64,000 bases of DNA, from the sequence record ON528734, one strand, 5' to 3'. The notes below the pieces were generated by a model. That model saw nothing but the letters and a program-made list of their open reading frames with translations, was not told the DNA's origin and searched no databases. Numbering within the stretch: position 1 is the first letter of the stretch; each line of letters starts with the position of its first letter. The translations under genes and the position numbers were made by a program. Positions 1 through 64,000 of the stretch are shown piece after piece. Source of the DNA: Shigella phage ESh24.

Positions 1-1074
1 TGTGAAAAAGCAGCTACACTTGCTAACACAAATCAGCTGAACCGTAAAATTCTTATTAACAGTCTTTACGGTGCTCTTGGTAATATTCATTTCCGTTACT
101 ATGATTTGCGAAATGCTACTGCTATCACAATTTTCGGCCAAGTTGGTATTCAGTGGATTGCTCGTAAAATTAATGAATATCTGAATAAAGTATGCGGAAC
201 TAATGGCGAAGATTTCATTGCAGCAGGTGATACTGATTCGGTATATGTTTGTGTAGATAAAGTTATTGAAAAAGTCGGTCTTGACCGATTCAAAGAGCAG
301 AACGATTTGGTTGAATTTATGAATCAGTTCGGTAAGAAAAAGATGGAACCTATGATTGATGTTGCATATCGTGAGTTATGTGATTATATGAATAACCGCG
401 AGCATCTGATGCATATGGATCGTGAAGCTATTTCTTGCCCTCCGCTTGGTTCAAAGGGTGTTGGTGGATTTTGGAAAGCGAAAAAGCGTTATGCTCTGAA
501 CGTTTATGATATGGAAGATAAGCGATTTGCTGAACCGCATCTAAAAATCATGGGTATGGAAACTCAGCAAAGTTCAACGCCTAAAGCGGTCCAAGAAGCT
601 CTTGAAGAAAGTATCCGTCGTATTCTTCAAGAAGGCGAAGAGTCTGTTCAAGAATATTATAAGAACTTTGAGAAAGAATATCGTCAACTTGACTATAAAG
701 TTATTGCTGAAGTAAAAACTGCGAACGATATAGCGAAATATGATGATAAAGGTTGGCCAGGATTTAAATGTCCGTTCCATATTCGTGGTGTGCTAACTTA
801 TCGTCGAGCTGTTAGCGGTTTAGGTGTAGCTCCAATTTTGGATGGAAATAAAGTAATGGTTCTTCCATTACGTGAAGGAAATCCATTTGGTGACAAATGC
901 ATTGCTTGGCCGTCGGGCACAGAACTTCCAAAAGAAATTCGTTCTGACGTACTGTCTTGGATTGACTACTCAACCTTGTTCCAAAAATCGTTTGTTAAAC
1001 CGCTTGCAGGCATGTGTGAATCGGCTGGTATGGACTATGAAGAAAAAGCTTCGTTAGACTTCCTGTTTGGCTGA
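1..1074 (+). CDS. 43: DNA polymerase gp43, C-terminal part (5' end outside window)
   Basis: Frame is open from position 1; translation contains KILINSLYGALG (family B polymerase motif B) and matches the recalled T4 gp43 C-terminus. Confidence 0.93.
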   Translation, partial: CEKAATLANTNQLNRKILINSLYGALGNIHFRYYDLRNATAITIFGQVGIQWIARKINEYLNKVCGTNGEDFIAAGDTDSVYVCVDKVIEKVGLDRFKEQNDLVEFMNQFGKKKMEPMIDVAYRELCDYMNNREHLMHMDREAISCPPLGSKGVGGFWKAKKRYALNVYDMEDKRFAEPHLKIMGMETQQSSTPKAVQEALEESIRRILQEGEESVQEYYKNFEKEYRQLDYKVIAEVKTANDIAKYDDKGWPGFKCPFHIRGVLTYRRAVSGLGVAPILDGNKVMVLPLREGNPFGDKCIAWPSGTELPKEIRSDVLSWIDYSTLFQKSFVKPLAGMCESAGMDYEEKASLDFLFG

Positions 1075-1087
1075 TAGAATAAATCTA

Positions 1088-1108
1088 GGGACCTCCGGGT
1101 CCCTTTTT
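1088..1108 (+). terminator. Rho-independent terminator after gene 43
   Basis: GGGACCTCCGGGTCCC hairpin followed by a T-run. Confidence 0.7.
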
Positions 1109-1190
1109 CATACAAGTAATATAAATCTATACTTAGGAAAAATAGATGATTCTGGACCCTTTGGATTCATTAAAAATTTTTCACAAAACT

Positions 1191-1221
1191 GTTTACATCC
1201 CTGTTCTTCCATGGTACTATA
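1191..1221 (+). promoter_or_regulatory. T4-type early promoter
   Basis: GTTTAC at 1191-1196, TACTAT at 1215-1220, about 18 bp apart, A/T-rich upstream. Confidence 0.6.
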
Positions 1222-1245
1222 CAACTATCAACTACTGATACAGAT

Positions 1246-1638
1246 TTGGAGAATGAAATGAAAATCACTATTTTGGTTATTGCATTAGGTCTTACTGGTT
1301 GTGTAGCTCAAGGACCGGTAGTAAATCAGTCTGATGTAGGAAAAATTGTAAATTGTTCAAGTAAATTTTATAATCCTAATGTCAAGTGTTATAAAGAAGC
1401 TCCAAAGCAAACAGTAGAACAAATGCAGGCGAATTTTGACGAAGCTATTCGTCCAGATGAATCTGCTCAAGCATATCGTAATTCGGATGTAATTACACGC
1501 GAAGAAAAAATTGAAAACTACTGCGCCGAGCTTTGGGCTAATTGGGCTAATAATTACCAATGGCGTACTGGTAAAAATGCTCCGATGGAGTATGTAGTGA
1601 ATTCTTATAATTCATGTGTAAAAAATTTGACTAAGTGA
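1246..1638 (+). CDS. Putative lipoprotein (imm.1-like position); start may be ATG 1258
   Basis: N-terminus MKITILVIALGLTGC resembles a signal peptide with lipobox; sits directly upstream of imm. Confidence 0.6.
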   Translation: MENEMKITILVIALGLTGCVAQGPVVNQSDVGKIVNCSSKFYNPNVKCYKEAPKQTVEQMQANFDEAIRPDESAQAYRNSDVITREEKIENYCAELWANWANNYQWRTGKNAPMEYVVNSYNSCVKNLTK

Positions 1639-1645
1639 GGAAAAC

Positions 1646-1897
1646 ATGGAAACTTTAGTAGCAGGTTCAATTTTTATGGTTTTAGTTTCAGGTGTGTTGG
1701 CTATTATTATATACATGCTTCCATGGTTTATCGCCTTGATGCGTGGGTCAAAATCGACAGTAGGAATCTTTTTCACATCTTTACTGTTTAACTGGTCAAT
1801 TATTGGTTGGTTTATTACATTTATTTGGTCAATTGCGGGTGAAACTAAAAAGTCTGCACAACCAAATCAGGTAATTATCATCAGAGAGAAGGAATGA
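1646..1897 (+). CDS. imm: Immunity to superinfection membrane protein Imm
   Basis: 83 aa with two hydrophobic helices; length and position between 43 and 42 match T4 imm. Confidence 0.8.
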   Translation: METLVAGSIFMVLVSGVLAIIIYMLPWFIALMRGSKSTVGIFFTSLLFNWSIIGWFITFIWSIAGETKKSAQPNQVIIIREKE

Positions 1898-2043
1898 AAA
1901 GCAAAATTATAACAGTGTTGCTTTTAATCTTGATGATTATAATAAGTATATACTATAGTGTAACGGTTCCTCTTATGATTCCAACTATTATTTTAGGTTG
2001 GGGTTTATTACTGTTACAAGTTAAATATGAATGTATCAATTGA
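1894..2043 (+). CDS. Small hydrophobic protein (49 aa)
   Basis: ATG overlaps the imm stop (ATGA); strongly hydrophobic translation. Confidence 0.45.
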   Translation: MKSKIITVLLLILMIIISIYYSVTVPLMIPTIILGWGLLLLQVKYECIN

Positions 2044-2050
2044 GGTTTAA

Positions 2051-2791
2051 ATGATTAGTGACTCTATGACAGTTGAAGAAATCCGTCTTCATTTAGGGCT
2101 TGCATTAAAAGAAAAAGATTTCGTAGTTGATAAAACTGGTGTTAAAACTATTGAAATTATTGGCGCATCATTTGTAGCAGATGAACCGTTTATTTTTGGC
2201 GCTCTTAATGATGAATACATTCAGCGTGAACTTGAATGGTATAAATCTAAGAGTTTGTTTGTTAAAGATATTCCAGGTGAAACACCAAAGATTTGGCAGC
2301 AGGTAGCATCTTCTAAAGGTGAAATTAACTCGAATTATGGTTGGGCTATCTGGTCAGAAGATAACTATGCTCAATATGACATGTGTTTAGCTGAACTTGG
2401 TCAAAATCCTGATTCTCGACGTGGTATCATGATTTATACTCGTCCATCCATGCAATTTGACTACAATAAAGATGGTATGTCAGATTTCATGTGTACTAAT
2501 ACAGTACAGTACCTGATTCGTGATAAGAAAGTCAATGCAGTAGTAAGCATGCGCTCAAATGACGTGGTCTTCGGATTCCGTAATGATTATGCATGGCAAA
2601 AATACGTATTAGATAAATTAGTATCTGATTTGAATGCAGGCGATTCAACTCGTCAGTATAAAGCAGGTTCTATTATATGGAATGTCGGAAGTCTTCATGT
2701 ATATTCTCGTCATTTTTACTTGGTTGATCATTGGTGGAATACTGGCGAAACTCATATTGTGAAAAAAGACTATAAAGGTGAGTGGAAATGA
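2051..2791 (+). CDS. 42: dCMP hydroxymethylase gp42
   Basis: 246 aa; thymidylate-synthase-like fold protein at the T4 gene 42 position. Confidence 0.9.
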   Translation: MISDSMTVEEIRLHLGLALKEKDFVVDKTGVKTIEIIGASFVADEPFIFGALNDEYIQRELEWYKSKSLFVKDIPGETPKIWQQVASSKGEINSNYGWAIWSEDNYAQYDMCLAELGQNPDSRRGIMIYTRPSMQFDYNKDGMSDFMCTNTVQYLIRDKKVNAVVSMRSNDVVFGFRNDYAWQKYVLDKLVSDLNAGDSTRQYKAGSIIWNVGSLHVYSRHFYLVDHWWNTGETHIVKKDYKGEWK

Positions 2792-3630
2792 TTCAATTCG
2801 TAATTCCAAGCTATCAACGTGTAGGGGCAGTTTCTGCCATTGATATGTTTCCGACTGATTATGAACCTCATATTGTAGTGCGTGAACACGAAGAAAAAGC
2901 TTATTATGATGCCTATGGGTCTAAAGCTAAAATTATAACTATTCCTGATGATGTAAACGGAATTGCCGGTACTCGTAAAGCAATTACTGATATGTATGCA
3001 GGTCAACGAATCTGGATGATTGACGATGATACTACTATTCGTATGAGTTCAATGCGAAAAAGAGATGACCGTCGTTGTGTAGATAAAGTCAATCAATTAA
3101 CCCGTGAACAGTTCTATGAATTGATTCAATACGTTGAAGATGCCATGGATTGCGGGTATTATCACGGTCATGCTCGGCTACCAATTTTTAAAATTACTTC
3201 ATCTTGGGGTAATTATCGTGAAAATTCATATGGATTCACGAATACATGGTATGACCTTGGAAAACTTACGACAGAACAAATTGGGTATGGAAAAATTGAT
3301 TTATGCGAAGATATGTATGCATTTCTCAATTTAATTAATCAAGGTTATCCGCATTTGGCCTTGTTCAAATATCTTGTTGTATCCGGAAAAGCACAGGCTC
3401 CTGGCGGGTGCAGTTCAATTCGTAGTAATTCTAAACATAATAGAGCGCTTGAGCAGATTAATAGAGAGTTTCCAGAGCAAGCTCGTTGGAAAACTTCTAA
3501 TATTGAAAAACGAAAATCGTTGGGTGAAGAAGATGAACCATTAAAGGTTCTTCGCATGTGTGTTTCGCGCAAAGAAAAATCAGAAGCATTTCATAAGTTT
3601 AATGCTATTCATCCGATAGCAGTTGATTAA
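2788..3630 (+). CDS. DNA glucosyltransferase, probably T2/T6-type beta-glucosyl-HMC-alpha-glucosyltransferase (not T4 beta-gt)
   Basis: ATG overlaps the gene 42 stop; 280 aa; sits at the beta-gt locus between 42 and uvsX but does not resemble the recalled 351-aa T4 beta-gt. Confidence 0.6.
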   Translation: MIQFVIPSYQRVGAVSAIDMFPTDYEPHIVVREHEEKAYYDAYGSKAKIITIPDDVNGIAGTRKAITDMYAGQRIWMIDDDTTIRMSSMRKRDDRRCVDKVNQLTREQFYELIQYVEDAMDCGYYHGHARLPIFKITSSWGNYRENSYGFTNTWYDLGKLTTEQIGYGKIDLCEDMYAFLNLINQGYPHLALFKYLVVSGKAQAPGGCSSIRSNSKHNRALEQINREFPEQARWKTSNIEKRKSLGEEDEPLKVLRMCVSRKEKSEAFHKFNAIHPIAVD

Positions 3631-3707
3631 TGCCTAAATTTATTGTGTTATAATTACTCTATCTTTAACCAGTGAGGAAAATATAATGATGCCTATGGAA
3701 AAAATGA

Positions 3708-4889
3708 ATGTCTATTGCAGATTTAAAATCCCGTTTGATTAAAGCTTCCACTTCTAAAATGACTGCTGAACTGACTACATCTAAATTCTTTAATGAAAAG
3801 GATGTAATCCGTACAAAAATCCCAATGCTTAATATTGCTATTTCTGGTGCGATTGATGGCGGTATGCAGTCTGGTTTAACTATTTTCGCAGGGCCTTCTA
3901 AACACTTTAAATCAAATATGTCTTTGACTATGGTTGCGGCATATTTGAACAAATATCCTGACGCGGTTTGTCTATTCTATGATAGTGAATTTGGTATTAC
4001 TCCAGCTTATTTGCGATCTATGGGAGTTGACCCGGAACGAGTAATTCATACACCAATCCAGTCAGTTGAACAGCTGAAAATTGATATGGTGAACCAGCTT
4101 GAAGCTATTGAGCGTGGTGAAAAAGTTATTGTATTCATCGACTCAATTGGTAATATGGCTTCCAAGAAAGAAACGGAAGATGCCTTGAATGAAAAATCTG
4201 TGGCAGATATGACTCGTGCTAAATCACTGAAGTCATTATTCCGTATTGTTACTCCTTATTTTAGTATTAAAAATATCCCATGTGTTGCGGTTAACCATAC
4301 AATTGAAACAATTGAAATGTTTAGTAAAACCGTGATGACAGGTGGTACAGGCGTAATGTATTCGGCTGATACCGTATTCATTATCGGTAAACGTCAGATT
4401 AAAGATGGTTCTGATCTTCAAGGGTATCAATTTGTTCTAAATGTAGAAAAATCTCGTACCGTTAAAGAAAAAAGTAAATTCTTTATTGATGTTAAATTTG
4501 ACGGCGGTATCGATCCTTATTCTGGATTGTTAGATATGGCTCTAGAATTAGGATTCGTGGTAAAACCTAAAAATGGTTGGTATGCTCGTGAATTTCTTGA
4601 TGAAGAAACCGGCGAGATGATTCGCGAAGAAAAATCTTGGCGTGCAAAAGATACTAATTGCACTACATTCTGGGGTCCTTTATTTAAGCATCAACCATTC
4701 CGAGATGCTATTAAACGTGCTTATCAGTTAGGTGCTATTGATAGTAATGAAATTGTTGAAGCTGAAGTTGATGAATTAATTAACTCAAAAGTTGAAAAAT
4801 TTAAATCTCCAGAAAGTAAAAGTAAATCAGCTGCTGATTTAGAAACTGACCTAGATCAGCTAAGTGATATGGAAGAATTTAATGAATAA
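3708..4889 (+). CDS. uvsX: RecA-like recombinase UvsX
   Basis: 393 aa; near-identical to recalled T4 UvsX (LKSRLIKASTSK..., Walker A GPSKHFKS). Confidence 0.95.
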   Translation: MSIADLKSRLIKASTSKMTAELTTSKFFNEKDVIRTKIPMLNIAISGAIDGGMQSGLTIFAGPSKHFKSNMSLTMVAAYLNKYPDAVCLFYDSEFGITPAYLRSMGVDPERVIHTPIQSVEQLKIDMVNQLEAIERGEKVIVFIDSIGNMASKKETEDALNEKSVADMTRAKSLKSLFRIVTPYFSIKNIPCVAVNHTIETIEMFSKTVMTGGTGVMYSADTVFIIGKRQIKDGSDLQGYQFVLNVEKSRTVKEKSKFFIDVKFDGGIDPYSGLLDMALELGFVVKPKNGWYAREFLDEETGEMIREEKSWRAKDTNCTTFWGPLFKHQPFRDAIKRAYQLGAIDSNEIVEAEVDELINSKVEKFKSPESKSKSAADLETDLDQLSDMEEFNE

Positions 4890-5226
4890 AGATGATTTAG
4901 ACTTAGATCTAGAAATTATCGATGAATCCCCCTCTTCGGAGGGGGAAGAAGAAAGAAAAGAACGTCTTTTTAATGAATCTCTTAAGATAATTAAATCTGC
5001 CATGGAAAATGTTATCCAGGAGATTGTCATTAAACTAGAAGATGGTTCTACACACATTGTGTATGTGACAAAATTAGATTGGGTTGATGGAAAAGTCGTA
5101 ATGGACTTTGCTGTTCTTGACCAAGAAAGAAAAGCTGAGTTAGCTCCTCATGTAGAAAAATGTATTACAATGCAACTACAAGATGCATTTAATAAAAGGT
5201 CAAAGAAAAAGTTTAAATTCTTTTAA
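4864..5226 (+). CDS. 40: gp40-like protein; start uncertain (4864 or 4882)
   Basis: 120-aa acidic ORF between uvsX and 41, as T4 gene 40. Confidence 0.65.
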   Translation: MIWKNLMNKDDLDLDLEIIDESPSSEGEEERKERLFNESLKIIKSAMENVIQEIVIKLEDGSTHIVYVTKLDWVDGKVVMDFAVLDQERKAELAPHVEKCITMQLQDAFNKRSKKKFKFF

Positions 5227-5235
5227 GGAGTAAGT

Positions 5236-6663
5236 GTGGTAGAAATTATTCTTTCTCATCTTATATTTGATCAAGCTTATTTTTCAAAAGTTTGGCCATA
5301 TATGGATTCAGAATATTTTGAAAGTGGTCCAGCTAAAAATACATTCAAATTAATTAAATCTCATGTTAATGAGTATCATAGCGTTCCATCTATCAATGCG
5401 TTAAATGTTGCATTAGAAAATAGTTCATTTACTGAAACAGAATATTCTGGTGTAAAAACACTTATTTCAAAACTGGCTGATTCTCCAGAAGACCACAGTT
5501 GGTTAGTAAAAGAAACAGAAAAATATGTTCAGCAAAGGGCGATGTTTAATGCTACGTCTAAAATAATCGAAATTCAAACTAATGCTGAGCTTCCTCCGGA
5601 AAAACGAAATAAGAAAATGCCGGATGTTGGTGCTATTCCTGACATCATGCGGCAAGCATTATCTATTTCATTTGATAGTTACGTTGGTCATGATTGGATG
5701 GATGACTATGAAGCACGTTGGCTATCTTATATGAATAAAGCTCGTAAAGTTCCATTTAAACTCAGAATTCTAAACAAAATTACTAAAGGCGGAGCTGAAA
5801 CAGGAACACTGAACGTTTTAATGGCTGGCGTTAACGTTGGTAAATCATTAGGACTTTGTTCATTAGCAGCAGATTATTTGCAGCTTGGTCATAACGTTCT
5901 TTATATCTCCATGGAAATGGCAGAAGAAGTCTGCGCTAAACGTATTGATGCTAATATGCTCGATGTTTCTCTTGACGATATTGATGATGGACATATTTCT
6001 TACGCTGAGTATAAAGGAAAAATGGAAAAATGGCGTGAGAAATCTACTCTCGGTCGTTTAATCGTTAAACAGTATCCTACTGGTGGAGCAGACGCTAATA
6101 CATTCAGGTCTCTCTTGAACGAATTGAAGCTCAAAAAGAATTTTGTTCCAACAATCATTATTGTCGACTATCTAGGTATTTGTAAATCTTGCCGCATTAG
6201 AGTTTATTCAGAAAATAGTTACACAACTGTTAAAGCTATTGCAGAGGAATTGCGTGCTCTGGCTGTTGAAACCGAAACTGTTCTTTGGACTGCAGCACAG
6301 GTCGGTAAACAAGCTTGGGACTCTTCTGATGTTAACATGAGCGATATTGCAGAATCTGCCGGTCTTCCAGCAACGGCTGATTTTATGCTTGCGGTCATTG
6401 AAACCGAGGAGCTAGCAGCTGCTGAACAACAACTCATTAAGCAAATCAAATCACGATATGGTGATAAGAATAAGTGGAATAAGTTTTTGATGGGTGTTCA
6501 AAAAGGAAATCAAAAATGGGTAGAAATTGAACAAGATTCTACTCCAAGTGAAGTGAGTGAGGTAGCAGGTTCACAACAGATTCAGGCTGAACAGAATCGC
6601 TATCAAAGAAACGAATCGACTCGAGCTCAGTTAGATGCTTTGGCAAATGAATTAAAATTTTAA
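5236..6663 (+). CDS. 41: Replicative DNA helicase gp41 (DnaB-like)
   Basis: 475 aa, GTG start after AAGGAG; Walker A GVNVGKS; matches T4 gp41 length. Confidence 0.95.
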   Translation: MVEIILSHLIFDQAYFSKVWPYMDSEYFESGPAKNTFKLIKSHVNEYHSVPSINALNVALENSSFTETEYSGVKTLISKLADSPEDHSWLVKETEKYVQQRAMFNATSKIIEIQTNAELPPEKRNKKMPDVGAIPDIMRQALSISFDSYVGHDWMDDYEARWLSYMNKARKVPFKLRILNKITKGGAETGTLNVLMAGVNVGKSLGLCSLAADYLQLGHNVLYISMEMAEEVCAKRIDANMLDVSLDDIDDGHISYAEYKGKMEKWREKSTLGRLIVKQYPTGGADANTFRSLLNELKLKKNFVPTIIIVDYLGICKSCRIRVYSENSYTTVKAIAEELRALAVETETVLWTAAQVGKQAWDSSDVNMSDIAESAGLPATADFMLAVIETEELAAAEQQLIKQIKSRYGDKNKWNKFLMGVQKGNQKWVEIEQDSTPSEVSEVAGSQQIQAEQNRYQRNESTRAQLDALANELKF

Positions 6664-6664
6664 T

Positions 6665-6700
6665 TTACAAGCTGACAAGACTATGGTATAGTAGTCTTGT
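6665..6700 (+). promoter_or_regulatory. Early promoter with 8-bp inverted repeat around the -10 element
   Basis: ATTTACA -35; CAAGACTA / TAGTCTTG arms flank TATGGTATAG. Confidence 0.5.
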
Positions 6701-6721
6701 TGGTTAAATGAGGAGATTGTT

Positions 6722-6904
6722 ATGGAATTGGTAAAGGTAGTTTTTATGGGGTGGTTTAAGAATGAAAGCATGTTTACTAAAGAAATCACAATGATGAAAG
6801 ATGACGTTCAATGGGCTACTACTCAATATGCTGAAGTTAATAAAGCATTAGTTAAAGCTTTCATTGATGACAAGAAAGTATGTGAAGTAGATTGCCGAGG
6901 ATAA
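6722..6904 (+). CDS. dmd: Dmd-like protein (discriminator of mRNA degradation, antitoxin against RnlA/LsoA)
   Basis: 60 aa, directly downstream of gene 41 as T4 gene 61.5 (dmd). Confidence 0.65.
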   Translation: MELVKVVFMGWFKNESMFTKEITMMKDDVQWATTQYAEVNKALVKAFIDDKKVCEVDCRG

Positions 6905-6905
6905 T

Positions 6906-7163
6906 ATGCATATTGTTTTATTTAAACCTACTTCGTATAACGTCAGGAAAAATACGCAATTCAAAGCACTTATTGCAGATACATGGGAATTGGTGTTAGA
7001 TATTCCAGCAGAAGAAAGTCCTCCATTTGGTCGAGTGGAATTTATTAAGTTTGCTGTACGTCCTACGAAGAGGCAGATTCGTCAGTGTAAAAGGTATTTT
7101 CGTAAGATCGTTAAGCTAGAAAAACAGTTTGTAACATGTGATTACACAGAAGTTTTAAAATAA
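6906..7163 (+). CDS. Hypothetical protein (61.4 position)
   Basis: 85-aa ORF in same orientation, tightly packed. Confidence 0.55.
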   Translation: MHIVLFKPTSYNVRKNTQFKALIADTWELVLDIPAEESPPFGRVEFIKFAVRPTKRQIRQCKRYFRKIVKLEKQFVTCDYTEVLK

Positions 7164-7165
7164 CT

Positions 7166-7198
7166 ATTTACTTTTGTTGGAAATTGAGATACTATATA
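7166..7198 (+). promoter_or_regulatory. Early promoter upstream of sp
   Basis: ATTTAC -35-like and TACTATAT -10-like elements. Confidence 0.45.
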
Positions 7199-7223
7199 AA
7201 CATAAACTACTGAGGAGATTATC

Positions 7224-7517
7224 ATGAAAAAATTTATCTTTGCCACAATTTTTGCTTTAGCTTCTTGTGCTGCTCAGCCTGCTATGGCAGGTTATGATAA
7301 AGATTTGTGCGAATGGTCTATGACTGCTGATCAGACTGAGGTTGAAACTCAAATTGAAGCAGATATTATGAATATCGTTGAGCGCGATCGCCCTGAAATG
7401 AAAGCTGAAGTGCAAAAACAGCTTAAGTCTGGTGGTGTAATGCAGTATAATTATGTTCTGTATTGCGATAAAAACTTTAATAATAAAAATATCATCGCTG
7501 AAGTGGTAGGTGAGTAA
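7224..7517 (+). CDS. sp: Spackle (Sp), periplasmic inhibitor of gp5 lysozyme
   Basis: 97 aa with N-terminal signal peptide MKKFIFATIFALASCAAQPAMA; matches T4 sp (61.3). Confidence 0.8.
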   Translation: MKKFIFATIFALASCAAQPAMAGYDKDLCEWSMTADQTEVETQIEADIMNIVERDRPEMKAEVQKQLKSGGVMQYNYVLYCDKNFNNKNIIAEVVGE

Positions 7518-7530
7518 TTAGAGGTTAAGT

Positions 7531-7887
7531 ATGTATAGTTCTGAATTTTCATATTTAAAAATGGAAAAAATTTCATACGATTTTATAGATGAAAAGGTTT
7601 ATTATAGTTTCCATGAACCACGTTTTAATAGTGAGGTTGGGTTTATTGTAGTAAAAGACAATTTTATTTTAAAAATATATTCAGCATTAAAGGATTTTCA
7701 TTACGAAAATATTAACCTAAAATTTAATAAAGAAAACGTTCGTAATTGCGCAGTAACAATTACAGGAAATAAAGGTACATGTGTTATGCTATCTGATGAA
7801 ATTAATGATTTGCTAAATGATGCAGAAAATATTACTGCGCCATCTATTGATGACCAAATTTTTAATGCTTTTATGAATAGAGGTTAA
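7531..7887 (+). CDS. Hypothetical protein (61.2 position)
   Basis: 118-aa ORF. Confidence 0.55.
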   Translation: MYSSEFSYLKMEKISYDFIDEKVYYSFHEPRFNSEVGFIVVKDNFILKIYSALKDFHYENINLKFNKENVRNCAVTITGNKGTCVMLSDEINDLLNDAENITAPSIDDQIFNAFMNRG

Positions 7888-7888
7888 T

Positions 7889-8053
7889 ATGAAAACATAT
7901 AAAGAATTTATCAAAGAAGATATGGTCGCTGGAGATTCAGGTGGTAATCCTGAAAATATCTCTACTGGAACAACATCAGGTGCTGTAGTAAATAAAGGTC
8001 CTGAACAGATTCCTAAAAAGAAAAAAGAGGAATCTAAAGAAAAAGAAGAGTAA
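7889..8053 (+). CDS. Hypothetical small protein (54 aa, 61.1 position)
   Basis: ATG 2 nt after the previous stop; Lys/Glu-rich C-terminus. Confidence 0.45.
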   Translation: MKTYKEFIKEDMVAGDSGGNPENISTGTTSGAVVNKGPEQIPKKKKEESKEKEE

Positions 8054-8055
8054 AA

Positions 8056-9084
8056 ATGTCATCAATACCTTGGATTGATAATGAGTTTGCATACCGTGCA
8101 TTAGCTCATTTACCTAAATTCACACAAGTAAATAATAGTTCAACTTTTAAATTGCGGTTTAGATGCCCAGTGTGTGGAGATTCAAAAACCGACCAGAATA
8201 AAGCTCGTGGATGGTATTATGGTGATAATAATGAAGGAAACATTCATTGTTATAACTGTAACTATCATGCACCAATCGGAATATATTTAAAGGAGTTTGA
8301 ACCTGATTTATATCGTGAGTATATCTTTGAAATAAGAAAAGAAAAAGGTAAAAGTCGTCCAGTAGAAAAACCTAAAGAACTTCCTAAACAACCTGAGAAG
8401 AAAATAATTAAATCTCTTCCGTCATGTGTTCGATTAGATAAACTGGCGGAAGACCATCCAATTATAAAATATGTAAAAGCTCGTTGTATTCCAAAGGATA
8501 AATGGAAATATCTTTGGTTTACAACCGAATGGCCTAAATTAGTTAATAGCATAGCACCGGGAACATATAAAAAGGAAATTTCTGAGCCTCGTCTTGTTAT
8601 TCCAATTTATAATGCTAATGGAAAAGCTGAGTCTTTTCAAGGACGTGCATTAAAGAAAGATGCTCCTCAAAAATATATCACCATCAAAGCTTATCCTGAG
8701 GCAACAAAAATCTATGGAGTCGAACGAGTTAAAGATGGTGATGTATATGTTCTAGAAGGACCTATAGATTCGCTTTTTATTGAAAATGGTATAGCTATTA
8801 CGGGTGGTCAATTAGACCTAGAAATTGTTCCATTTAAAGATAGACGTGTGTGGGTTTTAGATAATGAACCTCGTCATCCTGACACTATTAAGCGAATGAC
8901 TAAATTAGTTGATGCAGGAGAAAGGGTTATGTTTTGGGATAAATCTCCCTGGAAATCAAAAGATGTTAATGATATGATTAGAAAGGAAGGTGCAACCCCT
9001 GAACAAATTATGGAATATATGAAAAATAATATTGCCCAGGGGTTAATGGCTAAAATGCGGTTATCTAAATATGCTAAGATTTAA
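8056..9084 (+). CDS. 61: DNA primase gp61
   Basis: 342 aa; N-terminal zinc ribbon CPVCGDS...CYNC; matches T4 gp61. Confidence 0.95.
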   Translation: MSSIPWIDNEFAYRALAHLPKFTQVNNSSTFKLRFRCPVCGDSKTDQNKARGWYYGDNNEGNIHCYNCNYHAPIGIYLKEFEPDLYREYIFEIRKEKGKSRPVEKPKELPKQPEKKIIKSLPSCVRLDKLAEDHPIIKYVKARCIPKDKWKYLWFTTEWPKLVNSIAPGTYKKEISEPRLVIPIYNANGKAESFQGRALKKDAPQKYITIKAYPEATKIYGVERVKDGDVYVLEGPIDSLFIENGIAITGGQLDLEIVPFKDRRVWVLDNEPRHPDTIKRMTKLVDAGERVMFWDKSPWKSKDVNDMIRKEGATPEQIMEYMKNNIAQGLMAKMRLSKYAKI

Positions 9085-9281
9085 ATTAACCCAACTAAAG
9101 CAAATGCTAAATCTACGAATGTATCAAGAGTAACTACTGGAATACTAACGCCATGAGCAATAGCAACTGGCGATAAAACAAAATTCCAAAGTAAAATTCC
9201 TATCATAGCAGAAATAGTAAAAGCTATACGTTTCTTATTACCTTTTATGGCATTAACAAGTGCCATTAATTTTTGTACCAT
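9081..9281 (-). CDS. Small membrane protein (66 aa), convergent with gene 61
   Basis: Minus-strand ORF preceded by AAGGAGG 7 nt before its ATG; two predicted transmembrane segments. Confidence 0.45.
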   Translation of the reverse strand: MVQKLMALVNAIKGNKKRIAFTISAMIGILLWNFVLSPVAIAHGVSIPVVTLDTFVDLAFALVGLI

Positions 9282-9316
9282 ATGTCCTCCTTTAAATTAA
9301 TATTTATCATAAATTT

Positions 9317-9348
9317 GTTTACTTTCTCAGCTTGTTATGGTATTATAA
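9317..9348 (+). promoter_or_regulatory. Early promoter upstream of the 186-aa ORF and dam
   Basis: GTTTAC 9317-9322, TATTATAA 9341-9348. Confidence 0.55.
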
Positions 9349-9371
9349 AATAAATTGCTGAGGATGATATA

Positions 9372-10711
<1,340 letters not shown>

Positions 10712-10771
10712 TTGCTTACATATTCAAATGATATAATTATTTAACTTATTAATGAATTGAAAGGAAAAATA

Positions 10772-11290
10772 ATGGCTCACTTTAATGAATGTTCACAACT
10801 GATCGAAGGCGCTGATAAAGCTCAAAATGAATATTGGGATATTCTCGGTGATGAAAAAGACCCGCTGCAGGTTATGCTTGACATGCAGAAATCTTTGCAG
10901 GTTCGTTTAGCTAAAGATAAACCTGAATATAACCGTCATCCTGATGATTTGGCTACTGCAGGTGAAGTTGTTGATTGGCTGCGTAATCAGAAAGATTATA
11001 TTGACGATGAATTCCGTGAACTTCTGACTTCTCTTGGTGGTATGAGTAATGGTGAAAAAGACGCATCTGCTGTATGGAAACCTTGGAAGTCGCAGCATGG
11101 TGAACGTCGTGAAACTCTGATTACTGATTTGTCTCCACAGGACCAGTTAGAAATCAAATTCGAAATGATTGATATTCTCCATTTTGTTCTGAACATGTTT
11201 CAAGGTCTTGGTCTTACAGCAGAAGAAATCTTTAAACTTTATTATCTGAAAAATGCTGAAAATTTCGCTCGTCAAGACCGAGGTTATTAA
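10772..11290 (+). CDS. 56: dCTP pyrophosphatase gp56
   Basis: 172 aa from ATG 10772 (track ORF starts at an upstream TTG); matches T4 gp56. Confidence 0.9.
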   Translation: MAHFNECSQLIEGADKAQNEYWDILGDEKDPLQVMLDMQKSLQVRLAKDKPEYNRHPDDLATAGEVVDWLRNQKDYIDDEFRELLTSLGGMSNGEKDASAVWKPWKSQHGERRETLITDLSPQDQLEIKFEMIDILHFVLNMFQGLGLTAEEIFKLYYLKNAENFARQDRGY

Positions 11291-11320
11291 CAGCTCGTCT
11301 TAAAAGCCGCGAGAATTTAT

Positions 11321-11328
11321 TATAAATA
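11321..11328 (+). promoter_or_regulatory. Late promoter for soc
   Basis: Exact TATAAATA about 30 bp upstream of the soc ATG. Confidence 0.75.
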
Positions 11329-11358
11329 ATCATGTAATTTAAATAAAAGGAGAATTAC

Positions 11359-11604
11359 ATGGCTAGTACTCGCGGTTATGTTAATATCAAAACATTTGAG
11401 CAGAAATTAGATGGAAATAAGAAAATTGAAGGAAAGGAAATTTCAGTAGCTTTCCCTCTTTATTCTGACGTTCACAAAATTTCTGGTGCTCATTACCAGA
11501 CGTTCCCTTCAGAAAAAGCAGCATATACTACTGTATATGAAGAAAATCAGCGTACTGAATGGATTGCTGCAAACGAAGATTTGTGGAAAGTAACTGGTGG
11601 TTAA
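11359..11604 (+). CDS. soc: Small outer capsid protein Soc
   Basis: 81-aa ORF matching recalled T4 Soc. Confidence 0.9.
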   Translation: MASTRGYVNIKTFEQKLDGNKKIEGKEISVAFPLYSDVHKISGAHYQTFPSEKAAYTTVYEENQRTEWIAANEDLWKVTGG

Positions 11605-11612
11605 TAATTCAA

Positions 11613-11635
11613 GGACTCCTTCGGGAGTCCTTTTT
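11613..11635 (+). terminator. Rho-independent terminator after soc
   Basis: GGACTCC-TTCG-GGAGTCC hairpin plus T-run. Confidence 0.75.
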
Positions 11636-11701
11636 CATTTAAACGGTTTACTTTCCAAAATGAGTATGGTATAATAAAATTATCTTATAGAGGAGAGCAC
11701 T

Positions 11702-11914
11702 ATGTTAAATCGTTGGATTAAACCAAATGAAGACCTCCAGAAGGTTCTTGATAAAGCTATCTCTGATAAATGGGGTATGAAAAGCTGGGATTGCGATGTC
11801 GTTACGCATTCATTCATGATGCATGCAGATGGTTCAGTCGAGTTCAATGCTGAAATGCGATACACTGACTGGGGTGGATTTCAAAGAGTCGAATTTCAAA
11901 GAGGCTTTTTGTAA
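11702..11914 (+). CDS. Hypothetical protein (70 aa)
   Basis: ORF with GAGGAG RBS. Confidence 0.55.
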   Translation: MLNRWIKPNEDLQKVLDKAISDKWGMKSWDCDVVTHSFMMHADGSVEFNAEMRYTDWGGFQRVEFQRGFL

Positions 11915-12252
11915 TGTTTATCTTTAATTGGTTTAAAAGTTTCTTTACGGATTTTTTCTCTACGACTCCTGGGGAAGGTGTAGTTCCTATTTCAAATGAC
12001 TACCTTCCTTTAACTGTAGTTGAGTATGTTTATATGGGAGATGGAACAGTAGAAGAAGTTACTATGACTTATGAAGAAGCCCAAGAATATTATAAAAATC
12101 CTTGGCGCTGGTCAGTACCTACATCATCTAACACACAGAATACACAGTCTAGTTCTGATTCATATGATACTAATGTTCCTGTTCATGTATGGGCGGGTGA
12201 TTCATGCGGAAGTTCTTGTGATTCTGGCTGTTCATCTACATCTTGTGATTGA
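11914..12252 (+). CDS. Hypothetical protein (112 aa) with Ser/Cys-rich C-terminal tail
   Basis: Hydrophobic N-terminus; C-terminus [17 protein letters not shown]. Confidence 0.55.
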
Positions 12253-12260
12253 GGAAAATT

Positions 12261-12746
12261 ATGGAAGCGATTTTGTTTGAAATGTATATTAGCAGTAATA
12301 GCATGTCGTTTGCTAAAGATGTTCCAATTACTGTAGCCGTAATGATTGATAAGGGTTATTGTGACCCAATGTATCTCGTAGAAAATTTCGTTTCAATGCC
12401 AGTTCCAGAAGATGCTGAAATAAAACTTAAAAAGATCGGAATTATTGAAACTGTGCCAAATATTCCGTTTAGAGCAATTGAAGCATTTACTAAATCCGAA
12501 TACATTAATGTTAACACAGAAAAATATAATGATAAACCTTTATCTTTCTATTCATATGATTCAGTATATAGTTGGAAAATAGATAAAGGAAATAAATTTA
12601 TAATTGTGAGTGAAGACGCTTTATCATACTTTATTTCTTCTGTATGGAATATTTTAAATCCAAATTTGCTAAAAATTCATGAATTTGACGGTGTCCATAC
12701 TATTGTTTTAGGTAAAATAAATGAAAGCTCTCAAGAAGATTCTTGA
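12261..12746 (+). CDS. mrh: Mrh-like protein (161 aa from ATG 12261)
   Basis: GAGGAAAATT-ATG; length matches recalled T4 mrh; position between soc and modB. Confidence 0.5.
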
Positions 12747-12924
12747 ATGGTTCAATAGACCAAACTCAATGTATATTGATGATGGTTGGGTTGAACAGGC
12801 AAATAAAGAAATGCAGAATGAATCGGAAGAATGGATGAAATCAATGATTAGTGCTGAGAAAGAAAAGAAATTAGAGCGCTCAGCGCTTAAATTGATGAGA
12901 GACATCTATGGGGATAAATCGTGA
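12721..12924 (+). CDS. Hypothetical protein (67 aa)
   Basis: ORF overlapping previous gene end. Confidence 0.45.
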
Positions 12925-12932
12925 ACAAAGAT

Positions 12933-13085
12933 ATGACGTTAGAAGAGGCTAAAGCAAAAGCAAATGAAGCAATGGATTTGCTTCTTAAAATCGGCAGTAA
13001 AATGATGGAAGAAAATGAGAAATATATCCAGGAAAACAAAATTCCCGATGGTCCATTAGTAGGCAAAAGGAAATCACATGATTGA
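12933..13085 (+). CDS. Hypothetical small protein (50 aa)
   Basis: Short ORF, stop overlaps next start. Confidence 0.35.
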
Positions 13086-13548
13086 AGTAGCAAAATTATA
13101 TTCAATAGAATTTATGTCTAAAGAAGGTAAATCAGTAAATACACTTGATAAAAAATGCTCATTAATTATTCCTTTAGCAGAAAATCCGGATATTTTAATT
13201 AAAGATATAAAAGAAAGAAAATATCCAGAAAATGTTATTCTAATTATAAAGCATACTGAAGATATTTTGCAAAATACAGATTCACCATTTTCTTCTTCTG
13301 AAGCTTTAACTATTAAAGGCTATAAAAGAGCTCATGAATATGGTCTTTTTGACATGTTTGAAGACGATAAAGTTAAATTAGCGAGTCAACCTTCTAAAAG
13401 TAAAACATTCATTATTGAAGATATTAAAGATATAAATGCATTTGTTAGGATGGTCTGGGCTCATTTTGATGTTGGACTACGCTGGAGAATGTCCGAAGAA
13501 GAAAGAAAGATTGTTGAAGCTAATCGTCAATTTGGTTTTTATCGCTAG
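13078..13548 (+). CDS. Hypothetical protein (156 aa)
   Basis: ORF in the modA.2-4 region. Confidence 0.55.
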
Positions 13549-13556
13549 GAATTAAT

Positions 13557-13739
13557 ATGGATTTATTTGAGATGTTAGAAGATAATCATTCTACGAATAA
13601 CCAGAATGATTCTAGTGATTATAAGAAAGAGTACCGTATAGTATTACAGAATTATGGAATTGAAGCCCCAGATGCTCTTCTAGAAGAACTAGCTTCATAC
13701 CATCTTGACCCTCCGCCTTGGGCTCCCTGGGCAAAATAA
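13557..13739 (+). CDS. Hypothetical protein (60 aa)
   Basis: Short ORF. Confidence 0.4.
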   Translation: MDLFEMLEDNHSTNNQNDSSDYKKEYRIVLQNYGIEAPDALLEELASYHLDPPPWAPWAK

Positions 13740-13750
13740 TTCAAAAAGTT

Positions 13751-13782
13751 GTTTACTTTCCTTTCTAACGATGATATGATAG
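13751..13782 (+). promoter_or_regulatory. Early promoter upstream of modB
   Basis: GTTTAC then GATATGATAG. Confidence 0.5.
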
Positions 13783-13806
13783 CTTCTGAAGTATACGGAG
13801 GCTATC

Positions 13807-14430
13807 ATGATTATTAATCCTGCAGATGTTGAACAGTTATCTATAAAAGCTGAAAGCGTTGATTTTCAATATGATATGTATAAAAAAGTCTGTGAAAAAT
13901 TTACTGACTTTGAGCAGTCTGTTCTTTGGCAATGTATGGAAGCCAAAAAGAATGAAGCTCTTCACAGACAGTTGAATAAAATCATTAAAAAGCATTTAAC
14001 TAAATCGCCATATCAGTTATATCGTGGTATATCAAAATCGACAAAAGAGCTCATTAAAGATTTACAAGTTGGAGAAGTGTTTTCAACGAACAGAGTAGAT
14101 TCATTTACTACTAGTTTGCACACAGCATGCGGTTTTTCTTATGTTGAGTATTTCACTGAAATAATATTTCGCTTAAAAACTGATAAAGCTTTTAATTACT
14201 CTGACCATATCAGCGATATTATACTTTCTTCTCCTAATACTGAGTTTAAGTACACGTATGAAGATACTGATGGGTTAGATTCAGAAAGAACTGATAACTT
14301 AATGATGATTGTGCGTGAACAAGAATGGATGATTCCAATTGGAAAGTATAAAATAACTTCTATTTCAAAAGAAAAATTACACGATTCATTTGGAACATTT
14401 AAAGTGTATGATATTGAGGTAGTTGAATGA
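13807..14430 (+). CDS. modB: ADP-ribosyltransferase ModB
   Basis: 207 aa; paralogous to the downstream ModA; matches T4 ModB length. Confidence 0.8.
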   Translation: MIINPADVEQLSIKAESVDFQYDMYKKVCEKFTDFEQSVLWQCMEAKKNEALHRQLNKIIKKHLTKSPYQLYRGISKSTKELIKDLQVGEVFSTNRVDSFTTSLHTACGFSYVEYFTEIIFRLKTDKAFNYSDHISDIILSSPNTEFKYTYEDTDGLDSERTDNLMMIVREQEWMIPIGKYKITSISKEKLHDSFGTFKVYDIEVVE

Positions 14431-15029
14431 AATACTCAGTAATGCAATTAAAAGATTTTAAAATAAAATCAATGGATGCATCGGTGCGTGCTTCTATTCG
14501 TGAAGAATTACTTTCTGAAGGGTTTAATTTATCTGAAATTGAACTTTTAATTCATTGTATTACCAACAAACCAGATGACCATACTTGGTTAAATGAAATA
14601 ATTAAATCTCGTTTGGTTCCAAACGATAAACCTCTTTGGAGAGGTGTTCCAGCTGAGACTAAGCAGGTGTTAAATCAAGGAATTGATATTATTACATTTG
14701 ATAAAGTCGTATCAGCTTCATATGATAAAAATATAGCTCTACATTTTGCTTCCGGTTTAGAGTATAACACACAGGTTATTTTTGAATTCAAAGCTCCTAT
14801 GGTATTCAATTTCCAGGAGTATGCTATAAAAGCTCTACGCTGTAAAGAATACAATCCAAACTTTAAGTTTCCGGATAGCCATCGTTATCGTAATATGGAA
14901 TTAGTTTCAGATGAACAAGAAGTAATGATACCAGCTGGAAGTGTATTTAGAATTGCAGATAGATATGAGTATAAAAAGTATTCAACATACACTATCTATA
15001 CTCTTGATTTTGAAGGATTTAATCTATAA
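14427..15029 (+). CDS. modA: ADP-ribosyltransferase ModA
   Basis: 200 aa; matches T4 ModA length and position. Confidence 0.8.
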   Translation: MKYSVMQLKDFKIKSMDASVRASIREELLSEGFNLSEIELLIHCITNKPDDHTWLNEIIKSRLVPNDKPLWRGVPAETKQVLNQGIDIITFDKVVSASYDKNIALHFASGLEYNTQVIFEFKAPMVFNFQEYAIKALRCKEYNPNFKFPDSHRYRNMELVSDEQEVMIPAGSVFRIADRYEYKKYSTYTIYTLDFEGFNL

Positions 15030-15085
15030 TGGAAGGACTTAGATTCATTATACCACGAAAGTTTTAAAGCATTTTACATAAAGTT

Positions 15086-15118
15086 GTTTACAAGTTAAAG
15101 TAAAAATGTTATAGTATA
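15086..15118 (+). promoter_or_regulatory. Early promoter upstream of srd
   Basis: GTTTACA then TATAGTAT. Confidence 0.5.
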
Positions 15119-15151
15119 GTAGTCAAACCGTCCGTAAGATGTGAGAAAAAT

Positions 15152-15898
15152 ATGAAACTGTCTAATAATCAAATTCGTAAAATTAAACGTCGTTTAGAGC
15201 ATACTCAGGCATCTGCTAAAAGACGTTCTAAAGATTTTAACTTAGACTTCAATTACATTAAGAACATTTTAGACCAAAAAGTTTGCGCTTACTCGGGAGA
15301 ACCTTTTGATAATCGTATTGAAGGAGAGAAATTATCATTAGAACGTTTTGATAATAACATTGGATACATTAAAGGGAATGTTATTGCAGTAAAGAAAAAG
15401 TATAATACATTTCGTTCTGATTATACTTTAGAAGAGTTGATTGAAAAACGGGATTTATTTGCTTTGCGAATTGGTCGTTCATCTGCGAAAAAAGTTCATA
15501 AACTAAATTTAGATGAAAAGAAATGGGCTAAAATCAAAAAGACTTATAATCAAATTAAAGCTATACAGAAAAAACGTGAAAACCGAATTGAACACATTTC
15601 TCAGCTTTCTAAATCAAAACAAACCGCTGATATTAAATTAACTATTGTAGCACTTAAAGCTCGTATTGATGGTTCTCGTATAGCAGAAGGCGCTGAAGTT
15701 GTTAAATTGAACGTTCTTCTTAAAGGCTCGGATTGGAAAATTGTGAAAAAGTTGTCAGAAGCAGAAATGCAATATGACATGTGTGATAAAATTATTCAAG
15801 GTGTAGAGCGGTATCAAAACTTGTCTTTTATTGATAAACTTAAACTGAAAAGAGGATACCCGCTAAATTGTTCAATTTTTAAACTTATCCGAGGATAA
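15152..15898 (+). CDS. srd: Srd (sigma-like, similarity to rpoD) protein
   Basis: 248-aa basic protein at the T4 srd position between modA and dda. Confidence 0.7.
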   Translation: MKLSNNQIRKIKRRLEHTQASAKRRSKDFNLDFNYIKNILDQKVCAYSGEPFDNRIEGEKLSLERFDNNIGYIKGNVIAVKKKYNTFRSDYTLEELIEKRDLFALRIGRSSAKKVHKLNLDEKKWAKIKKTYNQIKAIQKKRENRIEHISQLSKSKQTADIKLTIVALKARIDGSRIAEGAEVVKLNVLLKGSDWKIVKKLSEAEMQYDMCDKIIQGVERYQNLSFIDKLKLKRGYPLNCSIFKLIRG

Positions 15899-15899
15899 T

Positions 15900-16211
15900 A
15901 TGGTTTATGTATATGCGATAGTGTATAGAGATAAGGATGGATTTACGGCACCAGTTCCACTTGATGAACATCGTCCTGCTGTATTTTTTGAATGGAATAT
16001 TGCTGATAAAGTATTTACCACTCTTAAAGAGCAGTATCAACTAGCTTTAGGTAAGGGAATTCCAAGATTAGTTGAGACTCCACGTAAATTTTGGTTTAAT
16101 AAAATAGAAGTTAAACATGTTAAGCCTGATGTAGACACACAAAGATTATATCAGCGAATTTTAGATACTGGGCGTATTGTTAGTATTCCAATTGCAGGGA
16201 CTTTCCGATGA
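15900..16211 (+). CDS. Hypothetical protein (dda.1 position)
   Basis: 103-aa ORF overlapping the dda start. Confidence 0.55.
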   Translation: MVYVYAIVYRDKDGFTAPVPLDEHRPAVFFEWNIADKVFTTLKEQYQLALGKGIPRLVETPRKFWFNKIEVKHVKPDVDTQRLYQRILDTGRIVSIPIAGTFR

Positions 16212-17527
16212 CATTTGATGATTTGACCGAAGGCCAGAAAAATGCCTTTAACATTGTTATGAGGGCTATTAAAGAAAAGAAACATCATGTAACTATTAAT
16301 GGACCTGCTGGTACTGGTAAGACTACTCTTACTAAGTTCATCATTGAAGCTTTAATATCTACGGGTGAAACTGGTATTATTTTAGCAGCTCCTACTCATG
16401 CAGCTAAAAAGATTCTTTCAAAACTGTCGGGGAAAGAAGCGAGTACTATTCACAGTATTCTTAAAATTAACCCAGTAACATATGAAGAAAATGTTCTTTT
16501 TGAACAGAAGGAAGTGCCAGATTTAGCTAAATGTAGGGTATTAATCTGCGACGAAGTGTCAATGTATGATAGAAAGCTATTTAAAATTCTGCTTTCAACT
16601 ATCCCGCCGTGGTGTACTATAATTGGAATAGGTGATAATAAGCAAATTAGACCTGTTGACCCAGGAGAAAACACTGCTTATATCAGTCCATTCTTTACAC
16701 ACAAAGATTTTTATCAGTGTGAACTTACTGAAGTTAAACGCAGTAATGCTCCTATTATTGATGTAGCTACTGATGTTCGCAACGGTAAGTGGATTTATGA
16801 TAAAGTTGTTGACGGTCATGGAGTACGTGGATTTACTGGTGATACCGCTTTACGTGATTTTATGGTAAATTATTTTTCAATCGTCAAATCACTAGATGAT
16901 TTGTTTGAAAATCGCGTAATGGCATTTACGAATAAATCTGTTGATAAGTTAAATAGCATTATTCGTAAAAAGATTTTTGAAACTGATAAAGATTTTATTG
17001 TCGGTGAAATTATTGTAATGCAGGAACCATTAATTAAAACATATAAAATTGATGGAAAGCCTGTATCAGAAATTATTTTTAATAACGGACAATTAGTTCG
17101 TATTATAGAAGCAGAGTATACATCAACATTTGTTAAAGCTCGTGGTGTTCCTGGAGAATATCTAATTCGTCATTGGGATTTAACAGTAGAAACTTACGGC
17201 GATGATGAATATTATCGTGAAAAGATTAAAATAATTTCATCTGATGAAGAGCTGTATAAGTTTAACTTATTTTTAGGTAAAACAGCAGAAACTTATAAGA
17301 ACTGGAATAAAGGCGGAAAAGCTCCGTGGAGTGATTTTTGGGATGCTAAATCACAGTTCAGTAAAGTGAAAGCACTTCCTGCATCAACATTCCATAAAGC
17401 GCAGGGCATGTCTGTAGACCGTGCTTTCATTTATACGCCTTGTATTCATTATGCAGATGCTGAATTGGCTCAACAACTTCTTTATGTTGGTGTTACCCGT
17501 GGTCGTTATGATGTGTTTTATGTATGA
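16208..17527 (+). CDS. dda: Dda DNA helicase (SF1B)
   Basis: 439 aa; Walker A GPAGTGKT; near-identical to recalled T4 Dda. Confidence 0.95.
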   Translation: MTFDDLTEGQKNAFNIVMRAIKEKKHHVTINGPAGTGKTTLTKFIIEALISTGETGIILAAPTHAAKKILSKLSGKEASTIHSILKINPVTYEENVLFEQKEVPDLAKCRVLICDEVSMYDRKLFKILLSTIPPWCTIIGIGDNKQIRPVDPGENTAYISPFFTHKDFYQCELTEVKRSNAPIIDVATDVRNGKWIYDKVVDGHGVRGFTGDTALRDFMVNYFSIVKSLDDLFENRVMAFTNKSVDKLNSIIRKKIFETDKDFIVGEIIVMQEPLIKTYKIDGKPVSEIIFNNGQLVRIIEAEYTSTFVKARGVPGEYLIRHWDLTVETYGDDEYYREKIKIISSDEELYKFNLFLGKTAETYKNWNKGGKAPWSDFWDAKSQFSKVKALPASTFHKAQGMSVDRAFIYTPCIHYADAELAQQLLYVGVTRGRYDVFYV

Positions 17528-17548
17528 TTAAATTTGAGGAAGCTATTC

Positions 17549-17794
17549 GTGGAAATAACTAAAGACCAGTTTTATCTACTTCAAGATAAAGTGAGCGAAA
17601 TATATGAAATAGCTTATAGTAAAAATTATAGAAATGTAAAAATTGAATCAGGCAAGTTAATGCTTCAATTGGAAGAAATTGAACGAGATTTGATTGCGTT
17701 AGAATTCTTTTGTGGTGAAGTGAAAACTGTTACAATCAGTGATTACATTTTAGGTGAAATTAGCCATCTTTATAAGGTGATTATTAATGTTTGA
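17549..17794 (+). CDS. Hypothetical protein (about 81 aa; GTG start after GAGGAA)
   Basis: ORF between dda and dexA. Confidence 0.45.
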   Translation: MEITKDQFYLLQDKVSEIYEIAYSKNYRNVKIESGKLMLQLEEIERDLIALEFFCGEVKTVTISDYILGEISHLYKVIINV

Positions 17795-18470
17795 TTTTAT
17801 TATAGATTTTGAAACAATGGGAAGTGGTGAAAAAGCAGCTGTTATTGATTTGGCTGTTATTGCCTTTGACCCTAATCCAGAGGTAGTTGAAACATTTGAT
17901 GAATTAGTTTCGCGCGGCATTAAAATCAAATTTGATTTAAAAAGCCAAAAAGGACATCGTCTTTTTACTAAAAGCACTATTGAATGGTGGAAAAATCAGT
18001 CTCCTGAAGCTCGAAAAAATATTGCACAATCAGATGAAGATGTAAGCACTATCGATGGTATTGTAAAATTTAATGATTACATCAATGCACATAACATCGA
18101 TCCCTGGAAATCTCAGGGTTGGTGCCGTGGAATGTCGTTTGATTTTCCAATTTTAGTCGATCTCATTCGCGATATTCAACGTCTTAACGGCGTTTCCGAG
18201 AATGAGCTTGATACGTTTAAGTTAGAACCTTGTAAATTCTGGAATCAGCGTGATATTCGTACCAGAATTGAAGCACTTCTCCTTGTTCGTGATATGACCA
18301 CGTGTCCTCTTCCAAAGGGAACTTTAGATGGATTCGTTGCGCATAATTCTATTCATGACTGTGCGAAAGACATTCTGATGATGAAGTATGCTTTGCGATA
18401 TGCTATGGGTCTTGAAGATGCTCCATCAGAGGAAGAGTGCGATCCTCTGTCTCTTCCAACAAAACGATAA
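17787..18470 (+). CDS. dexA: Exonuclease A (DexA), DnaQ-like 3'-5' exonuclease
   Basis: 227 aa; DEDDh motifs (IIDFETMG, HNSIHDCAKD). Confidence 0.9.
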   Translation: MFDFIIDFETMGSGEKAAVIDLAVIAFDPNPEVVETFDELVSRGIKIKFDLKSQKGHRLFTKSTIEWWKNQSPEARKNIAQSDEDVSTIDGIVKFNDYINAHNIDPWKSQGWCRGMSFDFPILVDLIRDIQRLNGVSENELDTFKLEPCKFWNQRDIRTRIEALLLVRDMTTCPLPKGTLDGFVAHNSIHDCAKDILMMKYALRYAMGLEDAPSEEECDPLSLPTKR

Positions 18471-18476
18471 AAAGTT

Positions 18477-18508
18477 GTTTACTTCCTCGGTTAGTTGTGG
18501 TATTATAA
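18477..18508 (+). promoter_or_regulatory. Early promoter
   Basis: GTTTAC 18477-18482, TATTAT 18501-18506. Confidence 0.55.
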
Positions 18509-18533
18509 CACCATAGCTACTGAGGATAATAAA

Positions 18534-19031
18534 ATGAAAATTTATCGTGTTGAATCATCGTTTAGTATTCTTGATTATGAAGATGCTATAACAATACGTC
18601 GAAATCTTTGTGTTCAAATAACGCCGTACAGGAGTATAATAGATTCATGGAGCGAAGAGTGGCTATTACACGTAGGTTATGACAGACCTAATTTTATGCA
18701 TCATAGCGATAATAAAAGAATTCCTTTACCACACGAAGATAAACTATTAGTTAAAAACGCTAATATAGTAATTAATACTAAGTTCAAGAAAGATTATGTT
18801 GGAGTAGAATATCATATTCCAGGATGGTTTATAGCTCTTTATCATTTTGCTTTCGCTAGTGAATATGATATGATGAGATGGTTCACACGAGAAGAGAGGG
18901 AAGAATTATCTTCTAAAGGATTTTATCTTGCTGTATACGAAGTTCCTGAAGATGAAGTTATCATTGGTGGGCACCAAGTAATGTTCCGCAAATCGCATGC
19001 TGAACTTGTAGATTTTATTGAAATGAGATAA
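18534..19031 (+). CDS. Hypothetical protein (motB-region; 165 aa from ATG 18534)
   Basis: ORF with GAGGA RBS after the early promoter. Confidence 0.55.
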   Translation: MKIYRVESSFSILDYEDAITIRRNLCVQITPYRSIIDSWSEEWLLHVGYDRPNFMHHSDNKRIPLPHEDKLLVKNANIVINTKFKKDYVGVEYHIPGWFIALYHFAFASEYDMMRWFTREEREELSSKGFYLAVYEVPEDEVIIGGHQVMFRKSHAELVDFIEMR

Positions 19032-19033
19032 TT

Positions 19034-19579
19034 ATGAAATTTAATTATAATCCTGAATGCATACCAAATCCGGTAGCTAAACTGATTGATTTTGATGTTG
19101 TAAGCACTTATGTATGCCCTGTTAAACCACTGGAAATTAAGGAACCTACTATGACTACCGCTATTGAAATCGGCAAAACCTACAAACTGGTTGAACCTAA
19201 AATTAAAACTAATGCCTTGATTTCTGGTCATAAAACTCTGACTGATGTTTTTGGCGAAGGCGAATTTATTGTTGAAGAATTTGCCAAAAGTGAGTGGTTT
19301 AACAAATCTTACGTCATCCACGGTCGCCGGTTAGATAATAACAAAATAAAGAAAAACCTGGTTTATGAAGATGAGTTCATCCTGTTCCAAGAAGTTGAAG
19401 AACAAGACCCTACAGACCTGTTGTGTGCTGCTGTGTCTATCCGTCGTCCTTTTGATAATCCTATCTGTGGTTGGGTAACAGACCAGTGGATTGAAGATGG
19501 TGTTGAGCTTCTGAACGTTGTCCATGCAGGAGATTTTAGTGTAGTACCTCGTAGTGCGGTGGTAGCTATTTTGAATTAA
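19034..19579 (+). CDS. Hypothetical protein (181 aa), paralog of 19657..20145
   Basis: C-terminal CGWVTDQWIEDGVELLNVV shared with the next ORF. Confidence 0.65.
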   Translation: MKFNYNPECIPNPVAKLIDFDVVSTYVCPVKPLEIKEPTMTTAIEIGKTYKLVEPKIKTNALISGHKTLTDVFGEGEFIVEEFAKSEWFNKSYVIHGRRLDNNKIKKNLVYEDEFILFQEVEEQDPTDLLCAAVSIRRPFDNPICGWVTDQWIEDGVELLNVVHAGDFSVVPRSAVVAILN

Positions 19580-19581
19580 TA

Positions 19582-19611
19582 GTTTACAAACTCTTGGGAC
19601 CAGAGTATAAT
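19582..19611 (+). promoter_or_regulatory. Early promoter
   Basis: GTTTAC 19582-19587, TATAAT 19606-19611. Confidence 0.6.
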
Positions 19612-19656
19612 GGTCCTGTGGAGTATAAAAATCTTTTTAACAAGTGAGAGATAACT

Positions 19657-20145
19657 ATGATTATTAATATTGGTGAAATTGCTCGTGTATCTGATAAATC
19701 CCGTTCTAAAGCAGCAGGAAAATTGGTCGAAATTGTAAGCATTCAGCTTAAACACGGCGTTAAAGATGAAGATTCTGAAGTAAAAGTGCGTATCATTCCT
19801 AAAGATGGAAAGTCTAAACCTCAGTTTGGTTATGTTCGTGCGAAATTTCTTGAATCTGCGTTTTTGAAAGCTGTTCCCGCTAAAGGAATTGAAACGATTG
19901 ATACTTCGCATGTAGGTGTAGACTTTAAGTGGAAACTCGGTCAAGCTATTAAGTTCATTGCTCCTTGTGAATTTAAATTTATCAAAGATGATGGAAAGGC
20001 TGCTTATACTCGCGCTATGTGTGGATACATTACCGATCAATGGGTAGAAGATGGCGTTAAGTTGTACAACGTGGTATTTTTAGGAACATACAAAGTCATT
20101 CCTGAAAGTTGGATTAAACACTATAGCAATGCTCTCTATGCATAA
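19657..20145 (+). CDS. Hypothetical protein (162 aa; possibly MotB by size), paralog of 19034..19579
   Basis: C-terminal CGYITDQWVEDGVKLYNVV; 162 aa equals T4 MotB length but identity is unverified. Confidence 0.6.
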   Translation: MIINIGEIARVSDKSRSKAAGKLVEIVSIQLKHGVKDEDSEVKVRIIPKDGKSKPQFGYVRAKFLESAFLKAVPAKGIETIDTSHVGVDFKWKLGQAIKFIAPCEFKFIKDDGKAAYTRAMCGYITDQWVEDGVKLYNVVFLGTYKVIPESWIKHYSNALYA

Positions 20146-20181
20146 AGTTTAAAATTTTTTCATAAAACTATATACATCAGT

Positions 20182-20224
20182 AGTTGATTATGGTACTATA
20201 TCAATATCAACTACTGATATAGAA
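20182..20224 (+). promoter_or_regulatory. Early promoter embedded in a 13-bp perfect inverted repeat
   Basis: ATCAGTAGTTGAT-tatggtactatatcaat-ATCAACTACTGAT. Confidence 0.5.
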
Positions 20225-20317
20225 AACAACTTGGAGAATAAAATGGATAATTCGTTAAAGGTGCTGATACTCTTCTGAAACGCATCGCTCCAATGTTCAA
20301 TTAATGAGGAAATTGTA

Positions 20318-20533
20318 ATGAAACGTAAAATTGTTCAGAACTGCACTAATGACGAATTTGAAGATGTATTATTTGATCCAGATTTGGTAGTGGTTCAAAA
20401 GGAACACACTATTAAGTTTACTCACTTGACTTCTGTTTATGTGTATGAGAAAGTCGGTGATAAACAGCCAATTTACGGTGTATTTCGTGAAATTACTGAA
20501 GACGGCACAACTTACTGGAAGGAAATTTATTAA
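20318..20533 (+). CDS. Hypothetical protein (71 aa; cef position)
   Basis: ORF with GAGGAAA RBS. Confidence 0.5.
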
Positions 20534-20952
20534 TGGCTATTAAATTTGAAGTTAATAAATGGTATCAATTTAAAAATAAACAAGCTCAAGAAAATTTTAT
20601 TAAAGACCATACTGATAACGGAATCTATGCACGACGTTTAGGTATGGAGCCTTTTAAAATTTTAGATGCTGATTATCTTGGGCGTCCTACTAAAATTATG
20701 ACATCTATAGGTGTACTCAAACGTTGTGCCGGCGGTGATATCCTTGACGAAAACTTTATCTGGCTCTCTACTAACGAAGCTGGGTTCTTTGATGAAGTTG
20801 AAAATCCATATCAGGCTGCTGAAGAACAAGAGCAGGAAGAGCAAGAACAAATAGAAGATTTCATAGAATTCCCGGTAATGAAAGTTACTATTGAAAATAA
20901 TGAACAAGCATGGTCCTTGTATCAGATGTTGAAAGCTCACTTTAAGGAATAA
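20533..20952 (+). CDS. Hypothetical protein (139 aa; goF/comC-alpha position)
   Basis: ATGG overlap with previous stop; acidic [10 protein letters not shown] stretch. Confidence 0.55.
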
Positions 20953-20954
20953 TT

Positions 20955-21131
20955 ATGCCAATGTATGATTATAAATGCCAATCCGAAGATTGCGGGCATG
21001 AATATGAAAAAATTAAAAAGATTTCTGAACGAGAAAATGATGTTTGCCCTAAATGTCATCGTTTGTCTACTCGTCGGCCTTCTGCTCCTAAGCATGTGAA
21101 TGGTGGTTTTTACGACTTACTTAAAGGGTGA
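20955..21131 (+). CDS. FmdB-like zinc-ribbon protein (58 aa)
   Basis: MPMYDYKCQSEDCGHEYE...CPKCH: two CxxC pairs in the FmdB-family arrangement. Confidence 0.55.
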   Translation: MPMYDYKCQSEDCGHEYEKIKKISERENDVCPKCHRLSTRRPSAPKHVNGGFYDLLKG

Positions 21132-21133
21132 TT

Positions 21134-21505
21134 ATGTTTAAAATCGGTAAGAAATATCGTATTCGCGAAGGCGAAGAAAAGAAATATCTAATGTCTGCTA
21201 TTTATAGGAATGGTTCTATTAATGCTGTAATATCTACAAGCGAATTTATCGTTGAAGATATGAAAGGTAATAATGTTACAATGATTAGTACAGCATCTGG
21301 AAATGATGGAAAAATTCTTCACAGTTTTCAGAGTAATGTTCTAATTTATGATGAAGAATTTGACTTCTTCGAAGAAGTTCCTGAAGATTTTGATTTTGAA
21401 TGCACCATCACTATGAAATCTGGTGACCCTCTTTCTTTTACAGTTAAAGATGAAAGAAGCCGTTTAAGAATTATTAGTCTCCTTCAAGCCATTAAATTTG
21501 AGTGA
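21134..21505 (+). CDS. Hypothetical protein (about 124 aa)
   Basis: ORF with TGATTATG overlap. Confidence 0.55.
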   Translation: MFKIGKKYRIREGEEKKYLMSAIYRNGSINAVISTSEFIVEDMKGNNVTMISTASGNDGKILHSFQSNVLIYDEEFDFFEEVPEDFDFECTITMKSGDPLSFTVKDERSRLRIISLLQAIKFE

Positions 21506-21509
21506 AATT

Positions 21510-21770
21510 ATGAAATATGTTAATCGTTCTATCGCGGCATTAGTATTAGCAGTATCTTTAGTAGGATGTACTGATGCTGATAATGCAACCAAAGTTTTGT
21601 CTTCAAGTGGTTTTACTAATATTGAAATCACTGGATACAATTGGTTCGGTTGTTCTGAAAATGATTTCCAACATACTGGATTTCGTGCTATTGGACCTAC
21701 TGGGCAGAAAGTAGAAGGAACAGTATGTTCTGGTCTGTTCTTTAAGGATTCAACTATTCGTTTTAAATAA
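21510..21770 (+). CDS. Putative lipoprotein (86 aa)
   Basis: Signal peptide with lipobox LVGC. Confidence 0.55.
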   Translation: MKYVNRSIAALVLAVSLVGCTDADNATKVLSSSGFTNIEITGYNWFGCSENDFQHTGFRAIGPTGQKVEGTVCSGLFFKDSTIRFK

Positions 21771-21790
21771 AAGGCCTTCGGGCCTTTAGC
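21771..21790 (+). terminator. Stem-loop / weak terminator
   Basis: AAGGCCTTCGGGCCTT hairpin. Confidence 0.5.
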
Positions 21791-21812
21791 TTTATGATTA
21801 CCGGAGTATAAT
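21787..21812 (+). promoter_or_regulatory. Putative MotA-dependent middle promoter for gene 39
   Basis: MotA-box-like TAGCTTTA with TATAAT 12 bp downstream. Confidence 0.4.
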
Positions 21813-21839
21813 ATTCCCGAAACCAAACGAGGATAAGTG

Positions 21840-23657
21840 ATGATTAAGAATGAAATTAAAATTCTGAGCGATATTGAACATATCAAAAAGCGTAGTGGCA
21901 TGTATATTGGCTCTTCTGCTAATGAAATGCATGAGCGCTTTCTGTTTGGTAAATGGGAAAGTGTTCAGTATGTACCTGGTCTTGTTAAGCTTATTGATGA
22001 AATTATCGATAACTCAGTAGATGAAGGTATTCGTACTAAGTTTAAATTCGCGAATAAAATTAATGTTACCATTAAAAATAATCAGGTAACAGTTGAAGAT
22101 AACGGTCGCGGTATTCCACAAGCGATGGTTAAAACACCTACCGGTGAAGAAATTCCTGGTCCAGTTGCTGCTTGGACTATTCCAAAAGCAGGTGGTAACT
22201 TTGGCGATGATAAAGAACGTGTCACCGGTGGTATGAATGGTGTTGGTTCTAGTTTGACAAACATTTTTTCTGTGATGTTTGTCGGTGAAACTGGCGATGG
22301 TCAAAATAATATTGTAGTTCGTTGTTCAAATGGCATGGAAAATAAATCATGGGAAGATATTCCTGGAAAATGGAAAGGAACTCGTGTTACTTTCATTCCA
22401 GATTTTATGTCATTTGAAACTAATGAGCTGTCCCAAGTTTATCTTGACATTACACTGGATCGTCTCCAGACGCTTGCTGTAGTTTATCCTGATATTCAAT
22501 TTACCTTTAATGGTAAAAAGGTTCAGGGCAATTTTAAGAAATATGCACGACAGTATGATGAGCATGCTATTGTTCAAGAACAAGAAAATTGTTCTATTGC
22601 GGTTGGTCGTTCACCGGATGGATTTCGTCAATTAACTTACGTGAATAACATTCATACTAAGAATGGTGGCCATCACATTGATTGTGTTATGGATGATATT
22701 TGTGAAGACCTTATTCCACAAATCAAACGTAAGTTCAAAATTGATGTCACTAAAGCACGTGTCAAAGAATGTTTGACTATCGTTATGTTTGTCCGTGATA
22801 TGAAAAACATGCGATTTGACTCTCAAACTAAAGAACGACTTACTTCTCCATTTGGCGAAATTCGTAGTCATATTCAACTTGATGCTAAAAAGATTTCACG
22901 TGCTATTTTAAATAATGAAGCAATTTTAATGCCAATTATTGAAGCTGCTTTGGCTCGTAAATTGGCGGCAGAAAAAGCAGCAGAAACTAAAGCAGCTAAA
23001 AAGGCTTCTAAAGCTAAAGTTCATAAACATATTAAAGCGAATCTTTGTGGTAAAGATGCTGACACTACATTGTTCTTAACCGAGGGTGATTCAGCTATCG
23101 GATATCTTATTGATGTTCGCGATAAAGAACTTCATGGCGGTTATCCATTGCGTGGTAAAGTTCTTAATAGCTGGGGTATGTCATATGCCGATATGCTTAA
23201 AAACAAAGAACTATTTGATATTTGCGCAATCACTGGATTGGTTCTTGGTGAAAAAGCTGAAAACTTGAATTATCATAATATTGCTATTATGACCGATGCT
23301 GACCATGATGGTCTAGGAAGCATTTATCCTTCTCTTCTTGGATTTTTTAGTAATTGGCCAGAACTGTTTGAGCAAGGAAGAATTCGCTTTGTCAAAACTC
23401 CTGTAATCATCGCTCAGGTCGGTAAAAAACAAGAATGGTTTTATACAGTCGCTGAATATGAGAGTGCCAAAGATGCTCTACCTAAACATAGCATCCGTTA
23501 TATTAAGGGACTTGGCTCTTTGGAAAAATCTGAATATCGTGAGATGATTCAGAACCCAGTATATGATGTTGTTAAACTTCCTGAGAACTGGAAAGAGCTT
23601 TTTGAAATGCTCATGGGAGATAATGCTGACCTTCGTAAAGAATGGATGAGCCAGTAG
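21840..23657 (+). CDS. 39: DNA topoisomerase II large subunit gp39, contiguous 605-aa form (gene 39/60 fusion as in T2/T6)
   Basis: 605 aa from ATG 21840; GHKL ATPase N-terminus; C-terminal part corresponds to what T4 encodes separately as gp60. Confidence 0.93.
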   Translation: MIKNEIKILSDIEHIKKRSGMYIGSSANEMHERFLFGKWESVQYVPGLVKLIDEIIDNSVDEGIRTKFKFANKINVTIKNNQVTVEDNGRGIPQAMVKTPTGEEIPGPVAAWTIPKAGGNFGDDKERVTGGMNGVGSSLTNIFSVMFVGETGDGQNNIVVRCSNGMENKSWEDIPGKWKGTRVTFIPDFMSFETNELSQVYLDITLDRLQTLAVVYPDIQFTFNGKKVQGNFKKYARQYDEHAIVQEQENCSIAVGRSPDGFRQLTYVNNIHTKNGGHHIDCVMDDICEDLIPQIKRKFKIDVTKARVKECLTIVMFVRDMKNMRFDSQTKERLTSPFGEIRSHIQLDAKKISRAILNNEAILMPIIEAALARKLAAEKAAETKAAKKASKAKVHKHIKANLCGKDADTTLFLTEGDSAIGYLIDVRDKELHGGYPLRGKVLNSWGMSYADMLKNKELFDICAITGLVLGEKAENLNYHNIAIMTDADHDGLGSIYPSLLGFFSNWPELFEQGRIRFVKTPVIIAQVGKKQEWFYTVAEYESAKDALPKHSIRYIKGLGSLEKSEYREMIQNPVYDVVKLPENWKELFEMLMGDNADLRKEWMSQ

Positions 23658-23686
23658 TTTACTTTACCACAAGGATGTGGTATAAT
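23657..23686 (+). promoter_or_regulatory. Early promoter
   Basis: GTTTAC 23657-23662, TATAAT 23681-23686. Confidence 0.55.
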
Positions 23687-23712
23687 TAATTTGGGCAAAT
23701 GAGGATATTGAA

Positions 23713-23916
23713 ATGAAATCATATAAAGTAAATTTAGAACTTTTTGATAAAGCAGTTCATCGAGAATATAGAATCATTCAACGCTTTTTCGATATGGGAG
23801 AAGCCGAAGAATTTAAAAACCGCTTTAAAGATATTAGAGATAAAATTCAATCCGACACCGCAACTAAAGATGAATTACTAGAAGTTGCTGAAGTTATTAA
23901 GCGTAATATGAATTAA
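23713..23916 (+). CDS. Hypothetical protein (rIIA.1 position)
   Basis: 67-aa ORF upstream of rIIA. Confidence 0.5.
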
Positions 23917-23926
23917 TGAGGAAATT

Positions 23927-26104
23927 ATGATTATCACCACTGAAAAAGAAACAATTCTTGGTAATGGTTCTAAATCAAAAGCATTTAGCATCACAGCATC
24001 TCCTAAAGTATTTAAAATTCTGTCATCTGATTTATATACAAACAAAATTCGCGCAGTAGTCCGTGAATTGATTACCAACATGATTGATGCCCATGCTCTC
24101 AATGGAAATCCTGAAAAATTTATCATTCAAGTTCCTGGACGTTTAGATCCACGATTTGTTTGCCGAGATTTTGGTCCAGGTATGAGTGATTTTGATATTC
24201 AGGGTGATGATAATTCTCCTGGTTTGTATAATTCATACTTCAGTTCATCTAAGGCTGAATCTAACGATTTCATTGGCGGATTTGGTTTAGGTTCTAAATC
24301 TCCGTTTAGTTATACTGATACATTTAGTATTACTTCATATCATAAAGGCGAAATTCGTGGTTATGTAGCTTACATGGATGGTGATGGTCCGCAAATTAAA
24401 CCTACATTCGTAAAAGAAATGGGTCCAGACGATAAAACTGGTATTGAAATCGTAGTTCCAGTTGAAGAAAAAGATTTTAGAAACTTTGCTTATGAAGTTT
24501 CTTATATCATGCGACCATTCAAAGATTTGGCTATCATTAATGGCCTTGACCGCGAAATTGATTATTTTCCGGATTTTGATGACTATTACGGTGTAAATCC
24601 AGAAAGATACTGGCCTGATCGCGGCGGATTATATGCTATCTATGGCGGTATTGTTTATCCTATCGATGGTGTTATTAGAGACCGTAATTGGCTAAGCATT
24701 CGCAATGAAGTGAATTACATTAAGTTTCCAATGGGTTCACTGGATATTGCTCCATCACGCGAAGCTCTTTCACTGGACGATCGCACTCGCAAAAATATTA
24801 TTGAACGAGTTAAAGAGCTTAGTGAAAAGGCATTCAATGAAGATGTAAAACGATTTAAAGAATCTACATCTCCTCGTCACACATATCGTGAATTGATGAA
24901 GATGGGGTATTCTGCTCGAGATTATATGATTAGTAATTCGGTCAAATTCACGACTAAAAATCTGTCATATAAAAAGATGCAGAGCATGTTTGAACCTGAC
25001 AGTAAGTTATGTAATGCAGGAGTTGTGTATGAAGTAAATCTTGACCCTCGACTGAAACGCATTAAGCAAAGTCATGAAACTTCAGCCGTTGCATCAAGTT
25101 ATCGTCTGTTTGGTATTAATACAACAAAAATTAATATCGTTATTGATAATATTAAAAATCGTGTTAATATTGTCCGTGGATTAGCACATGCGCTAGATGA
25201 TAGTGAATTTAATAACACTTTAAATATTCATCACAATGAGCGTCTTCTGTTTATTAATCCGGAAGTAGAATCGCAGATTGATTTACTACCTGATATTATG
25301 GCAATGTTTGAAAGTGATGAAGTTAACATTCATTATTTGTCAGAAATTGAAGCTTTAGTTAAAAGCTATATTCCAAAGGTAGTTAAAAGTAAAGCTCCTC
25401 GTCCTAAAGCTGCTACAGCATTTAAGTTTGAAATTAAAGATGGGCGTTGGGAAAAAGAGGAATTATTTACACTTACGTCAGAAGCAGATGAAATTACTGG
25501 TTATGTAGCGTATATGCATCGTTCTGATATTTTCTCTATGGATGGTACTACATCACTTTGTCATCCATCTATGAATATTTTGATTCGTATGGCTAATCTT
25601 ATTGGTATTAATGAATTTTATGTTATTCGTCCGCTTTTGCAGAAAAAGGTAAAAGAGCTTGGTCAGTGCCAATGTATTTTTGAAGCTTTACGTGATTTAT
25701 ATGTAGATGCTTTTGATGATGTAGATTATGATAAGTATGTAGGTTATTCAAGTTCAGCTCAACGATATATTGATAAAATTATCAAGTATCCTGAACTAGA
25801 TTTTATGATGAAGTACTTCAGTACAGATGAAGTTTCTGAAGAATATACACGACTTGGTAATATGGTTAGTTCATTACGCGGTGTGTATTTTAATGGTGGA
25901 AAAGATACCATCGGTCATGATATCTGGACAGTAACTAATCTCTTTGATGAATTATCACGTAATGCTTCAAAAAATAGTGATAAAATGGTTGCTGAGTTTA
26001 CCAAGAAATTCCGTATTGTTTCTGACTTCATCGGTTATCGCAGCTCTTTAAGTGATGATGAAGTTTCCCAAATCGCTAAAACTATGAAGGCCCTTGCGGC
26101 CTAA
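23927..26104 (+). CDS. rIIA: rIIA protein
   Basis: 725 aa (T4 rIIA length); GHKL/Bergerat-like motif ELITNMIDA. Confidence 0.93.
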
Positions 26105-26115
26105 TAAGGAAAATT

Positions 26116-27054
26116 ATGTACAATATTAAATGCCTGACCAAAAACGAACAAGCTGAAATTGTTAAATTGTATTCAAGCGGTAATTACACCCAACAGGAAT
26201 TGGCTGATTGGCAAGGTGTATCGGTTGATACAATCCGTCGTGTTTTGAAAAATGCTGAAGAAGTTAAACGCTCTAAAGTTACTATTAGCGGTGATATTAC
26301 AGTTAAAGTTAATAGTGATGTAGTTATTGCTCCAGTTGCTAAATCTGACATTATTTGGAATGCATCTAAAAAATTCATTTCGATTACTGTTGACGGTGTA
26401 ACTTATAACGCAACTCCTAATACTCATTCAAACTTCCAGGAAATTCTCAATCTGCTTGTAGCGGATAAGCTGGAAGAAGCGGCACAAAAAATTAATGTTC
26501 GTCGCGCTGTTGAAAAATATATTTCCGGCGATGTTCGAATTGAAGGTGGAAGCTTGTTCTATCAAAATATTGAATTGCGGTCTGGTTTGGTTGATCGTAT
26601 TCTTGACTCGATGGAAAAAGGCGAAAACTTTGAATTTTATTTTCCGTTCTTGGAAAATCTGCTGGAAAACCCAAGCCAAAAAGCGGTATCTCGACTCTTT
26701 GATTTCTTGGTAGCAAACGATATTGAAATTACAGAAGATGGTTACTTCTATGCTTGGAAAGTAGTTCGCAGCAATTACTTTGACTGTCACTCAAATACCT
26801 TTGATAACAGTCCGGGTAAAGTAGTTAAAATGCCGCGTACTCGCGTGAATGACGATGATACACAAACTTGTTCTCGTGGTCTGCATGTGTGTTCTAAATC
26901 TTATATTCGTCACTTCGGTGGTTCAACCAGCCGAGTTGTAAAAGTTAAAGTTCATCCTCGCGATGTAGTATCAATTCCGATTGATTACAACGATGCTAAA
27001 ATGCGTACCTGCCAATACGAAGTAGTTGAAGACGTTACTGAACAATTTAAATAA
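26116..27054 (+). CDS. rIIB: rIIB protein
   Basis: 312 aa, immediately downstream of rIIA. Confidence 0.93.
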   Translation: MYNIKCLTKNEQAEIVKLYSSGNYTQQELADWQGVSVDTIRRVLKNAEEVKRSKVTISGDITVKVNSDVVIAPVAKSDIIWNASKKFISITVDGVTYNATPNTHSNFQEILNLLVADKLEEAAQKINVRRAVEKYISGDVRIEGGSLFYQNIELRSGLVDRILDSMEKGENFEFYFPFLENLLENPSQKAVSRLFDFLVANDIEITEDGYFYAWKVVRSNYFDCHSNTFDNSPGKVVKMPRTRVNDDDTQTCSRGLHVCSKSYIRHFGGSTSRVVKVKVHPRDVVSIPIDYNDAKMRTCQYEVVEDVTEQFK

Positions 27055-27082
27055 GGGCTTCGGCCCTTAACTAAGGAAAATT

Positions 27083-27277
27083 ATGTTAGGTTATCAAGCA
27101 CGAGTAAAAGAAGAATACGATCAATTAATGCTCAAAATTAATGCACTGAGCAAATTTTTAGAAAGCGCAAAGTTTCTAACGGTTAGTGCAGTTGAGCAAG
27201 AACTTCTACTTTCACAGTTCATCTCAATGAAATCTTACGCAGAGTGTTTAGAAAAAAGAATTGCACAATTCAAATAA
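27083..27277 (+). CDS. Hypothetical protein (64 aa)
   Basis: ORF followed by a UUCG-loop terminator. Confidence 0.5.
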   Translation: MLGYQARVKEEYDQLMLKINALSKFLESAKFLTVSAVEQELLLSQFISMKSYAECLEKRIAQFK

Positions 27278-27282
27278 AATAA

Positions 27283-27304
27283 GGGGCTTCGGCCCTTTTG
27301 TTTT
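27283..27304 (+). terminator. Rho-independent terminator
   Basis: GGGGCTTCGGCCC hairpin plus T-run. Confidence 0.7.
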
Positions 27305-27341
27305 AAGAGAAATTATGATTCCGACATAAAGGAAAGTTTAA

Positions 27342-27899
27342 ATGCAGAAAACAAATCCGGGTTTGCAGAGACTATTTCAGATTCCGACATTTACCCTATC
27401 GAACAGTGACTTGACTAGTGAAATGAAGGTCAAAATTGCTGATACAGCAAGATACTCTTTAAAACAAAATCCAAATCAGGATAAGGCAGAAGTTATCGAA
27501 AGATGCCGTATCGCTGTGTACGCAGAGTTTTTTGTGGCAGATTGGCTAAGCGGATATGTCAATAAAGGCCAAGAAGATGTCGATGATCCGTACACATATG
27601 CATGGGATGTTTTAGCACATCCAAAATACTGTGGGCTCCGTGTAGAAGTTAAGACACATCAAACTGACTCGCGTTGGATTTCGGTAACAACGGGATGCAG
27701 CGGAGAGTATCCATATGGTTCTGGAATAAATCTAGGGCCCATTCTAAATCATCAAGTCGCTGACTGTATAATTATATTCAACACTAAAGAAATTCATCCA
27801 GGTGTCATCCAGTACACTCCGAAGTTCATCGGTGATAGAGAAGACCTTCGTAAGGTTGTAAGAAAAAGCAACTACAACGGATGGTATCTTTCCATTTAA
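27342..27899 (+). CDS. denB: Endonuclease IV (DenB)
   Basis: 185 aa (T4 EndoIV length) downstream of rIIB. Confidence 0.8.
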   Translation: MQKTNPGLQRLFQIPTFTLSNSDLTSEMKVKIADTARYSLKQNPNQDKAEVIERCRIAVYAEFFVADWLSGYVNKGQEDVDDPYTYAWDVLAHPKYCGLRVEVKTHQTDSRWISVTTGCSGEYPYGSGINLGPILNHQVADCIIIFNTKEIHPGVIQYTPKFIGDREDLRKVVRKSNYNGWYLSI

Positions 27900-27915
27900 A
27901 AAATTTCACAAAACG

Positions 27916-27947
27916 GTTTACATACCACAAGGACCGTGGTACTATAC
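27916..27947 (+). promoter_or_regulatory. Early promoter (repeat module copy)
   Basis: GTTTAC 27916-27921, TACTATAC 27940-27947. Confidence 0.55.
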
Positions 27948-27973
27948 AATTATCAACTACGGAGGAGCGGAAA

Positions 27974-28237
27974 ATGAAATTTAAATTTTATTACGCTAAA
28001 CATAAAATAACTGATGAATTCGTGTCAGTTGAATATTCTAGCGATGATGAAGGTATGATTTATACTCGCTTAGGATTATCGCATTGGGAGTCTGATACGC
28101 CTTATTTTTCAACTCCCGAAGAAATTACACGCTTAGTTAATGGTCATATGAATGACCACTGGGATGTAATTCTTTCAGATAGTCTTAAAGCGGCTATTAA
28201 TAGTAATGAAATGAAAATTGCTGAGATTGAACTATGA
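27974..28237 (+). CDS. Hypothetical protein (87 aa)
   Basis: GGAGGAG RBS then ATG. Confidence 0.5.
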   Translation: MKFKFYYAKHKITDEFVSVEYSSDDEGMIYTRLGLSHWESDTPYFSTPEEITRLVNGHMNDHWDVILSDSLKAAINSNEMKIAEIEL

Positions 28238-28320
28238 GTTCATTATGGTGGTGTTTTGTTTGGTTAATTAGTATTCCAGTAATTTGTTTAACATTTACTT
28301 TTGTGATGAGGTTATTATGA
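28234..28320 (+). CDS. Tiny hydrophobic protein (28 aa)
   Basis: ATG overlaps previous stop; one predicted transmembrane helix. Confidence 0.3.
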   Translation: MSSLWWCFVWLISIPVICLTFTFVMRLL

Positions 28321-28415
28321 AAATTATGAATTCTGTACTTATTGCTTGCGCGTGGTGGGTTGCACAGGTTTCAGCGGTAGTAGTTGGTATTCACATTTAT
28401 TACGAATATTTTTAA
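28317..28415 (+). CDS. Tiny hydrophobic protein (32 aa)
   Basis: ATGA overlap; one predicted transmembrane helix. Confidence 0.3.
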   Translation: MKIMNSVLIACAWWVAQVSAVVVGIHIYYEYF

Positions 28416-28420
28416 AAAGC

Positions 28421-28455
28421 TGTTTACAAGACTGTTCTTCCGTGGTACTATTACC
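28421..28455 (+). promoter_or_regulatory. Early promoter (repeat module copy)
   Basis: GTTTACA then GTACTATT. Confidence 0.5.
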
Positions 28456-28479
28456 CTATCAACTACGGAGGAACAGAAA

Positions 28480-28593
28480 ATGAAAAAGATTATTAAAGCT
28501 ATATGGAATGTAGTTATAATACTAATAGTTTTGAGTATATTCCCAATCGTTTTAATGATTGATGTATTAAACGCTTACTTTGGATTTATGTGA
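28480..28593 (+). CDS. Tiny hydrophobic protein (37 aa)
   Basis: GGAGGAA RBS; one predicted transmembrane helix. Confidence 0.4.
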   Translation: MKKIIKAIWNVVIILIVLSIFPIVLMIDVLNAYFGFM

Positions 28594-28600
28594 GGAAAAT

Positions 28601-28798
28601 ATGAAGCGTAAACGCAGTGCTTTTACATTTATTGAATGGTTTTTCGATAATATTTTTCCGGCTTTATTCATTTTCATGCTGATTTTTGCCTTAGGTTCAG
28701 TTGTAGTTGGAATCTATTTGATGGCGGTAGTCGGAATGGATATTCATCAAAATGGTTTAAAATCCGTAGTTGAAACAATTTGGAATGGTGTAAAATGA
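28601..28798 (+). CDS. Small membrane protein (65 aa)
   Basis: GAGGAAAA RBS; hydrophobic core. Confidence 0.45.
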   Translation: MKRKRSAFTFIEWFFDNIFPALFIFMLIFALGSVVVGIYLMAVVGMDIHQNGLKSVVETIWNGVK

Positions 28799-28905
28799 TG
28801 AATTTGTTGAGCGGTTGGTTTTATATTCTTATGTTTTACATTGGTGCAAATTTTCCATATTGGATGGGATGGTCAACAACTGCATTTGGATTTTATACTC
28901 CTTGA
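28795..28905 (+). CDS. Tiny hydrophobic protein (36 aa)
   Basis: ATGA overlap. Confidence 0.3.
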   Translation: MMNLLSGWFYILMFYIGANFPYWMGWSTTAFGFYTP

Positions 28906-28913
28906 GGTGAATT

Positions 28914-29129
28914 ATGAAAAGTTTTAAAGATGTAAAAGTTGGTGAAATTTTCTGTTTAGATAACGGTGATCAGTTAATTCGTATTTCACCTCTTAAGAGC
29001 ACTAGCGAGAAACCGACAGTTAATGCTACTTTAGCAAATAACAGTAACGAACGTTTCTGTATTGAAAGTGATACTGAAACTTATACTGTAGAAGAGTTTT
29101 GGGAATTGAGCGTCGCCTGCGACGATTAA
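28914..29129 (+). CDS. Hypothetical protein (71 aa)
   Basis: ORF with GAGG RBS. Confidence 0.5.
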   Translation: MKSFKDVKVGEIFCLDNGDQLIRISPLKSTSEKPTVNATLANNSNERFCIESDTETYTVEEFWELSVACDD

Positions 29130-29189
29130 TTTAATGGCCGTGTGTATTCATGCGGCCTTGGAGTAGAAAATAATTTAGAGGAAATTAAT

Positions 29190-29648
29190 ATGAAATACAT
29201 GACTGTTACTGATCTGAATAATGCAGGCGCTACTGTTATTGGTACAATCAAGGGCGGTGAGTGGTTTTTGGGAACTCCGCATAAAGATATTTTATCTAAA
29301 CCTGGATTTTACTTTTTAGTGAGTAAATTAGATGGTCGTCCATTTAGTAATCCATGTGTGTCTGCACGATTTTATGTGGGTAATCAGCGTTCTAAGCAAG
29401 GATTCAGCGCAGTTCTAAGTCATATTCGTCAACGCCGGTCTCAACTTGCGCGTACTATTGCAAATAACAATGTTCCATACACAGTATTTTATCTGCCTGC
29501 TTCTAAGATGAAACCTCTGACGACGGGATTTGGTAAAGGTCAGTTAGCTTTAGCGTTTACTCGTAATCATCATTCTGAGTATCAAACACTTGAAGAAATG
29601 AACCGTATGTTGGCTGATAACTTTAAATTTGTTTTACAGGCATATTAA
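29190..29648 (+). CDS. ndd: Nucleoid disruption protein Ndd
   Basis: 152 aa from ATG 29190; position and size as T4 ndd. Confidence 0.75.
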
Positions 29649-29728
29649 TGAGTAATTTCCACAACGAACACGTGATGCAGTTCTATCGTAATAATTTTAA
29701 AACTAAAGGCGTCTTCGGACGCCAGTGA
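29648..29728 (+). CDS. stp: Stp peptide (26 aa; trigger of the host PrrC anticodon nuclease)
   Basis: [26 protein letters not shown] matches recalled T4 Stp. Confidence 0.8.
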
Positions 29729-29898
29729 GGAAAATATGGTTATTCTGGTTTTTTATTGAACTTATTACGGCTATTGTCTGTTCGGTTTGCTTCTTTTTAG
29801 GCATGTGGACCCCAGGTTCAGTATTCTTAAGTTTTCTGTTTATTGCCTGGGTGCTTTCTACTTCTGTTGGCTTACTTAAGATGATTAAAAATGATTAA
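29725..29898 (+). CDS. ac: Small membrane protein (ac-like); start uncertain
   Basis: Hydrophobic ORF beginning at a GTG that overlaps the stp stop. Confidence 0.4.
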
Positions 29899-30031
29899 GA
29901 AAATCTTGGGCTATTCATTAGCCCTTGCTATTTTATTAATAGCGTTATATTATGGAGTAATGTTCGGATTAATTCAAGTCGTGCTTTTCATTTCTGATGT
30001 TATTATGGCACTACATTCACTAGTATGGTAA
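29891..30031 (+). CDS. Small membrane protein (46 aa; 52.1 position)
   Basis: Hydrophobic ORF directly upstream of gene 52. Confidence 0.4.
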   Translation: MIKKILGYSLALAILLIALYYGVMFGLIQVVLFISDVIMALHSLVW

Positions 30032-30035
30032 ATTT

Positions 30036-31364
30036 ATGCAACTGAATAATCGCGATTTAAAAAGTATCATTGATAATGAAGCATTGGCTTATGCTATGTA
30101 CACGGTTGAAAATCGTGCTATCCCAAATATGATTGACGGATTTAAGCCAGTTCAACGATTTGTTATTGCTCGAGCTCTTGATTTGGCACGAGGAAATAAA
30201 GATAAGTTTCACAAACTCGCTTCTATTGCAGGTGGTGTAGCGGACCTTGGATATCATCATGGTGAAAACTCTGCGCAAGACGCAGGTGCTTTAATGGCTA
30301 ACACTTGGAATAATAACTTTCCTCTGTTAGATGGTCAAGGAAACTTTGGTTCTCGTACCGTCCAAAAAGCAGCAGCAAGTCGTTATATTTTTGCTCGTGT
30401 AAGTAAAAATTTCTATAACGTATATAAAGATACTGAATATGCTCCGGTACATCAAGATAAAGAACACATTCCGCCTGCTTTCTATTTGCCTATTATTCCT
30501 ACTGTTCTTCTTAATGGCGTTTCCGGTATTGCAACTGGTTATGCAACTTACATTCTTCCTCATAGTGTTTCTTCTGTCAAGAAAGCTGTACTACAAGCTC
30601 TTCAAGGAAAGAAAGTAACTAAACCGAAGGTAGAATTCCCAGAATTTCGTGGTAAAGTCGTTGAAATTGATGGGCAATATGAAATTCGTGGAACATATAA
30701 GTTTACTTCACGAACTCAAATGCATATCACTGAGATTCCGTATAAGTATGATCGTGAAACTTATGTGAGTAAAATCTTAGACCCACTTGAAGATAAAGGC
30801 TTCATTACATGGGATGATGCTTGTGGTGAGCACGGCTTCGGCTTTAAAGTTAAATTCCGTAAAGAATATTCTTTGAGCGATAATGAAGAAGAACGCCATG
30901 CAAAAATTATGAAAGACTTCGGGTTGATTGAGCGTCGTTCTCAGAATATTACGGTTATTAATGAGAAAGGAAAGCTACAAGTTTACGATAACGTAGTCGA
31001 TTTAATTAAAGACTTTGTTGAAGTTCGTAAAACTTATGTCAAAAAACGAATTGATAACAAAATCAAAGAAACTGAATCAGCTTTTCGTTTAGCCTTTGCC
31101 AAGGCACATTTCATTAAGAAAGTAATTTCAGGTGAAATTGTTGTACAAGGTAAAACTCGTAAAGAACTAACCGAAGAACTTTCTAAAATTGATATGTATT
31201 CTTCTTATGTTGATAAACTAGTCGGAATGAATATTTTTCATATGACTTCCGACGAAGCAAAGAAACTTGCTGAAGAAGCAAAAGCTAAAAAAGAAGAAAA
31301 CGAATATTGGAAAACTACTGATGTAGTTACAGAATACACCAAAGATTTAGAGGAAATCAAATGA
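30036..31364 (+). CDS. 52: DNA topoisomerase II medium subunit gp52 (GyrA-like)
   Basis: 442 aa (T4 gp52 length). Confidence 0.93.
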   Translation: MQLNNRDLKSIIDNEALAYAMYTVENRAIPNMIDGFKPVQRFVIARALDLARGNKDKFHKLASIAGGVADLGYHHGENSAQDAGALMANTWNNNFPLLDGQGNFGSRTVQKAAASRYIFARVSKNFYNVYKDTEYAPVHQDKEHIPPAFYLPIIPTVLLNGVSGIATGYATYILPHSVSSVKKAVLQALQGKKVTKPKVEFPEFRGKVVEIDGQYEIRGTYKFTSRTQMHITEIPYKYDRETYVSKILDPLEDKGFITWDDACGEHGFGFKVKFRKEYSLSDNEEERHAKIMKDFGLIERRSQNITVINEKGKLQVYDNVVDLIKDFVEVRKTYVKKRIDNKIKETESAFRLAFAKAHFIKKVISGEIVVQGKTRKELTEELSKIDMYSSYVDKLVGMNIFHMTSDEAKKLAEEAKAKKEENEYWKTTDVVTEYTKDLEEIK

Positions 31365-31510
31365 GTCCATTCATAGGTATTACAAGCGCTGCATTAGTAT
31401 CTGGTAGCATTTTACTGGCGGGTTTAGGCGTTGTTCCAGCCGTAGCAGGAGGTCTTCTTGCGTTCGGAATTCAACGTGTTATCATGACAGTTATCACAGT
31501 CATGCAGTAA
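31361..31510 (+). CDS. Small membrane protein (49 aa; motA.1 position)
   Basis: ATGA overlap with gene 52; Gly/Ala-rich hydrophobic sequence. Confidence 0.45.
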   Translation: MSPFIGITSAALVSGSILLAGLGVVPAVAGGLLAFGIQRVIMTVITVMQ

Positions 31511-31515
31511 TTTTA

Positions 31516-31548
31516 GGGAGAGCCTCGGCTCTCCCTTTTTTATTTTAA
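31516..31548 (+). terminator. Rho-independent terminator
   Basis: GGGAGAGCCTCGGCTCTCCC plus T-run. Confidence 0.75.
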
Positions 31549-31566
31549 AATTTTTTTCACAAAACG

Positions 31567-31600
31567 GTTTACAACCAAAGCATACTGTGGTACTATACAA
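31567..31600 (+). promoter_or_regulatory. Early promoter for motA (repeat module copy)
   Basis: GTTTACA then GTACTATAC. Confidence 0.55.
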
Positions 31601-31637
31601 CTATCAACTACTGATACAGAATTACGGAGATTAGAAA

Positions 31638-32273
31638 ATGTCTAAAGTAACTTACATCATCAAAGCTTCTAACGATGTTCTGAATGAAAAAACTGCTGCG
31701 ATTTTAATTACTATTGCTAAGAAAGATTTCATTACAGCCGCAGAAGTTCGTGAGGTGCATCCAGATTTAGGTAACGCAGTAGTTAATAGTAATATTGGGG
31801 TGTTGATTAAAAAAGGCCTGGTGGAGAAATCTGGTGATGGATTAATCATTACTGGTGAAGCTCAGGATATTATTTCAAATGCAGCAACTTTATATGCACA
31901 AGAAAATGCTCCGGAACTGCTGAAAAAACGAGCAACTCGTAAAGCTCGCGAGATTACTTCCGATATGGAAGAAGATAAAGACTTCATGTTAAAACTTTTA
32001 GATGAAAATGGATTTATTCTTAAAAAGGTTGAAACTTACCGCAGTAACTATCTTGCTATTTTAGAAAAACGCACTCACGGAATTCGCAATTTTGAAATTA
32101 ACAATAATGGAAATATGCGAATTTTTGGATATAAAATGATGGAACATCATATTCAGAAATTTACTGATATCGGAATGTCATGTAAAATCGCTAAAAACGG
32201 TAATGTGTATCTTGACATTAAACGCTCGGCAGAAAACATTGAAGCAGTAATCACCGTAGCATCTGAACTGTGA
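31638..32273 (+). CDS. motA: MotA middle-transcription activator
   Basis: 211 aa; matches T4 MotA length and position. Confidence 0.9.
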   Translation: MSKVTYIIKASNDVLNEKTAAILITIAKKDFITAAEVREVHPDLGNAVVNSNIGVLIKKGLVEKSGDGLIITGEAQDIISNAATLYAQENAPELLKKRATRKAREITSDMEEDKDFMLKLLDENGFILKKVETYRSNYLAILEKRTHGIRNFEINNNGNMRIFGYKMMEHHIQKFTDIGMSCKIAKNGNVYLDIKRSAENIEAVITVASEL

Positions 32274-32283
32274 GGAATAAATA

Positions 32284-32613
32284 ATGAACAAGTTAGAAAT
32301 TGTTAATGAACTTCGTCGTTGTGCAGAACCCACTCAAGAGGGGTGGGACATCTGGTATCATGGAGCTTATCTTGGAACTATCGTAAAGATTAAGACTGGC
32401 AAATACATGATTATTCGTGAAAGTAAAGATGCTCCAGTAGGTATTCGCAATAATTTCATGGCAGCGATAAGTTCCTTTACGGATTCAGCTTACGAAATTT
32501 ACCTTGCTGATTATAAAGAATTCCAGGAATCTCAACCAGTTATTCGTTCAATTGGTGTTAACAAAGCTCAACAGAAAACTTTGTGGCAACGTATTAAAGG
32601 ATGGTTTAAATGA
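32284..32613 (+). CDS. Hypothetical protein (109 aa)
   Basis: ORF in the arn.1-4 region. Confidence 0.55.
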
Positions 32614-33071
32614 AAACTTTTAAAGAACGTTTAGCTCTGTTAGATAAAGCTTTGTTACGTGAGACTCCGGAAAGTCTGGCTGCTAAATTAGCTTCTTACG
32701 GCGGTGAATATACAGAACAAAATGTTTTAGATGAAGTTCCTGAAATCTGTTGGCAGACTGCATATTGGGATGAAAACCAAAAGTATCAACGACGAATTGT
32801 CTGTGCAGCCAACCGTTTTAAATTAAAAGATGGACGAACTCTTATTATTCCGGGTGCTCGTCATTATTCTAAAGATATGGCAGCAGTTTTAGATGTAGTT
32901 AAACCTCAATTAGTTACTCAACAAGTTTGTGATGATGACCAAGGGTTTATTGACCAATATAGTAATTATTGGACACGTGAAGAAGCAATGATTATTGCAA
33001 CTTACGCTGGACAAGTACGTATTGAACGTGGTGGTAGTGAAAAAGAACTTTACTCTGAGGACCTTTACTAA
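32610..33071 (+). CDS. Hypothetical protein (153 aa)
   Basis: ATGA overlap. Confidence 0.55.
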
Positions 33072-33367
33072 TGAATATTAAAAAGTTTCAAATTGATGGA
33101 ATTATGAATCAAATCCAGGCGCTGGAATATGCCAATAAAATGATGTCAACTAATTGGGGAATTTATACCAATGAACCTGCATTTCAGTTTTGTGATATGG
33201 AATTAACTAAAAAGCTCGTAGGAAAAGATTATGTATGTCCATTTAGTTCTCCAGTAAATGGAATGTTAAAACCTGCTTTACGCGATCTTTATATTGCGAT
33301 GAATGAAGAGATGATAAAAGATCTAAAACGTCAACTGAAGGTAATTCAATTTGGCCAGGGAAATTAA
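33071..33367 (+). CDS. Hypothetical protein (98 aa)
   Basis: ORF with overlapping start. Confidence 0.55.
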   Translation: MNIKKFQIDGIMNQIQALEYANKMMSTNWGIYTNEPAFQFCDMELTKKLVGKDYVCPFSSPVNGMLKPALRDLYIAMNEEMIKDLKRQLKVIQFGQGN

Positions 33368-33569
33368 TTCAAAATCCGATTATTTTAATTCTCTCAATGA
33401 TAAAGATAAAAATCTAATACGGCATTTTATTGTTGAGATGGGATATACTGACACACGTGATTTAAGAGAACATATATTTGAATGTGGTGTAGCTAAAAAG
33501 TTTTCATTCACATGCAAATGTTTGAGAGAGGTAATTCAGCACTATGAACAATTTAGTCGCAAAACATAA
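33351..33569 (+). CDS. Hypothetical protein (start unclear: TTG 33351 or internal ATG)
   Basis: ORF lacking an obvious ATG with RBS. Confidence 0.35.
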   Translation: MAREINSKSDYFNSLNDKDKNLIRHFIVEMGYTDTRDLREHIFECGVAKKFSFTCKCLREVIQHYEQFSRKT

Positions 33570-33652
33570 TTTTAATAAAGCTTCTGTCCATAAAGATAAG
33601 AAGAAAGCGTTTAAAGAATCTAATCGCAAACAGAAACATAAGGGGAAGGTCT

Positions 33653-33932
33653 ATGATTATTGATTCTCAATCTGTGGTTCAATATACAATCAAAATTGAT
33701 ATTCTAGAAAAGCTATATAAGTTTTCTACCAAATTTATACCATTCAATTGTTAATGAATTAGTTGAAGAATTACATCTTGAGAATAACGATTTCTTGATT
33801 GGAACTTATAAAGACCTCTCAAAAGCAGGATATTTTTACGTAATTCCAGCTCCAGGAAAAAGTATTGATGATATATTAAAAACTATAATGATTTACGTCC
33901 ATGATTACGAAATTGAAGATTATTTCGAATGA
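33653..33932 (+). pseudogene. Apparent frameshifted ORF (33 aa + 59 aa in +1 frame), possibly disrupted arn-like gene
   Basis: ATG with AGGGGAAGG RBS opens a 33-aa frame ending at 33754; the +1 frame continues open to 33932 with no start codon of its own; combined about 92 aa. Confidence 0.3.
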
Positions 33933-34081
33933 GTCATAATCTTGAAAAGGTAATCGAGCACAATGTAGCTCAGGAACGTGAGTCGTTCAAGGAATTCGTA
34001 GAAAAAATTTTTGAAGAAAATAACACAGACCAGTTTACAAATCAAGCGTCTGATGATATTATAACAAAGTCAACTAATTGA
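33929..34081 (+). CDS. Hypothetical acidic protein (50 aa)
   Basis: ATG overlapping the previous stop. Confidence 0.4.
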   Translation: MSHNLEKVIEHNVAQERESFKEFVEKIFEENNTDQFTNQASDDIITKSTN

Positions 34082-34093
34082 GTGGTATAGTTA

Positions 34094-34366
34094 ATGAATA
34101 AAAACATTGATACAGTTCGTGAAATTATTACTGTTGCATCTATTTTGATTAAATTTTCCAGAGAAGATATTGTTGAGAATCGTGCTAATTTTATTGCATT
34201 TCTGAATGAGATTGGAGTAACGCATGAAGGTAGAAAGTTAAATCAGAATTCATTCCGTAAAATTGTTTCTGAATTAACCCAAGAAGATAAGAAAACCCTC
34301 ATCGACGAATTCAACGAGGGTTTTGAGAGTGTATATCGATATCTAGAGATGTATACGAACAAATAA
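34094..34366 (+). CDS. asiA: Anti-sigma-70 protein AsiA
   Basis: 90 aa, MNKNIDTVREIITVASILIKF..., matches recalled T4 AsiA. Confidence 0.9.
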   Translation: MNKNIDTVREIITVASILIKFSREDIVENRANFIAFLNEIGVTHEGRKLNQNSFRKIVSELTQEDKKTLIDEFNEGFESVYRYLEMYTNK

Positions 34367-35023
34367 TTATTTAGCCCTTCCTAATATTCTGGCCGCCTGA
34401 GCACATATTGATTCAAGGCGGTCATTACTTATATGATCATTTCTATACCAGTACATGGTTATCGTTCCAGCATAGATATTATCCAAATTAAAATATGGAC
34501 AACTGTACATGTAGTTTATTTCGGGAGTAGGCTTTTTAGTTGGTAAAAAAGCAAATTTTGAGTTGGAATAATAATGACGTCCATTTAAATGAACTATATA
34601 TTCATCCATAGTTTTATCAACAGGATATCCTCCAAGTGATTTTTCACTTATTGTTGAAGGTAATTTTCCTTCATATGCTATAATATCAACAAAATAGTTT
34701 AAGTTTTTAGGGCGGAAAGAATACACCGCACTAAAGTCTGCCTCAGATGATATATGAACTATCTGGAGTTGTTCCAGGGCGACAGATTCAAAGCGTGCAT
34801 TTCTTTCCTTTTCAATAATTTCACTGTATGTTTCATACTTTGATTGCTTATAGTACTCAAAGAAACTATCTCCCCTATACCAAACAATCGCCATTATAAA
34901 CAAAAGAATTACGACAGCTACCCGGGAAGCAAGAACCTTCCCGGTAGCATTATCTTTGAACAAGCGATCTAGAACACCCAACAGAATATCAGAGGGCGAA
35001 AATGATATTCTAGGTGCTGCCAT
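34367..35023 (-). CDS. t: Holin T
   Basis: 218 aa; N-terminal transmembrane domain plus large periplasmic domain; matches T4 T. Confidence 0.93.
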   Translation of the reverse strand: MAAPRISFSPSDILLGVLDRLFKDNATGKVLASRVAVVILLFIMAIVWYRGDSFFEYYKQSKYETYSEIIEKERNARFESVALEQLQIVHISSEADFSAVYSFRPKNLNYFVDIIAYEGKLPSTISEKSLGGYPVDKTMDEYIVHLNGRHYYSNSKFAFLPTKKPTPEINYMYSCPYFNLDNIYAGTITMYWYRNDHISNDRLESICAQAARILGRAK

Positions 35024-35041
35024 AGACCCTCCTTTTAAGGA

Positions 35042-35049
35042 TATTTATA
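35042..35049 (-). promoter_or_regulatory. Late promoter for t
   Basis: TATAAATA on the minus strand about 20 bp upstream of the t start. Confidence 0.65.
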
Positions 35050-35068
35050 TGCTGAGAGGTATTACCAT

Positions 35069-35848
35069 TTAAATCCAGGAACCATAGATCGTGCCTGTTG
35101 CACCCCATGATGGCGAAGAACCGAATACCGCTCTACCTGGAGCACCACCGCCGGATCTAGATAAGTGATTACCCCATCCATCTCCACCCCGACCTCCAGC
35201 ATCACCGCCATTGCCACCGCCAAATTGACTTGTATTACCACCGCCGCCTGGACCGTCATAACTAGCATTGCCACCAGGCCAATTAACACCACCGCCACCG
35301 AGACCAAATGGTCTGCCACCGCCACCACCAGCTGTAGCATACGCGTCCCAGCTATTCTTTAACGACACTGCACCACCGCCACCGCCGCCTGATGCAATAA
35401 CGCCATAGTTCCAAATGCGGAGTCGTCCACCAATATCATTTTGGATTACGTCGCCACCATTAGTGCCTGGGCTTCCATTTACGCTACCATTACCACCTCG
35501 GCCCCACATATGAACACCACCATGAATATTCAAAGTAACATATTCGTTAGGAGTATCACCATACATGAAGAATAAAGGAACGTCTTTAGAATATGATACT
35601 AAGTTGCCTGTGATATTAAACACTATAGGAGCGCCACCGGCTTCAAAACAACGGTCACGGAACCATTGACCATTAAAGTTATGGTCTGCTCCAAGAGTGT
35701 GAATAATTTCTCTTGAACGTCCAGCGAATTGTGACATCCAAGATGGGTTCCCTAGACGTAATTCTCTAGAAGCTGCTGACATCCAACGTTGACCTGTTTC
35801 AGCCACTGCTGATGTTCCAATCCAACCAGGTATTCCTACTACTGCCAT
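35069..35848 (-). CDS. 38: Receptor-recognising adhesin gp38 (T2/T6 type)
   Basis: 259 aa with multiple Gly-rich stretches (GGGGGG) between variable segments. Confidence 0.85.
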
Positions 35849-35878
35849 AAAAACCTCCAGGGCCCGAAGGCCCTTTTA

Positions 35879-38800
35879 TTATTTTATCAATGATTTAATT
35901 AATGCTTTCAACTCAGCAATTTCAGATTTCAATTCCTTGATTTCGTCAGTATGCTCGTTGATAGTGGCAGTATTTAAACCAATAATACCGTTATAGTTCA
36001 AACGAAGCAGTCCGGTCTCTTTATCTTCAGAAACAAGTTCAGGAAATACTTTTTGAACTTCCTGGGCGATTAAACCGGCGGACGGTTTAACTTCATCAGT
36101 AACGGGGTTTTTAAGCAGATAAGTATAACCACCTAAGAGTTTAGATTTCTCTTGTGCGTTATCGATAAGCTTAATTTCCGATTTACAACGAATATCAGAA
36201 CGAATATAAACGTCGTTAACGTCAATGTTATCGCGAACATACATACCGGCGTTACAGTGGAAGTTAACGTTACTAAAGGTCTGGGCCAGCCCAGCTCGAA
36301 TACTGAATACACCTTGACCATTAGCATACATGTTGTAGATGCCATCGCTTTCCCAGACCAATCCAGTGTCATTGTCACCAATTGCTATGCATGGCGTAGA
36401 CCAAGCGGGTTCAATACCTACACCAATACCCGCCCAACCGGAAACAATTCTTCCTGGGGAAGTAAACTGCCCGTTGGCCAAAAATTGATAAACCGCTGCA
36501 GGATGTCCTTGTTCTGGTGTATTTTCAGTTGAACGAACAATTATACAACCGGTACCCCAACCTGCGGTACCTGAACGTAAAGTACCTAGCTCTACACTTG
36601 TGTTATATCCATACCCCGTTGAAGAACTTCGTCCTTTAATAATAGGATAGTACACATTCCCGTTTAATTCGCCATGTTCTACAAATATAGGAGCTTCAAG
36701 GTTATATTGTAGGCTAATCATACCTGAGTTTTGAGAGACCCATCTTGTAGCATTAACGTACATACGGTTTTCACTCATTTGAACCAAGCCAAAAGCGCTT
36801 GGGCTAAATGTAATGGCGCCAGCGTCATTCAAATCAATACCGGTTGTTGTTTTATAGTTGTAAAAAGATACTGTGTCAGATTGGCCACCTTTACCAACAA
36901 ACCAACTATTAGCACCACCAACTTCTGAACGAATATGCGAACTATTAATTGCATTAGGTGCTCTAATTACTAAAGCATCATCGGCCGCAGCAATAGTTAA
37001 TTTTCCGGTCATCGTATCGCCTTCTTTGGCAATACGAGTAGCTATTGCATCGCGAATATTTGTAATGTCTCCTGCTGAAGTAAACGTTTTCCAAATATCC
37101 GAGAAAATATTACCATTACGAGCAATAGCAGCTTCGCCACCGCCGACCAGAACGTTATCGGGAAAATTAACGGTACCATCGGCGTTAAATCTTGATGTAT
37201 GGCCTTGTGAACCATCTTCTTTGATATGGTGTAAAACAAATGTACCCGAATTAATTTCAGTACCTAAAGACCAAACAGCTTTACTGTTTAAAAACTTCTG
37301 TTTAACAATAGGATAATATTTACTTACTGCGTCATCATCGATTTCCTGGAAAATAGGAGCTGCTTGAACATATTGAATATCATAACCACCAGCGCCCGCG
37401 CCGTGACCAGTAAATTTAATATAACCGTTTGCTGCGAACGTATTGTAACTTGATTGTAAATCTGGAATAGTAACTTTACCAGTATCTAAAGCCATACTAA
37501 ACGGGCGAAGTGGACCGATATCGCCGTGTTTACCTTCACCGTAAGCAGTTGGAATAATATGAAGACTACCTTCTGAACGTCTAAAAATGGCTCCATAATC
37601 TGCGTTCCAAATACGAAGCGCATTCACTGCTCCAGATGAAATTTCACCTGTTGTGTGAACTCCTCTATCTCCAGCAGTAACACCAGATGATTCAAATGAA
37701 CCATTAACGTTCATTTCTACTTCGCCAGTAGTAAGTCTTTGAATATAGCTCATCCAGCTAGTTGCATCAGAAATTTCCATAATGTTTTTACGGATACCTC
37801 CGCTTGGATCAACAAACGTATTACCCCAAACTTTAATATCCATATTATCAACCGAGCTGTATCCTGTTGTGTTGCCTCTAAACATTAGTGTAGAAGAATT
37901 ATTTCTACCATCTATATTAACAGAACCGCCAATAACGTCAATATTACCAGGAGTAACTAACAAACCGCCGTGAGTATTAATGTTTGTAGTACCCTTACCG
38001 CGGAAATAATGATGATAATTACCACCTTGATAATATCCTAAAAGAGTTTGACCGTCGCCGTATGCGTTATTATCGTGGTATGTTACTACAGTAGCAAGAG
38101 CATAGTTTTCTGTCGGTGGCGTTGTCATAAGAATCCCATCCGGAGAATAACCCATAACCATTTTTCTAAGGCTTTGTGTTTCCGCAGGACCGTAAATGAA
38201 AGTTCTTGTTCCGTTGTTTACTGTATGAAAATATCCGTCCTGGTGCCATTTTAGCCCGGTATCATTATCACCAAGAGCAATCGAAGCAGTCCCTAATTCA
38301 GAATATCCTTTAGAGCCACCCGGAAGACCTATAGAAATAGAATGGCCTGCTTTCAATCCACCGGCCCAGTTAAACGACCAAAGATAAGTGTCTAAGCCAT
38401 CTCCGGAATACCAGGTTATTCCGTCATTAACATTAACTTCGTGGAAAATACCTGCTCCTACAGCATTTCGCATAACACGTAGGTGGTTAATAGCCGTTTC
38501 GCCTTCTGCCATTGGAGTGTTATTTGATAATGAATAGATATCATAATCGCCTGTCTTCTTCCCGTTTGTAATAACTTTGTCGGTCAGAATTTGTGGAGAC
38601 GAAATAGATTTCCATGCTGATACTTCAGGTGAAGTAAATAGGCCACTGCCTGAAAATGCATAAGTGCTTTCGCTACCAGCGGCGTAGTCTTGAACCCTGA
38701 TATTAAGTACTTGTGTAGTTAAACCATCATTAGCCGGGGCATAAATGATTCCACGTTCGCGACTATTGCCATCGAAAAAACGAACATGCGCTGTACCTGA

Positions 38801-39145
38801 ACTTTTTGTAATAAGTTCTCCGCCTTCAGTCATAATCTGCCCAGCAGCAATAATATCACGAGTTACTCGAGCAATACCAGTTAAATTAAAATTACCAGTC
38901 TGGGTGAATGTACCGTTTAAAGTATAATCACCAGTTTGGTTATAATTGCCTTTATGAATAACATTCCCGTCAATACTACCGCCTTTAGCAAAACCTAAAT
39001 CAATAATATTTCCCTGGTCATCTTTAGTAAAAAGTACACGGTCTTTTAAGTTTATAGCCAATTCACCTTCGGCTAATACTGAAGCAGCTGGACGTTGACC
39101 TGCCGTTTTGCTTCTTTTAAATTGTATTTGTTTTAAAGTAGCCAT
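35879..39145 (-). CDS. 37: Long tail fibre distal subunit gp37
   Basis: 1088 aa; position between 36 and 38. Confidence 0.9.
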   Translation of the reverse strand: MATLKQIQFKRSKTAGQRPAASVLAEGELAINLKDRVLFTKDDQGNIIDLGFAKGGSIDGNVIHKGNYNQTGDYTLNGTFTQTGNFNLTGIARVTRDIIAAGQIMTEGGELITKSSGTAHVRFFDGNSRERGIIYAPANDGLTTQVLNIRVQDYAAGSESTYAFSGSGLFTSPEVSAWKSISSPQILTDKVITNGKKTGDYDIYSLSNNTPMAEGETAINHLRVMRNAVGAGIFHEVNVNDGITWYSGDGLDTYLWSFNWAGGLKAGHSISIGLPGGSKGYSELGTASIALGDNDTGLKWHQDGYFHTVNNGTRTFIYGPAETQSLRKMVMGYSPDGILMTTPPTENYALATVVTYHDNNAYGDGQTLLGYYQGGNYHHYFRGKGTTNINTHGGLLVTPGNIDVIGGSVNIDGRNNSSTLMFRGNTTGYSSVDNMDIKVWGNTFVDPSGGIRKNIMEISDATSWMSYIQRLTTGEVEMNVNGSFESSGVTAGDRGVHTTGEISSGAVNALRIWNADYGAIFRRSEGSLHIIPTAYGEGKHGDIGPLRPFSMALDTGKVTIPDLQSSYNTFAANGYIKFTGHGAGAGGYDIQYVQAAPIFQEIDDDAVSKYYPIVKQKFLNSKAVWSLGTEINSGTFVLHHIKEDGSQGHTSRFNADGTVNFPDNVLVGGGEAAIARNGNIFSDIWKTFTSAGDITNIRDAIATRIAKEGDTMTGKLTIAAADDALVIRAPNAINSSHIRSEVGGANSWFVGKGGQSDTVSFYNYKTTTGIDLNDAGAITFSPSAFGLVQMSENRMYVNATRWVSQNSGMISLQYNLEAPIFVEHGELNGNVYYPIIKGRSSSTGYGYNTSVELGTLRSGTAGWGTGCIIVRSTENTPEQGHPAAVYQFLANGQFTSPGRIVSGWAGIGVGIEPAWSTPCIAIGDNDTGLVWESDGIYNMYANGQGVFSIRAGLAQTFSNVNFHCNAGMYVRDNIDVNDVYIRSDIRCKSEIKLIDNAQEKSKLLGGYTYLLKNPVTDEVKPSAGLIAQEVQKVFPELVSEDKETGLLRLNYNGIIGLNTATINEHTDEIKELKSEIAELKALIKSLIK

Positions 39146-39153
39146 AAGTCCTC

Positions 39154-39810
39154 TTAATAATAGCCGAAATCTTGAACAGAATCCTTAATTACGATTTGGT
39201 CAAATCGCGGAACATGCGAGGGTTGAGATGCAGGATTCTGTGAAAAAAGGTTTGGCGCAGTTAAATTTCCTGTCATAGTGTCTCCAGAGCGTAATACTCT
39301 AGAGTTTGCATTTGTTGTAACAATATTTATTGCCCCATCAACATAATCTTTTCTCGTAAGGTCATAATTATTTACTGGTGATAACGAAGTTGCGCGTATT
39401 TGTGATGCTTCAATTACACCCTTTGAGCTAATATCTCCGTTTCGTGTGTTAATTACTACAGTTCTACCTGCTGCCCCTTGTGATGATTTAAAGCCGATAC
39501 CATACCATGAAACAATATCCATATTTGTAGTATCATATGTAGCATTATCACCAGGACCGGCAAAAATACCGTTGTCACCTGACCCAGCACCAGGAACAGT
39601 CATTCCTTTATTAAAAATTACTTTATTTAAATATGTACCACCATTAGCTTTAGAAACGAAATCGTTATCAGCAGCTTGTGGTTTATTATATTCTGAATAT
39701 ATTTTAAATGATTTATAGAGTACATCGTCACCGGCTGGATTCAATGGAAAATTTCCTTGATGCCAAATGACAGAGCCTCCAGTTGTTGAACCTACTTTTA
39801 AATCAGCCAT
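39154..39810 (-). CDS. 36: Long tail fibre distal connector gp36
   Basis: 218 aa; position. Confidence 0.85.
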   Translation of the reverse strand: MADLKVGSTTGGSVIWHQGNFPLNPAGDDVLYKSFKIYSEYNKPQAADNDFVSKANGGTYLNKVIFNKGMTVPGAGSGDNGIFAGPGDNATYDTTNMDIVSWYGIGFKSSQGAAGRTVVINTRNGDISSKGVIEASQIRATSLSPVNNYDLTRKDYVDGAINIVTTNANSRVLRSGDTMTGNLTAPNLFSQNPASQPSHVPRFDQIVIKDSVQDFGYY

Positions 39811-39833
39811 TGTATGCCCCTTTATTTTAATAG

Positions 39834-39841
39834 TATTTATA
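39834..39841 (-). promoter_or_regulatory. Late promoter for gene 36
   Basis: TATAAATA on the minus strand upstream of gene 36. Confidence 0.65.
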
Positions 39842-39850
39842 AAGAAAAAG

Positions 39851-39868
39851 GGAGCCCGAAGGCTCCCT
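39851..39868 (-). terminator. Stem-loop after gene 35
   Basis: GGGAGCC-TTCG-GGCTCCC hairpin. Confidence 0.5.
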
Positions 39869-39872
39869 CAAT

Positions 39873-40988
39873 TTAAACTTCTCTAAATTCTTGCCCAAAC
39901 ACTTTACCAGTTTTAGACGATGCTTGTGTAGGAAGTACCATTATATCTGGAGGTGAAGCAGATTCGCAGATATAATTAACTCGAATGCCATTAACGCCAA
40001 ACTCTGCAGGTTTTGAAATGCCACCATTTCTTGACACTTCAGAAAAGCTTAAATTTCTCATACCGCCTTGACCCGCTTGTGCAGTTCTCTGTGCGTATAT
40101 CGTAAATCCTACTGCATTTTCAGGAACAACTACATAATCTTCCTTTAACTCCCAAGACCCAGCTTGCCCAGTAAACTCAGCTTGGGTAGAGGAAATATAT
40201 CCATTCGACGCATTATAAAAACGAATTGAAATATTAGTAGTTCCCAACGCTAATAAATCAGCATCAGCATATAGTTGTGCTTTAAGATAAAGAACATCTC
40301 CAGGAATTAAATTATAGTCAGAAAGTTTACTTATTGCAGATGCTGTAGGTAGACGTGCAATTTCGTTATTAGTTCCACCAACAGCTGACATAAATTGCTC
40401 AACGCTTTCATATGTTCTTTTAGGAAATCCTGTCGCTCCAACATCTTCTAAACTATCAAATACTACGTCTAATATAGTTTGATAGTCATCTGTGCTTTTT
40501 CTGTTACTCAGTTTAACATGCTCTAATGCGATAGCTCTTTTAGAAGAAGTGTAAAAGGCAGCATATGATACGTCAAATCTTGACAATAAAGAATCAGATG
40601 GAAAAGCAGATGTTCCTGCCGTTCTTAACCAAGATACTACTTCAGGAGGAAAATTAACCTTTCCGCTAGTTAATATGGCAACAAGTCTATTGCTTGAAAA
40701 AGAATTCATGAAACTAACAAAAGCAGCAGATGTTGTATCATTTGAAGTAGAAAAAACATATGACTTACTATCAACCAATGCTCCCGTGGAAGGGTCAAAA
40801 ACTCTTAAATGAAGACCTGCACTAAATGTTTGACTTCCTACAGGATTATCTTGAAATTTAACATAAGGCCCTGCGGTAGAAAGCGGGCAAGAACCCGCTA
40901 TACTTATTTTATATCTTACTGAATTACTTTCCGATAAAAATGGCGTTTGGACATATCCTTGTCCAAACTCTGCCATAAATTTTTCCAT
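39873..40988 (-). CDS. 35: Long tail fibre hinge protein gp35
   Basis: 371 aa; position. Confidence 0.85.
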   Translation of the reverse strand: MEKFMAEFGQGYVQTPFLSESNSVRYKISIAGSCPLSTAGPYVKFQDNPVGSQTFSAGLHLRVFDPSTGALVDSKSYVFSTSNDTTSAAFVSFMNSFSSNRLVAILTSGKVNFPPEVVSWLRTAGTSAFPSDSLLSRFDVSYAAFYTSSKRAIALEHVKLSNRKSTDDYQTILDVVFDSLEDVGATGFPKRTYESVEQFMSAVGGTNNEIARLPTASAISKLSDYNLIPGDVLYLKAQLYADADLLALGTTNISIRFYNASNGYISSTQAEFTGQAGSWELKEDYVVVPENAVGFTIYAQRTAQAGQGGMRNLSFSEVSRNGGISKPAEFGVNGIRVNYICESASPPDIMVLPTQASSKTGKVFGQEFREV

Positions 40989-40996
40989 AATACCTC

Positions 40997-43900
40997 TTAT
41001 TCAACCCATTCAAATTTAACAGTTTTATTCACTGGGTCAGGAATAATGCGAACATTACCAATTCGTAAGAAATCACGAATAGTAAGATTCCCCATTGTAG
41101 CATTATCAGATGGTAAAGCACCGATATCAGACGGTTGAGGAGGGTTACCTCCATCAAATACCTGAACAAAACTTGACCAAGAATTTTTGGTTTTCTGCCA
41201 TGTGCGGGTCCAACGAGTGGTACGCGCTTCTGGAGTTGTTGGATAAGTAATCCAATCTTGATAAAGCGAATCAAGTGTGTTACCAAACTGAGTCAGTGTA
41301 CCAGGAGATTTAACTTCTTCGCCACGTTCTAAATATGGAAGACCAGTCACTTCATTAGTTTTTTCAACCATTTTAAAATAACCTGGGAACTGGTTATAAG
41401 TAGCTGAATCGTTAATATCAATTGACCAGAATCCTACAGTATCAGATGTTGGCGCACGTGTATATAAGTCAGATGTTTTAGTACCTTGAGAACGAATTCT
41501 CGAGTTAACAGTTAAACCACCAGAATTTATAGTAGCACCTTTGGCGATGATTAAGCTTTCACCAATCGTTACTTGACCAGATGCATTATTAATAGCTAAT
41601 GGGCGTAATCCATTGAATCCACCAGTCTGATCACCCGATGCAGTAAGCATAAAATTCGTTACTGATCCATCATTGCGAACAATGAAACCATAATTTCCGT
41701 TAATAGCACGGAAAGCATTTGCGCTTCGAGAAATAATTTCACCAGTTGCAGTGACTGAATTACCAAATGTTGCTACGCCATTTGCATTCAATGTTCCTGA
41801 AGCATTAACATTTATCGGTGTTACTGTACCGTTGATATTAAATGTTATATTTCCAGCTTTATTGCGCTGAGAATAAAAATGACTAGATGTTTCATCACTA
41901 ACTTCAAATACGGTAGAACGTGTTGTATCTAATTCCCCACTAAATTGATTTCCCCACACTCTAACAGTCATCGTTTGGGCTGGGTTTGTTCCAGTTTGAG
42001 GTCCTTTCTCAAAAATCAATCGAGTTGCTGTTCCAGTATTAGAAATCGTTAGTACACTATTTGCTGTAACTGAACCACCAAACGTAGCAGTACTAGATGA
42101 TACAAGAGGGGCACTCAGATTCGTTTGTTGGGTTAAGGTTAGTGAACCATTAACCGTCTGCGCAATGTCCCTACGAATGAACTGAGATGAATCTAGACCA
42201 TCCAATAAATTACTATCAGCAGCTTTTGCTTTTAACGGTAAATAATTTGCTAATACACGGTTTAATTCGTATGGTGATACTGCATAGCTATTTTTCTCAT
42301 ACAGTTCTAAATCTTGGGTAGAACCGACTGTATCATTACCGACAAATGTAATTGAACCAGATGAAGTTTTAACAAAGCCTCTTACTGTAGTAGTAGCTGC
42401 CCAGGTAGGTTCACTCTGTACAATCCATTTTAAATTTTTTGGAGATACAGCAGTATTTGCTGACGTTCCAGTCACAGTTTCAGACTGAGTTGCAACTTTA
42501 ATAACACCTTCTTGTGCTTCAGTAGATTTAGTACCTAAAAGCTTTTTAGGAGTTATTAAAACATTATCTAATTTTCCAGCAGCAGCTTCAACTTGTGTAG
42601 CCACACGAAGTGTACCACGTTGTGTCTCATTTGCTTCAAGAATATTAAGGGTATAATGGTCCCAGAGAGTTCCTGATTCAACTAATCCAGATAGAGCAAC
42701 AACAGAAGTACGATCAGTACTATTAAATCTAGTTTTAATTTTTAATGGTGTAGAGATACGAGTATCGTCGACGCCTGCGTCGAATTCAACTTGTGTAGCA
42801 ATTTCAGCTATACCACTTAAACTTTCAGTTGCTCTACGGTCATTTAAAGTTTTAGGAGTGACTGCACGAGTATAATCAGTTCCTGTATTAACTTCAGATT
42901 GTGTAGCAATTTCAATTAATCCAATTCTTCCATCAGTTGATGTCTTTTTGTGTAACGTTTCTGGCGTTACAACAGCATTTGCCCATCCTTCTTGACTCTG
43001 TCCAGCAATTACTTCACTTTCAACTGCTAAAATTACTGCACCTTGTTGCGTTGGAGTAGCTTTATATTGATCTAAAGCTTTAGGTGAAACAACTAAATTA
43101 TTAGTGTTTTTATTATAAACGTTTGTACCATTTAATTCACGGCTAGAAGCTGGAGTAGCACCTGCAGTAGATACAAAAGTTACAATACCAGATAATGATT
43201 CAGAACCTTGACGAGCTTGAAGCTTTTTAGGAGTAATGATGGTTGTATCATCTGTTCCTGCGTTTGTTTCTTGCTGCGTAGCAATTTCAGCAACACCTCT
43301 GCGAGTTTCTGTAGCAGTTCTTTCATTCAGCTTTTTAGGAGTGATGATAATATCATCAGCAAAAGAGAATGTAGTATCCTGGTTAACTTGAGCAGTAGTT
43401 GCTATTCTTGCGATACCTCTGCGAGTTTCAGTAGCAGTACGATTAGCTAACGTTTCTGGAGTAATTGCTAATTCTTTTTGTGGAGAATTTTCTAAATCGA
43501 CATTAGCTTGAGCTTGTGTAGCTAAAGCAATTACGCCTAATCTTGCTCTAGTAGAATCATTTAAAGAGTCTACTCTTTCTACAGTTGGAACGTTTTGCTG
43601 TACAACCCAGTATTTTCCATCAGAATCTTCAATATATGCAAGCTCTAAAACTGGAACATAATTAGTTTCACCGTTAAAAACTAATTCTTGAACTGTAACC
43701 CACTCAGCTCCAGGCGGATATTCTGAGCGTTTTGGGAATTGCAGCAATTGAACTGAGGAAGCAATTTTATCTTCACCAGCAGCTTTGATTTTAACTGTTT
43801 GTCCTTTTCTCATGTAATTCATGGAAATTTTAACAGTATCACCAACAGAAATATCAGTCGGAAGCTGAAGCTCAATTGTTTGAGTTGCTCCGTTATTCGC

Positions 43901-44866
43901 ACCAAACACCATGACTTCTTCATTTGGACGAATATTAGAATTAGTTGTTATAATGCGTAAACGTGCTTTACTATCCCCGTCAAACAATCTCCACAATTTC
44001 TCATTATCATCAAACATCAAGAAACCGTCAATCGTTGTACGGCCTTCAATGGAATGAGTTCCAACTTCTTGTACTGAAGTCGTTTCATCGTATGTAGTAA
44101 CAATTGTATGATAAAGCGGATTTAGTTTATCTAAATCGACGAAATTAATAATATCGCCATGATTAGCAAATCTTGGAAGTTTAACATTAATTGGTGCAGC
44201 AGAAGTAAATCTACGTACGATAAAATCGTTGGATTGCGCTTGATAAAGACTCGCTGGAGTTACAACTGCCGCTTCTCTACTATAATCAGCAACATACATT
44301 TGCCACAGACGATTACTAAAAATTAAAACTATCTGTGACTTTGGATGAGTCATTAGTACTGAACGTACTTGTTCACCTCTAAAGTTTACAATGCTTTGTA
44401 CCGGAGCTGTAATTAAAACCTGGTTAACTCCAGGTTTTCCTCCAATATCTTGGAGAACGATAGTATCACCATCAATTGGAGAAGATGGCAAAGTAAATGT
44501 AATGTCATTACCCGCTGCGGTGTTAACTGAAATCGATTCGCCTGATTTTAATTGATAAGGTCCTGACGAAACAGTTGTCCAGTTTGCATCGGTACGTAAT
44601 GCTCTCCAGCGTCCGCTATTAAAAGCTCCTGCTGGTTTTGGAATATCATTTATAGCAGCCCAAAAGCGGTTATCATAAATGATTACAAAATCTTTTAAAT
44701 ATCCACGAGTTGGATCATATTGTTGAACTGTGTTTTCTTGAATTAAGTAATCAACGTTAACACCGTCAGTTCCTACGGTACGATCAGCTAAAGCTACGTT
44801 GATTATTTTATCGCCACCTGCGTCCAGACCATCTTCTGCTCTGAACTTTCTTTTAATCTCGGCCAT
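40997..44866 (-). CDS. 34: Long tail fibre proximal subunit gp34
   Basis: 1289 aa, identical in length to T4 gp34. Confidence 0.92.
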   Translation of the reverse strand: MAEIKRKFRAEDGLDAGGDKIINVALADRTVGTDGVNVDYLIQENTVQQYDPTRGYLKDFVIIYDNRFWAAINDIPKPAGAFNSGRWRALRTDANWTTVSSGPYQLKSGESISVNTAAGNDITFTLPSSPIDGDTIVLQDIGGKPGVNQVLITAPVQSIVNFRGEQVRSVLMTHPKSQIVLIFSNRLWQMYVADYSREAAVVTPASLYQAQSNDFIVRRFTSAAPINVKLPRFANHGDIINFVDLDKLNPLYHTIVTTYDETTSVQEVGTHSIEGRTTIDGFLMFDDNEKLWRLFDGDSKARLRIITTNSNIRPNEEVMVFGANNGATQTIELQLPTDISVGDTVKISMNYMRKGQTVKIKAAGEDKIASSVQLLQFPKRSEYPPGAEWVTVQELVFNGETNYVPVLELAYIEDSDGKYWVVQQNVPTVERVDSLNDSTRARLGVIALATQAQANVDLENSPQKELAITPETLANRTATETRRGIARIATTAQVNQDTTFSFADDIIITPKKLNERTATETRRGVAEIATQQETNAGTDDTTIITPKKLQARQGSESLSGIVTFVSTAGATPASSRELNGTNVYNKNTNNLVVSPKALDQYKATPTQQGAVILAVESEVIAGQSQEGWANAVVTPETLHKKTSTDGRIGLIEIATQSEVNTGTDYTRAVTPKTLNDRRATESLSGIAEIATQVEFDAGVDDTRISTPLKIKTRFNSTDRTSVVALSGLVESGTLWDHYTLNILEANETQRGTLRVATQVEAAAGKLDNVLITPKKLLGTKSTEAQEGVIKVATQSETVTGTSANTAVSPKNLKWIVQSEPTWAATTTVRGFVKTSSGSITFVGNDTVGSTQDLELYEKNSYAVSPYELNRVLANYLPLKAKAADSNLLDGLDSSQFIRRDIAQTVNGSLTLTQQTNLSAPLVSSSTATFGGSVTANSVLTISNTGTATRLIFEKGPQTGTNPAQTMTVRVWGNQFSGELDTTRSTVFEVSDETSSHFYSQRNKAGNITFNINGTVTPINVNASGTLNANGVATFGNSVTATGEIISRSANAFRAINGNYGFIVRNDGSVTNFMLTASGDQTGGFNGLRPLAINNASGQVTIGESLIIAKGATINSGGLTVNSRIRSQGTKTSDLYTRAPTSDTVGFWSIDINDSATYNQFPGYFKMVEKTNEVTGLPYLERGEEVKSPGTLTQFGNTLDSLYQDWITYPTTPEARTTRWTRTWQKTKNSWSSFVQVFDGGNPPQPSDIGALPSDNATMGNLTIRDFLRIGNVRIIPDPVNKTVKFEWVE

Positions 44867-44900
44867 TCTCCCGGGCTCCTATTGTGTTTTCAATAATAAG

Positions 44901-44908
44901 TATTTATA
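44901..44908 (-). promoter_or_regulatory. Late promoter for gene 34
   Basis: TATAAATA on the minus strand about 35 bp upstream of the gene 34 start. Confidence 0.7.
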
Positions 44909-44970
44909 CTTGTTTACTTTAAGATTTGGATGGTATATAATAGAAATCTCACTAATTGAACGAGGTTCAT

Positions 44971-45888
44971 ATGGATTTAGAAATGATGCTGGATGAAGAT
45001 TATAAAGAAGGAATTTGCTTTATTGACTTTAGTCAGATTGCGCTTTCAACTGCTTTAGTAAACTTCCCAGATAAAGAAAAAATTAATTTATCAATGGTTC
45101 GTCATTTGATATTGAACTCAATTAAGTTTAATGTCAAAAAAGCAAAAACGCTTGGATACACTAAAATTGTACTGTGTATTGATAACGCGAAATCTGGATA
45201 TTGGCGTCGTGATTTCGCTTATTATTATAAGAAAAACCGTGGAAAAGCACGAGAAGAATCGACTTGGGACTGGGAAGGTTATTTTGAATCCAGCCATAAA
45301 GTTATAGATGAATTGAAAACTTATATGCCATATATTGTTATGGATATTGATAAGTATGAAGCAGATGACCACATTGCTGTTCTTGTTAAAAAGTTCTCTT
45401 TAGAAGGACATAAGATTTTAATCATTTCATCGGATGGTGACTTTACACAGCTTCACAAATACCCAAATGTTAAGCAATGGTCGCCGATGCATAAGAAATG
45501 GGTTAAAATTAAAAGCGGTTCTGCTGAAATTGACTGTATGACTAAAATCCTTAAAGGCGACAAAAAGGATAACGTTGCTTCAGTTAAAGTACGATCTGAC
45601 TTTTGGTTTACTAGAGTTGAAGGTGAACGAACTCCTTCAATGAAAACTTCAATCGTTGAAGCTATTGCTAATGACCGTGAGCAAGCTAAGGTGCTTCTCA
45701 CAGAATCTGAGTATAATCGTTATAAAGAAAATTTAGTTCTAATTGATTTTGATTATATTCCTGATAATATTGCTTCAAACATTGTGAATTACTATAATTC
45801 ATATAAATTACCACCGCGTGGCAAAATTTATTCATATTTTGTAAAAGCGGGTCTTTCTAAATTAACTAATAGCATTAATGAATTTTGA
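44971..45888 (+). CDS. rnh: RNase H (5'-3' exonuclease / flap endonuclease)
   Basis: 305 aa from ATG 44971 after a GAGG RBS. Confidence 0.9.
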   Translation: MDLEMMLDEDYKEGICFIDFSQIALSTALVNFPDKEKINLSMVRHLILNSIKFNVKKAKTLGYTKIVLCIDNAKSGYWRRDFAYYYKKNRGKAREESTWDWEGYFESSHKVIDELKTYMPYIVMDIDKYEADDHIAVLVKKFSLEGHKILIISSDGDFTQLHKYPNVKQWSPMHKKWVKIKSGSAEIDCMTKILKGDKKDNVASVKVRSDFWFTRVEGERTPSMKTSIVEAIANDREQAKVLLTESEYNRYKENLVLIDFDYIPDNIASNIVNYYNSYKLPPRGKIYSYFVKAGLSKLTNSINEF

Positions 45889-45896
45889 GGTGAATA

Positions 45897-46166
45897 ATGG
45901 CTAAAAAAGAAATGGTTGAATTTGATGAAGCTATCCATGGCGAAGACTTGGCTAAATTTATTAAAGAAGCATCTGATCATAAACTGAAAATTTCCGGTTA
46001 TAATGAATTGATTAAAGATATTCGAATTCGTGCCAAAGATGAACTTGGTGTTGATGGTAAGATGTTTAATCGTTTGTTAGCTTTGTATCATAAAGATAAT
46101 CGTGATGTGTTTGAAGCTGAAACTGAAGAGGTAGTTGAACTTTATGACACAGTTTTCTCTAAATGA
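45897..46166 (+). CDS. dsbA: Double-stranded DNA binding protein DsbA
   Basis: 89 aa, position between rnh and 33. Confidence 0.8.
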   Translation: MAKKEMVEFDEAIHGEDLAKFIKEASDHKLKISGYNELIKDIRIRAKDELGVDGKMFNRLLALYHKDNRDVFEAETEEVVELYDTVFSK

Positions 46167-46482
46167 TATTCGTCCGGTCGATGAGGCCGGGCTTTCAGAA
46201 AAAGAACTTTCCCTTAAAAAGGAAAAAGATGAAATCGCAAAGCTTCTTGATCGACAAGAAAATGGATTTATTATTGAAAAGATGGTAGAAGAATTTGGAA
46301 TGAGTTATCTTGAAGCTACGACAGCATTCTTGGAAGAAAATTCTATTCCTGAAACTCAATTTGCTAAATTTATTCCTTCGGGTATAATTGAAAAAATTCA
46401 GTCAGAAGCTATTGACGAAAATCTTTTGCGTCCTTCTGTTGTTCGTTGTGAAAAAACTAATACATTAGATTTTCTACTATGA
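46144..46482 (+). CDS. 33: Late transcription co-activator gp33
   Basis: 112 aa from MTQFSLNDIRPVDE, matches recalled T4 gp33. Confidence 0.9.
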   Translation: MTQFSLNDIRPVDEAGLSEKELSLKKEKDEIAKLLDRQENGFIIEKMVEEFGMSYLEATTAFLEENSIPETQFAKFIPSGIIEKIQSEAIDENLLRPSVVRCEKTNTLDFLL

Positions 46483-47132
46483 TTAAACTCCGCATGCCTG
46501 CTGGTGGTGAAAGATACATTGATGGTAAATCAGTTTATAAATTATACTTAATGATAAAACAACATATGAATGGAAAATATGATGTTATTAAGTACAATTG
46601 GTGCATGCGGGTGTCTGATGCCGCTTATCAAAAGCGAAGGGATAAGTATTTTTTCCAGAAGTTATCAGAAAAATATAAATTAAAGGAACTTGCTTTAATC
46701 TTTATAAGCAATTTGGTTGCTAACCAAGATGCTTGGATTGGTGACATCTCTGACGCTGATGCACTTGTGTTTTATCGTGAATATATCGGACGCTTAAAGC
46801 AAATTAAATTTAAGTTTGAAGAAGATATTCGCAACATTTATTATTTTAGTAAAAAAGTTGAAGTTTCTGCTTTTAAAGAAATCTTTGAATATAATCCAAA
46901 GGTTCAATCAAGTTATATTTTTAAACTGCTTCAGTCGAATATAATTTCGTTTGAAACGTTTATCTTGCTTGATTCGTTTTTAAATATAATTGATAAACAT
47001 GATGAACAGACTGATAATTTAGTTTGGAACAATTATTCTATAAAGTTAAAGGCTTATAGAAAAATTTTAAATATTGATTCACAGAAAGCTAAAAGTGTTT
47101 TCATTGAAACTGTGAAATCTTGCAAGTATTAA
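46479..47132 (+). CDS. 59: Helicase loader gp59
   Basis: 217 aa (T4 gp59 length), upstream of 32. Confidence 0.9.
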   Translation: MIKLRMPAGGERYIDGKSVYKLYLMIKQHMNGKYDVIKYNWCMRVSDAAYQKRRDKYFFQKLSEKYKLKELALIFISNLVANQDAWIGDISDADALVFYREYIGRLKQIKFKFEEDIRNIYYFSKKVEVSAFKEIFEYNPKVQSSYIFKLLQSNIISFETFILLDSFLNIIDKHDEQTDNLVWNNYSIKLKAYRKILNIDSQKAKSVFIETVKSCKY

Positions 47133-47231
47133 TTGCTTATTATAAATAGATTATAATTATCTCACTGACCAGCTATGAGGTCATACATCGTCATAGCACC
47201 AACTGTTAATTAAATTAAAAAGGAAATAAAA
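47133..47231 (+). promoter_or_regulatory. Gene 32 control region: MotA-box middle promoter, TATAAATA late promoter, translational operator
   Basis: TTGCTTA at 47133-47139 with TATAAT 12 bp downstream; TATAAATA at 47141-47148; leader ACCAGCUAUGAGGUCAUACAUCGUCAUAGCA resembles the recalled gene 32 pseudoknot, followed by an AU-rich tract. Confidence 0.6.
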
Positions 47232-48140
47232 ATGTTTAAACGTAAATCTACTGCTGAACTCGCTGCACAAATGGCTAAACTGGCTGGAAATAAAGGTGGT
47301 TTTTCTTCTGAAGATAAAGGCGAGTGGAAACTGAAACTCGATAATGCGGGTAATGGTCAAGCAGTAATTCGTTTTCTTCCGTCTAAAAATGATGAACAAG
47401 CACCATTCGCAATTCTTGTAAATCACGGTTTCAAGAAAAATGGTAAATGGTATATTGAAAACTGTTCATCTACCCACGGTGATTACGATTCTTGTCCAGT
47501 ATGTCAGTATATCAGTAAAAATGATCTGTACAACACTGACAATAAAGAGTACAGTCTTGTTAAACGTAAAACTTCTTACTGGGCTAACATTCTTGTTGTA
47601 AAAGACCCAGCTGCTCCAGAAAACGAAGGTAAAGTATTTAAATATCGTTTCGGTAAGAAAATCTGGGATAAAATCAACGCAATGATTGCAGTTGATGTTG
47701 AAATGGGTGAAACTCCGGTTGATGTAACTTGTCCGTGGGAAGGTGCTAACTTTGTACTGAAAGTTAAACAAGTTTCTGGATTTAGTAACTACGACGAATC
47801 TAAATTCCTGAATCAATCTGCGATTCCAAACATTGATGATGAATCTTTCCAGAAAGAACTGTTCGAACAAATGGTTGACCTTTCTGAAATGACTTCTAAA
47901 GATAAATTCAAATCGTTTGAAGAACTAAGCACTAAGTTCAGTCAAGTTATGGGAACTGCTGCTATGGGTGGTGCCGCAGCAACTGCCGCTAAGAAAGCTG
48001 ATAAAGTTGCTGATGATTTGGATGCATTCAATGTTGATGACTTCAAAACAAAAACTGAAGATGATTTTATGAGCTCAAGCTCTGGCAGTTCATCTAGTGC
48101 TGATGACACGGACCTGGATGACCTTTTGAATGACCTTTAA
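47232..48140 (+). CDS. 32: Single-stranded DNA binding protein gp32
   Basis: 302 aa; zinc site C..H..C..C; acidic Ser/Asp-rich C-terminus. Confidence 0.95.
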
Positions 48141-48162
48141 TAGATTATATTACTAATTAATT

Positions 48163-48188
48163 GGGGACCCTAGAGGTCCCCTTTTTAT
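48163..48188 (+). terminator. Rho-independent terminator after gene 32
   Basis: GGGGACC-CTAGA-GGTCCCC plus T-run. Confidence 0.75.
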
Positions 48189-48211
48189 TTCAAAAATTTT
48201 TTCACAAAACG

Positions 48212-48245
48212 GTTTACATCCTTGTCCTTCCATGGTACTATACAA
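48212..48245 (+). promoter_or_regulatory. Early promoter (repeat module copy)
   Basis: GTTTACA then GTACTATAC. Confidence 0.55.
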
Positions 48246-48284
48246 CTATCGGCAATACTGCTGATGATTAAAGAGGAAAATAAT

Positions 48285-48515
48285 ATGGCTAAAGTTGATA
48301 TTGACATTGTTGATTTTGAATATATTGAAGAGATTATTCGTAATCGTTATCCTGAACTTAGTATCACAAGTATTCACGATGATCCCAATTATTGCAATTT
48401 TTCTATTGTCATTGAAGGTCCTCTTGAAGACCTCACCCGCTTTATGGCTAATGAATATTGTGATGGTATGGATTCTGAAGACGCAGAATTTTACATGGGA
48501 TTGATTGAACAATAA
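48285..48515 (+). CDS. Hypothetical acidic protein (76 aa)
   Basis: GAGGAAAATAAT-ATG. Confidence 0.5.
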
Positions 48516-48559
48516 TTATCAAGGGGCTATTACAGCCCCGTTAAAATGAGGAAAACGCA

Positions 48560-48925
48560 ATGTATATCGGTAAAAAGTATGAACTTGTTCCAAGACTTAT
48601 TGATACATTTATTAATTATCGCCCACGTTCTAATTCAGCAATAGTTAAAATTATTCAAGAAAATGGCGGATGGTTTGAAGTTAAAGAAGCTTTCTTTGTT
48701 GATGGATTTAGAGTAATAAAACACATTGAATGCGCAAATGGAAAGCATTTTTACTTTAACGTTTGTGAAGACGAATTTCATTGTTTTCGTGAGTATAAAG
48801 AACTGACTTCTGAAGAAGATGAAGTCAAAGACAAGGTTTCTGGCGTAACAAAAATTCACTGCATTGTAGACGAAAACAATGTAGATGAAATCATTGAACT
48901 TTTGCGAAAAACTTTCAAAAAGTAG
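48560..48925 (+). CDS. Hypothetical protein (121 aa)
   Basis: GAGGAAAA RBS. Confidence 0.55.
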   Translation: MYIGKKYELVPRLIDTFINYRPRSNSAIVKIIQENGGWFEVKEAFFVDGFRVIKHIECANGKHFYFNVCEDEFHCFREYKELTSEEDEVKDKVSGVTKIHCIVDENNVDEIIELLRKTFKK

Positions 48926-48958
48926 TTTACAACAGGGTAGTAGTGTGATACTATTACC
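48925..48958 (+). promoter_or_regulatory. Early promoter with imperfect inverted repeat
   Basis: GTTTACA; AGGGTAGTAGT / ACTATTACCCT arms around the -10 element. Confidence 0.5.
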
Positions 48959-48979
48959 CTATCAACTAAGGAGAATAAA

Positions 48980-49222
48980 ATGAGATTACAACGCCAGAGC
49001 ATCAAAGATTCGGAAGTTAGAGGTAAATGGTATTTTAATATCATCGGTAAAGATTCTGAACTCGTTGAAAAAGCTGAACATCTTTTACGTGATATGGGAT
49101 GGGAAGATGAATGTGATGGATGCCCTCTTTATGAGGATGGAGAAAGCGCAGGATTCTGGATTTACCATTCTGACGTCGAGCAGTTTAAAGCTGATTGGAA
49201 AATTGTGAAAAAGTCTGTTTAA
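48980..49222 (+). CDS. Hypothetical protein (80 aa)
   Basis: AAGGAGAA RBS. Confidence 0.55.
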   Translation: MRLQRQSIKDSEVRGKWYFNIIGKDSELVEKAEHLLRDMGWEDECDGCPLYEDGESAGFWIYHSDVEQFKADWKIVKKSV

Positions 49223-49232
49223 GGAAAATAAT

Positions 49233-49475
49233 ATGATTTTTGTATTTGAATTTATGAATGATGAATTCGATTATGCAATTTTTAACGCATTGCATAATCC
49301 TGATTTAAATGAATTTAATGAAATGTTTTCTGACGCTTTGAGCATGTCAGAAGAATACTGTGGAGAATGTCAACGTGTTTGTGTGACAGTTTTTGAAAAC
49401 AAAGAAAAGACTTACGAAGAATTATTCTTTGATGCTAATAAAGCCACTGAATGGTTTATTGAAAGGGGGTTTTGA
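49233..49475 (+). CDS. Hypothetical acidic protein (80 aa)
   Basis: AAGGAAAATAAT-ATG. Confidence 0.55.
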   Translation: MIFVFEFMNDEFDYAIFNALHNPDLNEFNEMFSDALSMSEEYCGECQRVCVTVFENKEKTYEELFFDANKATEWFIERGF

Positions 49476-50063
<588 letters not shown>

Positions 50064-50082
50064 AATAACGTGTGGCGGAAAT

Positions 50083-50430
50083 ATGAATTTTAATTATTAC
50101 CCTATTCTATTAGAAAAAGATGATAAGCAGCCAAAGTGGCAGGGTCCTCAGTTTATTAAAGGCGTCTATCAATTAGTAGTTCCTAAAGACAAGATTTATA
50201 GCAGTTGTTTCACTGAATCCGCCTGCAGTATTTTCGGTAATAGTTCTCCGTATTGGAATTTTGACATAAAGCTGGATAGAAATATCGATATTTGGTTGAA
50301 AGCTATGGATATTGGTAATATCACGTTTGATGAGAATAATTATCATATTATTGGTCGCTTTTCCAAACGCGGTAAAGAATTGTATTTCACACCTGAAATT
50401 GAAAGAAAATTTGATGCTAAACCGTATTGA
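50083..50430 (+). CDS. Hypothetical protein (115 aa) between frd and td
   Basis: ORF with GGCGGA RBS; no recognisable motif. Confidence 0.65.
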   Translation: MNFNYYPILLEKDDKQPKWQGPQFIKGVYQLVVPKDKIYSSCFTESACSIFGNSSPYWNFDIKLDRNIDIWLKAMDIGNITFDENNYHIIGRFSKRGKELYFTPEIERKFDAKPY

Positions 50431-50473
50431 TTATTTAGCTTCATAAAATGTATTATAATATATAAGGTACTAA

Positions 50474-51022
50474 ATGAAACAATACCAAGATTTAATTAAA
50501 GACATTTTTGAAAATGGCTATGAAACCGATGACCGAACAGGCACAGGAACAATTGCTTTGTTTGGTACTAAATTACGCTGGGATTTAACTAAAGGTTTTC
50601 CTGCAGTAACAACTAAGAAGCTCGCTTGGAACGCATGTATTGCTGAGCTTCTATGGTTTATTTCCGGTTCTACCAATGTTAATGATTTACGTCTTCGTAC
50701 TCATGGTAGTCTTATTCAAGGTAAAACTATCTGGGATGACAATTATGAAAACCAAGCTAAAGACCTAGGATATCATAGTGGTGAACTTGGTCCAATTTAT
50801 GGAAAACAGTGGCGTGATTTCGGTGGTGTGGATCAATTAGTTGAAACTATTGATCGTATTAAAAAATTACCAACTGATCGACGTCAAATCGTTTCAGCAT
50901 GGAATCCAGCTGAAATCAATCAAATGGCATTACCGCCCTGTCATATGTTCTATCAGTTTAATGTGCGTAATGGCTATTTAGATTTGCAGTGGTATCAACG
51001 ATCAGTAGATGTTTTCTTGGGT
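50474..51022 (+). CDS. td: Thymidylate synthase, exon 1
   Basis: 183 codons ending ...VDVFLG immediately before the intron. Confidence 0.9.
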
Positions 51023-52038
51023 TAATTGAGGCCTGAGTATAAGGTGACTTATACTTGTAATCTATCTAAACGGGGAACCTCTCTAGTAGACAATCCCGTG
51101 CTAAATTGTAGGACTGCCCTTTAATAAATACTTCTATATTTAAAGAGGTATTTATGAAAAGCGGAATTTATCAGATTAAAAATACTTTAAACAATAAAGT
51201 ATATGTAGGAAGTGCTAAAGATTTTAAAAAGAGATGGAAGAGGCATTTTAAAGATTTAGAAAAAGGATGCCATTCTTCTATAAAACTTCAGAGGTCTTTT
51301 AACAAACACGGTAATGTGTTTGAATGTTCTATTTTGGAAGAAATTCCATATGAGAAAGATTTGATTATTGAACGAGAAAATTTTTGGATTAAAGAGCTTA
51401 ATTCTAAAATTAATGGATACAATATTGCTGATGCAACGTTTGGTGATACATGTTCTACACATCCATTAAAAGAAGAAATTATTAAGAAACGTTCTGAAAC
51501 TGTTAAAGCTAAGATGCTTAAACTTGGACCTGATGGTCGGAAAGCTCTTTACAGTAAACCCGGAAGTAAAAACGGGCGTTGGAATCCAGAAACCCATAAG
51601 TTTTGTAAGTGCGGTGTTCGCATACAAACTTCTGCTTATACTTGTAGTAAATGCAGAAATCGTTCAGGTGAAAATAATTCATTCTTTAATCATAAGCATT
51701 CAGACATAACTAAATCTAAAATATCAGAAAAGATGAAAGGTAAAAAGCCTAGTAATATTAAAAAGATTTCATGTGATGGGGTTATTTTTGATTGTGCAGC
51801 AGATGCAGCTAGACATTTTAAAATTTCGTCTGGATTAGTTACTTATCGTGTAAAATCTGATAAATGGAATTGGTTCTACATAAATGCCTAACGACTATCC
51901 CTTTGGGGAGTAGGGTCAAGTGACTCGAAACGATAGACAACTTGCTTTAACAAGTTGGAGATATAGTCTGATCTGCATGGTGACATGTAGCTGGATATAA
52001 TTCCGGGGTAAGATTAACGACCTTATCTGAACATAATG
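51023..52038 (+). mobile_element. td group I intron (1016 nt) carrying the I-TevI gene
   Basis: 5' end TAATTGAGGCCTGAGTATAAGGTGAC... and 3' end ...CTGAACATAATG match the recalled T4 td intron; exon frames join across it. Confidence 0.85.
51154..51891 (+). CDS. I-TevI: Homing endonuclease I-TevI (GIY-YIG)
   Basis: 245 aa; GIYQIKNTLNNKVYVGSAKDFKKRWKRH GIY-YIG motif. Confidence 0.9.
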   Translation: MKSGIYQIKNTLNNKVYVGSAKDFKKRWKRHFKDLEKGCHSSIKLQRSFNKHGNVFECSILEEIPYEKDLIIERENFWIKELNSKINGYNIADATFGDTCSTHPLKEEIIKKRSETVKAKMLKLGPDGRKALYSKPGSKNGRWNPETHKFCKCGVRIQTSAYTCSKCRNRSGENNSFFNHKHSDITKSKISEKMKGKKPSNIKKISCDGVIFDCAADAARHFKISSGLVTYRVKSDKWNWFYINA

Positions 52039-52350
52039 CTACCATTTAATATTGCATCATATGCTGCGTTAGTTCATATTGTAGCTAAGATGTGTAATCT
52101 TATTCCTGGAGATTTGATATTTTCTGGCGGTAATACTCATATCTATATGAATCATGTGGAACAATGTAAAGAAATTTTACGTCGTGAACCTATGGATTTA
52201 TGCGAATTGCAATTAAAATTTCCAGATGAATTTGATGAATGGGACACAGAATCGCAGGTATTTTGGTTGAGTCAATTCGCAAAGCCGCATAATTTTGTTC
52301 TTAACAACTATGAATCACACCCTTCTATTAAAGGAAAGATGGCGGTGTAA
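52039..52350 (+). CDS. td: Thymidylate synthase, exon 2
   Basis: Begins LPFNIASYA... in frame with exon 1; combined 286 aa. Confidence 0.88.
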
Positions 52351-52370
52351 TTTTATTATTGCGAGGATAT

Positions 52371-52634
52371 ATGATTTTACGATTTAAAGATACTTCTGGT
52401 GTCGTTCTTTTTACACTTCCTAATCCAAGCGAGTTAGAAGTTCCAGGACCAAATCAGCCTATTATCATTTATGGCAAAAAATATTATACTCATAAAATGA
52501 CTCGTGAGTATTTTGATAATAAAATTTCTACAGTTAAAACTTCTTCAGATTGTTACTATGATATTACTGTTTTAACGGAAAAACAATATGACGAATTATC
52601 ACCGCGCGGGCCGTCTATGCCAGGTAGTGAATAA
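52371..52634 (+). CDS. Hypothetical protein (87 aa; nrdA.2 position)
   Basis: GAGGAT RBS then ATG. Confidence 0.5.
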
Positions 52635-52914
52635 ATATAAATCCGACTTTGATGTTAATATTCACCGTGGTACATTTTGGGGAAATTACGTCGGTAAAGA
52701 TGCTGGCAGCCGGGAGGCTGCCATTGAATTATTCAAAAAAGATTTTATACGTCGAATTAAATCCGGAGAAATAACTAAAGCACATTTAGAGCCTTTACGT
52801 GGAATGAGGCTAGGATGCACATGTAAACCAAAGCCGTGTCATGGTGATATAATAGCTCATATAGTTAACCGATTGTTTAAAGACGATTTTCAAGTTGAGG
52901 ACTTATGCAATTAA
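52588..52914 (+). CDS. Hypothetical protein with CxCx4CH motif (start uncertain: ATG 52588 or GTG 52630)
   Basis: ORF overlapping neighbours; motif [13 protein letters not shown]. Confidence 0.45.
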
Positions 52915-55169
52915 TTAATGTTATCAAAAGTAGTGGTGTTTCTCAGAGCTTTGACCCGCAAAAAATTATTAAAGTTTTATCTTGGGCAGCTGAAGGAACA
53001 TCAGTCGATCCTTATGAATTATATGAAAATATTAAATCATATCTCCGTGATGGAATGACAACTGATGATATTCAGACTATTGTCATTAAGGCCGCTGCGA
53101 ATTCTATTTCAGTTGAAGAGCCTGATTATCAATACGTAGCCGCGCGCTGTTTAATGTTTGCTCTTCGTAAGCATGTTTATGGGCAGTATGAACCACGTTC
53201 ATTTATTGACCATATTTCTTACTGTGTAAATGAAGGTAAATATGACCCTGAATTATTGTCAAAATATTCAGCAGAAGAAATTACATTTTTAGAATCAAAA
53301 ATTAAGCACGAGCGGGATATGGAATTTACTTATTCCGGGGCGATGCAATTAAAAGAAAAATATCTCGTTAAAGATAAAACTACTGGTCAAATTTATGAAA
53401 CTCCACAGTTTGCATTTATGACTATTGGAATGGCACTGCATCAAGATGAACCTGTTGATAGATTAAAACATGTTATTCGTTTTTATGAAGCAGTATCTAC
53501 TCGACAGATTTCATTGCCAACTCCTATTATGGCTGGTTGTCGTACTCCGACTCGACAGTTTAGTTCATGCGTTGTTATTGAGGCAGGTGATTCATTGAAG
53601 TCTATCAATAAGGCTTCCGCTTCAATTGTTGAATATATCTCTAAACGCGCTGGAATTGGTATTAACGTTGGTATGATTCGTGCCGAAGGTTCTAAGATTG
53701 GCATGGGTGAAGTACGCCATACCGGTGTTATTCCTTTTTGGAAACATTTTCAGACTGCTGTTAAATCATGTTCACAGGGTGGAATTCGTGGCGGCGCTGC
53801 TACTGCTTATTATCCTATTTGGCATTTGGAAGTTGAAAATCTTCTCGTTTTGAAAAATAACAAAGGTGTAGAAGAAAACCGCATTCGTCATATGGATTAT
53901 GGTGTTCAGCTGAATGATTTGATGATGGAACGTTTTGGAAAGAACGATTACATTACTTTGTTCAGTCCGCATGAAATGGGTGGCGAGCTTTATTATTCTT
54001 ATTTTAAAGATCAAGACCGTTTCCGTGAATTATACGAAGCTGCAGAAAAAGACCCTAATATTCGTAAAAAGCGTATTAAAGCCCGTGAACTGTTTGAATT
54101 GCTTATGACTGAACGCTCAGGAACAGCAAGGATTTATGTGCAGTTCATTGATAATACGAATAACTATACTCCGTTTATTCGTGAAAAGGCACCTATTCGC
54201 CAGAGTAACTTGTGCTGTGAAATTGCTATTCCAACAAATGATGTGAATAGTCCTGATGCTGAAATTGGCTTGTGTACTCTCTCTGCATTCGTACTAGATA
54301 ATTTTGACTGGCAAGACCAAGATAAAATTAATGAATTAGCAGAAGTTCAAGTTCGTGCTCTTGATAATCTTTTGGATTACCAAGGATATCCAGTTCCTGA
54401 AGCAGAAAAAGCTAAAAAGCGTCGTAACCTCGGTGTAGGTGTTACTAACTATGCAGCTTGGCTGGCAAGTAACTTTGCTTCTTATGAAGATGCTAACGAT
54501 TTAACACATGAACTATTTGAGAGATTACAGTATGGACTCATTAAAGCATCCATTAAGCTCGCCAAAGAAAAAGGACCTTGCGAATATTATTCAGACACTC
54601 GTTGGTCTCGAGGCGAATTACCTATCGACTGGTACAATAAAAAGATTGACCAAATCGCAGCTCCAAAATACGTTTGTGACTGGTCGTCGCTGCGGGAAGA
54701 CCTTAAGCTCTTTGGCATCCGTAATAGCACATTATCAGCACTTATGCCATGTGAGTCATCTTCCCAAGTTTCTAACAGTACAAACGGTATCGAGCCTCCA
54801 CGTGGACCAGTCTCTGTTAAAGAATCAAAAGAGGGCTCCTTTAATCAAGTCGTGCCCAATATTGAACATAACATAGACCTATATGATTATACATGGAAAT
54901 TAGCTAAGAAAGGTAATAAACCTTATCTTACGCAGGTAGCTATTATGCTGAAATGGGTATGTCAATCAGCTTCGGCGAATACATATTATGACCCACAGAT
55001 TTTTCCAAAAGGAAAGGTTCCAATGTCAATAATGATTGATGACCTTTTGTATTTTTGGTATTTTGGCGGAAAAAATTTCTATTATCATAATACCCGTGAT
55101 GGTTCTGGTACTGATGATTATGAAATAGAAACTCCTAAAGCTGAAGATTGTTCATCCTGTAAATTATGA
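52905..55169 (+). CDS. nrdA: Ribonucleotide reductase large subunit NrdA
   Basis: 754 aa (T4 NrdA length); N-terminal ATP-cone. Confidence 0.95.
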   Translation: MQLINVIKSSGVSQSFDPQKIIKVLSWAAEGTSVDPYELYENIKSYLRDGMTTDDIQTIVIKAAANSISVEEPDYQYVAARCLMFALRKHVYGQYEPRSFIDHISYCVNEGKYDPELLSKYSAEEITFLESKIKHERDMEFTYSGAMQLKEKYLVKDKTTGQIYETPQFAFMTIGMALHQDEPVDRLKHVIRFYEAVSTRQISLPTPIMAGCRTPTRQFSSCVVIEAGDSLKSINKASASIVEYISKRAGIGINVGMIRAEGSKIGMGEVRHTGVIPFWKHFQTAVKSCSQGGIRGGAATAYYPIWHLEVENLLVLKNNKGVEENRIRHMDYGVQLNDLMMERFGKNDYITLFSPHEMGGELYYSYFKDQDRFRELYEAAEKDPNIRKKRIKARELFELLMTERSGTARIYVQFIDNTNNYTPFIREKAPIRQSNLCCEIAIPTNDVNSPDAEIGLCTLSAFVLDNFDWQDQDKINELAEVQVRALDNLLDYQGYPVPEAEKAKKRRNLGVGVTNYAAWLASNFASYEDANDLTHELFERLQYGLIKASIKLAKEKGPCEYYSDTRWSRGELPIDWYNKKIDQIAAPKYVCDWSSLREDLKLFGIRNSTLSALMPCESSSQVSNSTNGIEPPRGPVSVKESKEGSFNQVVPNIEHNIDLYDYTWKLAKKGNKPYLTQVAIMLKWVCQSASANTYYDPQIFPKGKVPMSIMIDDLLYFWYFGGKNFYYHNTRDGSGTDDYEIETPKAEDCSSCKL

Positions 55170-55220
55170 TATAATTTGACTCATGGACGAGTCACTATCT
55201 ATTAACTAAGTGGAAAATTT

Positions 55221-55896
55221 ATGAGCACAGTTTTTAATACAAATCCAGTTGATGTTTTAAAAGAACCTATGTTTTTTGGTTCAGGTCTTGGTATTGCGCG
55301 TTATGATATTCAGCGGCATCGAGTATTTGAAGAACTTACTGAGAAGTCTTTATCATTTTTCTGGCGTCCTGAAGAAGTAAACTTAATGATGGATGCTGCG
55401 CAATTTAATAAGCTTCCTCAGTATCAGCAAAATATTTTTACTAATAACCTGAAGTATCAATCACTTTTGGATAGCATTCAGGGTCGTGCGCCATCTGCTG
55501 TACTTATGTCATTAATTTCAGACCCGAGTCTTGATACATGGGTTGCTACATGGACTTTTAGTGAAACTATTCACAGTCGTTCATATACACATATCATGCG
55601 AAATCTTTATACTGATCCATCGAAGGTATTTGATGAGATTGTATTAGATGAAGCTATTATGAAACGCGCTGAATCCATTGGACGTTATTATGATGATGTT
55701 CTGATTAAAACCCGTGAATGGGAAAATGCTAAAGAATTTGTAGAACTAGCTAAAGAATCTCCTGATGCCGACTTTCGTTTAAACAGGGCTATTAAACAAG
55801 AAGCCGAAGCTAAACGCGCTTTAATGAAATCTCTTTACCTCTGTTTACACGTTATTAATGCCTTAGAAGCTATTCGTTTTTATGTATCTTTTGCGT
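55221..55896 (+). CDS. nrdB: Ribonucleotide reductase small subunit NrdB, exon 1
   Basis: 225 codons ending ...FYVSFA followed by the intron; boundary placed by analogy, accurate to a few nt. Confidence 0.8.
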
Positions 55897-56981
55897 AAAA
55901 TGCGCCTTTAAACGGTAACGTTTATCGAAAACTCCTTTAATTGCTGGAAAGTCCTTTATAGGAAAACTAGCAGCCAAGGTTTTGCTTGCACCTTTAATTA
56001 GTATAATATGATTATACTTTTAAGAGGATGCACAATTGAACTATAGAAAAATTTGGATAGATGCTAACGGACCTATACCTAAAGATTCTGATGGAAGAAC
56101 ATACGAAATCCATCATAAAGACGGTAACCGTGAAAATAATGATTTAGATAATTTGATGTGCCTTTCTATACAGGAACATTATGATATACATTTAGCTCAA
56201 AAAGATTACCAGGCTTGTCATGCTATAAAGCTTAGAATGAAATATTCTCCTGAAGAAATTTCTGAATTAGCTTCTAAAGCCGCAAAATCTAGAGAAATCC
56301 AGATTTTTAATATCCCTGAAGTACGAGCTAAAAATATTGCCTCTATTAAATCTAAGATAGAAAATGGTACATTTCATCTTTTAGACGGTGAAATACAGCG
56401 TAAATCTAATTTAAATAGAGTTGCATTAGGTATACATAATTTTCAACAAGCTGAGCATATTGCAAAAGTTAAAGAACGCAATATTGCAGCTATAAAAGAA
56501 GGTACTCATGTATTTTGCGGTGGTAAAATGCAGTCAGAAACTCAATCAAAACGGGTAAATGACGGTTCACATCATTTCTTGTCAGAAGACCATAAGAAAA
56601 GAACATCAGCAAAAACATTAGAAATGGTTAAGAACGGGACCCATCCTGCACAAAAAGAAATCACATGTGATTTCTGCGGTCACATTGGTAAAGGTCCTGG
56701 ATTTTATCTAAAACATAATGACAGATGTAAATTAAATCCAAATAGAATTCAATTGAATTGTCCATATTGTGATAAGAAAGATTTATCACCATCAACATAT
56801 AAACGATGGCACGGCGACAATTGCAAAGCAAGGTTCAACGACTAGTCTTCGGACGTAGGGTCAAGCGACTCGAAATGGGGAGAATCCCTCTGGGATTGTG
56901 ATATAGTCTGGTCTGCATAGTAATATGTAGCAGTTCATAAGAGAACGGGTTGAGAATTAGCGAGCTCAATCGAACATAACG
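55897..56981 (+). mobile_element. nrdB group I intron (about 1085 nt) carrying a full-length I-TevIII gene
   Basis: 3' end ...TCGAACATAACG parallels the td intron 3' end; exon 2 frame resumes immediately after. Confidence 0.75.
56036..56845 (+). CDS. I-TevIII: Homing endonuclease I-TevIII (HNH), full length
   Basis: 269 aa; HNH motif EIHHKDGNRENNDLDNL; C-terminal Cys-rich zinc finger. Confidence 0.8.
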   Translation: MNYRKIWIDANGPIPKDSDGRTYEIHHKDGNRENNDLDNLMCLSIQEHYDIHLAQKDYQACHAIKLRMKYSPEEISELASKAAKSREIQIFNIPEVRAKNIASIKSKIENGTFHLLDGEIQRKSNLNRVALGIHNFQQAEHIAKVKERNIAAIKEGTHVFCGGKMQSETQSKRVNDGSHHFLSEDHKKRTSAKTLEMVKNGTHPAQKEITCDFCGHIGKGPGFYLKHNDRCKLNPNRIQLNCPYCDKKDLSPSTYKRWHGDNCKARFND

Positions 56982-57484
56982 GTACCTTTAACTTCCATAA
57001 GAACATGGAAATCATGGAAGGTAATGCCAAGATTATGAAGTTCATTGCACGCGATGAACAGCTTCACCTTAAAGGCACCCAATATATTATTCGTCAGCTT
57101 CAATCCGGTACTGATGGTGATGAATGGGTTAAAATTGCCAAAGAGTGTGAACAAGAAGCAGTTGATATTTTCATGGAAGTTAACCGCCAAGAAAAAGATT
57201 GGGCAGTTCATTTATTTAAAGATGGCGATGTTCCTGGATTAAATACAAATAGCATGTGGAGCTTTATTGATTACTTAACTGTATCTCGTATGAAACAGTG
57301 TGGTCTTCCATGCCCGATTACCGATGCTCCGGTTAAACATCCATATCCTTGGATTCGTGAATACCTTAATTCTGATAATGTTCAATCCGCGCCGCAAGAA
57401 GTAGAACTGTCATCTTATCTTGTTGCACAGATTGATAATGATGTTGATGATAAAGTTATGATGAGTTTTAAAAAATACTTTTAA
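56982..57484 (+). CDS. nrdB: Ribonucleotide reductase small subunit NrdB, exon 2
   Basis: In-frame continuation ...NMEIMEGNAKIMKFIARDEQLHL...; C-terminus matches recalled T4 NrdB. Confidence 0.8.
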
Positions 57485-57488
57485 GGAG

Positions 57489-57508
57489 TGGGCCGCAAGG
57501 CCCATTTT
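57489..57508 (+). terminator. Rho-independent terminator after nrdB
   Basis: GGGCCGCAAGGCCC plus T-run. Confidence 0.7.
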
Positions 57509-57511
57509 ATT

Positions 57512-59099
<1,588 letters not shown>

Positions 59100-59103
59100 G
59101 TTG

Positions 59104-59158
59104 TTTACAAGTCCCTCATGCTGTGTTATAGTAGTCTTACTGACATAACATGAGGACT
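59104..59158 (+). promoter_or_regulatory. Early promoter with inverted repeat
   Basis: GTTTACA; AGTCCCTCATG ... CATGAGGACT arms; TATAGT -10. Confidence 0.5.
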
Positions 59159-59160
59159 TT

Positions 59161-59667
59161 ATGATGGATTTGCAGCTTATTACTACTGAAATGGTCGTTG
59201 AAGCATACGGTGATACTACAGATGGGATTTCTGTATTTAAAGGAAATCGTCGAGTTGGATATATCACCGATCTTAAGAAAGATTTAGCTAAGCAAGTCAA
59301 GCGGAAAACGACCATTAAAGAATATCGAAATCGTCGTCTTGAGCAAGCCCGTGATATGCTTCCTGATGCGGTTGAGGAGATGAAAGTCTTTTTAGAAAAT
59401 CAACTCGCTAAGTATGAGTGCGAAGTATTCATTAATCAGACTCAACCTAATGTTCATATCAATAGCTGCAAATGCTATATCATCGTTAATCCTTTGACGG
59501 GAAAACATCGTCTTGGAATTAGTAATCCAAATCGTAGCGCATCGGATATGGCAGAAGATGTTGAGGCATGCTTTAAAATTTCTAAATCTCCGGCTGAACA
59601 CCATATTTTAATTAACGGTCTTTCTCAAGACGATATTGTAGAGGTTATTAAAACTTTATGCAATTAA
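59161..59667 (+). CDS. alc: Alc (blocks host transcription elongation on cytosine DNA)
   Basis: 168-aa ORF at the T4 alc position between rnlA and pseT. Confidence 0.7.
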   Translation: MMDLQLITTEMVVEAYGDTTDGISVFKGNRRVGYITDLKKDLAKQVKRKTTIKEYRNRRLEQARDMLPDAVEEMKVFLENQLAKYECEVFINQTQPNVHINSCKCYIIVNPLTGKHRLGISNPNRSASDMAEDVEACFKISKSPAEHHILINGLSQDDIVEVIKTLCN

Positions 59668-60011
59668 GTAATACGACAGCAGGTTTGCTATTAATTGTAA
59701 TAGCATTGGGCGGAACATCTATTATTTTAAAAAATAAGGTAGAAAGATTAGAAACATCAGTTACTGAAATTACAAAAACAGCCAATGAAAACGCTTTAGC
59801 ATTAAATAATTTGCGAATTCAGTATAATTATATTGATGCGATGAATAATAAAAATCGTGAGGCAATTGCTGCTATTGAGCGTGAAAATGAAAAACTGCGC
59901 AAAGACGCAAAGAAGGCGGATGTGGTGGCTCATAAGCCAGGATTGGTTGAAAAACAAATCAACAATTCCTTCAACAAGTTCGCAGAAGACATCCAGGACC
60001 TTTCTAAATGA
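59658..60011 (+). CDS. Hypothetical protein (117 aa)
   Basis: N-terminal transmembrane helix; coiled-coil-like remainder. Confidence 0.55.
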   Translation: MQLSNTTAGLLLIVIALGGTSIILKNKVERLETSVTEITKTANENALALNNLRIQYNYIDAMNNKNREAIAAIERENEKLRKDAKKADVVAHKPGLVEKQINNSFNKFAEDIQDLSK

Positions 60012-60307
60012 TTAAACTATCGGCAGTAATATTATCTATTGGTCTTCTAGTTGGTTGTTCTACAAAGCCTCTAGAAGTAAAGAAAGAAACAGTTCATCCT
60101 AATTGGCCTGTACAAATAAAGTCATATGATGAAGCTAAACTATCTTGGCAAGTTAAAGTTATTGATGGTAAAGCTTGGGTCGGTATGCCATTTGAAGATT
60201 CCCAGGAATTTCGTATTTGGCTTAATGATGTAAAACGATATGTACATGACCAGAAAACTATGATATGTTATTATCGTCAAGAGCTAAAAGAGGATAAATG
60301 TAAATGA
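60008..60307 (+). CDS. Putative lipoprotein (99 aa)
   Basis: Signal peptide with lipobox LVGC. Confidence 0.55.
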   Translation: MIKLSAVILSIGLLVGCSTKPLEVKKETVHPNWPVQIKSYDEAKLSWQVKVIDGKAWVGMPFEDSQEFRIWLNDVKRYVHDQKTMICYYRQELKEDKCK

Positions 60308-60530
60308 TTTCATGGCATCAATTTGAACATCTCAAAGGATTGATTTATGAATCTGAGATGGCCGCAATGATTTATGGACGCCAGATTCAACGATTAGAAT
60401 CTTTACCTCCAACTAATGATGTTTTATTAGCTCAATCTCGGGTTAATCTTAAAAATGAATATCAAAATAAGTGGGGTAAAGCATCTAAAGACCTGCATGA
60501 TTATATTCAATCATTGGTTGAGAAAAATAA

Positions 60531-60534
<4 letters not shown>
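60304..60534 (+). CDS. Hypothetical protein (76 aa)
   Basis: ATGA overlap. Confidence 0.5.
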
Positions 60535-61755
<1,221 letters not shown>

Positions 61756-61756
<1 letters not shown>

Positions 61757-61953
61757 TGGCTTTGCACCATGAAACTTGGGCTATTGTTATTGTAAATAGC
61801 GGTTTAGTTGGTACTAGTAATGGGCAATTTTGTGTATTTACTAGTGAAAATAGAGCATGGGAGGAATGTCTTAAATTAAGAGAAAAGAATCCTGATGTTG
61901 AACTAGTAGTAAAGAAAACTAAACTGCCTTTACCATGGAAAACTTATGAATAA
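61756..61953 (+). CDS. Hypothetical protein (65 aa)
   Basis: TAATG overlap with pseT. Confidence 0.45.
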
Positions 61954-62146
61954 CCTAGAAAAGATTTATCATCTTTGTGATAAAATTGAAAAAGAAAAGA
62001 AATATCTATTTTGTTTATGGCCTATTGTTGATGGAAGAGTAGGCTTAGATGTTCTTGATTATGAAACAGAAGACAGAGTAGATGGTTCAACTTTTGATAA
62101 CGCTTTAGATGTTATTGATTGGCTTGAAGAAAATTATGTGAGGTAA
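61946..62146 (+). CDS. Hypothetical acidic protein (66 aa)
   Basis: ORF. Confidence 0.5.
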   Translation: MNNLEKIYHLCDKIEKEKKYLFCLWPIVDGRVGLDVLDYETEDRVDGSTFDNALDVIDWLEENYVR

Positions 62147-62148
62147 AT

Positions 62149-62424
62149 ATGTTTCCGACTTACTCTAAAATCGTAGAAGTAGTGTTTAGCCAAATTATCG
62201 CTAATAATATGTTTGAAAAACTTGATAATGCAGCTGAGCTTCGAATCCATGCTCAAGTGACTCATGTATTGAATACTTTGCTTCCAGACCAGGTGGATTC
62301 TGTTGCCATCACGTTGTATCCAGGTTCCGCGCATATCATTGTTGTATTCGGTCTTGATGCTGAGCTAGTCATCAAAGGCGATATTCGTTTTGAATCGCAG
62401 ACAGCAGAATTCAAAGCAATTTAA
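62149..62424 (+). CDS. Hypothetical protein (91 aa)
   Basis: ORF. Confidence 0.5.
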   Translation: MFPTYSKIVEVVFSQIIANNMFEKLDNAAELRIHAQVTHVLNTLLPDQVDSVAITLYPGSAHIIVVFGLDAELVIKGDIRFESQTAEFKAI

Positions 62425-62426
62425 TA

Positions 62427-62456
62427 GTTTACTTTACGGTAGAGTTGTGATATTAT
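62427..62456 (+). promoter_or_regulatory. Early promoter
   Basis: GTTTAC 62427-62432, TATTAT 62451-62456. Confidence 0.55.
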
Positions 62457-62485
62457 AGCTCTACCAAACAAATGAGGAAAACAAA

Positions 62486-62725
62486 ATGCTGCTAAGTGAA
62501 AAACCGATTACTGTTAAAGAATTCCAAGAAAAAGTTAAGTTATTTGCACAGGAATTGGTAAATAAGGTTTCTGAACGATTTCCTGAAACATCGGTTCGTG
62601 TTATTACCGAAACTCCTCGTTCAGTATTAGTAATTGTGAATCCAGGTGATGGCGATCAAATATCGCATCTTAAACTGGATTTTGATGGATTAGTTGAAGC
62701 ACAAAGGGTGTATGGCGTACTATGA
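62486..62725 (+). CDS. Hypothetical protein (79 aa)
   Basis: GAGGAAAA RBS. Confidence 0.55.
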   Translation: MLLSEKPITVKEFQEKVKLFAQELVNKVSERFPETSVRVITETPRSVLVIVNPGDGDQISHLKLDFDGLVEAQRVYGVL

Positions 62726-63060
62726 TGAATTTAACTGATATAATTGATAATTGTCTTGAAAATGATACTGGCGATCATAGAGCGCTTGATTCTGAAACAG
62801 CACAGTTCATTAGAATAACTTTAATGAATGATACTCTGGTGAATAGTATTCATCCTTCTGTGTATGATGCTATTATTGTGACGAAGTATCCAGTTGAGCT
62901 TCACAAAAAGATGGTTGGCGCAATTTTTATTGATAAGAAAAACCGCTTTAAAGACGGGCAGAATATAATTAGTTCTATTATTAAAAGTATAACTAAACTT
63001 CGTCACGAAATTTATCGTGTTGAAACTGCTAAATCTGCTTATCTGGTGATTATGAAATGA
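62722..63060 (+). CDS. Hypothetical protein (112 aa)
   Basis: ATGA overlap. Confidence 0.55.
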   Translation: MMNLTDIIDNCLENDTGDHRALDSETAQFIRITLMNDTLVNSIHPSVYDAIIVTKYPVELHKKMVGAIFIDKKNRFKDGQNIISSIIKSITKLRHEIYRVETAKSAYLVIMK

Positions 63061-63638
63061 AAGCGAGTACAGTACTTCAAATTGCATATTTAGTATCACA
63101 AGAATCAAAATGTTGCTCCTGGAAGGTAGGAGCAGTAATTGAAAAGAATGGACGTATTATTTCTACTGGGTATAATGGTTCGCCTGCCGGTGGTGTGAAC
63201 TGCTGTGATTATGCTGCCGAGCAAGGTTGGTTGTTGAATAAACCTAAACATACTATCATTCAAGGTCATAAGCCTGAATGCGTATCATTTGGTTCAACTG
63301 ATCGCTTTGTCTTGGCGAAAGAACACCGTAGCGCTCACTCTGAATGGTCGTCTAAAAATGAAATTCATGCTGAACTAAATGCAATTTTGTTTGCTGCACG
63401 AAATGGTTCTTCTATTGAAGGTGCTACTATGTATGTAACACTTTCTCCTTGTCCAGATTGTGCAAAAGCGATAGCTCAATCTGGTATTAAAAAGCTGGTT
63501 TATTGCGAAACATACGATAAAAATAAACCTGGCTGGGATGATATTCTGCGAAATGCAGGTATTGAAGTGTTTAATGTTCCTAAGAAAAACTTGAATAAGT
63601 TAAACTGGGAAAATATCAACGAATTCTGTGGTGAATAA
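63057..63638 (+). CDS. cd: dCMP deaminase
   Basis: 193 aa; zinc-binding motifs HAE and PCPDC. Confidence 0.95.
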   Translation: MKASTVLQIAYLVSQESKCCSWKVGAVIEKNGRIISTGYNGSPAGGVNCCDYAAEQGWLLNKPKHTIIQGHKPECVSFGSTDRFVLAKEHRSAHSEWSSKNEIHAELNAILFAARNGSSIEGATMYVTLSPCPDCAKAIAQSGIKKLVYCETYDKNKPGWDDILRNAGIEVFNVPKKNLNKLNWENINEFCGE

Positions 63639-63875
63639 TGAAATTTCGTTTGGTAAAGCTCACAGCAATTAGTTCTTATTCTAATGAGAACATCTCGTTT
63701 GCTGTAGAGTATAAGAAATATTTTTTTCTCTAAATGGAAACAGTATTATAAAACTGATTGGACTAGTATTGATAGACCATATAGTTGGAAATCTGATTTA
63801 GAAAAATGCCAAAAATTACTTTCCACTCTTAAAGAACGTGGAACAACTCATATTAAAACTGTAATAGGTAAATAA
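63638..63875 (+). pseudogene. Apparent frameshifted ORF at a T7 homopolymer run
   Basis: 31-aa frame stops just after T-run 63721-63727; the +1 frame continues to 63875 with no start codon; one fewer T would give a single ORF of about 78 aa. Confidence 0.35.
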
Positions 63876-64000
63876 ATGAAACTGACAACTGAGCAGAAAG
63901 TAGCAATTCGCGAAATTTTGAAAACTAAATTGTCCATGGGTGTTTCAAACGTAGTTTTTGAAAAGTCTGATGGTACTATTCGTACTATGAAAGGTACTCG
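63876..64000 (+). CDS. Hypothetical protein, 5' part (continues past window end)
   Basis: ATG overlapping previous stop; open to the window edge. Confidence 0.5.
   Translation, partial: MKLTTEQKVAIREILKTKLSMGVSNVVFEKSDGTIRTMKGT

Follow-up and report, generated by a model that had tools for sequence, protein, structure and literature searches.

The window, a 64,000-nucleotide stretch of the genome of Shigella phage ESh24 (record ON528734), comes from a T4-like phage of the genus Tequatrovirus and is about 98% identical to phage wV7. Over its first 6 kb, it aligns with hundreds of Tequatrovirus genomes at 95 to 98% identity, with wV7 and vB_Eco_T-01 the closest. Early transcription runs along the plus strand of the window, which corresponds to the T4 minus strand. 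Gene order is T4-like: the end of gene 43 is followed by imm.1, imm, 42, the beta-glucosyl-HMC-alpha-glucosyltransferase gene, uvsX, 40, and 41, and further along come 39, rIIA, rIIB, denB, the ndd cluster, 52, and motA. Genes t, 38, 37, 36, 35, and 34 lie after motA on the opposite strand, and the last part of the window includes rnh and, beyond it, 32, frd.3, frd.2, frd.1, frd, td, nrdA, and nrdB, and finally cd.

An unbiased direct-repeat search of the window recovered a single family of seven members, here called modules, all on the plus strand (Table 1). A sequence-only reading of this DNA had listed six copies, all of which are present on the plus strand where it placed them and fall into the one family when the window is compared with itself in this way; it had overlooked the seventh, between motB and cef. 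The repeat is far beyond chance. With up to 3 mismatches allowed, the upstream block TTTTCACAAAACKGTTTACA matched at six places against 0.07 expected from dinucleotide-preserving shuffles, and the downstream block GGTACTATACAACTATCAACTAC matched at four against 0.00 expected. Copy-to-copy identity over 66 nt ranges from 0.56 to 0.83, the longest exact runs in common are 7 to 33 nt, and a 15-nt spacer is mostly dissimilar between copies. The term "near-identical," used in the sequence-only reading, is therefore too strong, because whole-module identity is just 56 to 83%.

Table 1. Promoter modules, upstream terminators, and embedded hairpins in the window (window coordinates; +1 positions are predicted)
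Feature	Extent	Strand	Repeat unit	-35	-10	+1	ATG	Remarks
Module 1, imm.1 early promoter	1166..1257	+	1174-1239	GTTTAC 1191-1196	TGG + TACTAT 1212-1220	A at 1227	1258	UP ~1172-1190; leader with GGAG; assigned by consensus and T4 orthology
Module 2, between motB and cef	20145..20242	+	20153-20218	ATATAC 20170-20175	20194-20199	~20206	20243	Found by repeat search; ATG opens an 11-codon remnant ORF, followed by cef (ATG 20318)
Module 3, just past denB stop	27891..27973	+	27899-27964	27916-27921	27940-27945	~27952	27974	Leader CAACTACGGAGGAGCGG; ATG opens an 87-aa ORF268-like gene; 506 bp from module 4
Module 4, ndd.4-like ORF promoter	28397..28479	+	28405-28470	28422-28427	28446-28451	~28458	28480	
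Module 5, motA early promoter	31542..31637	+	31550-31615	31567-31572	31591-31596	~31603	31638	SD contains GGAG
Module 6, frd.3 promoter	48187..48284	+	48195-48260	48212-48217	48236-48241	~48248	48285	
Module 7, frd.1 promoter	48900..48979	+	48908-48973	48925-48930	48949-48954	~48961	48980	Overlaps frd.2 stop codon
Gene 43 terminator	1088..1108	+						GGGACC-UCCG-GGUCCC + T-run; ~70 nt upstream of module 1
Intrinsic terminator after motA.1	31515..31542	+						Stem GGGAGAGC/GCUCUCCC, loop CUCG, T-run; z -4.7; directly 5' of module 5
Gene 32 terminator	48163..48186	+						GGGGACC-CUAGA-GGUCCCC + T-run; directly 5' of module 6
Module 2 hairpin	20176..20218	+						Spacer ATCAGTAGTTGAT pairs with leader ATCAACTACTGAT, -10 at apex; MFE -20.2 kcal/mol
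Module 4 hairpin	28432..28476	+						Spacer CTGTTCTTCCGTGGT pairs with leader ACTACGGAGGAACAG, including SD; MFE -22.7 kcal/mol
Module 7 hairpin	48934..48960	+						AGGGUAGUAGUG / UACUAUUACCCU, -10 in 3' arm; MFE -15.2 kcal/mol, z -3.65

We identify the seven copies as predicted sigma-70 early promoters of a T4-like phage that belong to one sequence subclass, with activity assigned from orthology and consensus. Every copy has a 17-bp spacing between -35 and -10 (counted from TTTACW), the -10 hexamer TACTAT preceded by TGG or TGA, and a AAAATTTTTTCACAAAAC-like sequence upstream; GTTTAC is present in six of the seven, the copy at 20170 being the exception. The subclass consensus reads AAAATTTTTTCACAAAAC-G-GTTTACA-(spacer)-TGG-TACTAT-ACAACTATCAACTAC. 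It comprises a near-consensus UP element (TTTTCACAAAAC / AAAATTTTTTCACAAAAC), the -35 GTTTACA, the variable 15-nt spacer, the extended -10 TGG-TACTAT, and a conserved start region, ACAACT-ATCAACTAC, in which discriminator and start can be written as ACAACT-A(+1)TCAACTAC. The AAAATTTTTTCACAAAAC-like region presumably fits the UP consensus of Estrem, in a register good to within ~1 nt. The leaders (5' UTRs) are 19 to 37 nt long and end in a GGAG-type ribosome site followed by the ATG of a small early gene. GGAG, the motif that the T4 RegB nuclease cleaves in early mRNAs, lies inside the ribosome site in six of the seven copies.

All seven modules occupy orthologous positions in T4, T2, PST, and wV7, and their T4 counterparts are the early promoters of imm.1, the motB-cef gap, the denB-ndd gap, ndd.4, motA, frd.3, and frd.1. 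With +1 predicted as the seventh nucleotide after the -10, the starts of the imm.1 and rnh promoters fall, in the T4 orthologues, at map units 27,044 and 150,727, coinciding with published T4 coordinates at which early transcription regions begin (Patterson-West et al. 2018). Given this placement of +1, the conserved "leader" of the sequence-only reading is therefore the discriminator ACAACT plus positions +1 to +9 (AUCAACUAC); its combination of a T4 early promoter with a conserved start region agrees with both the anatomy and the T4 orthology. The UP element, the -35, the TGn with the -10, and the discriminator with +1 are all known contacts of Escherichia coli RNA polymerase, and the whole module fits inside the footprint of the sigma-70 polymerase, which extends from roughly -60 to +20.

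A list and consensus of T4 early promoters (Pe) were reportedly drawn up by Liebig and Rueger in 1989 and by Wilkens and Rueger. These promoters have been reviewed as UP/-35/TGn/-10 promoters with additional consensus regions (Hinton 2010, PMC2988021). The modules share with them the GTTTAC -35, the 17-bp spacing to TAYWAT, the TGn, the A/T-rich UP, the extra consensus, the place just upstream of early ORFs, the orthologous sites, and the +1 at 27,044. Set against the general T4 early consensus, the seven copies are the same in kind but make up a narrower subclass (GTTTACA, TACTAT, TTTCACAAAAC, CTATCAACTAC); no name for a TACTAT subclass was found in the T4 early-promoter literature consulted.

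Scanning the window for GTTTAC-N18-TAnnAT gave ~20 good matches, nearly all on the plus strand and just 5' of ORFs. Nineteen promoters were compared, and the dmd promoter at 6663 was added for the hairpin test described below (20 in total). Over the 25 nt that precede the -35, the spacer, and the 22 nt that follow the -10, identity within the family is 0.64, 0.42, and 0.63, respectively; the corresponding figures among the other 12 early promoters analyzed are 0.38, 0.34, and 0.32, and 0.27 is expected of random sequence. Because family identity outside the hexamers exceeds that of the other early promoters, the copies have extended flanking identity in common and not just the generic -35 and -10. 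The other early promoters of the window carry GTTTACTT and a -10 of TATAAT or TATTAT. The family boundary is not sharp: TACTAT also serves as the -10 of the promoter at 7166, and the leaders of those at 7166, 18477, and 34033 are related to family leaders.

Terminators lie upstream of only three of the seven modules (Table 1). A GC-rich hairpin with a T-run is found immediately upstream only of the copies at 31550 and 48195; apart from these two and the one at 1174, the copies overlap the ORF before them at its 3' end. The gene 43 terminator carries a terminator annotation in phage Lutter, and that of gene 32 does so in wV7. The copies had been described as often lying directly after a UUCG-loop terminator, which does not hold, since the three loops are UCCG, CUCG, and CUAGA. 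Hairpins that do have a UUCG loop lie elsewhere in the window, at 27281-27298 and 11616-11627, and adjoin no family copy.

The modules were split into UP, spacer, and leader and compared across five genomes, and in many cases paralogues were closer than orthologues. In T4, the start region and leader at the ndd.6 locus equal those of imm.1 at 44 of 45 positions, and in PST an identical 3-nt deletion is found in the ndd.6-locus and imm.1 leaders. In T2, the module at the imm.1 locus matches that phage's ndd.4 module in both spacer and leader, down to the T2-specific CCTCTG. Three spacer alleles occur at the frd.3 locus: one imm.1-like (the window), one unique (T4), and one motA-identical (RB14); the RB14 frd.3 promoter has a core of ~54 nt that equals the motA promoter, spacer included. 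The leader type of module 3 also varies, being L1 in T4, PST, and T2 and L2 in the window and wV7, and the window's module 3 consists of its own core and an ndd.4-type (L2) leader, a combination that appears compatible with a past element-to-element event. Relatives also show replacement of whole leader-plus-ORF units, with the junctions located in the -10/leader block. To account for these patterns, ectopic recombination or gene conversion is needed, and its crossovers must fall within the conserved -10/start block.

These features resemble the promoter early stem-loop (PeSL) cassettes described from phages RB49 and phi1, which combine an AT-rich region with an early promoter and a stem-loop, followed by an SD and ATG; the stem-loop, which includes G-T pairs, may precede the promoter, lie between its -35 and -10, or overlap the -10 (Arbiol et al. 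2010, PMC2839356). PeSLs have also been reported for the phage pairs PST/T4 and nt-1/KVP40, and the T4/PST example is the same denB-ndd locus that holds module 3 (Comeau et al. 2014, PMC4122927). The modules have the AT-rich region, the early promoter, and the SD/ATG; three of them have embedded hairpins at the position that Arbiol et al. call commonest, variable small ORFs adjoin four of the seven, and in the chimeric elements the crossovers fall in the interval from the -10 to the SD/ATG, to which minicircle crossovers were mapped in RB49 and phi1 (PMC2839356). The RB49 and phi1 elements differ in having TTGACA/TATAAT promoters and GGGG...CCCC stems, whereas the modules have GTTTACA/TACTAT and AT-rich embedded stems, so the two are not homologous; Arbiol et al. 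likewise regarded the T-even elements as analogues, not homologues, of RB49-type PeSLs (PMC2839356). By anatomy, the modules are putatively the T-even counterpart of PeSL cassettes. The PeSL resemblance proposed in the sequence-only reading is partly supported: promoter, leader, and exchange between copies are shown, as are stem-loops at six of the seven; module-to-module deletions were not seen in the genomes and records compared, and breakpoint enrichment was not significant with four comparison genomes, as described below.

We consider it probable that the modules are one early-promoter subclass whose blocks are kept by polymerase contact and by shared descent with ongoing exchange, and that they serve as a PeSL-like linker. 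The seven promoters would recruit the unmodified host RNA polymerase right after infection, and the UP element (AAAATTTTTTCACAAAAC) would contact its alpha C-terminal domains. Because every conserved block falls within the polymerase footprint, selection for maximal polymerase contact may hold the blocks alike. At the same time, the copies have a common descent and, as comparison with relatives shows, continue to trade sequence through ectopic homologous recombination or gene conversion; the -10/start block, being placed between the locus-specific core and the leader-plus-ORF unit, would act as the linker for replacement of that unit. If exchange of this kind is at work, breakpoints would concentrate in the TGGTACTATACAACTATC block.

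A more specific proposal, which we regard as evenly balanced, is that the modules undergo concerted evolution: promoter cores, or hairpin units made of spacer plus leader, would be copied by ectopic gene conversion between loci 0.5 to ~30 kb apart, and the -10/start block would be the docking site at which a leader plus ORF is replaced while expression is kept. The spacer alleles at one locus would then come from a shared pool, as at frd.3, and the two arms of a hairpin would be co-inherited, since read-through RNA must fold. The PeSL hypothesis would also become quantitatively testable in the >500 sequenced Tequatrovirus genomes. No new kind of element is proposed here, because the promoters are textbook T4 biology and shuffling cassettes were published in 2010 and 2014. 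The value of the modules is as a worked T-even example in which the UP and -35, often with the spacer, stay with the locus while leader and ORF travel, in which paralogous promoters appear to convert one another, and in which a stem-loop can be built from a spacer and its own leader. The concerted evolution of promoter cores, together with co-inherited spacer and leader hairpin arms, is to us the most useful residue of the analysis.

Structural breakpoints were taken from chained BLAST alignments of the window with the syntenic regions of T4, wV7, PST, and T2. Leaving out the tail-fibre block, 65 of 84 breakpoint ends fell at gene junctions. Across the four genomes, polymorphic junctions made up 4 of the 7 in the family, 3 of the 11 at other early promoters, and 26 of the 84 that have no promoter; enrichment at the modules over promoterless junctions had an odds ratio of 3.0 and was not significant (Fisher p=0.21). 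The copies at motA, frd.3, and ndd.4 are structurally invariant in T4, wV7, PST, and T2. At motA, the UP, spacer, and start region differ at 0 to 2 positions per segment among T4, T2, PST, and wV7, and the T2 -10 is TATTAT.

At the four variable modules, the changes take several forms. An extra 78-aa ORF in wV7 is joined to module 1 at ATGAAAAT, at the ATG edge, and T2 has a different extra ORF there with a different leader. Behind module 2, wV7 and T2 encode an intact 89-aa ORF; in the window, T4, and PST, a deletion within this ORF, at an AAAA microhomology, has reduced it to an out-of-frame remnant. Four ORF arrangements are found behind the one promoter core of module 3 at the denB-ndd locus: ORF269 and ORF268 in PST, ORF268 alone with the ndd.4-type leader in the window and wV7, ORF269 and an 8-codon remnant in T2, and the remnant alone in T4. 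Module 7 has indels at both edges: a 22-codon micro-ORF, absent from the window, separates leader and frd.1 in T4, PST, and HEMP5, and in wV7, Maryam, and ESh32 an extra 261-nt ORF is joined exactly at the -35. Several of these junctions are short microhomologies of 4 to 10 nt (ATGAAAAT, CTAA(T)GGAG, AAAA), not long conserved blocks. Simple module-to-module deletions were found in none of T4, T2, PST, and wV7, and a chimeric-junction query for a deletion between modules 6 and 7 (the copies at 48212 and 48925) was matched by none of 543 matching phage records.

The ORFs flanked by the copies had been proposed as the most likely to be recently exchanged, a proposal that, as stated, is not supported by the junction counts, the three invariant modules, the internal ORF deletion behind module 2, and the missing deletion between modules 6 and 7. 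The modules do lie next to variable ORFs, but this does not demonstrably set them apart, and ORFs in the 64-kb stretch turn over mostly at junctions without a promoter; the counts do not establish a privileged role for the modules in recent gene exchange. The same counts and the missing deletion fit an alternative hypothesis in which the modules are bystanders: ORFs would turn over by microhomology at any gene boundary, and small accessory genes would often bring their own promoter. T4 has been found experimentally to amplify and delete DNA via 6- to 10-bp microhomologies (Srikant et al. 2022), and recombination of this kind supports the exchange mechanism and also a rival that needs no long modules. 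Morons, in the summary of Hendrix et al. (2000) given by Arbiol et al., are likewise small accessory genes that bring a promoter of their own, in some cases together with a terminator; in that summary they are not thought to move via conserved flanking regulatory sequence, whereas here the regulatory sequence is the repeat itself. The bystander hypothesis leaves unexplained the chimeric modules with crossovers inside the conserved block, the promoter-core conversions, and the four arrangements behind one denB-ndd core, and PeSL crossovers have been demonstrated in RB49 and phi1 (PMC2839356). We give it an appreciable chance of being right, though a lesser one than its being wrong.

In addition to serving as a promoter, a module may act at the level of RNA. 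Folding predicts that in modules 2, 4, and 7 the spacer is complementary to sequence farther along the same module, which places the -10 close to the apex (Table 1). The module 2 hairpin has a z score of -4.6 when the whole sequence is shuffled and of -4.5 when only the spacer is, and that of module 4 has a z score of -6.0; in both, none of the 19 other spacers folds equally well. At module 4, the predicted probability that the SD is unpaired is 0.00 in read-through RNA versus 0.82 in the promoter's own transcript, and the T2 variant of this ndd.4 hairpin keeps its pairing via G.U. A second haplotype of module 7 (GGCTATGGTA.../...TACTATAGCC), found in RB14 and in IMG/VR contigs, retains the hairpin through compensatory changes. 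Module 3 forms stems of only 5 to 7 bp, which are not significant. Counting upstream terminators and embedded hairpins alike, a convincing stem-loop accompanies six of the seven copies, the one at module 1 being the more distant gene 43 terminator.

The tendency extends beyond the family. When the spacer alone was shuffled 300 times in each of the 20 early promoters of the window, z was below -2 in 10 of them, including three of the seven modules (combined p=4e-10); in seven of these 10, no other spacer of the 19 folded equally well, and in three, one did. The sense strand folds at -18.5 kcal/mol versus -13.1 kcal/mol for the reverse complement, with 17% G.U pairs, a comparison that is biased because the hairpins were picked on the sense strand. 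There was weak replication in RB69, a phage of a different genus (2 of 6 promoters, p=0.015). Material for covariation is thin, with five Frd.1 loci in IMG/VR and four close genomes that vary too little. In a naive comparison, the predicted accessibility of the ribosome site was 0.33 in read-through RNA and 0.59 in the promoter's own transcript (p=6e-5). The difference was gone with shuffled or foreign upstream sequence (0.33 versus 0.38, p=0.16), and we rejected general masking of ribosome sites by the promoter region on the basis of this control. Clear predicted masking is confined to ndd.4 (0.00), imm.1 (0.05), and two promoters outside the family.

An embedded hairpin would form only in RNA read through from upstream, where it probably attenuates or insulates upstream transcription; at ndd.4 and imm.1 it probably masks the ribosome site. 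The mechanism has an analogue in T4 late promoters that lie inside an inverted repeat and provide translational control of e, soc, 49, I-TevI, and other genes (Edgell et al. 2010, PMC2988022): read-through RNA hides the ribosome site, RNA from the internal promoter is without the 5' arm, and the geometry at ndd.4 (28432-28476) is alike. The promoters here are early, however, and predicted masking is clear at only two of the seven copies. A stronger version holds that leader and spacer exist mainly to form a read-through hairpin that terminates or attenuates transcription or hides the ribosome site. The spacer self-complementarity, the better folding of the sense strand, the compensatory changes at frd.1, the masking predicted to be full at ndd.4 and strong at imm.1, the RB69 replication, and the late-promoter analogy are all in keeping with it. 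Yet a significant hairpin is absent from four of the seven modules, the length control with other upstream sequence leaves no general masking, the strand comparison carries the selection bias noted above, and the conserved UP/-35 block is left unexplained; in addition, the embedded hairpins are not classical terminators, because they are without T-runs. As the main account of the family, we think this version unlikely. We had also considered the embedded hairpins as a novelty and rejected this, since Arbiol et al. (2010, PMC2839356) already describe stem-loops in these places, both in the -35 to -10 interval and across the -10. Being already part of the PeSL description, they therefore strengthen the PeSL reading and add no new kind of element.

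Could the likeness be functional convergence only, with copies that neither move nor recombine and that resemble one another just in their polymerase contact surfaces? The conserved blocks are the UP, -35, TGn/-10, discriminator, and +1, and the spacer, which is without base-specific contacts, varies; the orthologous positions in T4, T2, PST, and wV7 and the unchanged structure of the motA, frd.3, and ndd.4 copies fit this hypothesis as well. It does not predict derived states common to paralogues, such as the PST 3-nt deletion, the T2 CCTCTG, and the RB14 motA core with its unconstrained spacer, or leader types that change between loci among genomes, and we judge it improbable.

A 201-nt query around module 1 found 6 to 9 matching places per Tequatrovirus genome. 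An autonomous, self-inserting element of the MITE or transposon type, which dispersed direct repeats of like length and a nearly identical copy in phage phiE142 might bring to mind, is highly improbable, as terminal inverted repeats, target-site duplications, and a transposase were not seen at the copies, which are co-oriented with early transcription, lie exactly one leader length 5' of an ATG, and hold orthologous positions in every genome compared; the exact 24-mer queried in IMG/VR, moreover, occurs in only a few T4-like contigs. A known RNA family was rejected, since Rfam at gathering thresholds gave no match anywhere in the window. Presence outside the T4-like phages was considered on account of two odd-looking matches, a 47-kb record and phiE142, and rejected, as both belong to the Straboviridae. 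In phiE142, of the genus Carettavirus, the almost identical module, spacer too, stands before an unrelated ORF, and a partial Tequatrovirus record has another such module in front of a different ORF.

Some promoter spacers are shared between loci. The spacer 10-mer ACCACAAGGA, which belongs to a small hairpin, ACCAC(A)...(T)GTGGT, is common to the rIIA.1 promoter (23663-23682), which lies outside the family of seven early promoter copies (modules 1 to 7), and to module 3, the copy after denB (27922-27941). Despite this common 10-mer, the two promoters are unlike in both the -10 and the leader. At the frd.3 promoter of phage RB14 (comparison sequence L033, 1650-1700), we found the motA promoter core together with the 18-nt motA spacer (window 31550-31605); at this locus, the window and T4 have two other spacers, one each. 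The same extended BLAST alignment was obtained for G2133, EP01, N2, and others, RB14 being the one among them read at the sequence level.

In phiE142, which belongs to a different genus, Carettavirus, one module (L020, 1500-1590) shares about 91% identity with module 1 (the imm.1 promoter), spacer included. This module is the sole BLAST-detectable copy in that genome, and an unrelated 264-nt ORF lies downstream of it.

Embedded hairpins, in which a promoter spacer pairs with its own -10 or leader, also occur outside the family. In seven nonfamily early promoters of the window, the spacer is specifically complementary to its own -10/leader region (z scores of -2.1 to -6.3 versus spacer shuffles), with the -10 at or near the hairpin apex.

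Hairpins and insertions located in the window
Feature	Coordinates	Details
Nonfamily promoter with spacer-leader hairpin	6663-6722	
Nonfamily promoter with spacer-leader hairpin	9317-9372	3' arm includes Shine-Dalgarno sequence
Nonfamily promoter with spacer-leader hairpin	11646-11702	
Nonfamily promoter with spacer-leader hairpin	18477-18534	3' arm includes Shine-Dalgarno sequence
Nonfamily promoter with spacer-leader hairpin	19582-19657	
Nonfamily promoter with spacer-leader hairpin	59103-59161	3' arm includes Shine-Dalgarno sequence
Nonfamily promoter with spacer-leader hairpin	62427-62486	
True UUCG-loop hairpin	11616-11627	CUCC-UUCG-GGAG; ahead of promoter at 11646
True UUCG-loop hairpin	27281-27298	AAGGGGC-UUCG-GCCCUUU; 3' of denB.1
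td insertion	51022-52039	1016 nt versus wV7 and T2; holds 245-aa I-TevI-like ORF
nrdB insertion	55896-56982	1085 nt versus wV7, PST, and T2; holds 269-aa ORF

The sequence-only reading had often placed a UUCG-loop terminator directly before the family copies. This was not borne out: both true UUCG hairpins precede no family copy, although they may be the terminators that reading had in mind.

Small ORFs beside the modules vary between phages. In T4 (L005, 1699-1771), PST (L009), and HEMP5 (L006), the frd.1 promoter leader is separated from frd.1 by a 22-codon ORF that has a Shine-Dalgarno sequence of its own, MFAPYIMAAVMLVCLYLLIKAC. The ORF is absent from the window, Maryam, and ESh32, where the junction lies at CTAA(T)GGAG (48966-48975 in the window). 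This ORF is unannotated in the records compared. Near module 2, in the motB-cef gap, positions 20243-20278 hold an 11-codon out-of-frame remnant (MDNSLKVLILF) of an ORF that wV7 and T2 retain in full, at 89 aa; T4 and PST share the window's deletion.

The anti-restriction gene arn (33653-33932) has one extra T in a T-run at about 33722-33725 relative to wV7, T4, and PST. The gene is thereby broken into two ORFs, one of 33 codons and the next in a different frame. Either arn is a genuine pseudogene here, or the extra T is a sequencing error.

Despite the td and nrdB insertions, an Rfam search of the window at gathering thresholds reported no group I intron. The ORF within the nrdB insertion is longer than the defective I-TevIII of T4.

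Gene 34, encoding the proximal tail fiber on the minus strand, contains a 68-nt repeat in four copies and a 45-nt repeat in three (42489-43465). The copies are 65 to 73% identical and appear to be coding repeats internal to gp34.

Follow-up and report, generated by a model that had tools for sequence, protein, structure and literature searches.

A T2/T6-type glucosyltransferase gene, ba-gt, very probably occupies the slot between gene 42 and uvsX in Shigella phage ESh24

The gene that separates gene 42 from uvsX in Shigella phage ESh24 is very probably the Tequatrovirus ba-gt gene, encoding the glucosyl-DNA beta-glucosyltransferase that is also known as beta-glucosyl-HMC-alpha-glucosyltransferase, and a T6-like pattern of activity is proposed for its product. 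The analysis covered one stretch of 64,000 nucleotides from sequence record ON528734 (hereafter the window), in which ba-gt is the only open reading frame (ORF) resembling the TET-associated glycosyltransferases, or TAGT family. We take the corresponding ba-gt (ggt) enzymes of T2 and T6 to be EC 2.4.1.28.

The ORF listing of the window contains a frame that runs without interruption from 2782 to 3630 on the plus strand. Reading from the ATG at 2788 to the TAA at 3628-3630 gives a protein of 280 residues, and starting at an in-frame GTG further upstream, at 2782, would lengthen it to 282; the ATG is the start in all annotated homologues. Because 280 codons at 36% G+C are not expected by chance, the frame is regarded as a real gene, and tblastn finds homologues of it in 688 records of the phage collection. 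Purifying selection acts on it: 23-30 synonymous but only 2-9 non-synonymous codon changes separate it from each of eight relatives. The earlier note's description of a 280-aa ORF lying between gene 42 and uvsX is thus borne out, both by the ORF listing and by the matches of the flanking genes.

The first four nucleotides of ba-gt overlap the end of gene 42 (ATGA, 2788-2791, in which TGA ends gene 42), an arrangement that suggests co-transcription and translational coupling of the two genes. Judging from its letters, the Shine-Dalgarno-like sequence inside the end of gene 42 (Table 1) would serve in ribosome binding. At the other end, the putative middle promoter in the spacer before uvsX probably marks the downstream limit of the ba-gt unit and serves uvsX; in phage ASO78A, the annotation lists the equivalent site as a MotA-type middle promoter with 1 mismatch. 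A scan for sigma-70 promoters and terminators around ba-gt returned sites no commoner than in shuffled sequence, and is uninformative for early and middle promoters of the T4 type.

Table 1. Coordinates of ba-gt and associated features in the window
Feature	Position	Strand	Remarks
gene 42, dCMP hydroxymethylase	2051..2791	+	97% identity to T4 gp42; PF00303
Shine-Dalgarno-like AAAGGTGAG	2774..2782	+	core AGGTGA 6 nt upstream of the ba-gt ATG, within the end of gene 42
ba-gt, beta-glucosyl-HMC-alpha-glucosyltransferase (very probable), TAGT family	2788..3630	+	predicted GT-A fold; DDD at residues 79-81
T4 middle-promoter-like site, GCCT-N13-TATAAT	3632..3654	+	in the ba-gt/uvsX spacer
uvsX	3708-4889		downstream of ba-gt; 90% identity to T4; PF21134 and PF00154
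REase-like ORF, 186 aa	9372-9932	+	abuts dam (9932-10711)
gene 56, dCTPase/dUTPase	10772..11290	+	74% full-length identity to T4 gp56 (tblastn)

The identity of the product is indicated by its alignment with the T2 beta-glucosyl-HMC-alpha-glucosyltransferase, to which it is 98.6% identical over 280 of 280 residues without a gap. In a three-way alignment it is 97.9% identical to the T6 enzyme, one record of which is a single residue shorter. The phrog_842 profile, which bears the same enzyme name, matches residues 1-275 with E=1.8e-88, and the Pfam TAGT profile PF20691 scores 38.4 bits against a gathering cut-off of 27.5, the match spanning positions 3-205 of the 205 in the profile. Megablast with the segment 2000-4900 returned 770 phage records, and in the best of these, 98% identical, the gene is annotated as beta-glucosyl-HMC-alpha-glucosyltransferase. 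Neither NCBIfam nor PADLOC yielded a family matching the ORF, and a phmmer search of the PDB gave chance matches only (E>=1.5), with no solved structure for the ba-gt family to be found there by sequence. The earlier reading of the gene as the T2/T6 enzyme is therefore supported by close identity to both proteins, by synteny, and by the phrog_842 and PF20691 matches.

In T4, the same slot is held by beta-gt, and position alone would favour the view that the window protein is a highly diverged T4-type beta-glucosyltransferase. Against this, BLASTP aligned the ORF with T4 beta-gt over eight residues at best (E=2.2), the two proteins differ in length (280 aa here as opposed to 351 aa in T4), and the fold predicted for the window protein is GT-A, with no T4 glucosyltransferase among its best 50 structural matches. 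The earlier claim that the protein does not resemble the 351-aa T4 enzyme accordingly holds, and the full-length alignment with T4 beta-gt that had been named in advance as the contrary outcome is absent in BLASTP. A diverged beta-gt is refuted by both BLASTP and the structure comparison, and there is next to no chance of its being correct. T4 alpha-gt aligned with the ORF no better than E=0.64, and neither PF09198 (T4 beta-gt) nor PF11440 (T4 alpha-gt) has a Pfam match in it. No homologue of either T4 enzyme lies elsewhere in the window, the alpha-gt locus being situated beyond its start.

The assignment of ba-gt to the TAGT family can be followed to the level of individual residues. When 1.84 billion representative proteins were searched with a profile, 2136 TAGT-family relatives, counted as representative clusters, were recovered at E<=1e-3. 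Across sets of 152 and 103 diverse members, R11, D79-D80-D81, D175, G186, G206-G207 and R212 are invariant or nearly so, and every one of these residues is kept by the window protein. An AlphaFold2 model based on the 103-sequence alignment reached a pLDDT of 94.8 and a pTM of 0.92, superseding an earlier model from ten sequences (pLDDT 70; Foldseek E>=1.7e-3, TM 0.2-0.34). With the newer model, Foldseek returned 192 PDB matches at E<=1e-3, the top ones all being GT-A transferases, and among these were the inverting GT2 enzymes TarS, TarP and K4CP, with TM values of 0.45-0.53 over ~250-290 columns.

The model itself displays the features that characterize GT-A enzymes, namely a single Rossmann-like alpha/beta/alpha domain and an Asp-rich (DXD) motif that follows a hydrophobic beta-strand: strand 74-78 (IWMID) leads into the D79-D81 triplet in the classical GT-A DXD layout. 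From this model, we infer that the window protein is a GT-A-fold, GT2-like transferase. In the mechanism proposed for it, DDD 79-81 would bind metal and the UDP-sugar, and the invariant pair E174-D175 would be the likely general base. The reaction would be an inverting one, converting UDP-alpha-Glc into a beta linkage, since formation of a beta-1,6 linkage from UDP-alpha-glucose requires inversion.

The TAGT family is, however, large and functionally little studied, as its 2136 representative clusters illustrate, and homologues have been found beside beta-gt or without any other GT (PMC13216743; phage-collection rows H233-H237). These circumstances lend some weight to an enzyme of different specificity, which might act directly on bare 5-hmC, or else use a different sugar or acceptor linkage. 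For the window protein this is very improbable, since an enzyme 98-99% identical to its counterparts in T2, T6, EH2 and Solly is very unlikely to have changed specificity. It differs from the EH2 and Solly proteins by two conservative substitutions only, I18L and K46R; three changes, likewise conservative, set it apart from QOTSP, and nine from Geo. I18 and K46 are its sole private residues among the sequences compared, and both lie at variable positions.

The chemistry expected of ba-gt can be placed in the pathway described for T2 and T6. There, gp56 and gp42 swap dCTP for hm-dCTP, such that DNA is made with 5-hmC; alpha-gt then puts alpha-glucose on ~70-75% of the 5-hmC, and ba-gt turns alpha-glucosyl-hmC into gentiobiosyl-hmC (PMC2993671, PMC13216743, PMC11078745). 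Genes 42 and 56 of the window belong to this same cytosine-replacement pathway, the former supplying the hm-dCMP precursor and the latter removing dCTP. The window ba-gt would take host UDP-glucose as donor and attach a further glucose to the alpha-glucose through a beta-1,6 linkage to give gentiobiosyl-hmC. Its acceptor would be made by an alpha-gt encoded ~10 kb beyond the window start. As the window begins inside gene 43, the presence of alpha-gt in ESh24 is read from relatives and is to be presumed: the gene sits between genes 47 and 55 in all five that were examined (T4, ASO78A, T2, T6 and Geo).

Published analyses of related phages illustrate what the enzyme does to phage DNA. Deletion of ba-gt from T6 leaves alpha-glucosyl-hmC only, with no gentiobiosylation, and increases sensitivity to Brig1 (PMC11078745). 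In Durham Tequatroviruses that possess alpha-gt and a TAGT gene and are without beta-gt, LC-MS revealed no beta-glucosyl-hmdC (PMC13390438). Solly, QOTSP, EH2 and others contain ~1/3 5-hmdC and ~2/3 alpha-gentiobiosyl-hmdC (~1:0:2 in Solly and EH2), while Geo, EL and BGP show a ratio of ~1:2:2 for hmdC, alpha-glucosyl and gentiobiosyl forms, and the gentiobiosyl-hmC share is 5% in T2 and 72% in T6 (PMC13390438). The ratio of mono- to di-glucosylation therefore differs among phages that all have ba-gt. The earlier note had drawn from the gene the implication of a different hypermodification pattern, and both the LC-MS of the Durham phages (PMC13390438) and the T6 deletion (PMC11078745) back it.

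For ESh24, no beta-glucosyl-hmC is predicted, because the locus holds no T4-type beta-gt, and between a quarter and a third of the hmC would be expected to stay bare. Since R11 is kept and very few residues separate the protein from its EH2, Solly and QOTSP counterparts, a T6-like, mostly gentiobiosyl pattern is expected in its DNA, and not a T2-like one with 5%. The exact mono-/di-glucosyl ratio is uncertain, as the window carries dam and an adjacent REase-like ORF, like Geo and T2.

The comparison with T2 deserves particular attention, as its ba-gt (L004:16001-16843) carries two substitutions, R11H and P251S, neither of which is present in the window allele. The T2 allele is identical in eight records (seven of T2, together with SV76), and the other eight near-identical alleles are without both changes; the comparison covered nine Tequatrovirus alleles of >=97% identity, and of these only the T2 allele has R11H. 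R11, by contrast, is invariant in 150 of 150 aligned diverse members of the TAGT family. This distribution suggests that the T2 allele may be hypomorphic and the window allele of the active type, and it makes R11H a candidate cause of the difference between T2's 5% and T6's 72% gentiobiosyl-hmC, a link that was not met in the literature consulted. More speculatively, natural ba-gt alleles might largely set the ratio of mono- to di-glucosylation in T-even DNA, a proposal that is tentative and on balance doubtful. If it is true, the hypermodification pattern, and with it the sensitivity to Brig1-like glycosylases and GmrSD-type nucleases, would be readable from sequence.

The same alleles bear on the question of whether ba-gt in ESh24 might be present yet weak or inactive, as it apparently is in T2, leaving the DNA mostly mono-alpha-glucosylated with a few per cent of gentiobiosyl-hmC. 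The T2 gene is 98.6% identical and yet accompanies only ~5% gentiobiosyl-hmC, the module of dam and REase-like ORF is common to the window, T2 and Geo, and lesions in some laboratory T6 records indicate that the gene can be lost in culture. Nevertheless, the window allele contains neither the T2-private R11H, at a residue otherwise invariant, nor P251S; purifying selection acts on its intact ORF, and the phages with the closest alleles have ~2/3 gentiobiosyl-hmC. A weak enzyme is thus improbable, and an active ba-gt remains the preferred reading.

Both T6 sequences in the phage collection carry lesions in ba-gt, a different one in each, that are absent from the window allele. In AP018814 (RefSeq copy NC_054907; L003:16001-16840), a 3-nt deletion removes one Asp of the invariant DDD, and in MH550421 (L008:1-843) there is a stop codon at Q10, the CDS being annotated from Met20, with the full DDD present. 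These lesions may be laboratory-stock mutations or sequencing errors, and they matter where T6 serves as a reference for the enzyme. The DDD deletion was also considered as a cause of the high activity in T6 and was dropped, given the full DDD of MH550421 and the ~2/3 gentiobiosyl content of QOTSP, EH2 and Solly, which have the DDD.

The dam gene of the window is 97.7% identical to T4 Dam (PF02086, E=5e-51). Restriction-endonuclease signals in the adjoining 186-aa ORF are weak: PADLOC REase_II matches with E=8e-5, and the match to Pfam DpnII, a GATC enzyme (E=0.0045), does not reach the cut-off. The ORF falls in phrog_8706, a family of unassigned function, and has no relative in the PDB. T2, ASO78A and Geo are among the 163 phage records that contain it, T4 and T6 lack it, and its counterpart in Geo, EL and BGP has been called 'restriction enzyme-like' (PMC13390438). 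By sequence, the ORF may encode a phage-borne, REase-like partner of Dam.

Having ba-gt in this slot is the normal state of T4-like coliphages, already known and common, with T4 as the exception. Counted at >=90% identity of the proteins, the phage collection includes ~501 alpha-gt records, 472 TAGT (ba-gt) records and 29 of T4-type beta-gt, and the sum of the latter two, 501, fits the presence of one or the other enzyme in the slot of every Tequatrovirus with alpha-gt; ba-gt occurs in ~94% of T-even records. Of 753 phage genomes with a GT, a 2026 NAR paper found only 6 that combine alpha-gt with beta-gt (PMC13216743), and ba-gt as the majority state of T-even phages has been on record since at least 2010 (Petrov et al., PMC2993671). 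The earlier framing of the gene as unusual was consequently misleading, and current understanding is unchanged by the ba-gt of ESh24.

There is, instead, a lesson for annotation, in that T4 is a poor reference for the slot between gene 42 and uvsX. Public labels for ba-gt are inconsistent, ranging over 'beta glucosyl transferase', 'putative beta-glucosyltransferase', 'b-gt', 'glycosyltransferase like family 2' and 'hypothetical protein'. The reverse error occurs in RB55 (H228), whose true T4-type beta-gt is labelled 'beta-glucosyl-HMC-alpha-glucosyl-transferase'.

The significance of ba-gt lies in what it indicates about the sugar coat of the phage DNA, which is predicted to consist of alpha-glucosyl- and gentiobiosyl-hmC with a fraction of bare 5-hmC and no beta-glucosyl-hmC. 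According to published work on relatives, such a coat affects the fate of the phage when it encounters Type IV restriction (McrBC and the GmrSD/BrxU systems), Brig1, and CRISPR nucleases. In that work, the Brig1 glycosylase targets alpha-glucosyl-hmC, while gentiobiosyl-hmC is resistant in vitro.

Beyond this locus, a tblastn map with 48 T4 proteins shows the window to be a collinear Tequatrovirus segment, which begins within the C-terminal part of gene 43, proceeds through 42, uvsX, 41, 61, dam, 56, dda, 39, rIIA, rIIB and 52, and reaches cd by way of motA, the tail-fibre genes, 32 and nrdA; arn, alc and denB are present as well. The phage-collection records closest to it share ~96% identity across 25 kb. 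Conservation relative to T4 is mosaic, with gene 56 at 74% and mrh (12261-12743) at 76%, and dam, soc, modA, modB and 61 at 96-99%. The homing-endonuclease genes segA (which in T4 lies between beta-gt and uvsX), segF and segG are all absent (3631-3707, 11290-11359 and 47129-47232), and gene 39 (21837-23657, +) is a single ORF of ~605 aa without the gene 60 split and translational bypass region of T4.

Other departures from T4 were noted in the tail-fibre and td regions. The distal tail-fibre protein gp37 (35069-39145 region, minus strand) has 1088 aa and 34% identity to its T4 counterpart, and in place of a T4-type gp38, which is absent, stands a glycine-rich ORF of 259 aa (35069-35848), presumably a T2/T6-type gp38 adhesin. 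By sequence comparison, these differences imply a receptor specificity unlike that of T4. Within the region 50083-52350 (+), the td gene is split as in T4, into exon 1 at 50474-51022 (91%) and exon 2 at 52039-52347 (72%), and the ORF between the exons, at 51154-51888, is 99.6% identical to I-TevI. The Rfam scan of the window reported no family at gathering score, and thus no group I intron at td, where the inserted ORF presumably disrupts the match to the model. An additional ORF of 115 aa (50083-50430) lies between frd and td, at a point where the T4 genes overlap.

Among known systems, T4 beta-gt (PF09198; PDB 1JG7) resembles the window protein in its genome slot, in transferring glucose from UDP-glucose in beta linkage to a modified DNA cytosine, and in acting after alpha-gt. 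Yet the two are unrelated in sequence, and the acceptor of the T4 enzyme is bare 5-hmC, as opposed to alpha-glucosyl-hmC for ba-gt. The folds likewise differ, that of T4 beta-gt being GT-B (PMC13216743) and that of the window protein being predicted as GT-A. The best structural matches, TarS, TarP and K4CP (PDB 5TZ8, 6H1J and 2Z87; E ~5e-6 to 1e-5), are inverting, DXD-dependent enzymes that use UDP-sugars, which fits the formation of a beta linkage by ba-gt; however, they are only 10-13% identical, possess extra domains, and act on teichoic acid or polysaccharide rather than on DNA.

The remaining members of the TAGT family, from phages and metagenomes, have R11, DDD, D175, G186, GG206-207 and R212 in common with the window protein, although most are only 20-30% identical to it. 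Many of them are accompanied by TET/JBP dioxygenases or occur without another GT, and not with gp42 and alpha-gt, and few of them have an experimentally assigned substrate. It is the ba-gt genes of T2 and T6 that agree with the window gene in length, in their slot between gene 42 and uvsX, in the ATGA overlap, and in the invariant motifs.

Follow-up and report, generated by a model that had tools for sequence, protein, structure and literature searches.

Within the early gene block of Shigella phage ESh24 (sequence record ON528734), one short open reading frame (ORF) runs against the direction of its neighbours. The question that this locus raises is whether the ORF is a gene, an accident of AT-rich DNA or an acquired cassette and, if it is a gene, when it is expressed and what its product may do.

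A lone convergent ORF behind the primase gene

The window, by which we mean the whole 64,000-nucleotide stretch of DNA that was analysed, is a segment of a Tequatrovirus (T2/T6/T4-like) genome, reversed relative to the T4 map. Its plus strand carries the early and middle genes 42, uvsX, 40, 41, dmd, sp, 61, dam, 56 and soc and, further on, 39, rIIA and rIIB, while the minus strand holds the late tail-fibre and holin genes (34-38 and t), at 34.3-44.9 kb. The original prediction had described a lone minus-strand gene in the early block, encoding 66 amino acids (aa), preceded by a strong AAGGAGG ribosome-binding site and ending in an overlap with the stop of gene 61. All of these elements were found again in the window, and the near-identical annotated phage JB75 agrees: its orthologue, JB75_0238 (‘putative membrane protein’), is the sole opposite-strand coding sequence (CDS) among approximately 50 from gene 43 to rIIA. 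The features of the locus that bear on the argument are as follows.

8056..9084, plus strand: gene 61 (DNA primase), the convergent neighbour, whose last 4 nt are shared with the 3' end of the 66-aa ORF
9081..9281, minus strand: CDS with an ATG start for a small membrane protein of 66 aa, PHROG_2024 (RB69ORF029w / RB32ORF030w), assigned from the ORF list, a PHROG_2024 match, dN/dS and synteny
9247..9276, plus strand: predicted intrinsic terminator of gene 61 transcripts, an 8-bp hairpin (9247-9266) with a T-tract, inside codons 2-12 of the minus-strand ORF
9286..9292, minus strand: Shine-Dalgarno sequence AAGGAGG, 4 nt ahead of the ATG; AAGGAG(G) or AGGAGG is conserved in every lineage
9301..9308, minus strand: putative promoter, a T4 late-promoter-like box GATAAATA that deviates from the consensus TATAAATA solely at -13 and is followed by an AT-rich stretch

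The stop codons of the ORF and of gene 61 interlock through the 4-nt overlap, and a gap of 287 nt separates gene 61 from the next plus-strand gene. The surroundings are made up of replication and nucleotide-metabolism genes, namely the primase, a restriction-enzyme-like ORF, dam and the dCTPase. The adjacent ORF of 186 aa (9372-9932) is variable, being present in the window and deleted in T4. No paralogue of the 66-aa protein was found elsewhere in the 64-kb window.

One could regard the 287-nt gap as merely a spacer that holds a terminator and a promoter, with the open frame on the opposite strand being accidental. AT-rich phage DNA is rich in antisense ORFs, and positions 1-34000 of the window alone contain 53 minus-strand ORFs of at least 50 aa; furthermore, a plus-strand terminator lies inside the ORF, and the curated T4 reference (NC_000866) carries no annotation of it. 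The length of the ORF is not significant by itself, but the ORF together with a ribosome-binding site within a non-coding gap is significant. It is the only one of the 53 that possesses a Shine-Dalgarno sequence, and a minus-strand AGGAGG followed by a start codon occurs a single time in the same 34 kb, ahead of this ORF.

Comparison with homologues speaks more directly against an accident. Pairwise dN/dS values range from 0.09 to 0.34, and synonymous sites are saturated between genera. Substitutions show a coding-type bias, falling most often at third, then first, then second codon positions (for example 26, 9 and 39 at first, second and third positions between the window and contig L007), and protein motifs are retained at 20-50% identity despite the saturated synonymous sites. 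Among full-length family members, length variants differ by whole codons. The Shine-Dalgarno sequence is conserved, a paralogue exists in a related phage, and of 692 records, 685 carry an intact ORF. Judged by these patterns, the 66-aa ORF is a genuine protein-coding gene under purifying selection; the substitution pattern effectively refutes a chance ORF, a reading that we consider scarcely credible.

Distribution and ancestry of the gene

Our bioinformatic searches place the 66-aa protein in an existing family. Residues 2-66 of the protein align with all 65 positions of the PHROG_2024 profile, a full-length match (E 8.1e-31), and PHROG_2024, RB69ORF029w and RB32ORF030w are one and the same family, with no difference from the protein described here and no function assigned. 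The RB14 record names the orthologue ‘RB32ORF030w, similar to RB69ORF029w’, and NCBI lists the exact protein of the window under Escherichia phage vB_EcoM_F1 (‘hypothetical protein F1_0032’). The gene has been catalogued since the RB69, RB32 and RB14 genomes and is a ‘hypothetical protein’ in hundreds of records. Searches of the literature for RB32ORF030w, phrog_2024 and VOG1982, and for T4 Ribo-seq or small-ORF studies, found no paper on the gene. In NC_000866 the ORF is intact at 17738..17938 on the plus strand, within an unannotated gap of 309 bp. Automated annotation of T4 does call the ORF, and a T4 record annotated by pyrodigal/PHROG tags the orthologue phrog=2024.

A tblastn search with the Mosigvirus orthologue as the query recovered family members from 692 phage records, and in 685 the match was near full length; the records cover essentially all of the approximately 500 Tequatrovirus genomes with a gp61 at least 95% identical. 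With a broader profile, the wider family comprised 113 clusters at 90% identity, every one of them named ‘hypothetical’. When 1.84 billion representative proteins were searched exhaustively with an HMM, the six hits all came from the same family. On the evidence of these searches, the family is confined to T4-like phages.

The position of the gene is stable, too. Just downstream of gene 61, in at least five genera, it is always convergent with gene 61 or with the downstream neighbour of gene 61. Syntenic orthologues were identified in T4, in JB75 and Yersinia phage fPS-65, in the Mosigvirus phages phiE142 and moha, in the Gaprivervirus phages VR26 and SP18, in Jiaodavirus KEN22, in Marfavirus BM7 and in several unclassified metagenomic T4-like contigs. 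VR26 also has a tandem paralogue, VR26_032, of which SP18 keeps only a truncated remnant, and the Marfavirus gene belongs to this second type. Krischvirus, Pseudotevenvirus, Roskildevirus and Tulanevirus lack the gene at this locus, a same-strand gene directly following gene 61 there. It is, therefore, not essential to the T4 way of life. The gene is an accessory gene of the T-even group, present in several Tevenvirinae genera and in Marfavirus, with a product of 63-68 aa.

This distribution bears on the suggestion, made in the original prediction, that the ORF could be an acquired cassette, and more specifically on the idea of a recently acquired mobile element or moron. A lone gene on the opposite strand, beside a 186-aa neighbour that T4 has lost, has the look of such an insertion. 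However, the gene is found at one position and in one orientation in Tequatrovirus, Mosigvirus, Gaprivervirus, Jiaodavirus, Marfavirus and metagenomic contigs, and the divergence of its product parallels that of the neighbouring primase. Its GC content of 31% is like that of its neighbours (34%, 27.5% and 28%), neither flanking repeats nor mobility genes accompany it, and the restriction of the family to T4-like phages is again at odds with a mobile origin. The suggestion did not survive these comparisons, and recent acquisition appears very improbable. Taken together, dN/dS, codon-position bias, the conserved Shine-Dalgarno sequence, the fixed locus and the matching GC content lead us to reject both the chance-ORF and the acquired-cassette readings. 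The gene looks ancestral to the T4-like phage group.

A candidate late promoter and overlap with gene 61 transcripts

The original prediction had proposed a search for a minus-strand promoter near 9282-9370, upstream of the ORF, and a promoter-like sequence of the late type, the box GATAAATA at 9301-9308, was found there. The box lies 8 nt upstream of AAGGAGG, so that the minus strand reads GATAAATA-ttaattta-AAGGAGG-acat-ATG, with a predicted transcript start near 9294-9296 on that strand. The holin gene t, in the same window, has its box at 35049 (minus strand) in the arrangement TATAAATA-tccttaaa-AGGAGG-gtct-ATG. Box, Shine-Dalgarno sequence and ATG are spaced almost alike in the two genes. 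Directly after the box of the 66-aa ORF comes ttaatttaaa, an AT-rich segment of the kind found in late promoters. Sites of the form NATAAATA are scarce, numbering just 13 in the 64-kb window with both strands counted. In NC_000866 the corresponding putative late promoter lies at 17709..17716, with a predicted start at approximately 17,722 on the plus strand.

In most lineages the motif NATAAATA (ATAAATA) is retained while the spacers are wholly different between genera. The variation is concentrated at position -13, which is G in most Tequatrovirus phages, T4 included; A in dam-less Tequatrovirus contigs, Mosigvirus and L004; and C in Gaprivervirus and Jiaodavirus. Marfavirus BM7 possesses a perfect TATAAATA. 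Two lineages are exceptions or weaker cases: contig L007, in which TATTAATA stands just 3 nt from the Shine-Dalgarno sequence, a poor geometry, and L025, in which the box is further upstream, more than 20 nt from the Shine-Dalgarno sequence. The box thus falls short of the perfect consensus in most lineages, and at -13 G or C is a rarer departure from it than A. Of 50 listed late-promoter sites in T4, 32 are perfect, nine have A at -13 and the others show single deviations, -13 being the position that varies most and at which deviation is tolerated (Geiduschek and Kassavetis, PMC2988020). The same source describes late promoters as AT-rich downstream of the box and in need of no -35 element.

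Set beside T4 genes of the gp55-dependent late class such as t, the 66-aa gene shares the late strand, near-identical spacing and AT-rich sequence downstream, and has a candidate 8-bp A/T box roughly a helical turn ahead of its predicted start. It differs in having G (A or C in other lineages) in place of T at -13, its promoter is putative, and its protein is unrelated to T.

The polarity of the gene points in the same direction. The 66-aa ORF lies on the strand of the late genes t, 38, 37, 36, 35 and 34 and opposite all early genes; early and middle transcripts of T4 have one polarity, and only late transcripts run in the opposite direction (PMC2988020). A T4 dRNA-seq preprint gives 150 phage start sites, 22 of them antisense (bioRxiv 10.1101/2024.04.04.588121). 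A scan for sigma-70 promoters yielded no more minus-strand hits than shuffled sequence did, and an early promoter for the 66-aa ORF is therefore not indicated. Because the late-type box and its geometry, the AT-rich downstream segment and the late-strand polarity coincide, the gene is most probably late, and we consider it very probable that it is a late-expressed membrane protein gene. RNA polymerase with the late sigma factor gp55, together with gp33 and the gp45 clamp, would start transcription at the variant late promoter, most probably late in infection only, and a short leader would supply the strong Shine-Dalgarno sequence.

Transcription of gene 61 may add a further layer to this timing. 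A terminator scan recovered one terminator where 0.3 were expected, the hairpin having a fold energy of -10.3 kcal/mol (z = -2.5), and the record of Yersinia phage fPS-65 annotates the same terminator. The start codon of the ORF (9279-9281) is situated just past it. Because the terminator lies inside codons 2-12 of the ORF, the 3' untranslated region of the primase mRNA in Tequatrovirus is antisense to the entire ORF. Early gene 61 transcripts would cross the whole ORF before ending at the hairpin, and productive expression of the ORF should consequently be confined to late times. In the other direction, no minus-strand terminator was found in 8000-9120, a stretch that extends more than 1 kb past the ORF within gene 61; the late ORF transcript thus probably continues antisense into gene 61.

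It is tempting to consider that RNA, rather than protein, is the main product of the locus. A late promoter firing into the primase/helicase cluster could, through transcriptional interference or double-stranded RNA, turn off the expression of early and middle genes, leaving the ORF secondary; conversely, the 3' untranslated region of gene 61 could silence the ORF early, in an excludon-like manner. The long stretch free of a minus-strand terminator suits the first version, and the position of the gene 61 terminator beyond the ORF suits the second. Transcription of both strands, at different times, is documented for several T4 sites (PMC2988020), and other minus-strand TATAAATA boxes, at 21206 and 58563, lie inside early genes with no ORF attached to them. 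Nevertheless, purifying selection at the level of amino acids and a strong, conserved ribosome-binding site indicate that the protein itself is selected. A GC-rich hairpin, seen on inspection of the sequence between the convergent genes in Jiaodavirus and L007, may limit read-through, and no counterpart of the embedded terminator was found in Mosigvirus or Marfavirus. Since the embedded terminator is specific to Tequatrovirus and Jiaodavirus and L007 have the intergenic hairpin instead, an antisense role cannot be the conserved function. An Rfam search of 8500-10000 returned nothing relevant.

The comparison with excludon-like and type I toxin-antisense pairs is instructive in this respect. 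As in those systems, the gene for a small hydrophobic protein lies wholly within a convergent gene's antisense 3' untranslated region; unlike them, the 66-aa gene shows no sign of toxicity or of a dedicated antisense RNA, and its embedded terminator is Tequatrovirus-specific. Taken jointly, the two versions in which RNA is the main product seem improbable. An antisense RNA can be an additional role of the locus, though not its sole one, and mutual interference between the two transcription units, of early RNA with the ORF and of late RNA with gene 61, is probable and makes a plausible secondary role.

Predicted topology and possible functions of the protein

The locus is, in our favoured reading, first of all a late gene for a membrane protein. 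That the product is a small membrane protein, as originally predicted, is supported by both hydropathy and the helices of an AlphaFold model. The same prediction put it forward as a possible effector. Of the two transmembrane segments proposed at the same time, one stands: residues ~19-42 form a clear transmembrane helix (Kyte-Doolittle 1.7-2.3). The second is doubtful, residues 47-66 being hydrophobic but marginal as a transmembrane segment, with conserved acidic residues at D53 and D57. The AlphaFold model, built from an alignment of seven sequences (pLDDT 75.6), places helices at residues 2-13, 16-42 and 52-63, the last of which spans 12 residues. Digestion with trypsin would yield a single hydrophobic peptide of 48 residues, which may account for the absence of the protein from proteomic data.

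In every member of the family four to six Lys/Arg residues directly precede the transmembrane helix and none follows; by the positive-inside rule, this points to an N-terminus in the cytoplasm. Within the helix, the N-terminal half varies and contains many small residues; overall, Gly, Ala, Ser and Thr account for 7-10 of its 24 residues in most members and for 5 of 24 in BM7. Conservation is instead concentrated in the periplasm-proximal half of the helix and the loop that follows (LWNFVLxPxAxAxGxxxP), and in the alignment W32, N33, P38, G44 and P48 are invariant across both subtypes, forming the core W-N-x4-P-x5-G-x3-P. The C-terminal helix is acidic yet hydrophobic, and the protein ends in ...VGLI without a charged tail.

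We envisage a protein with its N-terminus in the cytoplasm and one firm transmembrane helix, its core in the periplasm-proximal half of that helix and the loop; the short acidic, hydrophobic C-terminal helix would either re-enter the membrane or rest on its outer face. The distribution of conserved residues points to a specific contact on the outer side of the inner membrane, through self-association or with a partner protein. The protein may do its work late in infection on the periplasmic side of that membrane, where it would oligomerise or bind a membrane protein as its partner.

No characterised protein or family was recovered in our comparisons. Profile searches of Pfam, NCBIfam and PADLOC with the ORF and five diverse homologues gave no match, a sequence-profile search of the PDB returned noise only (E >= 0.44), and Foldseek found no fold match to the AlphaFold model in the PDB. 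Against BFVD, Foldseek gave one significant match (E 2.5e-7), which itself belongs to the family. Those ranked second and third are phage proteins of 63 aa, one of them from Enterobacter phage CIP9, with E values of 0.1-0.25 and 24-31% identity; they are possible remote relatives.

A small, late protein of this kind invites comparison with holins, pinholins and antiholin-type lysis proteins. At 63-68 aa, with one firm and one weak hydrophobic segment, the family has dimensions of the expected order; its layout of late promoter and ribosome-binding site is almost that of gene t; and one family member in UniProt is labelled ‘Holin’, a name given by the submitter. The transmembrane helix is fairly rich in Gly, Ala, Ser and Thr, a composition reminiscent of SAR (releasable signal-anchor) domains. 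Pinholins and class II holins measure approximately 70 aa and have two transmembrane domains, as in S68 of phage 21. Like them, the 66-aa protein is a small phage protein of the inner membrane, predicted to be late, with two hydrophobic segments of which the first is fairly rich in small residues.

The differences weigh more heavily. No match to a Pfam or NCBIfam holin family was obtained with six diverse members at E cut-offs of 1 to 10, and Foldseek hits to ‘holin’ entries outside the family had E values of 5-6. The basic cluster of the 66-aa protein is N-terminal rather than C-terminal, and its hydrophobic C-terminus stops within or at the membrane, with no charged cytoplasmic tail. The second segment, too short or too acidic for a firm helix, leaves the protein short of two true transmembrane domains. 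Moreover, T4-type phages already possess holin T. The gene lies outside any lysis cassette, adjoining neither an endolysin nor a spanin nor t, although this criterion is weak in T4, where lysis genes are scattered. The dual-start motif (M1...K4...M6) occurs in Tequatrovirus only and was discarded as a holin hallmark; an ‘LS’ dipeptide resembling the one in MS2 L also varies, other lineages having LAP, IAP or VVP. A holin, pinholin or antiholin in the strict sense is, in our estimation, unlikely.

A different precedent is the superinfection immunity protein Imm of T4, whose gene is annotated in the same early block in JB75. Both are small inner-membrane proteins of the T-even accessory set; Imm, unlike the 66-aa gene, is encoded on the early strand and expressed early. 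We know of no sequence similarity between the two.

Considered as a whole, the locus is probably best explained as a conserved accessory gene for an inner-membrane protein that is transcribed late. What the protein does can be suggested more tentatively. That it acts at the periplasmic face and modulates late events of lysis or the envelope from the inner membrane, for instance the timing of lysis, the control of the holin or some other envelope process, is possible, if less than probable. Less likely still, and on a par with a holin proper, is the idea that the fold or motif of this conserved late protein of the inner membrane is new and that the protein is an unrecognised player at the T-even envelope late in infection, its expression perhaps gated in antisense by the primase mRNA. 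Were this so, the protein might, for example, modulate holin T or lysis inhibition, block superinfection late in infection or counter membrane-acting host defences. In other respects it is one more uncharacterised small phage membrane protein, expressed, as far as its upstream sequence suggests, in the standard late manner of T4.

Adding the ORF to the gene list of T4 would be a small annotation correction, albeit in a reference organism. The ORF is intact in T4, and purifying selection maintains it in essentially every Tequatrovirus genome as well as in at least four other genera. It would also offer a new target for those interested in the late membrane events of these phages, among them lysis timing, lysis inhibition and exclusion.

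The 66-aa ORF in T4 and the gene 61 terminator

T4 (L003) carries the 66-aa ORF intact (3239..3439, +), with four substitutions relative to the window, all of which are conservative. No gene is annotated in the dam-61 gap (17626-17934) of the curated T4 reference NC_000866; the ORF is included in OZ209023, a newer T4 record annotated by pyrodigal. In the window, the ORF also accommodates a structure belonging to the opposite strand:

9247-9276, plus strand: gene 61 terminator hairpin, within the 66-aa ORF

Codons 6-12 of the ORF (M-A-L-V-N-A-I) encode this hairpin and, hence, the segment is under a double constraint of RNA structure and coding. In Mosigvirus and Marfavirus, a gene 61 terminator was sought at the equivalent place and not found.

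A second subtype and late-promoter-like boxes

The protein family includes a second subtype, with the sequence MGT(L/I)FYQIWKL...FLWNLLVVPIAATQGV..., which occurs in three further loci:

L016, 2207..2407: tandem duplicate, Gaprivervirus VR26
L017, 2215..2310: truncated remnant, SP18
L022, 2511..2711: sole copy of the family, Marfavirus (Kpn BM7)

The Marfavirus gene possesses a perfect TATAAATA box, a putative late promoter. Perfect copies of this box also occur within plus-strand early genes of the window:

21206, minus strand: perfect box
58563, minus strand: perfect box

No ORF preceded by a Shine-Dalgarno sequence was found downstream of either, and each box may serve as a late promoter that drives antisense transcription.

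The dam region and phage type

Three further plus-strand genes of the window merit consideration:

9372-9932, plus strand: 186-aa ORF, directly 5' of dam
9932-10711, plus strand: dam, GATC-specific Dam methylase
2788-3630, plus strand: glucosyltransferase, 280 aa

The 186-aa ORF ends in an ATGA overlap with the dam start (9932). Its assigned family, PHROG_8706, has no assigned function; its matches to type II restriction enzymes are weak, yet consistent (PADLOC REase_II, E 8e-5; Pfam DpnII, E 0.0045, which falls short of the curated cutoff). The ORF and Dam methylase could together constitute a restriction-modification pair carried by the phage. In T4, the ORF has been lost except for a 20-codon C-terminal remnant 5' of dam.

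The JB75 counterpart of the glucosyltransferase gene is annotated as a beta-glucosyl-HMC-alpha-glucosyltransferase. We take the window enzyme to be of the T2/T6 type, rather than the 351-aa beta-glucosyltransferase of T4, and the window, therefore, to represent a T2/T6-like Tequatrovirus.

Follow-up and report, generated by a model that had tools for sequence, protein, structure and literature searches.

The two tandem reading frames at 19034–19579 (+, 181 aa; ORF1) and 19657–20145 (+, 162 aa; ORF2) are almost certainly early genes of a T-even phage, namely a motB.1-group gene followed by motB. Both frames are found in the ORF list as the first-pass annotation had described them. Their products have a homologous C-terminal domain (CTD) in common and carry different N-terminal domains (NTDs). 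The shared CTD is real but ordinary and already published, and since the motB/motB.1-group pair of T-even phages is already known, the finding is not new. We propose that the pair arose when exchangeable N-terminal cassettes were combined with a single C-terminal module. An acidic LSm-like barrel in ORF1, or a basic KOW-like barrel in MotB, would have been joined to a common small β-barrel. Taken as a whole, this account of the pair, with its shared CTD, its interchangeable N-terminal cassettes, its expression and its function, is very probably the best explanation.

The window, a stretch of 64,000 nucleotides from Shigella phage ESh24 (ON528734), is a T-even (Tequatrovirus) early region. Hundreds of T4-like phages of Escherichia and Shigella match it with 94–96% identity between positions 18400 and 21600, and the genes follow the T4 order: dda, dexA, a motB.2-like gene, ORF1, ORF2, cef, goF, a 39.2-like gene and an unsplit gene 39. 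The motB.2-like gene (18534–19031, +) was assigned from the ORF list, a match to phrog_1106 (8.7e-57) and the T4 gene order. It starts with the ATG at 18534, the mechanical ORF beginning earlier at TTG 18495, and over 18651–19006 it shares 90.8% DNA identity with motB.2 of T4T (blastn). Three antisense ORFs overlap the pair (18923–19321, 19331–19525 and 19576–20040, all on the minus strand). The PHROG search returned no match for any of them, and we take them as spurious. A scan of positions 17500–22000 against Rfam at E ≤ 1 found no RNA family.

The first-pass annotation had suggested from size that one of the two proteins may be MotB, and this protein is ORF2. It is equal in length to T4 MotB (162 aa) and 96% identical to it, and the Pfam motB family PF17613 covers residues 1–162 of 162 with E = 2.8e-110 and 365.8 bits (cut-off 25). 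As in T4, the gene lies before cef and behind the same early promoter. The protein also has the architecture of MotB, consisting of a basic KOW-like NTD, a flexible linker and a conserved CTD. Residues 1–68 (19657–19860, +) form the basic KOW/SH3-like N-terminal barrel. MotB is basic (pI 9.30) because this domain carries a net charge of +5 (family mean +4.2); V11, S12, S15, S17 and G21 are invariant in it. Residues 93–156 (19933–20124, +) form the C-terminal small β-barrel, as delimited by hhalign and AlphaFold2 (AF2). An AF2 model computed on the family alignment (pLDDT 80.7) contains two barrels. The N-terminal barrel has five strands and extends over residues 8–67, the linker at 70–83 is disordered, and the strands of the C-terminal barrel lie at 97–109, 115–131, 134–141, 144–149 and 153–156 with pLDDT values of 85–94. 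A sequence search of the PDB with the MotB profile did not find a solved relative. Work by others on T4 MotB (Patterson-West et al. 2018, PMC6070864; Son et al. 2021, PMC7827196) has shown that this protein binds DNA tightly and non-specifically, that H-NS and StpA co-purify with it, that H-NS footprints are altered, that it is toxic on expression in E. coli, and that burst size is doubled.

An early promoter had also been predicted between the two genes, and as a sequence feature this element is there. The site TTTACA-17-TATAAT at 19583–19611 (+) scores 11 of 12 matches, outranks every other promoter-like site in the region, is kept in T4, and is the predicted early promoter of motB. Another T4-type early promoter-like site, TTTACT-17-TATTAT with an upstream TG, lies at 18478–18506 (+) between dexA and the motB.2-like gene. 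Both sites fit the T4/PST early-promoter consensus TTTACW-N17-TAYWAT (PMC4122927), the match at 18478–18506 being exact. This pattern occurs 16 times in the window (15 times on the plus strand), compared with an expectation of 0.46. Judging from the sequence, the site at 18478–18506 probably serves the motB.2-like gene together with ORF1. The ATG of ORF1 follows the stop codon of the motB.2-like gene by 2 nt, so ORF1 is probably cotranscribed and translationally coupled. Transcription of ORF1 would then start at the early promoter in front of the motB.2-like gene, to which ORF1 would be translationally coupled, and motB would have an early promoter of its own. A scan for terminators between ORF1 and ORF2 found none.

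RNA folding places a 7-bp hairpin (GGGACCA/TGGTCCT) at 19596–19617 (+), with the −10 hexamer of the motB promoter in its loop. The segment 19577–19660 folds with −23.7 kcal/mol (z = −3.71), and 0 of 200 shuffled sequences are as stable. In the PeSL cassettes of T4-type phages (Arbiol et al. 2010, PMC2839356; Comeau et al. 2014, PMC4122927) a promoter is likewise combined with a stable hairpin, and positions 19583–19617 resemble these cassettes also in bordering a region in which a cassette has been swapped. In contrast to PeSL cassettes, the hairpin at 19596–19617 is not placed ahead of the promoter but overlaps its −10 hexamer, and the cassette boundaries at 19007 and 19389 are located inside coding sequence, away from 19583–19617.

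ORF1 occupies the position of T4 motB.1, directly upstream of motB. Its assignment to the motB.1 group is based on the ORF list, phrog_2333, PF17613 and this position. The match to phrog_2333 is full-length (3.6e-88). The family comprises more than 120 clusters of proteins of about 180 aa from T-even phages with 73–94% identity, all pre-annotated with PF17613. In GenBank its members are named either MotB-domain protein ("transcription regulator MotB domain-containing protein") or transcriptional regulator. Close orthologues are ECML134_009 (P0004, 93% identity) and UFV13 g011 (P0077, 86% identity). Both appear in the list of MotB homologues that Son et al. 2021 (Viruses 13:84, PMC7827196) give as their Table S4; these authors described a common CTD, differing NTDs and a possible duplication for MotB and MotB.1. 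[quoted passage not shown] The orthologues of ORF1 likely belong to their Category 4. The relationship between MotB and MotB.1 is captured by Pfam PF17613 and by PHROGs as well, and the LSm-like NTD of MotB.1, GoF and Frd.2 has been described by Kim et al. 2025 (PMC12152347). Since ORF1 stands in the motB.1 position, and since its orthologues and the shared CTD have been published, the two proteins are simply known proteins of the T4 motB region. The expectation that the partner of MotB is an undescribed paralog has to be given up.

The comparison with T4T indicates how ORF1 relates to motB.1. By blastn the window aligned to T4T only at 18651–19006 and at 19390–20239, the latter segment reaching from the end of motB.1 through motB with 92.7% DNA identity. 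The N-terminal cassette in between (19007–19389, +) has no DNA homology to T4T, and its flanks are 91–93% identical. Because this cassette has no T4T counterpart and its flanks align, we regard ORF1 as a motB.1 allele with an orthologous CTD and a swapped N-terminal cassette. On the protein level, the CTD of ORF1 is near-identical to that of T4 MotB.1 (...DPTDLLC..V.IRRPF.NPI.GWVTDQWIEDGVELLNVVHAG..SVVPRSAVVAILN). It is nearer to MotB.1 than to MotB, with 60% identity over ORF1 residues 103–153 to reference T4 MotB.1 and 47% to the CTD of MotB. By contrast, residues 1–102 of ORF1 have no BLASTP similarity to residues 1–63 of MotB.1, and ORF1 has an additional disordered tail of 39–43 residues. 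Within the motB.1 group the lengths are 181 aa for ORF1, 143 aa for resequenced T4 and 119 aa for the reference annotation. With T4 MotB, ORF1 has only the C-terminal barrel in common; the basic KOW-like NTD is absent and the protein is acidic (pI 4.87, net charge −9) instead of basic. PF17613 matches ORF1 at residues 140–176 only, corresponding to profile positions 117–153 of 162. As this match is confined to the CTD and BLASTP finds no similarity in the NTD, ORF1 is a MotB-CTD-containing protein and not an orthologue of MotB.

Along the ORF1 protein, residues 1–43 (19034–19162, +) are predicted from AF2 pLDDT values to be a disordered N-terminal tail, with pLDDT below 50 for residues 1–41. 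This tail contains the conserved linker motif LIDFDVVSTYVCPVKPL at residues 19–33. Variants of 245–250 aa contain a 68-aa domain which, according to the alignment, is inserted after ORF1 residue 13, and the tail of ORF1 looks like a remnant of this longer form. The internal Met40, at 19151, is invariant, is preceded by AAGGA and is a candidate alternative start; one ORF1 orthologue in BFVD is annotated at 141 aa. Residues 44–123 (19163–19402, +) form an LSm/SH3-like barrel of the GoF/MotB.1/Frd.2 type, as identified by phrog_622, BLASTP and AF2. The AF2 model of this domain has five strands and a helix (60–73), with strands up to residue 121, at pLDDT values of 71–78. Residues 129–179 (19418–19570, +) form the shared C-terminal small β-barrel, with strands at 133–136, 144–154, 157–164, 167–172 and 176–180. 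The model of the whole protein, also computed on the family alignment, is only moderately confident (pLDDT 66.7).

The C-terminal motif that had drawn attention to the pair is present as CGWVTDQWIEDGVELLNVV in ORF1 and as CGYITDQWVEDGVKLYNVV in ORF2. BLASTP aligns ORF1 137–174 with ORF2 114–151 (18/38 identical, 47%; 27/38 positive) with E = 7e-13, which removes the concern that the motif may be statistically insignificant. Alignment of the two family alignments with hhalign yields a probability of 98.7% and E = 2.5e-16 over about 50 columns. It pairs ORF1 129–179 with MotB 93–156 and places a 12-residue insertion in MotB. The two CTDs are homologous, with a longer β1–β2 hairpin in MotB, and, as hhalign also indicates, the last four strands of both modeled barrels are in register, shifted by 23 residues throughout. 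ORF1 clears the gathering score of PF17613 through the shared segment alone (34.6 bits vs 25). Searches against PHROGs are reciprocal: ORF1 finds the MotB-like phrog_1671 at 1.1e-16 and MotB finds phrog_2333, the ORF1 family, at 2.4e-12. The idea that two unrelated ORFs resemble each other by chance or composition, to which the short span of the exact BLASTP match (38 residues only) might lend some color, is ruled out for practical purposes by the BLASTP and hhalign statistics together with the Pfam score, the reciprocal PHROG matches and the register of the predicted strands. In fold class, the predicted structures resemble the small β-barrels of the Tudor/chromo/PWWP/KOW type (for example the 53BP1 tandem Tudor domain, 3lgf, and the Spt5 KOW domain, 5ohq). 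This resemblance is one of fold class only, with 10–23% identity, and the PDB profile search found no sequence-level kin among these barrels.

Outside the CTD the two proteins are indeed unlike, as the first-pass annotation had stated; what it read as divergence is better described as the presence of different NTDs, basic and KOW-like in MotB, acidic and LSm/SH3-like in ORF1. Residues 45–123 of ORF1 are 29% identical to residues 5–86 of a 125-aa GoF-type protein encoded at 21128–21505 (BLASTP E = 1e-4). The NTD of ORF1 also matches phrog_622 at 2.8e-4, which is not a KOW family and which includes both this 125-aa protein and the GoF of the window. The reverse match, from phrog_2333 to the 125-aa protein, has a value of 0.002. 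Direct BLASTP of ORF1 against the GoF of the window detected no similarity, and the link between ORF1 and GoF runs only through the 125-aa protein and phrog_622. As predicted, ORF1 conforms to the description of the LSm-like proteins, in which a bent five-stranded antiparallel β-sheet at the N terminus leads through a linker into a CTD that varies. It shares with the GoF/MotB.1/Frd.2 fold family the predicted five-strand barrel (44–123) that precedes linker and CTD, and differs in that its model has a helix between β1 and β2.

The family is narrow: a search of 1.84 billion representative proteins recovered just 17 clusters at 50% identity. No member was found outside T-even phages: 16 of the 16 retrieved clusters (of 17) carry T-even-type domains. 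Several architectures are built around the same CTD. It occurs with one or two LSm-like barrels, with an extra 68-aa N-terminal domain in front of an LSm-like barrel (245–250 aa), with the T4-type NTD (144 aa), and, as a CTD of the MotB.1 type, with a KOW-like NTD of the MotB type (126–199 aa); there is also one 43-aa deletion fusion. In other architectures, domains are repeatedly joined by a linker with the motif D-x-D-V-x-S-M-Y-x-x-P. Because of these varied architectures, the pattern of the linker motif and the DNA cassette boundaries, we favor domain shuffling over divergence of whole genes.

The competing scenario, in which motB was duplicated in tandem as a whole gene and the copies diverged everywhere except in the C-terminal motif to produce a new and undescribed paralog, is improbable in our estimation. 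Adjacent genes on the same strand with homologous CTDs are what such a duplication would leave behind, and to this extent the duplication and diversification proposed in the first-pass annotation is consistent with the data. Both NTDs are moreover small SH3-like barrels, which leaves room for the whole genes to share a very old ancestor. Yet the NTD of ORF1 shows sequence homology to GoF-type proteins and none to the KOW domain of MotB, it corresponds to a discrete DNA cassette that is non-homologous to T4, the CTD occurs in relatives behind either KOW or LSm-like NTDs, and the paralog has already been described. It is the divergence of whole genes, therefore, that is disfavored in comparison with the shuffling of domains or cassettes.

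The T4 reference sequence of motB.1 deserves a separate remark. In AF158101.6 / NC_000866.4 the gene reads ...GACCAATGGATTGGAAGATGG... near coordinate 7,300 of NC_000866, and at the same site the window, ESCO58, T4T and a resequenced T4 read ...ATTGAAGATGG.... An 84-nt query over this site is matched with 100% identity in the two reference records only. The 13 next-best records (11 T4 isolates including T4T, as well as RB55 and RB59) show a one-base gap. In T4T and MT984581, the two of these 13 records that were inspected, motB.1 encodes 143 aa and ends with ...GGWVTDQWIEDGVELLNVVHAGEYSVVPRSAVVAILN. Measured against this 143-aa product, the 119-aa "13.8 kDa" MotB.1 of the reference thus breaks off halfway through a strand of the shared barrel and is missing the three final strands. 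Probably, the extra G is either a sequencing error in the reference or peculiar to a single stock. The insertion goes unmentioned both by Son et al. 2021 (PMC7827196) and by Kim et al. 2025 (PMC12152347). For MotB.1 the latter authors quote 13.8 kDa and NC_000866.4 coordinates, and in Table S4 of the former T4 MotB.1 is the weakest homologue (56 bits, 48% coverage), its relatives scoring about 105–120 bits. As the gene product is 143 aa long in both inspected records, a truncated protein may underlie published work on MotB.1. Kim et al. 2025 (PMC12152347) observed no burst or latent-period phenotype for T4 ΔmotB.1 and no effect of MotB.1 in an RNA reporter assay; these null results rest on the 119-aa reference annotation. 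Future studies of MotB.1 should use the 143-aa form, since the apparent one-base error in the reference truncates the shared module.

How the shared barrel may work is a question to which we can give a tentative answer. The shared segment is the best conserved part of both families. In the ORF1 family the mean column identity is 0.98 for residues 144–175 and 0.81–0.88 elsewhere, and in the MotB family it is 0.84 for the shared segment and 0.54–0.64 elsewhere. Members of the ORF1 family carry a mean net charge of −4.4 on the CTD and those of the MotB family −1.4, compared with +4.2 on the NTD of MotB, and the CTD is acidic (net −3 to −6) in every member of the ORF1 family that we examined. On the basis of charge and conservation, we read the shared barrel as a module for partners or oligomerization and not as a surface for non-specific DNA binding. 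The DNA affinity of MotB would then reside mainly in the basic N-terminal barrel, and the highly conserved, acidic-to-neutral C-terminal barrel would serve as a common module for partner recognition or oligomerization. ORF1 would bring its LSm-like domain, possibly a binder of RNA or protein, to a partner that it has in common with MotB. That the barrel binds partners or oligomerizes, and that ORF1 is not a second MotB, is a proposal drawn from sequence and charge to which we would give somewhat less than even chances. Among the LSm-like GoF/MotB.1/Frd.2 proteins, no wild-type member is proven to bind RNA (Kim et al. 2025, PMC12152347), and binding of RNA or an effect on RNA stability has been seen in this family only with the GoF(D25Y) mutant.

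A different and rather doubtful reading is that the CTD is a nucleic-acid-binding OB fold of the cold-shock type, and that ORF1 is a second DNA or RNA binder that acts on the host nucleoid in the manner of MotB. HHpred has placed MotB 69–149 in an eIF5A-type OB fold (Son et al. 2021, PMC7827196), MotB does bind DNA, the ORF1 family is annotated as "transcriptional regulator", and nucleic-acid binding is common among small barrels of this type. The charges are difficult to reconcile with this reading: ORF1 is acidic overall, its family is uniformly acidic in the CTD, and in the MotB family the CTD is on average slightly negative whereas the positive charge is found in the NTD. Whole-chain searches lend no specific support to a cold-shock OB fold for the CTD, a fold with which they nevertheless remain compatible.

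The partner-binding reading can be taken one step further, to a more specific version that we consider unlikely as it stands. The CTD could be a Tudor/SH3-like partner-recognition or heterodimerization module instead of a DNA-binding OB fold, and T-even phages would use it to bring interchangeable N-terminal barrels, KOW-like for binding DNA or LSm-like for binding RNA or protein, to one host target, for example the H-NS/StpA nucleoprotein, with MotB and the MotB.1-group protein acting together. If this were true, the missing phenotype of T4 MotB.1 would in part reflect the frameshifted 119-aa annotation, from which most of the module is removed.

Because the literature already covers the common CTD, the contrast between the NTDs and the LSm-like fold family, the pair carries little weight as a discovery. 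In the annotation of these phages, it is probably misleading to call members of the acidic ORF1 family "transcriptional regulator". The early "non-essential" region, finally, provides a clear case of domain-cassette shuffling around one invariant module, and this example is useful for annotating the accessory genes of T-even phages.

The motB.1 gene of the T4 reference genome (NC_000866.4, T4 7291–7650, minus strand; positions 5292–5651 of the extracted locus) contains one additional G at the site equivalent to window 19490–19500, reading ATTGGAAGATGG instead of ATTGAAGATGG. This extra base shifts the reading frame, yields a 119-aa product and thereby conceals the end of the MotB-type C-terminal barrel (CTD). 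All 13 next-best records (11 T4 isolates including T4T, as well as RB55 and RB59) show a one-base gap against the reference gene, and in both records inspected for length, T4T and MT984581, motB.1 encodes 143 residues. Published work describes MotB.1 as a 13.8 kDa protein and quotes the reference coordinates (Kim et al. 2025, PMC12152347). P0242, a 43-aa protein from the representative search, is a deletion fusion: residues 1–17 of MotB.2 (MKIYRVESSFSILDYED) are joined directly to the final 26 residues of the MotB.1 CTD. This protein recalls the 29-aa "Category 3" peptide of RB69 described by Son et al. (2021, PMC7827196).

ORF1, the motB.1-group gene of the window, begins with an N-terminal tail (residues 1–43, window 19034–19162, plus strand) that is predicted to be disordered. 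Despite this prediction, the tail retains the linker motif D-x-D-V-x-S-M-Y-x-x-P-x-K-P-L, which repeatedly occupies an interdomain position in other MotB.1-group architectures. Some relatives, 245–250 aa long (P0024, P0059 and P0083, residues 1–82), contain an additional domain of approximately 68 residues between the equivalents of ORF1 residues 13 and 14. Met40 is invariant, is preceded by AAGGA, and is the annotated start of ORF1-type proteins in some records, giving a product of 141 aa.

Together with ORF1, GoF (139 aa, window 20533–20952) and a 125-aa ORF (21128–21505), both of which match the protein family phrog_622, bring the number of proteins with a GoF-type N-terminal barrel to three within 2.5 kb. 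In T4, the 65-aa 39.1 is the only gene between 39.2 and 39. A further difference concerns topoisomerase II: in T4 the large-subunit gene is divided between 39 and 60, an arrangement that includes mobA and the 50-nt bypass, whereas gene 39 of ESh24 is a single 606-aa ORF (21837–23657) and thus has the unsplit arrangement.

The T4-type early promoter consensus TTTACW-N17-TAYWAT has 16 exact matches in the window (for example at 1192, 7167, 9318, 11647, 23658, 27917, 28423, 31568 and 48213), where 0.46 would be expected. Fifteen of the matches lie on the plus strand, and many of the 16 include the extended -10 element TGGTA(C/T)TAT. The 172-nt spacer between motB and cef contains a long imperfect hairpin (20173–20221; 23-nt arms, 83% complementarity, 3-nt loop) that is conserved in T4. 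Because this hairpin encloses the -10-like element TGGTACTAT, with TATACA 17 nt upstream, it is a candidate for a further early promoter that lies within a stem-loop.

Follow-up and report, generated by a model that had tools for sequence, protein, structure and literature searches.

Arn of phage T4 inhibits McrBC restriction of unglucosylated T4gt DNA (PMC12707154), and it is a DNA mimic that binds H-NS (PMC12707154, PMC6936261). According to a 2026 preprint, T4-Arn also inhibits the PUA-Cal-HAD defence, for which N70 is required, and both T2-Arn, which carries S70, and the T4-Arn N70S variant fail to inhibit it (PMC12871103). In another preprint T4 Arn was named as a potential trigger of PARIS, without demonstration (PMC10802264).

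The DNA analysed here, referred to as the window, is a stretch of 64,000 nucleotides from Shigella phage ESh24 (ON528734). It is a Tequatrovirus (T4-like) segment, in an orientation opposite to the direction of the T4 map. Close to asiA it contains a short reading frame which the initial annotation had described as split by an apparent +1 frameshift, and which had been connected with T4 Arn by its combined length and its location. The features of this locus, together with a second frameshift found elsewhere in the window, are listed in Table 1.

Table 1. Features of the arn locus of the window and of the second private frameshift (positions are those of the window)
Feature	Position	Strand	Evidence and remarks
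39-aa upstream ORF, Pfam DUF7230	33544..33663	+	Overlaps the arn start by 11 nt; hypothetical protein in RB3, ECP52 and JY01
Shine-Dalgarno-like sequence AAGGGGAAGG	33640..33649	+	3 nt before the arn ATG; read directly; identical in RB3, CHD94UKE2 and PM136
arn codons 1-24 (M1-F24), native frame	33653..33724	+	100% protein identity with ECP52 Arn 1-24; DM_Arn profile positions 1-18
TTTT run, the frameshift lesion	33722..33725	+	One extra T, TTT in relatives; from alignments
Nine out-of-frame codons (S T K F I P F N C) and premature TAA (33752-33754)	33725..33754	+	
arn codons 25-92 and TGA, stranded in the +1 frame	33726..33932	+	Stop-free; no private amino-acid changes
Junction peptide of full-length Arn, FLPNLYHSIVNELVEELHLENNDFLIGTYK			
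asiA.1, 50 aa	33929..34081	+	phrog_3762, 1-50/50; its ATG overlaps the arn TGA (ATGA, 33929-33932)
Sigma-70-like promoter match inside asiA.1, TTTACA-17-TATTAT with TG (extended -10)	34034..34062	+	Consensus match only; about 30 nt before the asiA start
asiA (anti-sigma factor, 90 aa), intact, synteny anchor	34094..34366	+	Pfam AsiA, 144.5 bits; T4-like position
Holin t	34367..35023	-	Downstream of asiA
Second private +T frameshift, T6 to T7	63721..63727	+	Splits a conserved 78-aa ORF (63638..63875), phrog_2010

From the ATG at 33653, frame 0 runs for 33 codons and ends at the premature TAA, giving a written product of 33 aa; the ribosome-binding site, the start and the end of this frame were all confirmed as initially annotated. 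In the +1 frame there are no stops between 33708 and the TGA at 33930-33932, an open stretch of 74 codons of which about 58-59 follow the frame-0 stop. This second frame had been described as open to 33932 without any start codon. The first part of this description was correct and the second was not, as the frame contains a TTG at 33795, from which 45 codons remain, and an ATG at 33888, from which 14 remain. No Shine-Dalgarno-like sequence was found upstream of either codon, and neither looks like a genuine start.

When one T is deleted from the TTTT run, a 279-nt ORF encoding a 92-aa protein results. The 24 native codons and the 68 codons of the +1 frame add up to the 92 aa of T4 Arn (NC_000866, 161312..161590, 279 nt), in agreement with the size given in the initial annotation. 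In a nucleotide alignment to RB3, CHD94UKE2 and PM136, these relatives have AAG-TTT-CTA in place of the AAG-TTTT-CTA of the window, with flanks that are 96-100% identical. Because there is exactly one extra T within otherwise near-identical aligned sequence, the split is not a chance pattern of ORFs, and the suspected +1 frameshift is a 1-nt insertion.

The restored protein matched the Pfam family PF22134 (DM_Arn) with 179.8 bits (cut-off 26) over the whole profile (1-79/79), and PDB 3WX4, the crystallised T4 Arn, with E = 1.6e-55 and 89 identical residues out of the 92 aligned (1-92). It also matched phrog_3151, annotated as 'inhibitor of MrcBC restriction'. The 33-aa product as written, by comparison, scored 25.6 bits against DM_Arn, which is below the cut-off, and covered only positions 1-18 of the 79 in the profile. 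The gene order arn.1 - arn - asiA.1 - asiA - t is that of T4 and was also found in RB3, ECP52 and JY01. Comparison with T4 arn and its neighbours, of the kind that the initial annotation had proposed as a check, showed that T4 itself has a 279-nt arn CDS followed by asiA.1 and asiA. Downstream of asiA and holin t, the window carries a T2-type gp38 adhesin.

The DM_Arn match, the 3WX4 match and the synteny beside asiA make the assignment of the gene as an Arn orthologue a sound one, which supports the identity suggested initially. With T4 Arn (NP_049868) the locus shares its gene position, its start context and, once one T is removed, its length of 92 aa. It differs from T4 Arn in the interruption after codon 24 and in three substitutions of the restored protein, which has I13, S70 and I74 for F13, N70 and V74. 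Ser70 (codon 33860-33862) is shared with T2-Arn. However, T2 differs from T4 at positions 13, 70 and 80 (PMC12871103), whereas the window differs at 13, 70 and 74 and carries the frameshift in addition. S70 was present in most of the relatives sampled, and the N70 of T4 is the minority state. A restored Arn would be expected to function as T4 Arn does, as a DNA mimic inhibiting McrBC on non-glucosylated hmC DNA and binding H-NS. As deposited, the locus matches the family profile and has the expected position upstream of asiA.1-asiA, and it does not have the single ORF of about 92 aa. If the extra base is not an error, it is a disrupted member of the arn family or a pseudogene.

The distribution of the extra T was determined by several searches. 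When positions 33570-34093 were compared by megablast with 50,697 phage records, 490 Tequatrovirus records were matched, the best of them at 98.7% identity, and nearly all covered 523 bases against the 524 bases of the query. In the four top matches that did span 524 bases, the extra base was located in the spacer between asiA.1 and asiA, not in arn. An 81-nt probe centred on the site matched 439 phage records, of which none (0/439) was ungapped. By tblastn with the restored protein, arn was detected in 484 records, in every one of which a single location covered at least 80% of the protein (484/484), and a single full-length arn match was seen in 60 of the 60 matches listed, which were sampled evenly down the ranking of the 484. 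In every annotated relative examined, arn is a single 279-nt CDS. Homologues consisting of two separate genes, which the initial annotation had considered, were therefore not what was found.

In the contig collections of IMG/VR (viral), JGI (metagenome) and GTDB (genome), the exact string of the TTTT allele was not found, whereas that of the TTT allele occurred in 3 viral contigs. An index of 153 billion genes had no exact record of the 33-aa product or of the 45-aa ORF from the TTG, and exact look-ups of the 33-aa, 45-aa and truncated 31-aa products, gp38 and the holin gave no independent assembly of the phage. By these searches, the extra T is private to the window.

Apart from this base, the arn copy of the window appears to be in good condition. 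Among 11 relatives, representing 9 distinct alleles, arn was always 279 nt long and ungapped. Its variable codons comprised 19 synonymous and 5 conservative non-synonymous ones, which indicates that the gene is under purifying selection. The arn of the window has one private substitution, which is synonymous (codon 45), and there are no stops in the 68 stranded codons. This lack of decay in the rest of the gene means that the lesion is either very recent or an artefact.

That the split frame results from an unprogrammed single-base lesion, whatever its origin, is close to certain in our assessment. The initial annotation had proposed a pseudogene or a sequencing error; the insertion behind both proposals is confirmed in the sequence, and the chances of the two origins are near even. 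A real and recent null mutation is given slightly better than an even chance. Against such a mutation, arn nulls that were readily tolerated should show up among the 484 genomes.

The other main explanation is a sequencing or assembly artefact, in which an error of base calling or of the consensus added the T to the run and the arn of the phage is intact at 92 aa; we consider this quite possible, at somewhat less than an even chance. It is consistent with an allele that is unique among the 439 and the 484 records and absent from three further collections, with a gene that is otherwise perfect, the private synonymous change being the sole other difference, and with the purifying selection on arn in all relatives. 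The total absence of decay would also be expected from an artefact. Furthermore, the second unique +T lies within the same 64 kb and is also in a T-run that is followed by C, so one technical cause would fit both. This second insertion splits the 78-aa ORF, whose function is unassigned in phrog_2010, into a 31-aa part and a downstream part. The T7 allele was found in 0 of 203 phage records, and only two other 7-base runs occur in the window. That both private frameshifts add a T to a T-run preceding a C suggests a common technical cause.

The whole window was also compared with four relatives (ECP52, RB3, EO1 and JY01), and this comparison argues against an artefact. The private N/S ratio of the window was 0.12, as synonymous-biased as that of the relatives, which ranged from 0.11 to 0.29 (35 ORFs, 24.8 kb). 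The count of private indels that are not multiples of three was ordinary, with 5 and the 63721 site in the window and 2-6 in the relatives. When the ORFs of the relatives were searched by tblastn, only two ORFs in the 64 kb were split in the window while being kept whole in every aligned relative, namely arn (4/4) and the 78-aa gene (3/3). A consensus error from TTT to TTTT would, in addition, be unusual given the many longer homopolymer runs in the window (349 of 5 nt, 67 of 6 and 3 of 7), as a private length change was found in only two of these longer runs, the T6 runs at 48182 and 63721. The more general suggestion of a globally error-prone record was also considered, and was not supported by the private N/S, the private indels or the split-ORF count relative to the four relatives.

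Further private indels that are not multiples of three were located at 23690 (+T), 48182 (-T), 49465 (+G) and 50459 (-TT), in comparison with the relatives aligned there, three or four per site. All four were intergenic or at the extreme 3' end of a gene; one, for example, follows gene 32 in a terminator-like run, and another precedes td in a promoter-like AT stretch. In EO1 (OQ223305.1), dexA is split at about 18253 by a private +A in an A-run, and in ECP52 (ON782582.1) ndd is extended by a private +T at about 29634. Isolated frame-altering indels in accessory genes therefore occur in other deposited genomes too. An apparent 1-nt difference in ndd near 29637 proved to be a peculiarity of ECP52. 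The ndd of the window is normal and ends at 29648, with 168 aa from the first GTG and 152 aa from the ATG giving MKYMTV...

Another observation from the window concerns nrdB (55221-57484), which is interrupted by an insert of about 1.09 kb (about 55896-56983) containing a 269-aa ORF (56036-56845). The I-TevIII homing endonuclease that RB3 has annotated in its nrdB intron is of the same size, and ECP52 and JY01 are without the insert. At the gathering threshold, no Rfam family was detected in the whole window, and this includes the absence of any group I intron model at nrdB.

It could also be that the insertion is genuine and was favoured by selection, the loss of arn allowing the phage to evade a host defence that responds to this DNA mimic. 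As S70 would already make Arn useless against PUA-Cal-HAD, its loss might be of benefit on some hosts, and rare +1 slippage on UUU-U could still provide traces of wild-type Arn. We regard selected loss as very unlikely.

Programmed +1 ribosomal frameshifting, which the initial annotation had put forward, or transcriptional slippage, either of them yielding full-length Arn from the two frames, is more improbable still. What makes it conceivable is that tRNA-Phe re-pairs perfectly after a +1 slip on UUU-U, that the product would be exactly the wild-type Arn, and that any +1 shift within 33708-33751 would rescue the downstream frame. However, the two-frame layout was found in 0 of 484 relatives, each of which has at least 80% of Arn in one place, and the allele in 0 of 439 at the DNA level. 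The A-site codon in frame 0 is UCU, which is the commonest Ser codon here (34%) and not a slow one. The sequence TTT-T occurs in frame 74 times in the long ORFs of the window, so the motif alone is not an efficient shift site. No Shine-Dalgarno-like motif was found within the 30 nt upstream of the site, the 121 nt of 33700-33820 fold at -14.8 kcal/mol, which is not more stable than shuffled sequences (z = 0.07), and no Rfam family reached its threshold. As for transcriptional slippage, four Ts are too few for efficient slippage of RNA polymerase. Of the three hallmarks of a programmed +1 site (conservation, a slow A-site codon beside a slippery P site, and a stimulatory element), none was found.

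The textbook example of +1 recoding is E. coli prfB (RF2). The window resembles it in needing a +1 shift and in having a P-site tRNA that could re-pair after the slip. It differs from prfB in lacking an in-frame stop or rare A-site codon, an upstream Shine-Dalgarno-like stimulator and a conserved shifted layout. A private allele of this kind, with neither a slow A-site codon nor a stimulatory RNA structure, lends programmed frameshifting no support.

The idea of two small genes in their own right, of 33 aa and about 45-59 aa, or of a T-run acting as a phase-variable contingency switch, can practically be dismissed: two genes have as their sole support that two ORFs can be drawn, whereas annotated relatives have the single CDS, none of the 484 tblastn records gave a partial match, the downstream part is without a credible start (no Shine-Dalgarno sequence for the TTG, 14 codons left after the ATG) and the N-terminal peptide falls short of the DM_Arn cut-off, and for a switch a run of 3-4 nt is too short for a high rate and the TTTT allele was seen in no other genome. 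Reinitiation at the ATG at 33754-33756, which overlaps the premature stop, was also considered, and that frame ends after two codons.

The reading we prefer is that of an ordinary arn in which a short T-run spanning codons 24-25 has one T too many, an unprogrammed change. The extra T would have come from strand slippage in the T-run during phage replication, and very recently so, as the remainder of arn is undecayed. In this respect the locus can be compared with the classical frameshifts in runs of T4 (Streisinger slippage, rII), with which it would share one additional base in a run, a possibly leaky null and a non-essential gene. It differs from the classical rII hot spots in that the run is short (TTT to TTTT), the classical ones being longer.

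The resulting allele would be Arn-null or at most very leaky, with a rare +1 slip of tRNA-Phe on UUU-U giving a trace of wild-type Arn. The 33-aa product, M1-F24 followed by nine foreign residues, is almost certainly inactive, because only 18 of the 79 DM_Arn positions are left in it and its score does not reach that of the family cut-off. Translation of asiA.1 would normally be coupled to that of arn, and this coupling should be abolished by the frameshift, since the premature stop is 175 nt upstream of the overlap between the arn stop and the asiA.1 start. The sigma-70-like promoter match inside asiA.1 may free asiA transcription from arn and asiA.1 and so buffer asiA, in a region where the number of promoter matches is not above the shuffled expectation.

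The loss of Arn could be tolerated because the DNA of the phage should be glucosylated hmC, so that Arn would be required only if glucosylation has failed. The window has genes for a dCMP hydroxymethylase-like protein and for a glucosyltransferase, as identified with the RB3 annotation. In T4, arn is non-essential.

The gene arn, its product and its genomic position were already well known, and there is nothing unusual in a dispensable accessory gene having a one-base frameshift. For annotation, 33653..33932 should be recorded as arn, marked as either disrupted or suspected of a sequence error, instead of as two hypothetical ORFs. The main use of the finding is in this annotation and as a quality flag, together with the frameshift at 63721-63727. 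If the lesion is real, the phage would be a natural Arn-null T-even phage and a possible control for studies of McrBC, H-NS, PARIS and PUA-Cal-HAD.
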